A stretch of 42,273 nt of DNA from a virus (Duplodnaviria; Caudoviricetes), in the IMG/VR virus record IMGVR_UViG_3300025654_000018, positions 1 through 42,273 of that record, one strand, 5' to 3'. The notes beneath the pieces were generated by a model. That model had not been told where the DNA came from. It did not search any database and was given only the letters and a program-made list of their open reading frames with translations. The translations under genes were made by a program, and so were the position numbers. Of the stretch, positions 1 through 42,273 are shown in pieces (positions within the stretch are counted from its first letter, which is position 1; each line of letters begins with the position of its first letter).

Positions 1-50
1 AGTCATCTATAGTCATCTATAGTCATCTATAGTCATCTATAGTCATCTAT
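1..50 (+). repeat. Tandem 10-bp repeat (AGTCATCTAT)x5
   Basis: Five perfect copies read directly. Confidence 0.98.
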
Positions 51-135
51 AGTGTCTCGGCCTTGGGATCATCAGTCACTCAAGGGAAGTCTGAGGGAGC
101 TGTAGTTCAACCAAGGCCTTCACTAGCCTTATAGT
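10..135 (+). repeat. Left copy of 126-bp terminal direct repeat (true DTR or assembly overlap)
   Basis: Identical to 42148-42273; contains inverted repeat GGCCTTGG (59-66)/CCAAGGCC (111-118). Confidence 0.9.
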
Positions 136-180
136 CTGGCTTGTGGTCTCTATCGTCGGTGTTCTTGTGTCTTTCTGTCT

Positions 181-200
181 TAAAGGGTGACACAAGTATT
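181..200 (-). promoter_or_regulatory. Putative phage RNA polymerase promoter, leftward (late)
   Basis: Reverse complement AATACTTGTGTCACCCTTTA matches 6363-6382 (AATACTTATGTCACCCTTCA) at 18/20; AATAC...TCAC layout recalls the T7 promoter. Confidence 0.65.
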
Positions 201-228
201 CCTTCAGTAATTAATTGCCATATATGCA

Positions 229-257
229 TTGACGGGGGACGTATCTTTTGATATTCC
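229..257 (+). promoter_or_regulatory. Host sigma70-type early promoter
   Basis: TTGACG (229-234), 17-nt spacer, extended -10 TGn, TATTCC (252-257); lies upstream of the tRNA fragment and early genes. Confidence 0.65.
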
Positions 258-295
258 TTGGGTACACTGAAGGCATTTGCCCGACGACTAAAGAT

Positions 296-338
296 GGGCG
301 ACAGGCCGCAAGGTGTGGCAGGGGACTGTAACTCCCTC
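296..338 (+). other. 5' half of tRNA-Tyr(GUA); probable attP core
   Basis: GGGCGAC acceptor 5' strand; D-arm GCCG/TGGC with GG in the loop; anticodon arm GGGGA-CTGTAAC-TCCCT; no T-arm or 3' acceptor strand follows. Confidence 0.75.
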
Positions 339-435
339 CACCAAAGCGGATCAGATCGCAAGACCAGAGCCAACAACAGGCCGAGGGATTAGTCAGACAG
401 CAAGTGACCTTCTTAACCAAAGAAGGAACTAAAGA

Positions 436-699
436 ATGACAAATGAAACTAAATTCTCGCTAACATCCTCTTACATGAGTGACATACAGATACAGAACAT
501 GGCAGAGGTTGCTATTGTATCTTATGAGTTCACCGCAAGCTGGGCGGTTGCTTATACAGCCGCTTTAGAATTTGCGGCTGACGAATGGCACACAAAAGCA
601 ACCCCATCACAAGTAATGGCGGCTGTTAGCCTTGCCAAGACTGGCTGGGAAGGCATCCGCTCTAGTGTAAAGACCTCTTTAATGGGGGCGAACCAATGA
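436..699 (+). CDS. Early hypothetical protein
   Basis: 87 aa; strong RBS AAGAAGGAAC; first gene of an ATGA-coupled operon. Confidence 0.8.
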   Translation: MTNETKFSLTSSYMSDIQIQNMAEVAIVSYEFTASWAVAYTAALEFAADEWHTKATPSQVMAAVSLAKTGWEGIRSSVKTSLMGANQ

Positions 700-1082
700 G
701 CACTAGCGAAATCAAAAGCAACATCATCAGAGACCTACAGGGCATAGATCAGGCCGTTGATAGCCATGTACTTGTAATGGCTGGGGACAACCACACAATC
801 AGAATGTTCTCTTGCTGGCTCGATGGGTCTTACTTAGGTGAAGACCACTACAGACAGAACCTAAAGCGAATAGGTGAGTGTTTAGACAGCCGCAAGAAAC
901 TACGCTCATTCGTTATCGAACAGTTTACTAAGTACATTGCACACGATGCACAGTGTTCATATGGATATGCTCAGAAAGTTATCGTTGATTATTTAGGAAC
1001 TGAACTACTCCACAACCTTAACTCTGAATTGATTGACTATGTTACAGAGTTTTATGATGCACATGTGGGAGAAGTAGCATGA
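696..1082 (+). CDS. Early hypothetical protein
   Basis: 128 aa; ATGA overlap with both neighbours. Confidence 0.8.
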   Translation: MSTSEIKSNIIRDLQGIDQAVDSHVLVMAGDNHTIRMFSCWLDGSYLGEDHYRQNLKRIGECLDSRKKLRSFVIEQFTKYIAHDAQCSYGYAQKVIVDYLGTELLHNLNSELIDYVTEFYDAHVGEVA

Positions 1083-1396
1083 GCAACCCAACACAGCTTA
1101 CAGCAAACCAAACAGCCGCAATGATAACACTTGTCAAAGCTGGCATGAGCAACACTGGTGCTAAGTGTATCAACGACATGATGGACGACCCAATGCCAGT
1201 AGTACAAGCAAGTGATCTTGTAGAAGCTGGCTGGTCACAGAAGCAAGCCGAAGGTACATTTGGTTCACTTGTTGCCAGTGGTCATATCTTCCATGACGAA
1301 GGCGGTAATGCCGCCAATGATCTTTATATTCTCGAAGGTGAAGAGGAAGAGTTTGACAACCTTCGTGAGTTCTTTGTTGAAGAGGTGACACCATGA
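1079..1396 (+). CDS. Acidic early hypothetical protein
   Basis: 105 aa; about 18 D/E versus 4 K/R; ATGA-coupled. Confidence 0.8.
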   Translation: MSNPTQLTANQTAAMITLVKAGMSNTGAKCINDMMDDPMPVVQASDLVEAGWSQKQAEGTFGSLVASGHIFHDEGGNAANDLYILEGEEEEFDNLREFFVEEVTP

Positions 1397-1506
1397 GACA
1401 TCTAATCAACCGCATGTTAACTCCAGACGCCCTAGCATCATTCGCTTTGTTGTCTGGCATCATCCTCACAGTTCTAGCAGTCATATACGGCTACGGCAGT
1501 TACTGA
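1393..1506 (+). CDS. Small single-pass membrane protein (37 aa; not in ORF track)
   Basis: MRHLINRMLTPDALASFALLSGIILTVLAVIYGYGSY; GAGGTG RBS; ATGA overlap. Confidence 0.7.
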   Translation: MRHLINRMLTPDALASFALLSGIILTVLAVIYGYGSY

Positions 1507-1552
1507 GCCTACTTGTGTCGCCATGCTTCGGCGTGGCGCATCAAGTGGACTT
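1506..1552 (+). promoter_or_regulatory. Long intergenic hairpin, RNase III processing site-like
   Basis: ACTTG..CGCCATGC-TTCG-GCGTGGCG..CAAGT (cUUCGg tetraloop); no U-tract; directly before an RBS. Confidence 0.6.
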
Positions 1553-1581
1553 AGCCACTGAACAACTGAAGGAACAGAAGA

Positions 1582-1872
1582 ATGGCAAAATATGTAGTAA
1601 TAGCAAACCTAACAATTGCTGATCAAACAAAATTGGGCTTTGAATTTAAGTCTAAAATTGTGTCTAATTATTGGAACCCATCGACAAAAGATAATCCTAA
1701 TAAACCTCTAATTCCGCTTTATGGTAATGAGCCAAAATTGTTTGACAACATTACTTCTGCTGACGCATTCGCAGAAAGATTGCGTAGGTATAGATTTGAT
1801 GGTCAGCAAATTACAGTGGCTTGGTTTGAAGCTGTTGAATACACTGTTTCATTTGAAGAGGTGGCGGCATGA
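1582..1872 (+). CDS. Early hypothetical protein (AT-rich)
   Basis: 96 aa; RBS GAAGGAAC. Confidence 0.75.
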   Translation: MAKYVVIANLTIADQTKLGFEFKSKIVSNYWNPSTKDNPNKPLIPLYGNEPKLFDNITSADAFAERLRRYRFDGQQITVAWFEAVEYTVSFEEVAA

Positions 1873-2207
1873 GACTTTACACAAGCCCCAAGGGCGAATG
1901 GTCAGGAACACAGGCAGACGCAAAGAAGCTAGGGGCATTCGTTGAGGCTGATGTTCCCACATCTAAGGCTGATCTGCTGGCTTTCTTAAATGACCACAGC
2001 GTCATGATTAATAAGCTAAAGGAGCTAGGCTACGAAGCACCACAGCCAACCACAGCACCAGTCCAACCGAAGGAACTCAAAGGCGGTTCTTGGGACGAGT
2101 ACAACGCCATTCGCAACCATTTGGAAACGTGCGATGCCAAAGCATTAAACACGGCTCTCACCATCATCACTGGACGCCTTGGCGACCTACTTGAGAAGGC
2201 CAGCTGA
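1869..2207 (+). CDS. Early hypothetical protein
   Basis: 112 aa; GAGGTG RBS; ATGA overlap. Confidence 0.8.
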   Translation: MRLYTSPKGEWSGTQADAKKLGAFVEADVPTSKADLLAFLNDHSVMINKLKELGYEAPQPTTAPVQPKELKGGSWDEYNAIRNHLETCDAKALNTALTIITGRLGDLLEKAS

Positions 2208-2256
2208 TTGCATCAGTTAGCCCAGCGTCAAGGCGTTGGGTTTGCTCATGCAATCA
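2205..2256 (+). promoter_or_regulatory. Long intergenic hairpin, RNase III processing site-like
   Basis: TGATTGCAT (2205-13)/ATGCAATCA (2248-56) outer stem, internal loop, CCCAGCG/CGTTGGG inner stem. Confidence 0.6.
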
Positions 2257-2298
2257 AGCATGAACTAGCGAAGCTAGAACTAAAGAAGGAACAAAAGA

Positions 2299-2514
2299 AT
2301 GATTACTAATTATACCCCACAGTCAACAATCGAAGCCATGCAAGTCGCCTTGTTCCGCAGTCTAACCGCCAGATCAATAGACAGGGCACAGGCCGCCGCT
2401 ACACTAGCACAATCAATGGCAAGCAACCTGACACAACAGGAACTAGAGCAAGCTAAGGCTGGAGCTATAGACATGGCAGTCCGTGAGCAACAAGGGAGAA
2501 AGTCCAATGGGTGA
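2299..2514 (+). CDS. Early hypothetical protein
   Basis: 71 aa; RBS AAGAAGGAAC. Confidence 0.75.
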   Translation: MITNYTPQSTIEAMQVALFRSLTARSIDRAQAAATLAQSMASNLTQQELEQAKAGAIDMAVREQQGRKSNG

Positions 2515-2702
2515 AGTAATACAAATGAATGCTGATTATGTACTAGGGATGCAGTCAGCAAGGGAAGCAGTAGCGTCAGGCGACATCTACTGTCTTGAAA
2601 GTGCGCTAATGCTTTACGAGCAAGACCCAGCGGACAGTGAGTTTCAAAGGGGACACCACAGGGCACTTATAAACCTACATCAGCAAGGGAGAAAGTCCAA
2701 TG
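2491..2702 (+). repeat. 19-bp direct repeat CAAGGGAGAAAGTCCAATG (2491-2509, 2684-2702)
   Basis: Perfect copies; each forms the RBS+ATG of consecutive genes. Confidence 0.9.
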
Positions 2703-2713
2703 ACCTTTCTTGA
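2507..2713 (+). CDS. Hypothetical protein (start re-called to ATG 2507)
   Basis: In frame with track ORF 2483..2713; AAGGGAG RBS precedes ATG 2507. Confidence 0.7.
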   Translation: MGEVIQMNADYVLGMQSAREAVASGDIYCLESALMLYEQDPADSEFQRGHHRALINLHQQGRKSNDLS

Positions 2714-3593
2714 GTTAGTCCACATGGACGCAAAGCTAATCTGGGACGGGGAAGCCCACCGAGCCCGAAGCATCACCAAAGCCGAGCGATTTTCCTCTTT
2801 CTCTGATTATGACACTAGAGCCATAAGCGACTTTAAGCCTAGCCATATACACCGCTTCTTTGACAGTCTTGCGGAGCAGGGGTTGTCCAATAATACAATA
2901 AATCACTATGGGGCTATGATAGTTAAGGTGTTCTCTCATGCAGTCTCTGAAGAGCACATTAGCCATGTACCCAAGTTCAAGTATCGCAAGGTCAAAGGCA
3001 ACAAAAGACCATTGTACTTTACAAAGTCTCAAATAGATTTAATGTCGTCCTACTTTCGAAACAGTGCTGACTTCAGAGACTTAGAGTTCTACTTGATTAT
3101 TGGCATTCACACTGGGATGCGAATAGGGGAGATCAGAAGCATAAACGAAAGCACATTAGTTATTGATGAAACTGGCGGTTACTCAGTTTATTTAGCTGAC
3201 ACTAAAAACGGCGATAGTCGTACTGTGCCTATCAATGACGAAGCCCTAAGAGCCATTAGGAAACTAGGAACTGATGTTTCAAAGAACTGGAACAGCAAGT
3301 TGTTTTATCGGGGGTGGAAGCACATGAGAAGGGCAGTGCTTAATGATGACAGCCGTTACACGTTTCATACGACTAGACATACCTGTGCAACCACGCTGGC
3401 TAACAGTGGGGCTTATAACACGGACATCATCGGAAAGTTTTTAGGACACCGAGACCTAAACACGACCCGTAAATACATCAAGACTGCACCAGAGACCTTG
3501 AGGTCTATGGCAGAACTAATGAGAGGAGAGAGAAGCAAAACTATTACACCACTACAAGCCAAGCAGACTGACCTGTTTGGACTGGAAATTTAA
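2700..3593 (+). CDS. int: Tyrosine integrase/recombinase
   Basis: HTGMRIGEI, TKNG, FHTTRHT, LGH, TRKY: full R-K-H-R-H-Y catalytic set. Confidence 0.95.
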   Translation: MTFLELVHMDAKLIWDGEAHRARSITKAERFSSFSDYDTRAISDFKPSHIHRFFDSLAEQGLSNNTINHYGAMIVKVFSHAVSEEHISHVPKFKYRKVKGNKRPLYFTKSQIDLMSSYFRNSADFRDLEFYLIIGIHTGMRIGEIRSINESTLVIDETGGYSVYLADTKNGDSRTVPINDEALRAIRKLGTDVSKNWNSKLFYRGWKHMRRAVLNDDSRYTFHTTRHTCATTLANSGAYNTDIIGKFLGHRDLNTTRKYIKTAPETLRSMAELMRGERSKTITPLQAKQTDLFGLEI

Positions 3594-3611
3594 AAGGGAA
3601 GTAAAGTAACA

Positions 3612-3788
3612 ATGACAAATAAAGTAAACAATGTGAGCATTGTAAGAAAGATTAATATGTGGTCTGAAAACACAGCCGCTCAAGAGGGAAACAGTAGCAG
3701 TAGCAATGGTTTCTTTGGAATTCGTATGTCTAGCTGGGGAAATCCACAGACTGCCCCACCTGTTAAAGTAGGGGGAGCCAACACATGA
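3612..3788 (+). CDS. Small ORF (58 aa; not in ORF track) coupled to RNAP start
   Basis: Open from ATG 3612 to TGA 3786-88, overlapping RNAP ATG (ATGA); AAGGGAAG upstream. Confidence 0.5.
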   Translation: MTNKVNNVSIVRKINMWSENTAAQEGNSSSSNGFFGIRMSSWGNPQTAPPVKVGGANT

Positions 3789-6364
3789 GCAACGATAGCA
3801 ACACACAGGCAAACCCTATCTCAGAAGCCTACAACGAGACCATGAAACAAGATGGCAAACGTAAGTTTAACGAGAAGTATCAACAGGCAGAAAACGTAAC
3901 AGAGCAAGCACCAGAATATAGCCAACTAAAGCAAGTCTTAGACTTAGTGGCTGATGGTTTATCCAAAGACATCGAGGAAGCCAGAAGAGGCAAAGGACGC
4001 CGCCCAACGTGGCTAAACGACCTTATGCACCTTGACCCTAGACAGCTGGCACTCATTGGTCTCCAGAGTTGCTACAATGCAGTCTTGAAAGACAGTACGC
4101 TCAGTAGTGTAACTCAAGAAATAGGCAGTCTTATAGATCGTGAATGTTTAGCGTTGGAGTTGCTTCATAGCGATGATGAGGAAGCCAACAGGAACAACAG
4201 ACAAATAGTAAAGATGGTGTCTGAAGCCCACACGTCAGCACATGTCAGGCTGAAGGCTCTCAGGAACATAGCGTCTAAGAATGGCACCAAGTCTATATAC
4301 TTTGGCATCGAAGAGAAAAAGGGTGATCGCAAGATGCACATGAAGCGGAAGACAGCCAACGCCGCTCCAGTCATCTCAGCAATCTTTCAGTATTGTCATG
4401 TCTTCCAAAAGGACACTCAGTACACCACTCCAAAAAACAGTATCACTCGTTTGTCTTTTACTCAGGAAGCCCAGCGCGAAATTGAGAGAAGCAAAGAGTA
4501 TCTCCAATGGTCACAACCGCTTCTAAAGCCTATACCAATGGACACACCGAACCCTTGGCAGGGCTTCCATACAGGGGCTTATAAGGACTGGAGACTAGCA
4601 GAGGTTGTCAAACTCGTTAGAGGGGCTTCCAGCAAGCAGATTGAGGCCATAGAACACAGTTTCAAGGGTGAAACTCCAGAACACTTTAGAGCACTCAATG
4701 CACTGCAAGAAACGAGGCTGTGTATCAACGAGGAAATGCTTGAAGTTGTCGAGTGGTGCTGGGAGACCAGACAGTCATTCGGTAAGTTTCCAAAGCGAGA
4801 TAAACCTGAGTTTCCGAGGCTTCCAGAGGATCACATGACAATGGATCAGGAGCTGAAGAAAGCCATTAAAGAAGACCAGCGTGAATGGCGAAACACTGAC
4901 CGCAGGGTAAAGGGTGCTGAAGCTGTCATGAAGCAAGACCTTCAGATTGCTAATGAACTTGCAGTCCATGATTACTTTACGATCCCATGGGCATGTGATT
5001 TCAGAGGCCGCTTCAACATGGTTCCGTCTTTCAACTACCACAGAGACGACCACATTAAGTCACTCTTTCAGTTTCAGAGAGGCCGTGTTGTCGATGGGCA
5101 AAACATTAGATGGCTAAAGATACACATTGCTAATTGCTCTGGCTTTGAGAAGATCGACAAAGCACCTCTTGATGGACGTGTGGCATGGTTTGACAAGAAT
5201 GAGGGTGTACTCTTGGACATGGCTAAAGACTACAAGAACAGTCTGGGTCAATGGTCAGGTGCGGATTCTCCTTTTCAAATGCTCGCGGCTATCTTTGAGT
5301 ATTCCAGATACCTTGATGAAGGTGATGATTTTGTTGGCTTTATACCAATTTCACTTGATGGGACTAATAGTGGTGTTCAGCATTACAGTCTTTTGACACG
5401 TAGTGAAGAGGGTGCTTTGGTAAACTTAGTTCCACAAGACACAATGGCTGACCTTTACCAAACTGTTGCTGACAAAGTTACACAAAGGCTTGTTGTTGAT
5501 TTAGACGACCCTAGTGCCTTTGGTAGCAATGAGATCACCAAGGCTGAACTGGCGCGTATTTGGCTAGACTTTGGTATTACCAGAGGAAATCAGAAGAGGG
5601 CTTGCATGACCTACCCATATTCATCGGTTGTCGCTGGAATGACTGGTCAATACATGGAAGACGTTATGAAGCCTTTGCAACGATCTGTGTCTTATGGTGA
5701 ACTAAAGGAACACCCGATTGCTAGGACAAATAAAGAGCGAAAGGTTGCGTCACGTTACCTTGCTGGTCACAGCTACGACAGCATTGTGGAGACCTTGCCT
5801 AAAGCGGCTGAAGCTATGAAGTGGATACAGTCGTGCACCAATGTTATCAGCAAGCAAAACAAGCTGGTCAACTGGACTTCGCCTAGTGGGTTTAGGGTCT
5901 TCCATAACTATCTAAAGAGGGACAGGGTAGAGACTAAGATATTCTTGTTTGATACAGCTGTAGGCGAGAGAACTAGGTCTAAGGTCTCCTTATCGCTAGA
6001 TACAGGTAAGGTGGATGTCAGGAAGAACACAGCATCTGTAGCGGCTAACCTCATACACTCGCTTGACGCCTCTGGCATGGCTAAAACTATAGTCAAACTG
6101 CTAGACGCTGGAGCGACTAATGACTTCTTTATGATCCACGATAGCTTTGCAATCTCTGGCGATGTAGACGACCTCTACTACGGTGTCCGTGAAGCCCACA
6201 TTGAGATGTATGATGCTGAGAACCTGTTGCTAAAGTGGCAAGAGGAACTGAGGCAACAGCTGGATCATCCGTTCGACTTTGAGAGGTCTGAAGTCAATCC
6301 AATGCCCGAAATGGGAAACCTAAACCTACAGCTAATAAGGGACAGTCAATTCTGCTTTAGTTAA
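3785..6364 (+). CDS. T7-like single-subunit DNA-directed RNA polymerase
   Basis: 859 aa; DFRGR, LDGTNSGVQHY, RxxxKRACMTYPY, NLIHSLDA, IHDSF, C-terminal FCFS. Confidence 0.97.
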   Translation: MSNDSNTQANPISEAYNETMKQDGKRKFNEKYQQAENVTEQAPEYSQLKQVLDLVADGLSKDIEEARRGKGRRPTWLNDLMHLDPRQLALIGLQSCYNAVLKDSTLSSVTQEIGSLIDRECLALELLHSDDEEANRNNRQIVKMVSEAHTSAHVRLKALRNIASKNGTKSIYFGIEEKKGDRKMHMKRKTANAAPVISAIFQYCHVFQKDTQYTTPKNSITRLSFTQEAQREIERSKEYLQWSQPLLKPIPMDTPNPWQGFHTGAYKDWRLAEVVKLVRGASSKQIEAIEHSFKGETPEHFRALNALQETRLCINEEMLEVVEWCWETRQSFGKFPKRDKPEFPRLPEDHMTMDQELKKAIKEDQREWRNTDRRVKGAEAVMKQDLQIANELAVHDYFTIPWACDFRGRFNMVPSFNYHRDDHIKSLFQFQRGRVVDGQNIRWLKIHIANCSGFEKIDKAPLDGRVAWFDKNEGVLLDMAKDYKNSLGQWSGADSPFQMLAAIFEYSRYLDEGDDFVGFIPISLDGTNSGVQHYSLLTRSEEGALVNLVPQDTMADLYQTVADKVTQRLVVDLDDPSAFGSNEITKAELARIWLDFGITRGNQKRACMTYPYSSVVAGMTGQYMEDVMKPLQRSVSYGELKEHPIARTNKERKVASRYLAGHSYDSIVETLPKAAEAMKWIQSCTNVISKQNKLVNWTSPSGFRVFHNYLKRDRVETKIFLFDTAVGERTRSKVSLSLDTGKVDVRKNTASVAANLIHSLDASGMAKTIVKLLDAGATNDFFMIHDSFAISGDVDDLYYGVREAHIEMYDAENLLLKWQEELRQQLDHPFDFERSEVNPMPEMGNLNLQLIRDSQFCFS

Positions 6365-6382
6365 TACTTATGTCACCCTTCA
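6363..6382 (+). promoter_or_regulatory. Putative phage RNA polymerase promoter, rightward (replication genes)
   Basis: Overlaps the RNAP stop codon, where T7-like phages place their first class II promoters; 18/20 match to the reverse complement of 181-200. Confidence 0.65.
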
Positions 6383-6478
6383 GAAGCCCCTAGAGTTACC
6401 TCCCTGTTACTAAGGACTCTAGGGACTTCTCCTCCTCCTAAACTTAAAGCCATCCATAGATTCTATGGGTGGCTTTTT
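6382..6478 (+). ncRNA. Candidate small RNA/leader with anti-SD motifs
   Basis: Hairpin 6382-6430 with ACCTCCCT in the loop; unpaired CCTCCTCCT 6431-6439; then a terminator hairpin. Confidence 0.4.
6446..6478 (+). terminator. Intrinsic terminator after RNAP (early terminator)
   Basis: AAAGCCATCCATAG-ATT-CTATGGGTGGC-TTTTT. Confidence 0.8.
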
Positions 6479-6498
6479 AACATTAGAAAGACAAAAGT

Positions 6499-7041
6499 AT
6501 GCCTAAGAAACCAAAGATAAACTTTCAGACTCCTGTAGGAGTTGCTAAGTATCCACACTTGAACAAACCAGACACAGCCTTTGACTCTGAAGGTAAATAC
6601 AAAGCAGAACTATTAGTGTCTCAAGATGAAGCCAAGCCTCTTATTAAGTTGATAGAGGATGCGGCTAAAGAAGAACATGGGTCAGCTAATTATAGAGTTC
6701 CCTATCAGACAGATGAAGAGACTGGGGAAGTAGCTTTTAAACTACAGTCTAAGTATCAACCGAAATTCTACGATACAGCTGGTCAACTAGTGCCAGAAGG
6801 TAAAGAACCAAGGATAGGCGGTGGTAGCCGATTGAGACTTAAAGGCTACCTAAATGTCTATAAGGTATCTGGTCAGGCTGGTGTGTCTATACAGCTTACG
6901 TCCTGTCAAATAGTTGAAGCAATGCAAGGCATGAATGGAGCTGGCTTTGATGCTCTTGAAGAGGGTGGGTTTACTATAGACACATCAGCAATTGATGCAC
7001 CTTTTGAAGCAATAGAAAACTCTGATAACTTTGACTTCTAA
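6499..7041 (+). CDS. ssDNA-binding protein (T7 gp2.5-like)
   Basis: TPVGVAKYPHLNKPD..GKYK; acidic tail ending in Phe; syntenic position. Confidence 0.9.
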   Translation: MPKKPKINFQTPVGVAKYPHLNKPDTAFDSEGKYKAELLVSQDEAKPLIKLIEDAAKEEHGSANYRVPYQTDEETGEVAFKLQSKYQPKFYDTAGQLVPEGKEPRIGGGSRLRLKGYLNVYKVSGQAGVSIQLTSCQIVEAMQGMNGAGFDALEEGGFTIDTSAIDAPFEAIENSDNFDF

Positions 7042-7462
7042 TCATAGATACCGAGGTATCAAAGAAGGCTACAGGTCTGGTCTTGAGGCTATAATTGCTG
7101 AAGAACTAAGGCGACTAGGTATACCATTTACCTACGAGAGCCAAAAGCTGACCTACACCATCCCTAGTCGAACCGCCAAGTACACCCCAGACTTCATTCT
7201 CCCGAAGGCTGGTGGTGTCTGGTTCTTAGAGACTAAGGGGCGATGGGTCACAGCTGATCGACAGAAACATGTGTTAATCAAACAGCAACTACCTCAGATT
7301 GATCTTAGGTTCTTATTTAGTAATGCAAATGCCAAGTTGTATAAAGGGTCTAAGACTTCTTATGCAGACTTTTGCACAAAGAATGGGTTCGCATGGGCAC
7401 ACAAGCGGATACCAGATGAGTGGATTGAAGAGTGTCATTTAGGCATGAAGCAAGCCAAATAA
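7031..7462 (+). CDS. Endonuclease I / Holliday junction resolvase (T7 gp3-like)
   Basis: YRSGLE, YTPDF, ETKG motifs. Confidence 0.95.
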   Translation: MTSNHRYRGIKEGYRSGLEAIIAEELRRLGIPFTYESQKLTYTIPSRTAKYTPDFILPKAGGVWFLETKGRWVTADRQKHVLIKQQLPQIDLRFLFSNANAKLYKGSKTSYADFCTKNGFAWAHKRIPDEWIEECHLGMKQAK

Positions 7463-7469
7463 AGAGAGC

Positions 7470-7498
7470 AAGGGGCGGTCTTAGGATCGCCCTTTTTT
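7470..7498 (+). terminator. Intrinsic terminator
   Basis: GGGCGGTC-TTAG-GATCGCCC-TTTTTT. Confidence 0.75.
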
Positions 7499-7519
7499 AT
7501 TTTAAGGGAAGCAAGAAAC

Positions 7520-7729
7520 ATGAGAAACTTTGTAGGCATACGATATGCACAGACACAGCTAATGAGAATACTAATGAGTGACAAATACAAAAAAGGCACT
7601 CTGACAGATAAGAAACAAGAGAAACTTGATGCACTGATCGAGTTTTGTGGTGCTTATGAGAAGCACAGGAACATCCAAGGACTGAACGATCACGATTTTA
7701 CACATTATTGGAATGAAAGAGATGGTTGA
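7520..7729 (+). CDS. Hypothetical protein
   Basis: 69 aa; AAGGGAAG RBS. Confidence 0.65.
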   Translation: MRNFVGIRYAQTQLMRILMSDKYKKGTLTDKKQEKLDALIEFCGAYEKHRNIQGLNDHDFTHYWNERDG

Positions 7730-9308
7730 ACAAGAAGAGAGCACCTTTGTGTCTCACGAAGCATGTGACGCCTGTGGGTCATCAGACGCCAACAGCCTCT
7801 ACAGCGATGGTCACATGTTCTGCTTCAGCTGTCTAAAGCACACCCCAGCTGACGGAGAGTATACGCCCAGCGCACAGCCAACTAAGACAGACAGTAGCCT
7901 ACTATCAGGCGACTTCATGGAACTAAGGTCACGCAAGTTGACTGAAGCCACGTGTCGTAAGTTTGGTTACTTTGTAACTAAAGACAGCAAAGGCGATCCA
8001 ATACAGGTGGCTAACTACAAGGATGCCAAGGGTAAGACTACAGGTCAGAAGATCAGAACAAGAGACAAGCAGTTTCCTACCATTGGTAAGATTAATGGTC
8101 TCTTTGGTATGCATCTGTGGTCAGCTGGAAAGAAACTGGTGGTCACAGAGGGCGAACTGGATTGCATGAGTGTGTCACAGGTACAACAGCATAGGTTTGC
8201 TACTGTTTCCGTAAGGAACGGCAGTTCTGGGGCTAAGAAGAACCTGTTGGAAAACATAGATTACCTCAACAACTTTAAAGAGATAATCTTAATGTTTGAT
8301 CAAGATGAAGCTGGACGTAAGGCCGCCATTGAGTGTGCTGAAGTCTTGCCCATAGGCAAAGTTAAGATAGCTGTCTTGCCACATAAAGACGCCAATGAAT
8401 GTCTAGTGAAAGGTGAGGCTGGTGCAATCATTAATGCCATACACCAAGCCGCTGACTATAGACCTGATGGCATAGTCCAGATGTCTGATATGAGAGAGAC
8501 TGTAGCAACTCCTGATGCTGAAAGCCCATTCAAGTATCCTTACCCAAGGTTGAACTTTATGACTAAAGGCATGAGAGGCATTACAACTCTTGTCAGTGGC
8601 TCTGGGTGTGGGAAGTCAACTTTAGTGCGCGAAATAGCATATCATCTGCATATGACAGGCTCAACTGTAGGCATGTTGATGTTGGAGGAAAACACCAAGC
8701 GAACTTCGCAGGGGTTAGTAGGACTCCACATAAACAAGAACATTGTCATTGATCCAGAAGCCGCGACAGTAGATGAGGTAAAAGCTGGTTTTGATGACTT
8801 GGTGTCTAAGGGCGAAATCTACCTCTTCGACCATGTGGGTACGTTTGACTTAGATATAATCTGTTCTCGCATAAGGTACATGAAGCATGGACTTGGCTGT
8901 GATGTCGTGTTTTTAGATCACATTTCAATATTGATCAGTTCGTATTCTGGAGCCTCAGACAACGAGAGGGTTTTGATAGACCACATAATGCACACGTTAA
9001 CTACTTTATGTGTCGAATTGGATTTAGCTCTAGTTCTTGTGTCCCACCTAAAGAGGCCAAAGTCTGAAAGAGGTCATGAAGGTGGCGACAAAGCCCAGCT
9101 ATCACAGCTGAGAGGAAGTCACAGTCTAGCACAGCTGGCTTGGTTCTGTATCGCCTTGAATGTGGATGAGGAAGACCCCACGTCAGGCAAAAGACAACTT
9201 ACTATTCTTAAAAATAGACACACTGGTTTTCTCGGTTCAGCCGATACGCTCCAGTACAATTCCGACACAGGCAGACTTATGGCTGTAGACGATAACTTCG
9301 GCTTCTAG
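7713..9308 (+). CDS. DNA primase-helicase (T7 gp4-like)
   Basis: CDAC..CFSC zinc finger, TOPRIM EGELD/FDQD, Walker A GSGCGKST, LDHIS, LRGS. Confidence 0.96.
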   Translation: MKEMVEQEESTFVSHEACDACGSSDANSLYSDGHMFCFSCLKHTPADGEYTPSAQPTKTDSSLLSGDFMELRSRKLTEATCRKFGYFVTKDSKGDPIQVANYKDAKGKTTGQKIRTRDKQFPTIGKINGLFGMHLWSAGKKLVVTEGELDCMSVSQVQQHRFATVSVRNGSSGAKKNLLENIDYLNNFKEIILMFDQDEAGRKAAIECAEVLPIGKVKIAVLPHKDANECLVKGEAGAIINAIHQAADYRPDGIVQMSDMRETVATPDAESPFKYPYPRLNFMTKGMRGITTLVSGSGCGKSTLVREIAYHLHMTGSTVGMLMLEENTKRTSQGLVGLHINKNIVIDPEAATVDEVKAGFDDLVSKGEIYLFDHVGTFDLDIICSRIRYMKHGLGCDVVFLDHISILISSYSGASDNERVLIDHIMHTLTTLCVELDLALVLVSHLKRPKSERGHEGGDKAQLSQLRGSHSLAQLAWFCIALNVDEEDPTSGKRQLTILKNRHTGFLGSADTLQYNSDTGRLMAVDDNFGF

Positions 9309-9350
9309 GCCACCCCAACCCCCAAACATTAGTAAAGCAAAGGAACACGT

Positions 9351-9644
9351 ATGCGTGGAATCTCAGTTACGTCCAGAGAGGCGTTTGCAAACACAGACTT
9401 AACCAAGAACACAAGAATGGTCTTTGATGTCATTCAGTCAGCTGGAGACAAAGGGTGCATCAGTGCACAAGTACAGCTGGCACTCAAGCACATGCCATAT
9501 GGCTCGATCACGAACCACTTCAAATGGCTAAAAGACGCTGGGCTAATCACAGTCATCGGGAAGCGGCTTAGTCCATACGGGCGAAACCAACAGATATTTA
9601 AAGCAACAAGACCACTCAATGCACAAGGGGAGCTATTCAGATGA
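9351..9644 (+). CDS. Putative winged-helix DNA-binding protein
   Basis: Pattern ..YGSITNHFKWLKDAGLITVIGKR..GRNQQIFKA typical of wHTH. Confidence 0.6.
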   Translation: MRGISVTSREAFANTDLTKNTRMVFDVIQSAGDKGCISAQVQLALKHMPYGSITNHFKWLKDAGLITVIGKRLSPYGRNQQIFKATRPLNAQGELFR

Positions 9645-10003
9645 ACACCACAGGTACACATGAATACACTATGAACGAATATCAAGCTGATGCGGCCTCT
9701 ACCATGATCTACAAATGGAAAGTCATCTATCCAGCTCTAGGTCTATCCAATGAAGCTGGTGAAGTCTTAGGTAAGATTAAGAAACTCATTAGAGATCACG
9801 ATGTAACTTTTGATGGCATAGACACCATCCCAGCGCAGAAGAAAGCTGAGATTGCAGATGAGCTAGGTGACGTGCTTTGGTACATCGCGGCTCTTGCTAA
9901 AGACATTGGCATCACCTTGAATGAGGTAGCCGCAATTAACCATGAGAAGCTGACGTCACGCAAGAAGCGTGGGGTGCTTAAAGGCTCTGGTGATAAGCGA
10001 TGA
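9641..10003 (+). CDS. mazG: MazG-like NTP pyrophosphohydrolase
   Basis: GLSNEAGEV and DELGDVLWY motifs; C-terminal GSGDKR. Confidence 0.92.
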   Translation: MNTTGTHEYTMNEYQADAASTMIYKWKVIYPALGLSNEAGEVLGKIKKLIRDHDVTFDGIDTIPAQKKAEIADELGDVLWYIAALAKDIGITLNEVAAINHEKLTSRKKRGVLKGSGDKR

Positions 10004-11769
10004 GTAGGTGGATATGGGACTTAGAAAGCAACGGACTCTTAGACACCATCCACACTATCTGGTGCATTGTCTGTCGTAATGTGGACACTGGCGAAGTCCG
10101 TAAGTTTAACCCAGACCAGATCGAGGACGCTCTTGAGCTACTAGCAAATGCTGATGAGATCATTGGTCACAATATAATCGACTACGACATCCCAGCGATA
10201 CAGATTGTTTATCCTGAGTGGACAACGAAGGCCAAGGTGACTGACACCTTAGTTCTCTCGCGCCTGATACATGGCGACATGTTCAATGAGGATGCTGAAC
10301 GCAACTTCAGTGTCGCTAAGTTCCCAAAGAAACTCTGGGGAAGCCACAGCCTAAAGGCTTGGGGTCTTCGCCTTGGTGACTTCAAAGATGACTACGATGG
10401 TGGGTGGGAAGCCTATAGTGAAACTATGCTTTCATACTGCGTTCAAGATACTCAGGTGACTGATACGTTATACAAGAAGTTGATGAAGACTGAGCCTACT
10501 CAGAAGTCTATCGACCTTGAGCATCGTATGGCTTCTATCTGCCGTGAGATCGGTAGCAACGGCTGGACTTTCAATGAGAAGAAAGCTGGTGAACTGTATG
10601 CTGAACTTGCACAGAAACGCCATGCCATTGAGGAAGACTTAAAGGAACTATTCCCACCTTGGGAAGTAACCGAAGACTTCTACCCTAAGTCAAACAATAA
10701 GACCCGTGGGTATGTCAAAGGTGAACTGTTTGTTAAATCAAAGACAATCTACTTTAACCCAGCGTCAAGGGTACACATCCAAAGATGTCTGGTAGACAAG
10801 TACAAGTGGAAACCAAAGCACTACACGCCTAATGGTCAGGCTAAGATTGACGAAACCATCTTGGCTAATCTTCCGTATCCAGAGGCTAAGAGGCTTGCTG
10901 AGTTCTTCTTAATTCAGAAGCGGATCGGTATGCTGGCTGAAGGTGCTGGGGCATGGCTCAAGAAGGTCAGTGCTGATGGTAAACTAAGACACCGACTAAA
11001 TAGCAATGGATGTGTTTCAAGCCGCGCCACAGCGACATCCCCTAACCTACAGCAAGTGCCTAGTTCTGGCTCACCCTATGGCAAAGAGTGTCGTGAGTTG
11101 TTCACAGCACCACGGGGCTGGCATATCTGCGGTACAGACCTTTCGGGAATCGAATTGAGGCTCTTAGCTTCCTACCTTCACCCCTATGATGGCGGCGAGT
11201 ATTCAAAGCAGATACTTGAGGGTGACATACACACCTACAACCAACATGCGGCTGGTCTAGCTACTAGAAACCTAGCGAAGACTTGGGTCTATGCTACGCT
11301 CTATGGCGGTGGTGATAGGCTAATAGGTGCTATTGCTGGCGGTGGTGCAAAGAAGGGTAAGCAACTTAAAGACAACTACGACAAGGCTGTCCCAGCGTTT
11401 GCTACCTTAAAGAAGAACCTAAAGACAGCGGCATCAAGAGGTCACATTAAGGCTCTTGATGGGCGTAAACTAAGGGTCAGGTCAGAGCACCGATGTCTCT
11501 CGCAATTACTCCAGTCAGCTGGGGCAATCGTGGCGAAGCAGTGGGTGATGATGACCTATGACAAAATCAAAGAAAAGTATGGCGACAAAGTATTCATCAT
11601 GGGCTGGATTCACGATGAAATACAGATTGCCTGTAGAACAAAGGAGATAGCCGAAGATGTCGGATATATCGCTGGAGCAATGGCACAAGAAGCTGGCGTT
11701 GCTCTCGGACTTAACATCCCCACAGAAGCAGAATATTCCGTGGGGCGAACTTGGGCTGACACTCACTGA
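10000..11769 (+). CDS. Family A DNA polymerase (T7 gp5-like) with 3'-5' exonuclease
   Basis: DLESNGL, GHNIIDYD, YCVQD, PNLQQVP, DLSGIELR, AKTWVYATLYG, HDEIQ. Confidence 0.97.
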   Translation: MSRWIWDLESNGLLDTIHTIWCIVCRNVDTGEVRKFNPDQIEDALELLANADEIIGHNIIDYDIPAIQIVYPEWTTKAKVTDTLVLSRLIHGDMFNEDAERNFSVAKFPKKLWGSHSLKAWGLRLGDFKDDYDGGWEAYSETMLSYCVQDTQVTDTLYKKLMKTEPTQKSIDLEHRMASICREIGSNGWTFNEKKAGELYAELAQKRHAIEEDLKELFPPWEVTEDFYPKSNNKTRGYVKGELFVKSKTIYFNPASRVHIQRCLVDKYKWKPKHYTPNGQAKIDETILANLPYPEAKRLAEFFLIQKRIGMLAEGAGAWLKKVSADGKLRHRLNSNGCVSSRATATSPNLQQVPSSGSPYGKECRELFTAPRGWHICGTDLSGIELRLLASYLHPYDGGEYSKQILEGDIHTYNQHAAGLATRNLAKTWVYATLYGGGDRLIGAIAGGGAKKGKQLKDNYDKAVPAFATLKKNLKTAASRGHIKALDGRKLRVRSEHRCLSQLLQSAGAIVAKQWVMMTYDKIKEKYGDKVFIMGWIHDEIQIACRTKEIAEDVGYIAGAMAQEAGVALGLNIPTEAEYSVGRTWADTH

Positions 11770-12034
11770 GAAGAACGATTACTTAGAGAACTTAATACTA
11801 CTCTTTGTAATCATAGACCGAAGTTGGCGTAAGCCATTCACTGTTAAATCAGACTTCGCAAGAGTTGGAGCACTTCACGTTGCCATTGCCGCAAGTGAAG
11901 GCTTCATAACCAACCAAATAGATGAGGATAGCTGGGGTAAGCGTTGGTACGTGACCCCTGATGGACAGGATATACATGAAGAAATCAGCAGAACACTTAA
12001 AGAAGTCATTTACTCGCCCCATATTACTCATTGA
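11657..12034 (+). CDS. T7 gp5.7-like protein
   Basis: PFTVKSDFARVGALHVAIAASEGFIT..WYVTPDG resembles T7 gp5.7 as recalled; located between pol and exonuclease; AAGGAG upstream of ATG. Confidence 0.7.
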   Translation: MSDISLEQWHKKLALLSDLTSPQKQNIPWGELGLTLTEKNDYLENLILLFVIIDRSWRKPFTVKSDFARVGALHVAIAASEGFITNQIDEDSWGKRWYVTPDGQDIHEEISRTLKEVIYSPHITH

Positions 12035-12743
12035 TGGAGACCTATACCTCTTTAGATCAGCTATTGCAGTTGAAGAGGAGATAGACTGGGGTAACGACAT
12101 TTGGTCATTATCAAGTGACCTAAAGGCCGCAAAGGCACTATTCAAAGCAACAATAGATGCCTTCAAGAAAGAGTTAGTTGTAGAAGATGTGGTAGTCACA
12201 ATATCAGGTCAAAAGAACTTTCGTAAAGACGTACTTGAGACTTACAAAGGTGGACGTAAGAAAGTCCGTAAGCCTGTAGGATACAAAGCCCTCGTTGCGT
12301 GGGCTATGGAAGAATACGATAGCATTATGGTGGACTGCTTAGAGGCAGATGACGTCATGGGCATCATGGGTTCTATGCCAAACACCGAGGCTATCATTGT
12401 GTCTGATGACAAGGACATGAAGACTATCCCATGTCGTCTATATAGACCTACCGACAATGACCGTCTGGTCATCAGTGACATGGAAGCCAACAGGAACTTC
12501 CTCATCCAAGCCCTCATGGGCGACATGACCGATGGTTACGGTGGGTGTCCAAAAGTAGGCATTAAGACAGCTGAAAAGATACTAGGCAACCACCCGACTT
12601 GGGACGCTGTTGTTAAGCAATATCAAAAAGAAAACCTAACAGCAGACTACGCGCTAACACAGGCTCGTATGGCTCGTATTTTGCGTTGTACTGACTGGGA
12701 CGATGAGAAGGGAGAGGTGATACTATGGAAACCATCAAGATAG
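11961..12743 (+). CDS. 5'-3' exonuclease (T7 gp6-like); start may be 11976
   Basis: LLIDGD, NFRK..YKGGR, LEADDVMG, DKDM, GDMTDGYGG. Confidence 0.95.
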   Translation: MDRIYMKKSAEHLKKSFTRPILLIDGDLYLFRSAIAVEEEIDWGNDIWSLSSDLKAAKALFKATIDAFKKELVVEDVVVTISGQKNFRKDVLETYKGGRKKVRKPVGYKALVAWAMEEYDSIMVDCLEADDVMGIMGSMPNTEAIIVSDDKDMKTIPCRLYRPTDNDRLVISDMEANRNFLIQALMGDMTDGYGGCPKVGIKTAEKILGNHPTWDAVVKQYQKENLTADYALTQARMARILRCTDWDDEKGEVILWKPSR

Positions 12744-12979
12744 ATGCCGTTAACAAACCGCCCCATTACAACTCAGGTTCAATCGAGTGCATCGATGCTA
12801 TGCAAGCGATGGCTGATGGCTCACTAGTTTGGGGTCACAATGCGTACCTTTGGCAGAATGCTTTCAAGTACCTGTGGCGTTGGCCTTACAAGAAAAAACC
12901 CGTCGAAGACCTCAAAAAGTGCCGTTGGTACTTAGATCGACTTATCAAACTCATTGAAGAAAAAGAAGAAACATTATGA
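12725..12979 (+). CDS. DUF3310 / T7 gp1.7-like nucleotide kinase family protein
   Basis: DAVNKPPHY..IECID..NAFKYLWR..EDLKKCRWYL. Confidence 0.85.
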   Translation: METIKIDAVNKPPHYNSGSIECIDAMQAMADGSLVWGHNAYLWQNAFKYLWRWPYKKKPVEDLKKCRWYLDRLIKLIEEKEETL

Positions 12980-14940
12980 ATAATTCATTACCAACAGACT
13001 ACCAGCAATTCATCCACACCAGCAGATATGCTCGATGGATACCCGAAGAGGGCAGACGTGAAACTTGGACTGAAACAGTAGGCCGTTATATGGACAATGT
13101 TGTAAGGCCGAAAGTGAGCCGTGAAACTGCGGCAGAAATTGAAATAGCGATACTGGGTCTACAGATAGTCCCAAGCATGCGAGCACTCATGACAAGTGGT
13201 AAGGCTTTATCACGCGACAATACAGCTGGATACAATTGTGCGTTCACACCAATAGACCATGTTCGATGCTTTGATGAGGTTCTCTTTATCTTGATGTGTG
13301 GCACTGGCGTAGGCTTCTCAGTTGAGCAGAAGTATGTGAAAAGTTTACCAACGATACCTACACTTAAAGAAGGCGTCTGTGAAATTACTGTAGCAGACAG
13401 CAAAGAGGGCTGGGCGGCTGGCTATAGAGAACTAATGTCTGAACTATACGCTGGTAGAATACCAACGTGGGATGTGTCGGCAGTTAGACCAGCTGGTGAA
13501 AGACTAGAAACCTTTGGTGGTAGGGCATCTGGTGCTGAACCATTGGTTGAACTGTTTGAGCACACCATTGAAACCTTTAAGGGCAGGCAAGGTGACAAGC
13601 TGACACCATTAGACGCCCACAGCATCATGTGTAAAATTGGCGAAGTCGTCGTCGTGGGTGGTGTGCGTAGGTCTGCAATGATCTCATTAAGTGACTTATC
13701 GGATGACGATATGAGGACAGCTAAGTCTGGCGAATGGTACATCGACAACCCACATCATGCACTTGCGAACAACTCAGTGGCATACGAAGGTAAGCCCAGC
13801 GGCGTGGACTTCATGAAGGAATGGGCGTCACTAGCGGCCTCTGGTTCTGGTGAACGTGGTATCTTTAATCGACAGGCGGCTAAAGACAAAGCCCAGCGCG
13901 AGGGTATTAGAGATAGCAGTTGGGACTTCGGGACAAATCCATGCGCGGAGATAGTGTTGCGGAGCCAAAAACTTGAGGAATACACTGATAATGGTGAGAC
14001 AAAGACTAGGGGCATCGTTGGAACTGGTGGTCAGTTTTGTAATCTTACAGAAGTAATCGTCCGTGCTACAGATAGCACCTACGACATATCTAAAAAGATA
14101 CGATTAGCTACTATCTTAGGTACAATCCAAGCTACCTTAACTCACTTCCCTTACCTTCGTGACTGTTGGAAAAAGAACACTGAGGAAGAGGCGTTGCTTG
14201 GTGTGAGTATGACTGGCATCATGGACTGTGCTCTGACCAATGGTAAAGAAGACAACCTTATAGGTAGACTAAAGATGTGGCGTAGTCTTGCTGTAGAAAC
14301 TAACGAAATCTTTGCAAAGCAATTAGGTATCAATAAGTCTGCCGCAGTTTGTGCCATAAAACCTAGTGGCACGGTTTCTCAGCTGTCGAATTCCAGTAGC
14401 GGAATACATGCGAGGCACTCTGACTACTATATCAGGACTGTCCGTGGGGACAACAAAGACCCACTAACTCAGTTCCTCATAAACCAAGGAGTAACATCAG
14501 AACCTTGTGTAATGAAGCCAGAACAAACGACTGTCTTTAGCTTCCCAACGAAATCTCCAGAAGGCTCAGTCACACGTCATGATATGACAGCGATTGAACA
14601 GCTGGAGATGTGGTTGACGTACCAACGTCACTACACTTGCCATAAGCCATCTGTGACTGTTTCAGTTGGTGATGACGAATGGGCAGAGGTAGGTGCGTTT
14701 GTCTACAAGCACTTCGATGAGATGTCTGGTGTCAGCTTCCTACCAAGGTTTGACCACACGTATGCTCAAGCACCTTATCAGGACATCAATGAAGAACAGT
14801 ATGAAGTCGCACTGTTTGCCATGCCTGATGCAATCGACTGGTCTAAGCTGTCAGACTACGAAACTGAAGACACAACCAAAGGCTCTCAGACATTAGCGTG
14901 TACTGGTGCTGATGGGACTTGTGAACTTGTAGACATCTAA
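12976..14940 (+). CDS. nrdJ: Class II (adenosylcobalamin-dependent) ribonucleotide reductase
   Basis: YNCAF, GGVRRSA, TNPCAEI, FCNLTE, KPSGTVS, C-terminal CxxxxxxC; no small-subunit gene in the genome. Confidence 0.93.
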   Translation: MNNSLPTDYQQFIHTSRYARWIPEEGRRETWTETVGRYMDNVVRPKVSRETAAEIEIAILGLQIVPSMRALMTSGKALSRDNTAGYNCAFTPIDHVRCFDEVLFILMCGTGVGFSVEQKYVKSLPTIPTLKEGVCEITVADSKEGWAAGYRELMSELYAGRIPTWDVSAVRPAGERLETFGGRASGAEPLVELFEHTIETFKGRQGDKLTPLDAHSIMCKIGEVVVVGGVRRSAMISLSDLSDDDMRTAKSGEWYIDNPHHALANNSVAYEGKPSGVDFMKEWASLAASGSGERGIFNRQAAKDKAQREGIRDSSWDFGTNPCAEIVLRSQKLEEYTDNGETKTRGIVGTGGQFCNLTEVIVRATDSTYDISKKIRLATILGTIQATLTHFPYLRDCWKKNTEEEALLGVSMTGIMDCALTNGKEDNLIGRLKMWRSLAVETNEIFAKQLGINKSAAVCAIKPSGTVSQLSNSSSGIHARHSDYYIRTVRGDNKDPLTQFLINQGVTSEPCVMKPEQTTVFSFPTKSPEGSVTRHDMTAIEQLEMWLTYQRHYTCHKPSVTVSVGDDEWAEVGAFVYKHFDEMSGVSFLPRFDHTYAQAPYQDINEEQYEVALFAMPDAIDWSKLSDYETEDTTKGSQTLACTGADGTCELVDI

Positions 14941-14941
14941 A

Positions 14942-15280
14942 GTGAACTTTCTTTATGGGTTTGCACTAAGTCTGCACATGGGTCTGGATGGCTCTTACAA
15001 TGAGTTCCATCCGCACATCAGGCTGTACCAAAGCCGCTTCATAGCTGGGCTTTATTACAACAGCGAAAACAACATCAGTCCATACATAGGATCAAGGTGG
15101 TCAAGTGATCTTGGCTACTTTGAGTATGGTGTGGTTGGTGGTTATTTGGAGACACTTCCGTTTGTGAGACTGGGGATAAACATAGACAACAATAAGGCTT
15201 TGTTTGTCGCCCCAGCCCTTGAGAAAATCAATGGCAATGTGAAAGTCGGAGCCACCATTGGCTACGAGGTAATGTACTAA
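14942..15280 (+). CDS. Small putative outer-membrane beta-barrel protein
   Basis: Alternating hydrophobic/aromatic strands; NEFHP, YYNS, YGVVGGY; terminal aromatic (YEVMY). Confidence 0.55.
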   Translation: MNFLYGFALSLHMGLDGSYNEFHPHIRLYQSRFIAGLYYNSENNISPYIGSRWSSDLGYFEYGVVGGYLETLPFVRLGINIDNNKALFVAPALEKINGNVKVGATIGYEVMY

Positions 15281-15294
15281 TTAAGGAGATACAA

Positions 15295-15492
15295 ATGAAC
15301 AGAGAAGACCTGTTAAGGATACAGCACGAGTCTGTGGCAGACGCAGAAAACAAAGGGATGCGTGAGACATTCAAAATGAGAACCTACCACGCTGGTTCCC
15401 AATGGGAAGCACAACAAGCACGCAGAGAAACAGGTGCTATAGGCGGTAAGATGAACGCCCAGCGTCATTTGGTGAGGAAAGAGAGTAACTAA
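15295..15492 (+). CDS. Hypothetical protein
   Basis: 65 aa; TAAGGAG RBS. Confidence 0.75.
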   Translation: MNREDLLRIQHESVADAENKGMRETFKMRTYHAGSQWEAQQARRETGAIGGKMNAQRHLVRKESN

Positions 15493-15686
15493 TGAAAGAT
15501 AGTGTAACCCATTGTCCTAAGTGCGTGGTGAAGACTAAAGTTATTGAGACCATCCCCCATTTTAAATATGGCTACCCCTCGAAACGCAGACATAGGCAAT
15601 GCCCACAATGTGGGATGCGGCGGATGACAGTAGAAGTACCAATAGAGCAGGGGGATAAGTATTTCTCATGTTCACAGTCGAAATAG
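15492..15686 (+). CDS. Zinc-ribbon protein, NrdR N-terminal domain-like
   Basis: CPKC..TKVIET..KRRHRQCPQCGMRRMTVE. Confidence 0.7.
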   Translation: MKDSVTHCPKCVVKTKVIETIPHFKYGYPSKRRHRQCPQCGMRRMTVEVPIEQGDKYFSCSQSK

Positions 15687-15928
15687 AGTCTGACTATGTT
15701 AAAGTTGTATCTATAGACCCTGATGGAAAGTTTGATGATGTAGAGATGTATCTTGAGGACGATGGCACAGTGTTTGTCAGGCAGTTCTCTGATGAACTCA
15801 ACGAGTTTCAGCTTCTTGCAATCAACTACAAACAACTATTAGACCTATTGGCTTCTTTAGATGCACATGATGGCGTTTATGTAAGTAAGTTGGGTGGAGT
15901 GCAGGGAAGTCATCTCAAGGATGTCTAG
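15668..15928 (+). CDS. Acidic hypothetical protein
   Basis: 86 aa; last gene of the + arm. Confidence 0.7.
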   Translation: MFTVEIESDYVKVVSIDPDGKFDDVEMYLEDDGTVFVRQFSDELNEFQLLAINYKQLLDLLASLDAHDGVYVSKLGGVQGSHLKDV

Positions 15929-16014
15929 CTACTGCACTCCGTTGTTACCTAAGTAACGCACGTACTATGCACTATACAAAAGCATATGTAAATGCTGGTG
16001 TGTCAATATGATTC

Positions 16015-16061
16015 CAAAAAACACAGATCGTTACCAAAAGTCGGGCGATCTGTGTTTTTTG
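16015..16061. terminator. Bidirectional intrinsic terminator between the two arms
   Basis: CAAAAAACACAGATCG-15 nt-CGATCTGTGTTTTTTG at the convergence point. Confidence 0.85.
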
Positions 16062-16604
16062 TTATTCTTCTACCATTTTCATAGCCTGATGGAGTGTCTC
16101 AGTGTTTCTTCTGCTCCATCCTCTACCAAAGTGTTTGTAGTCGTCTAGTCCTTCATAGAAGGCTTGTCTGACTGTGTAGACGTAGTCTATTATGAACTTA
16201 GGGTCTTTCTCCATTATTAGACCTAATGTCTGATTACCTATAGCTCCATCTTGAGTAGCACCTACTGCTCTTTGTACTGCTTTAGATGGTCTACTTTTTC
16301 CAGAATTCACACACCAGTCCAGAACTGCCCAGTCTAAGCCCGATGGAAGTGAGTCAAAGCGAATAGGATCAGCGTAGTTCTTGCGGTAGATGGGGGCTAC
16401 ATCATCAGGCGTAAGTGCCTTCATGACTTCTATTGGTGCTGGCTCTCCAGTCCAGTCAGCGTAGACCCTTGAGGTGACACCAAGCATAGTTGAGCCTTGG
16501 TTCCCATGTCCATCTCCAGCGTTACCTTTGTCACGTTTATCTGCCGTGAAGCCCCCTTCGTGAGCCAAAAGCATCTCTAGGCACTTATCAAAGTTACTCT
16601 TCAT
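16062..16604 (-). CDS. Endolysin, glycoside hydrolase family 108 with PG-binding domain
   Basis: HEGGF..D.G..TMLGVT; DWCVNSG; FGRGWSRR. Confidence 0.92.
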   Translation of the reverse strand: MKSNFDKCLEMLLAHEGGFTADKRDKGNAGDGHGNQGSTMLGVTSRVYADWTGEPAPIEVMKALTPDDVAPIYRKNYADPIRFDSLPSGLDWAVLDWCVNSGKSRPSKAVQRAVGATQDGAIGNQTLGLIMEKDPKFIIDYVYTVRQAFYEGLDDYKHFGRGWSRRNTETLHQAMKMVEE

Positions 16605-16948
16605 TTCTTAAAGCCTTTCATGGTTCTTACGCCAAAGCTGGCGGCAATAGACGCATACAGTGACCATTGAAACCACTGTGGAGCGGCCTCTAGGTTGGCA
16701 AAGCCTTCCTTCATGTATGGCTGTAGAGGTGGAACAAACGAGCAAGTGACAATGGCTATGAAGCATACAGTCCACGCCTCGTCTTTCCAGCTGTTGTCAC
16801 TAGCTTTGATAGCCGCTTGTTCCCAGCTGATCTCACCAGTAGCAATCTTCATCTTAGTTTCGGCTTCAGCCTTCTTAACGACAGTCTTTGAATCTATGAC
16901 TGCACCAGCTAAGTCAGCTACCTTGCCTAATAATCCTAGTCCTAGCAT
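16601..16948 (-). CDS. Putative holin
   Basis: Hydrophobic segments, SWKDEAWT, basic C-terminus, adjacent to endolysin. Confidence 0.7.
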   Translation of the reverse strand: MLGLGLLGKVADLAGAVIDSKTVVKKAEAETKMKIATGEISWEQAAIKASDNSWKDEAWTVCFIAIVTCSFVPPLQPYMKEGFANLEAAPQWFQWSLYASIAASFGVRTMKGFKK

Positions 16949-17265
16949 TAGTAATCATCCTTCTTTTTGATGTTAGTAAAACCAAAAAACGCTGTTACTA
17001 TACCGACAACTGCTATGCAGTAAGTAGGGGCGATAGCTGTGAGGTTTTCAGAGGCTACTGTTTGCCCAACTACGTTACAACCAATGATCATCACTGGGTA
17101 AAGCAATAGTCCAGCTAATGAGAACCACACCATCTTACGCTGTTGATCTCTTTTACTGTTTTCATCTTCAATTTGCATTCTCTTGTCATCGAGTAACAGC
17201 TTGTCCCATTCGGTTTTGTCTATAGCACCACTGCCATCAACATCTGCTTTTTCAAACTCTGTCAT
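16948..17265 (-). CDS. EF-hand-containing two-TM membrane protein (holin/antiholin candidate)
   Basis: DVDGSGAIDKTE 12-residue loop, then two TM helices and KKK. Confidence 0.7.
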   Translation of the reverse strand: MTEFEKADVDGSGAIDKTEWDKLLLDDKRMQIEDENSKRDQQRKMVWFSLAGLLLYPVMIIGCNVVGQTVASENLTAIAPTYCIAVVGIVTAFFGFTNIKKKDDY

Positions 17266-17276
17266 GTATGTAATCC

Positions 17277-17729
17277 TTAGTTTAGTGGATTGTTGGCGAG
17301 GCTATCGTAAGCCTTCCAAATGTCGTCTATTTCAACTTGGTATTCGTCAAGTTTATCACCCAGAGTATCAGTGATGCCAGTCGATCTCTCAACCTGACTG
17401 CGTAAGTCCAACAAGTCTTTCTGTTGTTCCAAGATCGTTTGCATCTGCGTACTAATCGTTGATAACCTCGTGTTAAGACCACGTACATCATTGTCTGCTA
17501 CCGCCTGTTCTAGTGCTTGTATGCGTGAGTTGAAGTCTGTAGCTCTGACGTTGAACATGTCAGCTTCAGTCGTCACAAGATCAATTCCAGCTTCCACGTC
17601 ATAGAAGCGATTGAGGGTGTCATACCCATAATAAATACCGCCACTTAGTGCAGACAGTATTGGTAGTAGGACGGCTATGTACCAGCCTTTAAAGCTGAAG
17701 CCGCCTACTTTTAGCTCAGTGTCTTCCAT
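17277..17729 (-). CDS. Membrane-anchored coiled-coil protein
   Basis: N-terminal TM helix followed by heptad-rich region. Confidence 0.75.
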   Translation of the reverse strand: MEDTELKVGGFSFKGWYIAVLLPILSALSGGIYYGYDTLNRFYDVEAGIDLVTTEADMFNVRATDFNSRIQALEQAVADNDVRGLNTRLSTISTQMQTILEQQKDLLDLRSQVERSTGITDTLGDKLDEYQVEIDDIWKAYDSLANNPLN

Positions 17730-17732
17730 TGT

Positions 17733-18575
17733 TTACATGTCCTTGATTGGTGTGCCGTGCTGTTGCATGTAGGTATTTGCACCATAGATGGCTGTAGCAT
17801 CCTTCATGTCATCTGTTAGATAACCAGACCAACCAGTGCCATTGCCAGACCATGTGATGACAAACTCATCGACATTCTGCGTGTACGTGATAGCTGTGTA
17901 GTTACCAGCGACTAGATTATTAGTAGCTGTATAGCTGTCTATAGACGCTGTTAGATCAGTGTTATTTGCCGCCGCCATAAATGCACCAGCTTGCTGTGCG
18001 TACTTCTCGACGTTATCGACTGCATCATTGTATGTAGCAACTTCAGACGCCTGTATGGAATACTCGTCTGTCTGTAGCATACCTTGTAGTGCTACCTGTT
18101 CTGGCTTCGTGTCAGCTTCAGCCGCGACTGCGGATACTGTTGTTGCTGTAGCCAATATAGATGTTGCTGATGTCAGTAGGTCAACAGCTAGTGTCAGCTG
18201 GTTCATTGCCGCTGTGTGTTCTTGGGTGAACAACTGTTTGGCATCTTGTGCTGTAGCGTAGTCGTGTGCAACTACTTTGTCTAAGGCCGCCTCGTATGCG
18301 ATGAACTGTGCTGTTGTTATCTTACCGCCATCAAGTGCATCGTCGATGACCACACGACCTACTGTTGCGTATCCGACAGCACCATTACGCAACTGACCAC
18401 TTGCAAGTAACCTGTTGTTGATGATGTCAATCGTTCCCTTTAGTTCCGTTATCTTCTGTGCCCCTGTCTGACTGTATGACGGGGGTTGGTATGACTCTGC
18501 GTGTACTGCGGAACCGCTGACTAAGAGTGCGGCTGTCGCTGACAACAGTAGCTTTTGCTTTTGTTTCTTCATCAC
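17733..18575 (-). CDS. Exported helical hypothetical protein
   Basis: Signal peptide KKQKQKLLLSATAALLVSGSAVHA; Ala/Thr-rich. Confidence 0.75.
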   Translation of the reverse strand: MMKKQKQKLLLSATAALLVSGSAVHAESYQPPSYSQTGAQKITELKGTIDIINNRLLASGQLRNGAVGYATVGRVVIDDALDGGKITTAQFIAYEAALDKVVAHDYATAQDAKQLFTQEHTAAMNQLTLAVDLLTSATSILATATTVSAVAAEADTKPEQVALQGMLQTDEYSIQASEVATYNDAVDNVEKYAQQAGAFMAAANNTDLTASIDSYTATNNLVAGNYTAITYTQNVDEFVITWSGNGTGWSGYLTDDMKDATAIYGANTYMQQHGTPIKDM

Positions 18576-19164
18576 TTAAATCTTCTCCAATTCTGAGCAG
18601 AGTGTCCCAGAATACTTTGTTAGGCTCATAGCCAATAATGTAGACATCTGGGTGTTCTCTGTATTTATCTATTGCCGCTTTACCCATTAGGATTTTACCA
18701 GTGACCACATCCATGATTGGACAGGGTGTGCTGGCTAACATCATGCTACGGAATACGTTGCCATCTGGCGAACTACACAGGACTGATATGGCTGAGACTT
18801 GTAGTCCCAGTCCTCCGATTTGCTGTGGTGTTCCTAGTAGTCTTGCGTTCTTGCGGCGGTTACAGTGCTCATCCTGTTGCATACTGCCTTGAGAGAAACC
18901 AAACATTGTCATTTGGATTCCCGATGTTGTGGGTAGGAGACAACTATCGTTACCACCACCGCCCATAACTGTAGGGGCAATAGAGGACATTACAGGTGCG
19001 GCCTGAGAAGCCCCAGCGGCATTGTAATTGTTGGTTTCGTTAGTTGTCGCGTTGTTACTATCGACTTCACTGTCTTGGTAGTTGTTACTGAAGTCTCCAT
19101 TGATGTCGTTTGCATACGCTGAAGTTGTCAGCAGTATTAATATAGGGGTGAGTAGTTTCCACAT
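18427..19164 (-). CDS. Exported Cys-containing hypothetical protein
   Basis: Signal peptide ending AYA; Asn-rich linker; SC..C.RRKNA..LC..TPCP. Confidence 0.8.
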   Translation of the reverse strand: MWKLLTPILILLTTSAYANDINGDFSNNYQDSEVDSNNATTNETNNYNAAGASQAAPVMSSIAPTVMGGGGNDSCLLPTTSGIQMTMFGFSQGSMQQDEHCNRRKNARLLGTPQQIGGLGLQVSAISVLCSSPDGNVFRSMMLASTPCPIMDVVTGKILMGKAAIDKYREHPDVYIIGYEPNKVFWDTLLRIGEDLSDEETKAKATVVSDSRTLSQRFRSTRRVIPTPVIQSDRGTEDNGTKGND

Positions 19165-19388
19165 TCTTCAACCATAACTTTCTCTACTTTGTAATCTTGG
19201 CACATCAGCTTCGTCGCCGCATCCTTGTGACCAATATAGGCCAGTGTCTGTGCGTTTAGATTACGTTCACAGACTGTATCTCCCATAGGACATGAGGACG
19301 GAAATGCTATCGGAGTGTCTACATGAATTTCGGGGATACAGGCTGTTGTTAGTGATAAGGTTGTCAGTGCTAGGACAAGCCTAGTCAT
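19137..19388 (-). CDS. Putative lipoprotein
   Basis: Signal peptide with lipobox-like LTTA-C; four further Cys. Confidence 0.7.
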   Translation of the reverse strand: MTRLVLALTTLSLTTACIPEIHVDTPIAFPSSCPMGDTVCERNLNAQTLAYIGHKDAATKLMCQDYKVEKVMVEECGNYSPLY

Positions 19389-19653
19389 CGCGGTCTGCCA
19401 TCTTTTCGACTGATGTGCGGATGTGTTCTATGTTCACGTCTATCCGTGCCATAGAGACAGCTTGCGATTGAACCATCTGTTCTACTTTAGATATACGTTG
19501 TCCGAACTCAACGATGTCTGTCTGGTTTTCTTGGATGTCTGCCATCATCATGGAGACAGTCCATACGATTGCTCCAGCTTGTGTGATGAGGCCGAGTAGT
19601 AGGGTTACAGGGACACTCTTGGCTATGTGCCAGCCATCAGTAGTGTCTGTCAT
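19381..19653 (-). CDS. Small membrane protein with coiled coil
   Basis: Hydrophobic segment followed by heptads. Confidence 0.7.
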   Translation of the reverse strand: MTDTTDGWHIAKSVPVTLLLGLITQAGAIVWTVSMMMADIQENQTDIVEFGQRISKVEQMVQSQAVSMARIDVNIEHIRTSVEKMADRDD

Positions 19654-19838
19654 CAGTCAGCATCCGCAATAGTCAGAGTACCAGCTTCGACTTGCTTGAG
19701 TATCTCTGCGTAGTGCCTGTTGGCTGGAGCTAGTGGGACTGACATCTCTTGTCCGTCTATTGTGCAATTTACACAACAGTTTACATCACTAGAGTTTTTA
19801 CCATATTGTGCATTTGTAATTGTCATATTATTTTCCAT
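19653..19838 (-). CDS. Small tail-fibre-associated protein
   Basis: VPLAPANRHYAEI..GTLTIADAD motif; directly downstream of a fibre gene. Confidence 0.65.
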   Translation of the reverse strand: MENNMTITNAQYGKNSSDVNCCVNCTIDGQEMSVPLAPANRHYAEILKQVEAGTLTIADAD

Positions 19839-19840
19839 GA

Positions 19841-20881
19841 TTATAACTCCGCACTAAGGCTTACTATTGCCGCTTCAACTTTTGAAAACACAATGCCACC
19901 TTGCCCTGCCGTACCACTGACTTCAGTGTTGTTGAAAAGATTAACTTGCCTTGGATTTCCTGCGCCAGAGTCTATGCTTATACTATTAAACGCATCTTGC
20001 GCCCCATTCCTACTAAAACCATAGTAGTTTGTCCCTGCAACACGTTCTAAGGTAGGCTCAGTTCTCATTTCAACTTCCATTTTATAGATACCTTCTAGAA
20101 AAGTAGAATTGTGCATTACGCCAGTCATTATTGCTGAAACATTAATACCACTTTCTCCTCCTGCGATTCGTTGGAAGTATCTTTTGCAAGCTAAAAGTTC
20201 ATCTCCGTATGACCTATGCTCGAATGGAGTAGCAGTGTCGCCGTGTTCCCACTGAAGTCCCGTGATGTCTAATGTCCATGCGGCTGTAGAAGTTGATGAA
20301 TCTTGACCAAAAAGAACTGAACCAAAATTTCCAGCACCAACTGTTTTACCTGTAATTGAAGGCATTACAATATCAAACTCAAATCTTTGCCATGTGCTAG
20401 TTACAGTAAAACTTTGTGCAGATGTATATACGTCAGCAGAACCACTTGAACCAAAAGCCTGATGGAATTTAACTGCGAGAACATCTGCACCAGAGCCTTT
20501 GGCATAGAATGATAGCTTCATTGTACCTACAAATTTAGATACATCTTCTGTTCTATTCATTAATATATGATTATCGTTTCCTGCGGTACATTCATGGCGT
20601 AAAAACTTTGTAAACTGTACAGGTAAACCTGTTTCACCGCCCACTGTAACTGTTTGTTGGCTTTGATTGTATGTACCGCCAGAGCCGTTTACACGAATTC
20701 TATCTACAGTTTTATACCCAGTAGCTGTCTGACTACTTACGCTCGTTGATCTTTGGCTAATAGCCATTGAACCATTGATTATCAAGTTTCTGTTCGACAA
20801 AGCCCCTGCATCATAAGCATCATTGATCTCATCTAAGCTAGTCTTGTTGCCTAAGTCGGCTAAGTCTCTTGCTTTAGTCAT
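19841..20881 (-). CDS. Tail fibre/receptor-binding protein with carbohydrate-binding-like domain
   Basis: MTKARDLA; NRNLIINGSM.ISQR; ATPFEHRSYGDELLACKRYFQ. Confidence 0.75.
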   Translation of the reverse strand: MTKARDLADLGNKTSLDEINDAYDAGALSNRNLIINGSMAISQRSTSVSSQTATGYKTVDRIRVNGSGGTYNQSQQTVTVGGETGLPVQFTKFLRHECTAGNDNHILMNRTEDVSKFVGTMKLSFYAKGSGADVLAVKFHQAFGSSGSADVYTSAQSFTVTSTWQRFEFDIVMPSITGKTVGAGNFGSVLFGQDSSTSTAAWTLDITGLQWEHGDTATPFEHRSYGDELLACKRYFQRIAGGESGINVSAIMTGVMHNSTFLEGIYKMEVEMRTEPTLERVAGTNYYGFSRNGAQDAFNSISIDSGAGNPRQVNLFNNTEVSGTAGQGGIVFSKVEAAIVSLSAEL

Positions 20882-20897
20882 TGGCTACTATCCTTAT

Positions 20898-21176
20898 TTA
20901 TATTTCTTGTGCATCCATTACAGTCTGGTATGCAGTCTTCACTGCGTCTGTCCAAACTGCATTGCATATTGCTTGTACTTCGGTGGACTGATCACTGATG
21001 TCAGTGTCTGCCCATGTATCACCTGATTTAGTTGAGCAAGATAATGAGTGACGATGGAATGATCTGCTGATCTCTGTACCATCTCGTGCAATAACCGTAG
21101 CTGTACGAATCTGCACATGCTTGTGATCTCCTACGACTTCAATCTTATCTTCTACTTGTGTTTCTGTTAGTGCCAT
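20898..21176 (-). CDS. Tail-fibre-associated small protein
   Basis: MALTE..EDKIEVV..ISRSFHRH; AGGAGG RBS; located between fibre genes. Confidence 0.7.
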   Translation of the reverse strand: MALTETQVEDKIEVVGDHKHVQIRTATVIARDGTEISRSFHRHSLSCSTKSGDTWADTDISDQSTEVQAICNAVWTDAVKTAYQTVMDAQEI

Positions 21177-21237
21177 ATTGGCCTCCTGTTTTTATCGTGG
21201 CGTTATTGCCACCTGTCCGACCCAATCTCTGAGAGGG

Positions 21238-22350
21238 TTATGAGTTTGTTTCGTATGTTGCACTACATATAATATGACCTGCATCTACAAATGAACCTGC
21301 TACACTTTCATCGTTGTTTTTAAAAAACTGTATATAGGATGTTCCAGACCCGATCCTAGTATGTAATCTATTAAGGTTGCTGTTAGCTGTTGATATATTT
21401 GCAGTACCAACTACATAAGTAGTAGATGTAAATGGTAGTCCTGTAATTGCGGCGTGTCCAGCACCCCCACTGGTGTTTGTAGAGTTTACCCAGCACCATA
21501 TTGTTACTGACTTTCCAATCTTTACATAAGTTGCGTAGGTTATACTACCTATAGTGAAATTACTACCTACAGGAGTCCATGTACCCTCTTCATAATCTTC
21601 CAGCTTATTAGCCGACCCAGTGCCACCGAGGTATACACCGCCTGATAGGTAGAGGTCTTTGAAGCGAACTGTAGGTGCGCCTAAATCAGATGTGCCATCT
21701 TGTGGTGCGCCTCCAGTGTTTGCAGGAACTGTACCTCCATCAGAGAAATATAGACCTTTGGTATTTCCAGAACCCCCTGCAATATAAAGATTATCACTTG
21801 CGGCTACCCCAATACTACCTACAGATGCGTTGGCTTTGCGAAACTCTATGTGCGTTCCATCTGAGGCTTCTCGATTTAATAACACTAAGCGGTCAGCGGC
21901 ATTAGTTCTATTATTTGTAAAAGACATAAAATGATCAGGTATCACTCGAAGTCCGTCAGCAGTACCACTAGAGGATGCCATACCCACCAACACATTCTCT
22001 GAGCTATCAATCGTGAGTGCTGTGGCGTTAGCATTGTCGTCAATGCCTTGCGAGGTGAACGCACCAGTGACTGTGAAGTTAGTTGCACCTGTTACATTAG
22101 CTGTATCAAATGCTGTGTAAGCAACAACCTCTAGGATGTCACCTGTAGCCGCACCTGATGCTAAGACAACATCTGAGCCATTCGTAGCTGTATAATCTGC
22201 GGAAGCTAACTTAACTCCATTGAGATATACGTCTAGGAAGTTAGGAGTGTAGCCACCTGTAGCAAACGATGTCTGCCCAGATGTAGCTGTGAAGCTATCC
22301 CTTGTCTGGGTAGCCTGTGGTACTGGCTGTGTGCCTATGTATCCTGACAT
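21238..22350 (-). CDS. Tail fibre protein
   Basis: MSGYIG; DVYLNGVKL..DYTA; RFKDLYLSGG; LEDYEEGTWTP. Confidence 0.8.
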   Translation of the reverse strand: MSGYIGTQPVPQATQTRDSFTATSGQTSFATGGYTPNFLDVYLNGVKLASADYTATNGSDVVLASGAATGDILEVVAYTAFDTANVTGATNFTVTGAFTSQGIDDNANATALTIDSSENVLVGMASSSGTADGLRVIPDHFMSFTNNRTNAADRLVLLNREASDGTHIEFRKANASVGSIGVAASDNLYIAGGSGNTKGLYFSDGGTVPANTGGAPQDGTSDLGAPTVRFKDLYLSGGVYLGGTGSANKLEDYEEGTWTPVGSNFTIGSITYATYVKIGKSVTIWCWVNSTNTSGGAGHAAITGLPFTSTTYVVGTANISTANSNLNRLHTRIGSGTSYIQFFKNNDESVAGSFVDAGHIICSATYETNS

Positions 22351-22353
22351 GTG

Positions 22354-23802
22354 TTAAGCCTCCAATGCTTCTACCCTAGTCTTTAGGGATGCTATTTCTG
22401 TTAATGCTTCTTGTAGTGCGGCTGTAAGTAATGGCACTAACTTGCTTTGGTCTATGCCTTGGTAATCAGGAACACTACGAGTACCCATGACAGCTTCAAC
22501 TGCGGCTGTTAGTTCGTTACCATCTTCATCATAAGTAGCTTCGACTGCTGGAGTTACTTCGTACTCTTCGTCTTTCATTGCGTCTTTAGTGCCAGTGATT
22601 GCTTCTGGTACTACTGTTGCAACTTCGTGAGCTAAAAAGCCATCTACGAGTGTATTAGTATCATCGTCTATAAAGTTAAATCGTTTAACATCTAGTTGGT
22701 TAACTCTTGCAGATGCACCTGTTAGGTCTACTACGTTTTCTTTTAGTCTGTAGTCTGATGATGTGTTGTAGGATGTGGCTGAACCCGACCAAGTTATAGT
22801 ACCAACTGACGTATTGTCCACCCTGCGAAAAACAAGGCCATAACCCCCATCGTTGCCGTTACGGAAAGTTGCACAATGATGTCCATTGCTACCAGATATT
22901 TGCAACTTACCAGCGCCAGATGTCTCTGTAGTTTGACTTACCAACAAGTTGCCTGACGAGCTGATGCGCATACGTTCTGTTGATGTACTTGTTCCAGCTT
23001 GGTTAGTGTGAAGAGCCATTGTCGAGCCGTTAGCAGAACCTTCTGCGTAACCAATTATTTCTACATATTTAGCAGCAGTTTCCGAGATTCTTATTTTTCC
23101 TCCACCAGACTTTAAAACTTCAAGGCCAGCATTTGGACTCGTAGTCCCAATACCAACTTGGCCTGAGTTGTCGATGCGCATACGTTCTGAGCCAAAACTG
23201 TTTTTTGTTGTTGCTCCTGTTCTAAAAGATAAATGACCACTGCCTGTGTTATCAATACTGACATTTGTAGTTGAACCACCAGATTCACTTGCAAGAAATA
23301 TTGGAACAGATGCACCTGAAGTTGTGTTTGTGTTGTGAAGCAGTATTCCTGTGTTTACTGTTGATGCTTCAATATCCAACTTTTGAGTAACACTACTCGT
23401 CCCAATGCCAACGTTGCCTGACGAGTCTATGGTCATAGCTTTTGTATATGTTCCATTAACTTCTGCGGTATTACTAGCAGTATAGTTAAATGACATCCCA
23501 ACGCCACCAGCTGAGTTTCTTTCGGATTGTATTTTAGCACCACCCGATGTACCATCTCTAGTAAACTCTAACTTTGCATTATAAAATGAGCCTGACAGAG
23601 GGTTTTGAATTAGTATGCCGTCAGTGCTAGACCCACCGCTTACGTGTAGAACATCACTAGGCGAACTCGTACCAATACCAACATTAGAACCACTAACTGT
23701 TATTACACTGCTAGGATCATTTACAAACTCAGCATCAGCTTCAGCTTCCGTGTATCCATCAACAAGTGTGACAGATGATTTACTTCCTATATATCCAGCC
23801 AT
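22354..23802 (-). CDS. Tail fibre protein with C-terminal intramolecular chaperone (peptidase S74)
   Basis: Repeated ERMRIxxSGxVGIGT; TSSDYRLKEN; GFLAHEV; C-terminal coiled coil. Confidence 0.9.
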   Translation of the reverse strand: MAGYIGSKSSVTLVDGYTEAEADAEFVNDPSSVITVSGSNVGIGTSSPSDVLHVSGGSSTDGILIQNPLSGSFYNAKLEFTRDGTSGGAKIQSERNSAGGVGMSFNYTASNTAEVNGTYTKAMTIDSSGNVGIGTSSVTQKLDIEASTVNTGILLHNTNTTSGASVPIFLASESGGSTTNVSIDNTGSGHLSFRTGATTKNSFGSERMRIDNSGQVGIGTTSPNAGLEVLKSGGGKIRISETAAKYVEIIGYAEGSANGSTMALHTNQAGTSTSTERMRISSSGNLLVSQTTETSGAGKLQISGSNGHHCATFRNGNDGGYGLVFRRVDNTSVGTITWSGSATSYNTSSDYRLKENVVDLTGASARVNQLDVKRFNFIDDDTNTLVDGFLAHEVATVVPEAITGTKDAMKDEEYEVTPAVEATYDEDGNELTAAVEAVMGTRSVPDYQGIDQSKLVPLLTAALQEALTEIASLKTRVEALEA

Positions 23803-23803
23803 A

Positions 23804-24112
23804 TTATGTTTGCTCCAGTACGCTCACGATCACATCACAAGATGATGCAGTGTCAGATGTTACGACAACTGTGTCTGTAGTCTCCAAGATGATCTTACCA
23901 TCCAAGACTGATAGAGCCGACCCAGAAGGTATCGGCGCACCTTTGATGACGTATGCCCCTGCCGCTTGGACATCCACTTTGATCTGTGACGTTGTTCGGT
24001 TTGCTAAGTTACACCCAATCATTACTGAGGTAGTTGCTGATGGGACTGTGTATGTTGTAGTAGCACCCGTCCCAACGGATGCACTTGTGTAATTCTTGAA
24101 TGTATTTGCCAT
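23804..24112 (-). CDS. Small virion/tail structural protein
   Basis: 102 aa beta-rich MANTFK..GKIILE..SVLE; in tail operon. Confidence 0.7.
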   Translation of the reverse strand: MANTFKNYTSASVGTGATTTYTVPSATTSVMIGCNLANRTTSQIKVDVQAAGAYVIKGAPIPSGSALSVLDGKIILETTDTVVVTSDTASSCDVIVSVLEQT

Positions 24113-24118
24113 TTTTGA

Positions 24119-25138
24119 TTATCCTAATGCTATGCTCAAAGCTAATGCTTCGTCAGTTGTTCCGTATCCAGCAGTAGCGTGGTTTCCCCACCCGTGAGCC
24201 GTGTCAGCTTTAGTGCCTTGTGCGCCTGTAGCGTACCCAGCAGACGCATGATTACCCCAGCCATGTGCAGTGTCTGCCTTAGTGCCTTGAGACGCTGTAG
24301 CGTAGTCTGAAGAGGCTGTAGCGGCGGCTGTTCCTAGTGTTGGTTTTCCTGAGAGGGAGCTGTAAGCACCATCAAAGAAACTGTCAGTAATTCCATAGCC
24401 AGCTAATGTAGTTGGCTTTCCTGTAAGGGAGGTGAAGGTGTGGACGTGAGATGCTACTGCGTAAGCAGAGGCGGCTGTAGTTGCCGCTGTCCCTAGACCT
24501 AAATTGGTTCTTGCAGTCCCAGCGTTTGCTAGGTCAGACAGATTGTTTGCCTTTAGTGCCGCTGAAGATTGTGCCGCAATGGATGCGTCCTTCGCAACTA
24601 CAGACGCATCACGGGCGGCTTCAGATGCCGCTTGTGCTGTCTCTGCATTTGTTTCAGCAGTTTCTGCATTTGCTTGTGCTGTTGACGCGCTGGCGGCTGA
24701 AGTCGATCCTTCTGAGGCTTTTGTAGTTGCCGTTGATGCTGAAGTAGCCGCATTGTTTGCTTGGGTTGTTGCAAGGGCAACTTGTGCTGTTGCTAAAGTA
24801 ACTTGAGCCGCACCATTGGTAGTTGCGTCTGTTGCCGAGTTTCCACTTGCAACTTTACTGGCTTCAGATGCTACGGCTGATGCGGCGGCTTCTGAGGCTT
24901 TTGTAGTTGCCGTTGATGCAGATGATGCCGAAGCAACACTAGCGGCTAGAGCATCTGCTTTGTACTGGTTTGTGGCAGACAGCGAAGCACTAGCTGAAGC
25001 TGAACTTGCGGCGGCATTTGATTGACTGAGGGCGGCGGCTGTTGCTGAAGAGGCGGCATTTGCGACTGCCGCATCAATTGCATTTATCTGTGTATTTGTG
25101 ATTCCAGAGTTGTTATAGAAGCTGGTCTTAGATGCCAT
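24119..25138 (-). CDS. Ala/Ser/Thr-rich tail fibre shaft protein
   Basis: Low-complexity helical region; NNLSDL..ARTNLGLG; KPTTLAGYGITD; tandem repeats. Confidence 0.75.
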   Translation of the reverse strand: MASKTSFYNNSGITNTQINAIDAAVANAASSATAAALSQSNAAASSASASASLSATNQYKADALAASVASASSASTATTKASEAAASAVASEASKVASGNSATDATTNGAAQVTLATAQVALATTQANNAATSASTATTKASEGSTSAASASTAQANAETAETNAETAQAASEAARDASVVAKDASIAAQSSAALKANNLSDLANAGTARTNLGLGTAATTAASAYAVASHVHTFTSLTGKPTTLAGYGITDSFFDGAYSSLSGKPTLGTAAATASSDYATASQGTKADTAHGWGNHASAGYATGAQGTKADTAHGWGNHATAGYGTTDEALALSIALG

Positions 25139-25141
25139 TGT

Positions 25142-25756
25142 TTAATCCTCATATAAGTGAGTAGGGCGGATAACTTGGTTGACACCTGACTGCTCAGAGC
25201 TGTTTGCGTGTTCTTGTATCTCAGCTAGAAAAGACCCAGACTTCTGGTCAAAGATAGCACCACGTTCATCTAAGAAGTAATCAGATGCATAAGACAACGC
25301 TGTGTACGTTAGTAGATCAGATGCAATGTTAGTTAGCATGTTTGTATCGCTGTCTGATGTTAGTGGGTCTTGCTCTGAATAGTAGTTTAGGAAGAGGTTC
25401 CCAGTGCTAGGTATTGGGTATATCTTTATGTTCCCTTGCTCTCGGCAGAAGAACCTTGGTGAACCTAATTCACCTGTCTTTTGATACTGTACCATCTCAT
25501 GTAGAGGGATGCGGACTAATGCGTTACCATCGTAATACAACTCGATTATCTCAAGTAGATCAGCTGGCATTGTTACTTTTGAAGTCCCTGCATCTGATGC
25601 TACATTGTAATCGTTTTGTTTTTCCATTGCTGGGACACGTAGTTGTCTCTGTATTCTAGTGATTGCTTGATCAATGAAGGTGTCAGCCAAAGCATTCGAA
25701 CAGTCACTACGATTTAGAAGAGCAATAAAGTGTGCTCGGATTTCACCTTTGTTCAT
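25142..25756 (-). CDS. Head-tail adaptor-like virion protein
   Basis: FIDQAITRIQRQLRV; PADLLE; G.PRFF; located downstream of capsid. Confidence 0.65.
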   Translation of the reverse strand: MNKGEIRAHFIALLNRSDCSNALADTFIDQAITRIQRQLRVPAMEKQNDYNVASDAGTSKVTMPADLLEIIELYYDGNALVRIPLHEMVQYQKTGELGSPRFFCREQGNIKIYPIPSTGNLFLNYYSEQDPLTSDSDTNMLTNIASDLLTYTALSYASDYFLDERGAIFDQKSGSFLAEIQEHANSSEQSGVNQVIRPTHLYED

Positions 25757-25757
25757 T

Positions 25758-26063
25758 TTAAATCCTCTTATTGGTTGTAAGGAACATGTCTAAGTCCTCG
25801 TTCTTTAGTTTACGGACAATCTCTGAACCTTTGGCTTCCCAGATATTGAATCCTTCTCGCATCCACTTCTCGACAACGGCTGTCGGTATGGAGGCTACTC
25901 TCATCATCTCACCTGTAGGCTTCGAACTATTGTTTCGAGCGTCTTTCAGATCATCTAAGAATGACTGTGAGATGTGCTGTGTATGCTTTTGTAATAATTG
26001 ACCATGCTCTTGCATAAAGTCAGTTTCATTTTGTAATAATGTTGGCTGTGTTTTGTTAGTCAT
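25758..26063 (-). CDS. Hypothetical protein (start re-called to ATG 26063)
   Basis: AAGGG RBS precedes MTNKTQP; track start lies inside a terminator. Confidence 0.7.
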   Translation of the reverse strand: MTNKTQPTLLQNETDFMQEHGQLLQKHTQHISQSFLDDLKDARNNSSKPTGEMMRVASIPTAVVEKWMREGFNIWEAKGSEIVRKLKNEDLDMFLTTNKRI

Positions 26064-26082
26064 TTTGCTACCCTTAAAACGT

Positions 26083-26142
26083 AAAAAGGCCACCCACGGA
26101 CAACAGTAAGGAGAGCAAAACCTGTGTGTCTGTGGGTGGCCT
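26083..26142 (-). terminator. Terminator hairpin downstream of capsid gene
   Basis: 16-bp stem (26087-26102/26127-26142) followed by U5 on the minus strand. Confidence 0.75.
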
Positions 26143-26173
26143 AGTAAAGACCTATTAGTGGTCTATTAGAAAC

Positions 26174-27058
26174 TTATGATAAGCCTGTGATCTTCACAGA
26201 GTCAGCAAAGTTGGTATGTTTGCAAGAAACCTCGCCCACGATATGATGTCGATCTGAGTCGCCATTTTTCGCTAGAAGTGTTCTTGTGAATGGACGCAAC
26301 GTACATGTTTTGAACATTGTTGGGTCTATTAGTAGTGCGTGAGTTGTCTTTAACTCGCGGTTCAATACTACTCTGTATTCGCCGTAAGGGCTCACATATA
26401 GATCAATCGCATTGACCAATGTTTTGCCTTGTGAGATTTCACGATTACGACCAGATGCCGCTGAGAAACCAGCTACGATTTGTGCGTCTGCTGGCTTGAT
26501 CATGAATGTGTCAACATCAGAACCATTGTCGTATGCTGTTTGACCAGCTAACAATAGTTTTGCTTCTGTTAAGGCATCTGTTGCGTTTGAACCAGCGTCT
26601 ACAGCTGTAGACATTTGGTTAATGATAGAAGTCATCTTACGTGCTGTTGAAGCATTACCAGCAACTGCGGCTTGCTCAACGCCAACCATTGCACGTTCGT
26701 AGTCTTTTTTGATTTCTTTAAGTTTCTTAGCTAACTGATAAGCAGTTTCCTTTGCTCGACCATAAGTTGCCACGGCATCTGCTGTTGCACTTACTTGGAA
26801 GGCTTTAGAAAGTATCTGAGTATTCTGTGTTCTCTCAGTTGCATCTGTCAAAGTTAGCATACTTGCGTCTGCTCCTTCAACTGCCGCATTGACTGCTGAA
26901 TCTGCTAATGAATCCTCAAGGAATGAGAAAGTTCTAGCTGATACTTTTTCGTCTTTGAACATTGCTAAACATGGAGTGCTAAACGGACTAATGTTAGCGA
27001 TGATGTCTGAAACATCTTCTTTCTGACCCACTTGGGTATAGGTTGTATATGTTGCCAT
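26174..27058 (-). CDS. Major capsid protein (DUF5309/SU10-type)
   Basis: GQKEDVSDII; NTQILSKAFQVSAT; KEIKKDYE; follows scaffold. Confidence 0.88.
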   Translation of the reverse strand: MATYTTYTQVGQKEDVSDIIANISPFSTPCLAMFKDEKVSARTFSFLEDSLADSAVNAAVEGADASMLTLTDATERTQNTQILSKAFQVSATADAVATYGRAKETAYQLAKKLKEIKKDYERAMVGVEQAAVAGNASTARKMTSIINQMSTAVDAGSNATDALTEAKLLLAGQTAYDNGSDVDTFMIKPADAQIVAGFSAASGRNREISQGKTLVNAIDLYVSPYGEYRVVLNRELKTTHALLIDPTMFKTCTLRPFTRTLLAKNGDSDRHHIVGEVSCKHTNFADSVKITGLS

Positions 27059-27103
27059 AATGTAATTTCCTTATTACAATTTTAGGATTAAGTTTAAGAA
27101 GAT

Positions 27104-28156
27104 TTACTCTTCCCAGCGGCTCATTAATGCCTCTGCAATATCATCAAGGTCTTTAGCACCACTGAGCATATCCATTTGCTTCTGTTGATTAGCTTTCTGG
27201 ATAGACTTTTTAGATGGTGGTGCTTTCTTGGAACTTAAAACCTTAGTCTTACCGCTTTTTGATTTCGTAAGTTTGGCCTTGGCTTTTTTGCTTTTGGCGG
27301 ACTGTTTTGATTGATCATAGAGTCGTGCTTTGTTTATCAGCATGATGACTTGTGGGTCAGTGTACTGATCTACTTGGTCTTTGGGTAATCCTGATGCAAC
27401 AGCGTACTCACGTATATTAGTATACAGTTCGTTACCCCAGTCAGGCAGTTGCTCCTGTAGAACCTTTACGCAATCTGCGGCGGCCTCTTTAGTTGCTTGC
27501 TGATGGTTTTGCTGTGCTTGGGATACAAGCTGACCACTTTCTTCCTGTAGGAATTTTAGGTCGTCTTCTGCTTGCTTCGCATCTTGGCGTAGTTGAGAGA
27601 ATGTTTCTGCATCCATCTCGCGTGACGCTACTAACATGTCTATGTCAGCATAAGGTTTATACCTAGCTTCTGCGCGTTCCATTAACTTTTGATATGACAT
27701 ATGCGTTTGTGCCAGTTGTTCTTCTGACTGTTTGCGCTGGTTAGCCAAATCTTGAGACTTTTTGGTTAGAGATGCTTCTTGACCATAGAGCCGTTTCAAA
27801 TCCTTTACAGATACCTTCTTAGACTCACCATTGACTGAGATGTCTACAACCTGATCGTCTGAAGCGGCTAGAGGTTCGTCGTCATCCTCTTCTGCGTCTT
27901 CATCTTCATCAGTTTCGTCATCGTCGTCTAGTTCATCTGTTTCGGGGTCATCAAGGTTATCTTCGCCTTCATCGTCCTCTTCATCGTCTAGTTCATCTTC
28001 AGTTACCTCTGTCTCTTCTAGGTCTTCGGATGTTGCATCTTCATCGACTTCAGATAAGGTTTCCCCGTCATCCCATCGTCCTAAGATTGCTTCTGCCGCA
28101 TCATCAATATCTAATGCTTTTGGCTCAGAGTTTACATTTTGCTCGTTGTCATTCAT
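27104..28156 (-). CDS. Capsid scaffolding protein
   Basis: Very acidic N-terminus, VNGE..VSVKDL..Y..TKKSQ, coiled coil; lies between portal and capsid. Confidence 0.85.
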   Translation of the reverse strand: MNDNEQNVNSEPKALDIDDAAEAILGRWDDGETLSEVDEDATSEDLEETEVTEDELDDEEDDEGEDNLDDPETDELDDDDETDEDEDAEEDDDEPLAASDDQVVDISVNGESKKVSVKDLKRLYGQEASLTKKSQDLANQRKQSEEQLAQTHMSYQKLMERAEARYKPYADIDMLVASREMDAETFSQLRQDAKQAEDDLKFLQEESGQLVSQAQQNHQQATKEAAADCVKVLQEQLPDWGNELYTNIREYAVASGLPKDQVDQYTDPQVIMLINKARLYDQSKQSAKSKKAKAKLTKSKSGKTKVLSSKKAPPSKKSIQKANQQKQMDMLSGAKDLDDIAEALMSRWEE

Positions 28157-28431
28157 GGAGCAGTCTCCTCTTGGCTGTTGTCGCCGTTCTGCTGTTCTAC
28201 AATGCTGTCACGCACTTGAACTCGCTGTTTTAAAGTATCAACCACGTCAACTAATGCTCGATAGTGGTTGTAGGCATGTTCTCTTTTGTCCTTGTCGGAA
28301 GGCTCAGTGTTTACAAATGTTTGGAAGGTTCTTTCGACAAGTTCATTGATAACTGAGTTGAAGGCGGAACCATTAAGTATGGCTCCAGCTTCATCACCAG
28401 CCATCACAAGTTGCTCTTCTTGTGTAGACAT
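28153..28431 (-). CDS. Hypothetical head-associated protein
   Basis: 92 aa between portal and scaffold. Confidence 0.75.
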   Translation of the reverse strand: MSTQEEQLVMAGDEAGAILNGSAFNSVINELVERTFQTFVNTEPSDKDKREHAYNHYRALVDVVDTLKQRVQVRDSIVEQQNGDNSQEETAP

Positions 28432-28459
28432 GTAGTTCTCTCTTTTTGGTTAAGGTTGC

Positions 28460-30493
28460 TTATCCGTTAGGACTTGCGATTGCTCTGACATCATCAGCAG
28501 TTCTTGCGATCTCTAGTTCCTCTAAGTTCACGAACTCTTTGTGTTCAAACTCAGTCTCGTTGAGGTCTTGCTTGTCAGATTGTAGGGCAAATGCTTGTTG
28601 AGCCTTCATAGTGTCTAGCTCAAGTTTCATTTGACGCATTTGTGCATCAACTTGCACCTTCATCTCAGCGACAGCAGTTTGTCGTTCTTGAAGTTGCATT
28701 TGTTGCTGTGCCATCTGCATCTGCATCTCTGCATTTGGATCAGGTGGCGGTGGAGGTATCGACGCTGGGTCTGTTAGGAAGTCAGCAACATTCTTGATAC
28801 CTGATTTATCTAATATTGATGCTAACATCTTGAACTTGTTCTCAGGAGAGTACATTTGTCCAAGAGTAGGATCGGCAGATAATAGTTGGTGGAACGAAAG
28901 GTGCTTTTGCACCAGTTGCTCCTGATCACCATAGCCCAAGTGGAACTCAACTTGTACGTCACGTTTATCAGCCCATTGCGAAGGGTTGACAGGGACATAA
29001 CGTCCAGCTAACTCAACAATCTTCTCCTCAGACTCGTTCTCGACGACTAGTGAATAGACCATAGAGAATAGAGGCTTTAGGAAGTTGTTCGCAAAGTTAC
29101 GCGCGATGATCTTCTGTCGCTGTTGGCTCATTGTTGCCAATTGCTCGACCATTGCCGCTGAGTTTTGTTTGCTTATAGCGTCTTTATTAAGACCTTGAGA
29201 TAGGCGAGAGACACCAGAGGTATCTTCTTTATCCTCATCTAACATCTGAATAGTTTGGAATACAAACGGGTTCAAAGATGCTTGAGGCATAGGGGCAATT
29301 GCGTCAGGGCGTGATATATTCACGATACCACCGACACGATTGTCTATTAGTTCTCTTGGGTTCGTTAGGCCACCTTTAACCACAGTATATCGTGGGTTGT
29401 TAGTAACCATAGCGTGATCAAGAATGGATCGAGTTAAGACTGTACGTGCATTCTGTATGCCTAATAGTTTCTCGGCAAAGTTATTACCGTGGAAAGCATG
29501 TGGGATAGGCAGTGGTACGAATGCTACGAATGGTCGTCTGTTTACTATTTCTTTCTCTAGTAAAACATTAGATGCCTTAACAACCCTGTGTAATTCAGCG
29601 ACACCAGTTGCCTCTACATCTAGCATTATGAATGCTTCGACTATTGTTATCTGGCGTGTCTGTCTTTGGTCGCCTTTGGAGTTGAAGCCTCTGTCAGCAC
29701 CAATATCGTCATGTCGAGATAGTATCTCTGGATCATTGTCAAAGTCAGTATCTTCATTGTCACCTATTTTTGCTACAAGGTCTTCATCGTAGCCCATTTC
29801 AATAAGTTCAGATATAGACTTCTTAGTGCGGTGTGCACAGAAACTAACGTCATCTAATGACTTTGCTTGGGGTTCAATCAAGAACTCTTCTGGTGCAATA
29901 GCTTCTACTTTTACCTGTGATGTGTCACGGGTTACACGTAGCTCACCAGAGAACATACCAAACTCGTCTTCAGTTATCTCTTCGATCTCTACATTTTCTT
30001 CAGCTAGTAGTACGTCCAGTTCTTCCTCTGTAAGCCCTTCAACGTACTCCAGTGTGCTTTCGTCTTGCATACACCAGTAAACTTTAGCGATACCAGCACG
30101 AGCAATAAGACCATCGTGAATAACAGTCTGCATAGTTTCAAACAGGTTGTTTTGACGATGTAGAACATAGTCGGTGTACTCTGTGCAGACTTCAGCTGTT
30201 GGGACATCATCAGCGTTCTGTGGTGAGAACCTAAGTGACTTATTGCCTGTGCTGAATGTTTCTAACAAAGCCGCCTTCATGCTTTCTACAGCATCGTAAA
30301 CGTCCTGACTTACATACTTACTGTTTCCATCATGCGCTGGGCGAGGGAGTTTAGCACTGTAGTAATCCATTACCTTACGGCGTTCTTTTGACAACTCACT
30401 GTCGTAGTATCCAATGGAGCGTCTTAGGTTAGTATCTACTATGGACACGATTTGATCGTCGTCGAGTTTTTTATAATCTTTATTTGATTTCAT
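28460..30493 (-). CDS. Portal protein
   Basis: 677 aa directly after TerL; SKYVSQDVYDAVE; HDGLIARAGIAKVYW; Gln-rich barrel-like C-terminus. Confidence 0.9.
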   Translation of the reverse strand: MKSNKDYKKLDDDQIVSIVDTNLRRSIGYYDSELSKERRKVMDYYSAKLPRPAHDGNSKYVSQDVYDAVESMKAALLETFSTGNKSLRFSPQNADDVPTAEVCTEYTDYVLHRQNNLFETMQTVIHDGLIARAGIAKVYWCMQDESTLEYVEGLTEEELDVLLAEENVEIEEITEDEFGMFSGELRVTRDTSQVKVEAIAPEEFLIEPQAKSLDDVSFCAHRTKKSISELIEMGYDEDLVAKIGDNEDTDFDNDPEILSRHDDIGADRGFNSKGDQRQTRQITIVEAFIMLDVEATGVAELHRVVKASNVLLEKEIVNRRPFVAFVPLPIPHAFHGNNFAEKLLGIQNARTVLTRSILDHAMVTNNPRYTVVKGGLTNPRELIDNRVGGIVNISRPDAIAPMPQASLNPFVFQTIQMLDEDKEDTSGVSRLSQGLNKDAISKQNSAAMVEQLATMSQQRQKIIARNFANNFLKPLFSMVYSLVVENESEEKIVELAGRYVPVNPSQWADKRDVQVEFHLGYGDQEQLVQKHLSFHQLLSADPTLGQMYSPENKFKMLASILDKSGIKNVADFLTDPASIPPPPPDPNAEMQMQMAQQQMQLQERQTAVAEMKVQVDAQMRQMKLELDTMKAQQAFALQSDKQDLNETEFEHKEFVNLEELEIARTADDVRAIASPNG

Positions 30494-30495
30494 GT

Positions 30496-32094
30496 CTAAA
30501 CCATCTCAATGTAATAATCGTCAACTGCGTCTATGGGTTCCCAAGCACCTTCATGGATATGATTGGCTAGGGCTAAACTCATTACACAGTCATCAAAGCA
30601 TCCTGACTCTGCTTCCATGCCGCCGCTTTGTGTGACGATGTATGTTAGCATTTCCCGAATAGTGACTTTATCGTTTAGTTCGATCTTACCCTCTCGAACT
30701 GAGGCTCTGAGTTCATCAATGATCAGAGGTTTTGTCTTGGAAGTTGTAGTGAAACCTAACTTGATGGTTTCCTTATCTGTCAACTTGTCTACCTGTACTT
30801 CTGTGTAGAAATTAGGATAGGCCATGTCTTTTCCAAGCCTAGTACACGTTAGAATACCGTGACTATTGTTCTCTACGATTATGTAGGCAAAGTTAAAGAA
30901 CTCTCCTAGTTTGTAGAGGACATTAGCAAAGTAGTCTGGATGAACTTGGGCACGATAGGTTGCCACCTGTCGTTTCTTGCTGTCGAGAACTTGGGCAACT
31001 GACCAGTCACCACCTCTGACACCCATAGCAACGTCTGCTCCTATAGTGTACTTTTCGCCAGCATCTAGTTTACGAAAGAGTGTTAGTTCTCCACGTACAT
31101 TCTCTAGCCAGTCCTCACCTTCGAGTGCTAGACGACTTGTTACGTCTTTAGCATCGTGTAGGTTTTCTTGTAATGTCTCTGGGTTAAACACAGGACGCCC
31201 AGTGGTTAAGAAGGCCTGTTCTGGCTCCGCTGGATATTCTTGGTGGAATAGGTCGATGCCGTTCTGTGAAATCTTGCGTCTGCGGAACATTAGCTGTTCA
31301 TTGTCTAACTCATATTTCTTAGATAAGTCCTCTTCCTCTGGAGTTATCTCAAAGTTCTCTGGTACAGCCTCACGATACTCTGGGTCTACATACCAAGGTA
31401 TAAACACAGGGACATAGCCGTTAGAGCCATTCACTGCACCTTTCCATAGGTCATAGAATATACCAGAGACACCATTAGCTGTACTCTCTACGAATACGGC
31501 TGTGCCTTTCTTGTTAGGTACGGCTTGCGTCATACCATTCCAGTTCTCTAGGGCTGTGGACTTCTGCCAGAAGGCAAGTTCTGAGGCGTGTATGTGCGTA
31601 AGTGTTTCACCACGTCCAATACTCTCACCACCAGCTGTAGCAACCACATAAGAACTATCAAGAACGTCAAAGGTCAACTCTCTGCGAGATGAATACTTTG
31701 TGTGCGGCTTGAGTAGTTCTGGGCAGTTCTCATGGTAGCGTTTAGTCATGTCAAACAGTGCTCTTGTACTGTCAGAGTGGTGTGTAACCACCATTGCCTT
31801 ACATGCTTTGCGCTGGGAAACATTAAAGTAAAGATAGCCGCCTACATACGTCGATAGACCCTGCTGTCTAGCCTTCAGAATTATGATGCGAACCTTGCCC
31901 TCAGTAGCCATCTGTTTATCTACAGCTTCTTGTAGGATAACTTGAGCTGGCTTTAGTTTGAGGGGCTTGATGTCTCCATCTTTGGTTCTGATCTTGAGTG
32001 CTGACTTAGAGTAGAAGTCAAATTCGTCATATAGTTTGCGGCGTACTTGTTTAAGTTTCGTTTCCATCGTCGGTTTGCTCTTCCTCTGTGTCAC
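30496..32094 (-). CDS. terL: Terminase large subunit
   Basis: LKARQQGLST, HASELAFW, ESTANG, IGADVA, VENN, FDDCVMSLALA. Confidence 0.95.
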   Translation of the reverse strand: MTQRKSKPTMETKLKQVRRKLYDEFDFYSKSALKIRTKDGDIKPLKLKPAQVILQEAVDKQMATEGKVRIIILKARQQGLSTYVGGYLYFNVSQRKACKAMVVTHHSDSTRALFDMTKRYHENCPELLKPHTKYSSRRELTFDVLDSSYVVATAGGESIGRGETLTHIHASELAFWQKSTALENWNGMTQAVPNKKGTAVFVESTANGVSGIFYDLWKGAVNGSNGYVPVFIPWYVDPEYREAVPENFEITPEEEDLSKKYELDNEQLMFRRRKISQNGIDLFHQEYPAEPEQAFLTTGRPVFNPETLQENLHDAKDVTSRLALEGEDWLENVRGELTLFRKLDAGEKYTIGADVAMGVRGGDWSVAQVLDSKKRQVATYRAQVHPDYFANVLYKLGEFFNFAYIIVENNSHGILTCTRLGKDMAYPNFYTEVQVDKLTDKETIKLGFTTTSKTKPLIIDELRASVREGKIELNDKVTIREMLTYIVTQSGGMEAESGCFDDCVMSLALANHIHEGAWEPIDAVDDYYIEMV

Positions 32095-32554
32095 TTACTA
32101 AAAGCGACTCCAAGAAGGCTTCTGCTTTACCAACAGTGACTTCGCTCTTTGATACTGGTTTTGTCTTAGTAAAGTCTAAGACCATTCTTGCGGCTGTTAG
32201 TTTGTCTCGGTTCTGCGCTGGTTCACGCATGATCTCGACTGCGGTTTTAAGTGCTTCAACAGCGTACTCGTCATCAATATTGTTTTCTTTAGCCATGATA
32301 GCTACAATCCTTTCAGCGTCTTTCTGTGCCTGTTTTCGGATAGGAGTAATGGCTTCTAGTGTGTAGCCATCTGGAGTGCCTACTGGCCTTCCTCCATTCT
32401 TACGTTTTTTGGTTGACCACTGCTTGCGTAGTGCCCTTCCTTCCTCGGTTTGCATTAACTTTGTGAAGTAGTTGTTCTCTTTTGGAGTTGCCTTCTTTGG
32501 ATACTTCAGTTCCTTCTTTGGCGACTTCTTTCTTGGTTCCTTGGGTGCTCCCAT
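32051..32554 (-). CDS. terS: Putative terminase small subunit
   Basis: Basic N-terminus with GGRPVGT; helical core; immediately upstream of TerL. Confidence 0.7.
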   Translation of the reverse strand: MGAPKEPRKKSPKKELKYPKKATPKENNYFTKLMQTEEGRALRKQWSTKKRKNGGRPVGTPDGYTLEAITPIRKQAQKDAERIVAIMAKENNIDDEYAVEALKTAVEIMREPAQNRDKLTAARMVLDFTKTKPVSKSEVTVGKAEAFLESLLVSDTEEEQTDDGNET

Positions 32555-32744
32555 TGTGCTCTCCTAGTATGCTTGAGATTATAGAGTGTGTATTTGGACA
32601 CTGCTTGCAAAACACTATGTCGATAAAGGAATACTTCATCTCCTTTAGTATCTGTGACTTTTGATCTTTGGTTAAAGACGATGCTTTTATAGTCTCTATA
32701 GCTTCTAGGTACGGCACTAGGTCATACGCTGTTTTTACTATCAT
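32400..32744 (-). CDS. Hypothetical protein overlapping terS
   Basis: AAGGAG RBS; 114 aa; CKQC; 155-nt overlap with terS. Confidence 0.6.
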   Translation of the reverse strand: MIVKTAYDLVPYLEAIETIKASSLTKDQKSQILKEMKYSFIDIVFCKQCPNTHSIISSILGEHNGSTQGTKKEVAKEGTEVSKEGNSKREQLLHKVNANRGRKGTTQAVVNQKT

Positions 32745-32759
32745 ATTGGCTCCTTGAAA

Positions 32760-32783
32760 TAATAAAGCCCCATTACTGGGGCT
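32760..32783 (-). terminator. Intrinsic terminator
   Basis: Minus strand AGCCCCA-GTAA-TGGGGCT-TTATT after the 1141-aa gene. Confidence 0.6.
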
Positions 32784-32791
32784 GTATGTTG

Positions 32792-35700
32792 TTATGCTGA
32801 TAAGATACCTTCTTGTGGACTGAGTATTCCTTCAGTTGGCTCTTCGTCCTCGCCACTTTCCTTTGCAACCATAGCTGAAACTATAGCTAATATTGTTGCG
32901 AAAGAACTTGAGTAGAACCTAATTTGCTTGTTGCCAGCTTTTTTAAATTCATCCCTGATGACTTTAGTTGTCTCAGGCATTAATTCTTTGGCAAGTTTTG
33001 GATTGAACATATAGACCCACACTGGATCAACAGCGGCCTCTGCAAAGTTCATGGCATATTTCTGGTATTTTGGAAGACCTTCTGAAACAACATCAGCCGC
33101 CTCTCCTTTAGTCATAGTAGGATTATTAGACATTAGTTCTTCAATACGAGTTGAAAATGACCTTATAGCCACTGTAGATTTTGGGTTGTTTTCAGCATAA
33201 GCCTTTATATTCCACTGTAGGTTGTTGATCTCGTCAAATATAGGGCTGTTGTCTTTTAACTGGTGGTATTCCATCAAGACTGGCGCAATGATACTGCCTG
33301 TAAAAGTCCCATCTCCATATTTGTTCATCTGCCCAGTAAAAGCATTTTTACCTAATTTTGAATATGGTTTAGATATACCTTTTCCAGTAAGATTGCCCTG
33401 AGTAACTCCATGCGCCACCTCATGTAAAAGAGATTTTATGGCTTCAATTTCTGTAACTCTTTTTAGCTTTTTAGTTTCTTTATTTAAACCCTTTGAGGCA
33501 TTTGGAACCATAGTAAATATTGTACCGCCAGCACCACCTTTGTTATTATAGTCACTAAAGAAAGCCTGTGTAGTTGGCTTGATTGTACCATAACGAAACT
33601 TAGCATCCTCTCGCATCCTACTTATACTTTTAAAAAGGTTGACTTGTAGGCCTAGCTTCTTAGCCGCGTCTAGTGCTGAAGCCCAGTCTTGGATACCATT
33701 TTCATACTTTGTACCTTTCTTGCCAATTTCAATTAAGGCTTCGGCTTCTGGTAATTCTGCTTTTACTTCAGCTGGTGAGGGTGGTTTAGTTACTACTGGT
33801 TCTGGTGTTCCAAGTACCCCTTGTCCTCCGCCATCTCCCACGTTGGGTTCTTGCTGAGTTCCTCCGCCAGTCTCTTTTGGATTTGGGGGGTTAGTGGGTG
33901 TTGGTTCCAAGACAGGAGGTGTCGGTGATACCGATGTAGGTGGTGATCCTGTTGTTCCTGTATCGCCATTTGGTTTATCAACTCCTGTGTTTATAGCCGC
34001 TTGTTGTGAAACGACACGGGTATGATACGGCATTAGGTACTTATCTGCAAGTTTTTCGTTAGAAAGGTTCTTTCTTGCACGATCAACAAGTGACTGTGAT
34101 GCTGTCTTAGGGTCTTTTCCAAGACTTAGCTGATATTCACTTAATGAGTTGTTAAGAACTAGCCTATCACTGTCAGAAACAGCTTTATCTTTATCTAGCT
34201 TATCAATCAGGTTCTGCACAAACTGTCTATTGTCATCAATCCCTTGTTGAACCTCTGGACTACGCTGTGGTGGTGCAGGGGGTGTAGGTGAAGCTGGTGA
34301 CGTAGGTGCGGCTGGATCAATTTTTGGAAACTTAAAGCCACCTTTAATTACACCGACAGTATAAGACAATGTTTGGTCGCTGTCTGGCATCTTGCCAGTC
34401 TTTAGGTGTGATTTGTAAGCATTTAGTGCCCTGCGAACATCAGCATCTGCACCTTTTGCAAGACGTCTATTAATGACACGCATGATTTCAGCATCTATCT
34501 GTGCTGGTGTCATGTCTCCAAGATTACCAACCTCACGTAAGCCTTCAAATGCTATCCCTCTAGGGGACGTTGGATTAGGGTGTAAGCCCTCTTCATACAT
34601 TTTGACAAACAAGGCTTGCTTTCCTGCATCTGCTTTAGCTTTTGCGGTAGCTATCTTAGCGTTGTTTGCCGCTGTCTGGGCATTTTTTAGACGCTTTGTC
34701 CTGCCTTCAACAGTAATTCCAACAGGTGTAGACATACCAGTAGACTTTTTGTTCTTTTTAACAAAGCGGTTCACTTTAGACCTACGGCCTGTGACTGCAT
34801 CAATTGCACGTCCACCAGCAACTAAAGGTACTTGTGTTAATAAAGATGAACCACCTGTTCCAGCAATAGCACCTAAGTTTAACATAGTGCCTATTGATCT
34901 TGCAGGATCGTATGATTTACCAATTTGTGGTATTGGGTTGAAGTTGTCAGTAAACTTTGAAAAGCCACCTTTAAGACCAGCGGCATATAGTTCTGTAACA
35001 ACATTTGATTTATAAAGTGACTGAACAAGCTGTTGGCCTTCTAATGCCTTGCCTACAGTGTCTTTTATAAATTTAATGTCTTCATTAGAAACTACAGTAC
35101 CTACTTTGGTATTGGCGTTTTTAATTGCTTGGTTAAATCTTTCTAAGGTTGCAGTATCTGCACCTTTAAGAACTTCTTTTCGAAGGATTTTTGCGGCAGT
35201 GTTTATATCAGTAGTATTCTTTGATCTAGCTGTGTCTAAGGCAGTGTTTGCACCCTTTTTTGATGTGGGATCAATGTTTTTTAGGTTAAGACCCTCATCA
35301 CTAGCAATTTCATTTAGCATCCTAGCAACATCGCCAGCCGCTTGGTCAACTTCTGGATCAAGTTCTTGGCGTGGTTTGAAGACAACTTCACCAGTCTTAC
35401 TAACTGTAGATATAGCTGTGTTTACACCGCCAGCAGATGCTCCACCAATGATGCCTTCACCAACTGCTTGTCTTGGGTCAATATTAAGACCAGCTTCAGT
35501 GTTTACTGATGTACCTGTCTGCTCAACGACACTCTGTAAAGACTCTGTGCCAAACTCTTTGAGGGCTGTTGCAAAAACCTTACCACTACCTAGTCCCAAA
35601 GAGTCCAGAAGTGCTATTCCAGCGGTTGTAGTCGAAGCATACAAGAAGTCATCTTTGTTAGGCTTTTCTCTACCTTGGTTTCTTGCGCGTTCTTCTGCAA

Positions 35701-36217
35701 TACCGCCAAGATGCTGTACGGCACTGACAACAACAGGTGCGGCTATACCACCTATGAGTGACCCTGCTGGGCTAAACATAGACCCAACAGCCGCGCCACC
35801 AACCCTTGCTAACTGCTGACCAGCAAACTGTGCACCTTGCTCTAATGCCGCTTTTGGTAAGTACCTGTATGCGTAGGAGCCATCTTCATCACCTTCAATA
35901 AACTTAGCAGATGCTGACTCATAGCCTTCTGGGGCTTCAGTTAAGTTTGTTAGAAACTCACCAGTCTTTTCAGCACCCAATACTCTAGCAGTTGTACCCA
36001 TAGCATCCAAAGGTGCGTCTACACCCTGCAATAAAGCCTCTTTAAAACCACCTGTAGGGCTGTTGATACCAGTGTTATTACTGTTATCAACTGATGCTGG
36101 CTGTTCTTGTCCAGTATCTCCTAAGTGTTCCTTTAAAGCCGCTAATGCGCCTTCCTGTGTTTCACCTGTGATGTCATATACTTTACCATCTGGTGCGGTA
36201 ATCTCGAATGTTGGCAT
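32792..36217 (-). CDS. Large internal virion/DNA ejection protein with HExxH motif
   Basis: 1141 aa; Gly/Ala-rich helical segments; Pro-rich linkers; LLHEVAHG. Confidence 0.7.
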   Translation of the reverse strand: MPTFEITAPDGKVYDITGETQEGALAALKEHLGDTGQEQPASVDNSNNTGINSPTGGFKEALLQGVDAPLDAMGTTARVLGAEKTGEFLTNLTEAPEGYESASAKFIEGDEDGSYAYRYLPKAALEQGAQFAGQQLARVGGAAVGSMFSPAGSLIGGIAAPVVVSAVQHLGGIAEERARNQGREKPNKDDFLYASTTTAGIALLDSLGLGSGKVFATALKEFGTESLQSVVEQTGTSVNTEAGLNIDPRQAVGEGIIGGASAGGVNTAISTVSKTGEVVFKPRQELDPEVDQAAGDVARMLNEIASDEGLNLKNIDPTSKKGANTALDTARSKNTTDINTAAKILRKEVLKGADTATLERFNQAIKNANTKVGTVVSNEDIKFIKDTVGKALEGQQLVQSLYKSNVVTELYAAGLKGGFSKFTDNFNPIPQIGKSYDPARSIGTMLNLGAIAGTGGSSLLTQVPLVAGGRAIDAVTGRRSKVNRFVKKNKKSTGMSTPVGITVEGRTKRLKNAQTAANNAKIATAKAKADAGKQALFVKMYEEGLHPNPTSPRGIAFEGLREVGNLGDMTPAQIDAEIMRVINRRLAKGADADVRRALNAYKSHLKTGKMPDSDQTLSYTVGVIKGGFKFPKIDPAAPTSPASPTPPAPPQRSPEVQQGIDDNRQFVQNLIDKLDKDKAVSDSDRLVLNNSLSEYQLSLGKDPKTASQSLVDRARKNLSNEKLADKYLMPYHTRVVSQQAAINTGVDKPNGDTGTTGSPPTSVSPTPPVLEPTPTNPPNPKETGGGTQQEPNVGDGGGQGVLGTPEPVVTKPPSPAEVKAELPEAEALIEIGKKGTKYENGIQDWASALDAAKKLGLQVNLFKSISRMREDAKFRYGTIKPTTQAFFSDYNNKGGAGGTIFTMVPNASKGLNKETKKLKRVTEIEAIKSLLHEVAHGVTQGNLTGKGISKPYSKLGKNAFTGQMNKYGDGTFTGSIIAPVLMEYHQLKDNSPIFDEINNLQWNIKAYAENNPKSTVAIRSFSTRIEELMSNNPTMTKGEAADVVSEGLPKYQKYAMNFAEAAVDPVWVYMFNPKLAKELMPETTKVIRDEFKKAGNKQIRFYSSSFATILAIVSAMVAKESGEDEEPTEGILSPQEGILSA

Positions 36218-36228
36218 ATCTGTACCTA

Positions 36229-37845
36229 TTATTTCTGTTTAGTTACTATTGAATAGCCTCCAACCACAGCTGGCTTAGACTTGTCAGTTACAGGCTCTGG
36301 AACATCGACACCTTGCATTCTGTACCACTCGCGTTGTTGTGCTTCTACAGCGGCAACAGCTTTCTTGTATTGTACTTCTATTGCATTTAGGTTCTTAACA
36401 AACTGTGCTCTTGATGAAGACTGTTTTAATGAACCTAGTGATTTTCTTAATAGTGCAAGTTCTATGTTTGAAACCTGACCTAAAGCACCACCAGTTGGTG
36501 AATCATCACGCATCTTTTGTAGCCTGTCAAACCCGATAGATGCTTCAATTGTATCAATAGCGTTTGCTGTATCATGTGCATCTGTACCAGCTACGTGAGA
36601 CATAGCATAACCAAAGAGACCAGTATTGTTGTCAAATGGGTTAAATGCACTTTCGTTTGCTAACCTACCTTTGATGTCAGTAATGGCAGTCAATGCGGCC
36701 TGTTTATAGACAGCACTAGGCATACCCATTGCTTTCTTATTTTTGTCAGCCTTGTCTTTTTGTGCTTGTATTCTGGCTTCAGCAAGTCTTGTTGCCTCTG
36801 CTTTGTTGAATGCGTCAGTCTCTGCCTGTCTGTTAGCATCTTTAATGTTACCAAACTCGTCTGTTGCGGCTTTCATTGCACCAGAGAAACCTTGAGATGA
36901 CCCACCAACAATAGCACCACCGATACGCATAAGTGCTTCGTTCCTGTTGATCTTACCAAAAGGCATAGCAGAACCACGGGCGTTTGCAGACACTGCGCTA
37001 CCTTTGCGATCATTAGAGGATGTAGTATCAGTGTTTAAGATGCCGTTACCTTTAGGTTTAGTCCCGTCTTTGGTATTCAATACGCCCTCTGGTACATCTG
37101 TCTGTGGTATTTCCATGTAAGGGTCAAGACGAGCACCTACAGGCATCTCAGAGTCTGGCATAATGGAGCCATTTGGCATTCTATGGTGTCCATCTGGAGT
37201 GGGTGTGTATGGGTATAGGTTCTCTCCAGCTACCATGTCATCTATAGGATCATCCTGTTTTACATTAGGTATGTCCATGTAGGGGTCTAAACGTGCGCCT
37301 GTAGGCATTGGTGACGTAAAATCAGCAAGCAACGGAGGCTCTTCAACTTTATCTAGCTGTCCAAAATCATTTTCTTCTGGGTTGTTGTAAAGAACAGGTT
37401 CAGTGTACGCAGACGGGACTTTATTACCATCATCGAAAAGAGTAGTGGTAGGGTCTTTCTGTGCCCGACTTACTGCGGCAAGAGACTTAGCACGTTGGTC
37501 TAGTGCATAATCTTCACCAAACTCTTCAGCGTCTTTTTTTTGTTGGTCTATAACTTCGCCGCGAGTTGGGTCACTAAGTATACCTTTTAAGAAATTATTT
37601 CTTCGAGGTGCTTCTAACTCTTCAAGTGCCGTCATTTCAGGGTCTTTGGCTACTTCTAAAAAAGAGTTTGCCATATACACAAGTGTCTTTGGGTCGTTCT
37701 TGTATTTTTCGTATATTTCTGGATTAGTAATTTTTAAGCTGTCAATGTTTTGTTGTATAACGCTGTTTGAGTTACCTGTATTTAACACTGGAGGCATCGG
37801 TGGACTATAGTTAGGGTAGCTTTGTGATAGAACTGGTTGTCTCAT
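36229..37845 (-). CDS. Internal virion/ejection protein
   Basis: 538 aa; C-terminal FDRLQKMR..SPTGGALGQVSNIEL; position among ejection genes. Confidence 0.65.
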   Translation of the reverse strand: MRQPVLSQSYPNYSPPMPPVLNTGNSNSVIQQNIDSLKITNPEIYEKYKNDPKTLVYMANSFLEVAKDPEMTALEELEAPRRNNFLKGILSDPTRGEVIDQQKKDAEEFGEDYALDQRAKSLAAVSRAQKDPTTTLFDDGNKVPSAYTEPVLYNNPEENDFGQLDKVEEPPLLADFTSPMPTGARLDPYMDIPNVKQDDPIDDMVAGENLYPYTPTPDGHHRMPNGSIMPDSEMPVGARLDPYMEIPQTDVPEGVLNTKDGTKPKGNGILNTDTTSSNDRKGSAVSANARGSAMPFGKINRNEALMRIGGAIVGGSSQGFSGAMKAATDEFGNIKDANRQAETDAFNKAEATRLAEARIQAQKDKADKNKKAMGMPSAVYKQAALTAITDIKGRLANESAFNPFDNNTGLFGYAMSHVAGTDAHDTANAIDTIEASIGFDRLQKMRDDSPTGGALGQVSNIELALLRKSLGSLKQSSSRAQFVKNLNAIEVQYKKAVAAVEAQQREWYRMQGVDVPEPVTDKSKPAVVGGYSIVTKQK

Positions 37846-37857
37846 TATAATCCTCCT

Positions 37858-38898
37858 TTATCTCATGTGTGGGTTTGCTGTTGCACCTACAGTTGGCCTA
37901 TAGAATGATGTTTGCGGTGTTTGCTGTGGGAAATACTCTTGCTGAAAACCAAAGCCAGCCATACCACCACCTAGTGCGGCGGCATACGGATTATTCATGT
38001 TAGCTTGTACGCCATTACCAGACGAGTTTGGAGCCTTACCCAAGATACCTGATTGATAGCCTTTACGCTGATTCATCTCAAAGTCACGTTGGTCTTCAAA
38101 TCGTTGCCTCTGGTCATTAAGGTTTGCTTGGTTGTAACCTTGTAAACTGTTACCAGCGTTCATACCGAAGTTAGCACCTTGTCCTAGAGTATTCATACCA
38201 ACACCGTAAGCACTTTGGATGCTTTGGTTTGCCTGTCCAGCACCTTGCAATGCAGAACCTTGGTCACGGAACTGTTGTGCCTGTTGGCCTAGACTACGGT
38301 CAATAAGACTATTCTGGATGTTTGTAGCTACATCAGCACGTCTGTCGTCATATGCTCGGTTAGCTACTGCTTCCGCTACACCAGCGCGACTAGAGTTCAT
38401 GTTACCAGAACCCATTGCCGCCATGTCTATGCCAGTCAAAGTGTTCTCTTGTAGGTTACGACGGTCATCACGCATTGCGGCGTCTACTAGACCACCAGAG
38501 TTTGCTGATGCGTAGTTCATAGCGTTGCCAAGGCGGTCTTGCTGTGCCGCTTCTGACATCCCTTGATACTGTCCGTACAATGAGTTGGCGTTGTTGCCAA
38601 AGCCAGCTGTATTGCCCATCATGGCATTACCACTGTTCATCATATTAGTACCATAGCCGCCCATAGTATTAGCTGTGCCTGTCTGGAACTGGTTAGGTGC
38701 GGCGTATGTTTGTCCTTGGTAGGCTCCAGTGTTTAAGACACCACCTAACGCACCTTCAGAACCAGATAAGTTATTATCCACGTATGGTTTGTATTGGTTA
38801 AACGCCGCCATCTTTGCGGCATTTGCTTTGTCCATAGATTTTGATTGCATCTTTGAGCCAAGTAAGCTGGCTCCAGCACCTATAATTGCGCCCCACAT
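37858..38898 (-). CDS. DNA transfer/pilot (ejection) protein
   Basis: MWGAIIGAGASLLG N-terminus; G/Q/N/A-rich; SSRAG motif. Confidence 0.7.
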   Translation of the reverse strand: MWGAIIGAGASLLGSKMQSKSMDKANAAKMAAFNQYKPYVDNNLSGSEGALGGVLNTGAYQGQTYAAPNQFQTGTANTMGGYGTNMMNSGNAMMGNTAGFGNNANSLYGQYQGMSEAAQQDRLGNAMNYASANSGGLVDAAMRDDRRNLQENTLTGIDMAAMGSGNMNSSRAGVAEAVANRAYDDRRADVATNIQNSLIDRSLGQQAQQFRDQGSALQGAGQANQSIQSAYGVGMNTLGQGANFGMNAGNSLQGYNQANLNDQRQRFEDQRDFEMNQRKGYQSGILGKAPNSSGNGVQANMNNPYAAALGGGMAGFGFQQEYFPQQTPQTSFYRPTVGATANPHMR

Positions 38899-38915
38899 AT
38901 AATATTCCTTTTATT

Positions 38916-39197
38916 TTATACAGCTATCCACGCTGTGCCGTTGTAGACAACAAGTTTAGATACGCCTGATCCTATTGGTTCCCAAGGTGATACGGCATAA
39001 CGCACCATGCCCTTTCTTGGGTTGGTAGGTTCTCTGTCGGTTACTTGGATACTTGCGTCTGCTAATGATTTTATAGACGCTTCGATTTCTCTGAGTTCCT
39101 CTTGCAAATAGTTTGCTAAGAACTCTGGAGATAGTGTTGGTGCTTGGCGTCTAACGTAAGTAGACACCAGCATATTAATCTTATCTGAGATAGCCAT
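38916..39197 (-). CDS. Small virion/tail protein
   Basis: YLQEELREI..PRKGMVRYA..WEP..YNGTAW. Confidence 0.65.
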   Translation of the reverse strand: MAISDKINMLVSTYVRRQAPTLSPEFLANYLQEELREIEASIKSLADASIQVTDREPTNPRKGMVRYAVSPWEPIGSGVSKLVVYNGTAWIAV

Positions 39198-39201
39198 ATT
39201 G

Positions 39202-40806
39202 TTATCTCCTACCAGTCACAGTGATCTCGACATCCATACCTGTAAAGTTGAAGTCCTTGTCTACTCCAGCTGTCATTTTGTACGACAAGTATCTGCCAGC
39301 CATACGGGTATCCACTTTGTAGTTGTATAGGGCATCAAAACTTACATCAGACCCATAGTTAGGGGTGGCGTGTGGTAAATCTGCGGCTCCAAAAGTAAAG
39401 ACAAAGCTACCTTCTGAACTGTCTGTAGAAATCTGTGGTGTAATCTTAGATATAATCTTATAGCCAGTCAGGGGTATACCTTGGTCATCAAGGTCAAGAC
39501 CTACGCGTTCAAGGAAGAACGGCTTGGATACATCTGTGTCTATAGATTGCGACAGTGATCCTTTTTCAATCAAGTCGATACCGTAGACTTTACTGTTGGC
39601 TACTCCATCTCCAGCTTTTGCTAGAACAAGTGGATGCCTTTGGTATGGGCTTTCTTGGGTGTGGTACGATCCACCTATGTTGTCGTAGGTAGTCGTTGCA
39701 TCTGCGTATGTAGACACAGAGTTTACGTTGGCTTGTGCCCCTGCAACTACGTTAGGTAAATCATAGAATGACCATATGTCTTCTTTGTAGTTGTAGACAG
39801 CGGCTCGGTTACATGCGTCACCCTCTGCATAGACAGCCATATCGTCACCCGTGTGGTAACAGAAGTATAACTCTTCAAGCAGGGAGTTATGTAAGACAAA
39901 ACACTGTTCAGTCTTTGAGTTGTCTAGGCCGTTGAAGATATACTCACGGATTCTACCGTCACATATAGACTGTCTGGTGTTACCATCAGTCACGTATATG
40001 TCATCTCTATCGAAGACATAGTGTTTACCTTCAACCTCTTGGATGCAGTTCTGGTTGATTACCCCAGCATCGTCGAATAGTTTTCTAAAGTTAAAGATAA
40101 AAGCACCACCGACAAACTCCATCATCCACACTTGGTCTTGTGAGTAGACAAGGAAGTTGGAGCCTAAAGTAGCACCATCAACTATGGGGGTCTTCATTTG
40201 CACTAGGTCATTGAATCCAGCACTGTTGGTAAGGTCTGAGGCATCCCATGTACTAGGGACTTGGTTAGCTAACACGGGGTCACTAAAGCGAACCCTGTTA
40301 GGGAAGTCCGTACCACTCTCTACTGTGCCTAGTGCAAGTAAGAAGTCACCATATGATCTCATGGCTGTCGTGGTTACGCCACTAGGCCAGTTGGTCAATG
40401 CAGTAAAGTTAGTTGCGCTGGGTACTCTATGTACTGGCACAGTGTTTGATCTGTTGATATACTGAACGTCTGCAAGTATTGTAGCTGTCACGGGTGTAAT
40501 AGGGGATGCAGACAAAGAACTGTTGAACTTCTGTGCTAGGACGCCATTAGACATCTCATAGATGTCGAAGGTATCATCCACCACTATGACTGTATCAAAA
40601 CCCGTGAGGGCATCAATGCCGTATATGAACTTAGGAGTAATTGATAGGTTGCCTGAGATGCTCCTGTAAATTGGTGCTCTAGTTACCTTGGCTTCATTGA
40701 ACCTGACGTTCTTGGCTCTGGTGTAGGCATTGATGGGTAGGCTGTATGGGTCAATGTCTGTAATGACACCAACAGACCCAAGCCCACGTATTGGGAGGTT
40801 AGTCAT
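39202..40806 (-). CDS. Tail nozzle/DNA stabilisation protein (P22 gp10-like)
   Basis: 534 aa, beta-rich; AKNVRF; NRVRFSD; position upstream of ejection proteins. Confidence 0.65.
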   Translation of the reverse strand: MTNLPIRGLGSVGVITDIDPYSLPINAYTRAKNVRFNEAKVTRAPIYRSISGNLSITPKFIYGIDALTGFDTVIVVDDTFDIYEMSNGVLAQKFNSSLSASPITPVTATILADVQYINRSNTVPVHRVPSATNFTALTNWPSGVTTTAMRSYGDFLLALGTVESGTDFPNRVRFSDPVLANQVPSTWDASDLTNSAGFNDLVQMKTPIVDGATLGSNFLVYSQDQVWMMEFVGGAFIFNFRKLFDDAGVINQNCIQEVEGKHYVFDRDDIYVTDGNTRQSICDGRIREYIFNGLDNSKTEQCFVLHNSLLEELYFCYHTGDDMAVYAEGDACNRAAVYNYKEDIWSFYDLPNVVAGAQANVNSVSTYADATTTYDNIGGSYHTQESPYQRHPLVLAKAGDGVANSKVYGIDLIEKGSLSQSIDTDVSKPFFLERVGLDLDDQGIPLTGYKIISKITPQISTDSSEGSFVFTFGAADLPHATPNYGSDVSFDALYNYKVDTRMAGRYLSYKMTAGVDKDFNFTGMDVEITVTGRR

Positions 40807-40824
40807 GGGCTACTTACTCCGTTC

Positions 40825-41562
40825 TTATGTTTTCATTATGTATGCTAGGGCATAGTAAGGGGGAACTGTGTCTACAGTTGCCGTATGGTTGTGGTTGCCC
40901 TGTGTGGATATACTGTGGGTATGGGAGAAAGACCTGTCGCCACTAACATGCTTTATGCTTTCTAGTGTCTCATTTATCTCATTAGCTCCTGTACCAGCGA
41001 TTAGTCTGCCTGATACTGACGTCCCAAAATTTGACCCACTGTTACCCCAACCATCTCTAGGTATTGTAACTGCTGTTGAACCAGTGTTACCGCCGTGGTT
41101 ATGACCGCCAGCACTGTTAGTTGTTATAGAGTCTGTAGTAGAACCACCAGTAGCGTTGACACCATAGGATGAACCAGCACCCACCACAAACCGATTACGA
41201 AGGTCTGGGGTACTGTTGGAACCATTACATAAGACCCAACCAGAAGGGATCGCTGAGACTGCCCCAGACCACATTATGATACCACCAGTAGGCACTGCCG
41301 CACCTCCAGCTAGGGTATTCATCTGTGCTGTCGTGGCAGTCAATCCGTCTAGCTTATTGATCTCTGATGTAGACGCTGTGACACCATCGAGAACATTGAG
41401 TTCTGTGTGTGATGCCGTGATTGCTCCAGTGACGTTCGGTAACGTGGAAAGAAGGGTGCTCTTGATTAATCGTAAGTGGTCGTCAGCTTGCGCCAAGCCG
41501 TCTGTGGAGGCTGGGTTTGAGGAGACTAGGGAGTTAATGTATGTGCCTGTTTCAAGTGCCAT
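40825..41562 (-). CDS. Tail collar domain protein
   Basis: PTGGIIMWSG..IPSGWVLCNG..TPDLRNRFVVGAG; HxH repeats; PPYYALAYIMK. Confidence 0.85.
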   Translation of the reverse strand: MALETGTYINSLVSSNPASTDGLAQADDHLRLIKSTLLSTLPNVTGAITASHTELNVLDGVTASTSEINKLDGLTATTAQMNTLAGGAAVPTGGIIMWSGAVSAIPSGWVLCNGSNSTPDLRNRFVVGAGSSYGVNATGGSTTDSITTNSAGGHNHGGNTGSTAVTIPRDGWGNSGSNFGTSVSGRLIAGTGANEINETLESIKHVSGDRSFSHTHSISTQGNHNHTATVDTVPPYYALAYIMKT

Positions 41563-41647
41563 ATCTAGGGTTCCTGACTATTGAGTAGCGGTGCTACGGG
41601 GCTAGCTATGCTAGTGTTTCTGGGGATGGCTCTTGTTTCGAAGGCCG

Positions 41648-41671
41648 AACAACAACAACAACAAGAACAAC
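41648..41671 (+). repeat. (AAC)n microsatellite inside a hairpin loop
   Basis: AACAACAACAACAACAAGAACAAC between GAAGGC (41640-45) and GCCTTC (41677-82). Confidence 0.8.
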
Positions 41672-42002
41672 CTTTAGCCTTCTTTTTGAAATTGATGTTA
41701 TTTTAAGGGTACGGGGGGTCTAATTTCCTGTGAACCTATAAAAAACTAGGGTGTATCTTGTGTAACCTGTTGTTTTCTATGGATAAGCAGGGTGCAAGGA
41801 TGATGTATCCCTCGTCGACTGCCAGTATAAATAGGAAAGACAAACGATAGACATTAGACATTGATGGGATTTTTATCTGGTTGTGCCATATATGCTTTTA
41901 AGCAAACATTGGGACATCCTCAGTCAACCCAAGACAACACAGGTAATCATCCTTCCCTGGTCAACACAAGGACAAGTGCCTGGTCAACATCAGGATAACT
42001 CC

Positions 42003-42112
42003 AGACACTATAGACATCTACCATCATCCTCATCTATGACAATCAATAGAGAGACAATCAGTCTATAGTCATCCTTAGTATCTATAGTCATCTATAGTCG
42101 TCCTAGTCTATG
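42003..42112 (+). repeat. Degenerate copies of the AGTCATCTAT/CTATAG repeat
   Basis: e.g. GTCTATAGTCATCCTTAGTATCTATAGTCATCTATAGTCGTCCTAGTCTAT. Confidence 0.7.
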
Positions 42113-42147
42113 GTTTCTTTATTGTTTGTCAGGTAGAGGATGCTCCT

Positions 42148-42273
42148 TAGTCATCTATAGTCATCTATAGTCATCTATAGTCATCTATAGTGTCTCGGCC
42201 TTGGGATCATCAGTCACTCAAGGGAAGTCTGAGGGAGCTGTAGTTCAACCAAGGCCTTCACTAGCCTTATAGT
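42148..42273 (+). repeat. Right copy of 126-bp terminal direct repeat, including (AGTCATCTAT)x4
   Basis: Identical to 10-135. Confidence 0.9.

Follow-up and report, generated by a model that had tools for sequence, protein, structure and literature searches.

The window, that is, the whole stretch of 42,273 nt that was analysed, is a complete phage genome, recovered as a circular assembly with a 126-nt overlap between its ends; the join of these ends lies inside the identical contigs L010 and L037. The plus strand encodes a tyrosine integrase (Int), a T7-type RNA polymerase (RNAP), T7-like replication genes and small early genes, and the minus strand a head-tail module that is not of the T7 type. 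Thus, with respect to the hallmarks of the Autographiviridae, the single-subunit RNAP is present and a T7-type structural module on the same strand is absent. Identity of the RNAP to cultured phages reaches 27–30% at best and that of the head protein 34–38%, with no phage named as a member of the T7 group among the 15 head protein matches listed. The integrase matches PF00589 (E 2.6e-20), and its closest cultured relatives are the HTVC019P-type pelagiphages (29–33% identity). The relevant features are the following:

229–234, plus strand: TTGACG, –35 hexamer of the putative early promoter
233–239, plus strand: GGGA motif beside the –35 element, similar to the att core in its left half, which may be an accessory site for the integrase or a regulator
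249–257, plus strand: extended –10 TG (249–250) and –10 hexamer TATTCC (252–257), with a 17-nt spacer
264–295, plus strand: predicted 5' leader, its start inferred from the position of the –10 element
296–338, plus strand: positions 1–43 of the host tRNA-Tyr(GUA), with the acceptor 5' strand (296–302), D-arm (305–319) and anticodon arm (321–337)
321–336, plus strand: att core drawn from identity limits, the anticodon stem-loop, with a likely 7-nt overlap at the loop (326–332)
338–343, plus strand: CCACCA, with no role assigned and not conserved
346–359, plus strand: conserved GCGG-N6-TCGC hairpin or inverted motif, downstream arm
408–426, plus strand: hairpin over the Shine-Dalgarno sequence of the first early gene; in subgroup C2 the letters differ and the hairpin is kept
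2700–3593, plus strand: tyrosine integrase of 297 aa, with intact R-K-H-R-H-Y motifs and with core-binding and catalytic domains only
3785–6364, plus strand: T7-type single-subunit RNAP (phrog_414, E 2.6e-164)
6448–6479, plus strand: strong intrinsic-terminator-like hairpin, the first one downstream of att and the predicted end of the early unit
9351–9644, plus strand: probable winged-helix protein of 97 aa in the replication region

The 43 nt at 296–338 agree letter for letter with the first 43 nt of tRNA-Tyr(GUA) in Rhodobacteraceae, in agreement with the half tRNA described in a first-pass annotation of this DNA. The 42-mer 296–337 is matched exactly in at least 120 genome loci (about 1200 such stretches are estimated); among the 120 listed, 116 continue as a full tRNA-Tyr and four are cut by contig ends. 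Every taxon named below class in these matches belongs to the Rhodobacterales, the rest being unclassified alphaproteobacterial or Pseudomonadota MAGs. The host family of the phage lineage is assigned to the Rhodobacteraceae, as had been proposed, and the host of one subgroup to Planktomarina. In five of five host genomes the tRNA-Tyr piece is the sole strong match of window positions 1–8000, and the anticodon arm is present once in each of five other genomes tested. ARAGORN and Rfam call no tRNA in the window, as expected for only half a gene, and BLAST of positions 200–440 against cultured phages returns weak matches to Vibrio phage tRNA-Tyr and chance matches only. The CCACCA noted behind the piece was rejected as a CCA end: of 62 distinct contexts, 8 have it after the stem, and its presence is incidental.

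In the Planktomarina records L071 and L126 an rlmB-like gene lies about 1.2 kb upstream of the tRNA and is not adjacent to it. Four host loci (L058, L084, L117 and L168) carry 3' duplicates of tRNA-Tyr that begin at positions 37–38, less than 350 nt downstream, and these were left behind by other elements that use this anticodon-loop site as well. Full, host-identical tRNA-Tyr genes were also seen in unrelated viral contigs (L002, L011, L018, L022, L027, L029, L035 and L044), one such contig measuring 155 kb and some adjoining another tRNA-like end. A 58.9-kb viral record (L033, G407) has a host-type promoter and an intact tRNA-Tyr at one end, and is probably a conventional 3'-type provirus at the tRNA-Tyr gene.

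Upstream of the piece, the site at 229–257 is predicted to be the main early promoter of the phage. It is built like the promoter of the host tRNA-Tyr gene, where TTGAC, 17 nt and a TA-led hexamer were found in 118 of 119 loci, none of them with a T at –7; the promoter proposed earlier at this place is thus matched by a site of the host type. TTGACG is the hexamer of most host tRNA-Tyr promoters, and TATTCC itself serves as –10 element in 3 of 116 scored host loci. The position of the –35 element is fixed among the phages, since in 52 of the 59 distinct contexts the best TTG-led hexamer lies 64–69 nt upstream of the first tRNA nucleotide, and in one subgroup TTGACA takes its place. The whole window contains two TTGAC[AG]-N16–18-TA sites, that at 229 being one. 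An E. coli-type promoter scan of the window, which demands a T at –7, does not list the site. Alphaproteobacterial promoters often do without this base, and since the host tRNA-Tyr promoters never have it, the miss carries no weight. The promoter is presumably active.

Where the tRNA lacks its 3' half, the acceptor strand is free to pair with the leader (264–295), through four pairs that show no two-sided change. RNA folding of 263–445 gave z = –2.9; only 2 of the 39 pairs of the consensus structure show two-sided change, and the claim of a structured RNA was dropped on this count. The pairs of the 346–359 motif are invariant in 21 of 21 rows and therefore lack covariation support. The motif [CT][AG][AG]GGGA occurs in 17 plus-strand copies, five of them at 81, 92, 233, 319 and 382, and the copy at the –35 element is kept in groups A, C and D of the lineage and not in B. 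These repeats, a motif noticed post hoc and not universal, may be additional binding places for Int, including one downstream of the core.

Between position 338 and the end of the RNAP gene no intrinsic terminator was found apart from a weak site at 5391. Since no strong terminator intervenes, a single transcript made by the host RNAP from 229–257 probably covers the early genes, int and the RNAP gene. Two long hairpins within it (1505–1553 and 2205–2256) look like RNase III sites. The two ORFs just before int (2299–2514 and 2507–2713) could be assigned to no family, ESM Atlas included; a MarR-like gene directly upstream of int is absent from the window, and the sister group has no space for one. 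A helix-turn-helix-like ORF (1079–1396) was rejected as a general repressor, being found in 2 of 38 intervals between the att site and int and having no notable PDB match, and these intervals hold no conserved regulator gene. The 9351–9644 protein has weak, below-cutoff matches to Rpc34, HTH_5, RPA_C and MarR_2. It is conserved, is encoded between primase and MazG, beyond the early terminator, and is a possible regulator. The earlier remark that the genome has no recognisable CI repressor is weakened by this gene.

The half tRNA is a constant feature of the lineage. Among 86 viral contigs, 76 contain the 5' part only (two of these end too early to be certain), nine contain a whole tRNA-Tyr in unrelated DNA and one (L014) is a junction. 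Positions 1–41 of the tRNA are identical in all viral loci, even where the search left positions 1–12 or 19–41 free; the flanks diverge while this 41-nt piece stays fixed, and the integrases go down to about 34% identity. Group A comprises the close kin of the window phage, and subgroups C and D are farther away, with the same architecture and an Int 40–55% identical. Group B is characterized by an Int about 34% identical, a one-strand genome, a tRNA fragment of 56–58 nt and a terminator-like hairpin upstream of the promoter. The distance from the half tRNA to int, noted before as about 2.4 kb, is indeed 2.4 kb in the window; it ranges from 1.1 to 4.0 kb in the close kin and from 112 to 136 nt in the sister group B. 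In a check independent of the tRNA pattern, in which 37 of 49 loci fetched by their RNAP were examined, the piece begins at position 1 in 15 of the 15 loci that reach the upstream landmark, and it was also found in two more of group A and in four of four of group B. All loci that reach the RNAP gene contain int. A second att site between int and the RNAP gene was looked for and rejected, both by comparison of the window with host genomes and in the int–RNAP intervals of the RNAP-fetched loci, which contain no tRNA-Tyr piece, the site lying 1.1–4.0 kb upstream of int.

The limits of identity locate the point of exchange. In 32 of the 65 contexts of the 5' type, identity does not go beyond tRNA position 41, a related RNAP phage of the 3' type (L233) carries the 3' half of tRNA-Tyr from position 26, and the host 3' duplicates start at 37–38. 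Together these limits place the crossover at positions 26–41, within the anticodon arm, where it had been put before; a crossover in the anticodon loop fits them, and the exact cut positions given above are predicted. The integrase of L233 nests in the same integrase clade with support of 0.95 and 0.93 (FastTree, 37 proteins, without that of HTVC109P, which did not pass the motif filter). As far as the sequence of L233 tells, one and the same core thus serves 5' complementation in some members of the clade and 3' complementation in another. L233:5800–6900 shows a promoter-like site, a leader hairpin and the tRNA-Tyr 3' half just before int.

A metagenome scan for the leader motif followed by a full tRNA returned six contigs, three of which (L171, L172 and L169, the last being equal to L014) have phage DNA upstream and so present the junction of phage promoter and intact tRNA that had been predicted. 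L168 was dropped as a junction, because it is a plain host locus in which the leader motif occurs by chance. Contig L172 follows the free phage L204 with 99.2% identity for 1878 nt, as far as tRNA position 41, takes the host letter at position 42 and then completes the tRNA. Beyond it lies a 1.9-kb insert, in which 731 nt that are 95% like the DNA behind the tRNA-Tyr of a Planktotalea MAG are followed by an IS-like transposase region; the last 123 nt match the end of the tRNA and its flank in chromosome G202 with 96% identity, and G202 shares its genus set with the Planktomarina record L126. L172, L204 and G202 supply one junction, together with an apparent attP and attB, for subgroup C2, whose integrase is about 47% identical to that of the window, so this best junction belongs to a relative and not to the window phage itself. 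The contig L014 ends 49 nt after the tRNA, with a host side that has no match in the 401 + 61 + 23 genomes searched, and L171, the weakest case, ends 5 nt after it. The junctions thus cover the side that completes the tRNA (three contigs); on the attL side, none of the 86 viral contigs has host DNA upstream of the half tRNA. Contigs of DNA and RNA runs are short, break at the shared stretch and yielded no junction and no strand or start-site information, and the junction contigs could be assembly chimeras formed through the shared 41–43 nt.

An exact end fragment of a host tRNA in a non-coding region and a cognate tyrosine integrase with intact catalytic residues are thus found in the window, and in contigs of relatives an intact tRNA is rebuilt from the 5' part brought by the element. 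Window positions 296–338 are likely the attP of the known 5'-fragment class. We consider it likely that this is the attP of a roseobacter phage encoding both RNAP and integrase, at which integration would exchange promoters at tRNA-Tyr, most likely re-wiring the lytic unit and not silencing it. The predicted integrase reaction would recombine the anticodon loop (326–332) with the host tRNA-Tyr gene. The rebuilt, intact tRNA, presumably functional, would then be transcribed from the phage early promoter, and the early genes, int and the RNAP gene would come to lie behind the host tRNA-Tyr promoter. This exchange would follow from the geometry of the site, and one side of it is visible in relatives. 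Its most likely outcome is the swap of two similarly built sigma70-type promoters, by which the lytic unit would be re-wired. That the front half is exact and stands behind a phage promoter is most likely because the host has a single tRNA-Tyr gene and an insertion of the 5' type has to bring both. By analogy with the T7-like cyanophages, integration is probably infrequent or transient, and the integrated state itself presumably short-lived.

The first-pass annotation had gone further and proposed integration itself as the lysogeny switch, the lytic unit losing its phage promoter with no repressor required. The site does lie as the proposal requires, downstream of the sole evident early promoter and ahead of every early gene; the stretch from att to int holds no conserved regulator (the 112–136 nt of the sister group and the sporadic ORF 1079–1396 being cases in point), and the MarR gene that pelagiphages have before int is missing here. 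Nevertheless, we regard this proposal as improbable. The incoming host promoter, conserved in 118 of 119 loci, is well formed, so the swap would not be an off switch in growing cells, where tRNA promoters are strong, and read-through to the RNAP gene is unhindered by any strong terminator. A repressor acting at the phage promoter would silence an essential tRNA after integration, and the lytic unit could be kept stably off only by a block beyond the core. Searches by RNAP or leader pattern found no prophage of this lineage in 401 family genomes (one per species, many incomplete), nor did a search of the 23 genomes of the Planktomarina set; the RNAP search of the 401 gave three distant matches (27–32%), and the one that was extended, in G025, has no integrase match and no tRNA in 16 kb. 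According to the accessible text of PMC8776855, cyanophages with a 5'-half attP and no repressor integrate, yet gave no lysogens. A different use of the same geometry is growth-state coupling, in which a stringently controlled host tRNA promoter would drive the integrated lytic unit, so that the phage would be quiet in starvation and restart on nutrient upshift while its own promoter keeps the tRNA on. In E. coli, GC-rich discriminators mark stringently controlled promoters, and the G+C content of the 6 nt after the –10 element is 82% in 116 host promoters vs 57% in the phage promoters, the latter value from the 17 of 53 contexts that could be scored. This contrast is confounded, however, because the host genomes are mostly richer in G+C than the phage. 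The coupling agrees with the 'safety net' idea in the accessible part of PMC8776855, and we consider it unlikely but worth stating. The same holds for its fullest form, a doubtful one, a repressor-free dormancy device with the early-int-RNAP unit on a growth-rate-controlled host promoter and the only tRNA-Tyr of the host on that of the phage. If true, the phage would sleep in starved cells and wake on upshift, its deletion would have to leave its promoter behind, as in contigs L167 and L170, and marine T7-like phages with integrases but without classical lysogens would be explained.

Two further readings were weighed. The promoter and leader may have been copied from a natural host of the L167/L170 type, near-identical promoters then being swapped with no regulatory effect. 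These two contigs show a phage-like promoter and leader (78% over 162 nt, including the shared tRNA part), a full tRNA-Tyr and AT-rich non-phage DNA, and the DNA behind their tRNA resembles the host side of L014. But the rlmB-like gene that adjoins the promoter in 79 of 84 bacterial-type loci is missing from them, and a giant ORF with RTX repeats stands in its place, as expected for an island or prophage scar; the leader motif occurs in 0 of 401 family genomes, and the leaders of other subgroups are quite different. A host origin of the promoter is improbable, and L167/L170 look more like a phage promoter retained after decay or replacement of the element, possibly a prophage scar or a 5'-type island. 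A search of the genomes for the host organism of L167 returned no match. At this locus (L167:5900–6413, and in L170) the giant ORF is divergent and has at least 1881 aa, with RTX calcium-binding repeats and PPC domains. Finally, the half tRNA could be an expressed RNA element, a decoy for defences that cut tRNA-Tyr or a leader structure, the junction contigs being chimeric. Defences directed at tRNA-Tyr exist, the half tRNA lies in the predicted early 5' leader with conserved hairpins around it, and the z value for 263–445 points the same way. Against this stand the presence of int in every locus that reaches the RNAP gene, the end of identity at the anticodon stem, as att cores do, the nested relative with the 3' half at the same core, the 2 kb of non-phage DNA in L172 and the scarcity of two-sided change. 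Such an element in place of an attP is very improbable, and a second role besides that of attP is possible. The reading as an attP with promoter exchange is thus retained.

The comparison with known systems that follows refers to the accessible text of the papers cited. Islands with 5' tRNA fragments were reportedly described by Zhao and Williams in 2002. In Islander, 159 of 3919 islands carry such a fragment (PMC4383910), and they resemble the window in having a tyrosine integrase, an anticodon-centred site and an element that gives the 5' end; unlike the window phage, the class is general and not tied to a lytic early operon, and that text makes no statement on promoters. The reversed layout noted at first is thus real, but belongs to a known minority class. 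A further case is that of the T7-like cyanophages (PMC8776855, Shitrit et al.): their attP motifs all match the first half of tRNA-Leu, and S-TIP37 and P-SSP7 are RNAP phages with a tyrosine integrase, no known repressor and an attP of about 39 bp equal to the first half of the host tRNA. S-TIP37 integrates rarely and without lysogeny, and its attP has the orientation of its RNAP gene, the same as in the window. In these cyanophages the attP lies directly downstream of int and before the RNAP gene, so that int stays with the phage promoters, whereas in the window phage it precedes int and every early gene. In the pelagiphages HTVC021P, 022P, 109P and 120P the host tRNA is restored with a 5' part that the phage brings, and PCR has shown the junctions (10.1101/410191, Zhao et al.); in several pelagiphages the attP lies between int and the RNAP gene (10.1101/410191; PMC12361551). 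They differ from the window phage in their target (tRNA-Cys, -Leu or -Arg) and in the MarR gene before int; the word 'promoter' is absent from the text of 10.1101/410191. The layout of a 5' part with attP between int and the RNAP gene is visible in four records. Roseophages ARP-A, -B and -C (PMC11092137) share roseobacter hosts, RNAP, tyrosine integrase and class II RNR with the window phage, but have a T7-like structural module, the head-tail module of the window being of another kind and encoded on the opposite strand. The main text of that paper contains no occurrence of attP and no att site for Autographiviridae roseophages, and other roseophage groups use tRNA-Met and tRNA-Thr sites (PMC6918029, PMC11288001). 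LUZ100 and the Pasto-type temperate T7-like phages (PMC10134795) likewise have the integrase beside the RNAP, but there a MarR repressor is the proposed switch, and the window has no MarR gene beside int.

A promoter swap ahead of the RNAP gene is, judging from these texts, already implicit in S-TIP37 and HTVC109P, and the 5'-half layout itself is known. What is new is the position of the att site upstream of the whole early-int-RNAP unit, in a genome that lacks a MarR gene next to int, and the undescribed roseobacter phage lineage that has it; titles and abstract openings outside subscription journals and supplements describe no att site of this group and no promoter swap at a tRNA att site. 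A widespread, uncultured lineage of marine RNAP phages thereby gains a host family and a likely integration site, and the question why T7-like marine phages integrate gains its cleanest layout so far. With the early promoter on one side of the site and all early genes on the other, two promoter fusions could measure what the swap does. The compact integrase of 297 aa, with a site conserved across the estimated 1200 genome stretches, is a possible tool for roseobacter genetics.

The DNA around this unit shows some further traits. Window positions 436–2713 form a hypervariable cassette of early genes (1.1–4.0 kb across relatives) with repeated ribosome-binding modules at 415, 1561 and 2278, and some contigs show joins that skip between these modules. 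The small ORF between int and the RNAP gene (3612–3788) is very variable in length among relatives and retains a short C-terminal motif, read by eye as SSW-x-NP-x-x-APP, and a similar motif also precedes the RNAP gene in group B. Arrays of a 10-nt repeat at 1–52 and 42006–42195, near the att region, recall the short repeats that flank the genome ends of T7.
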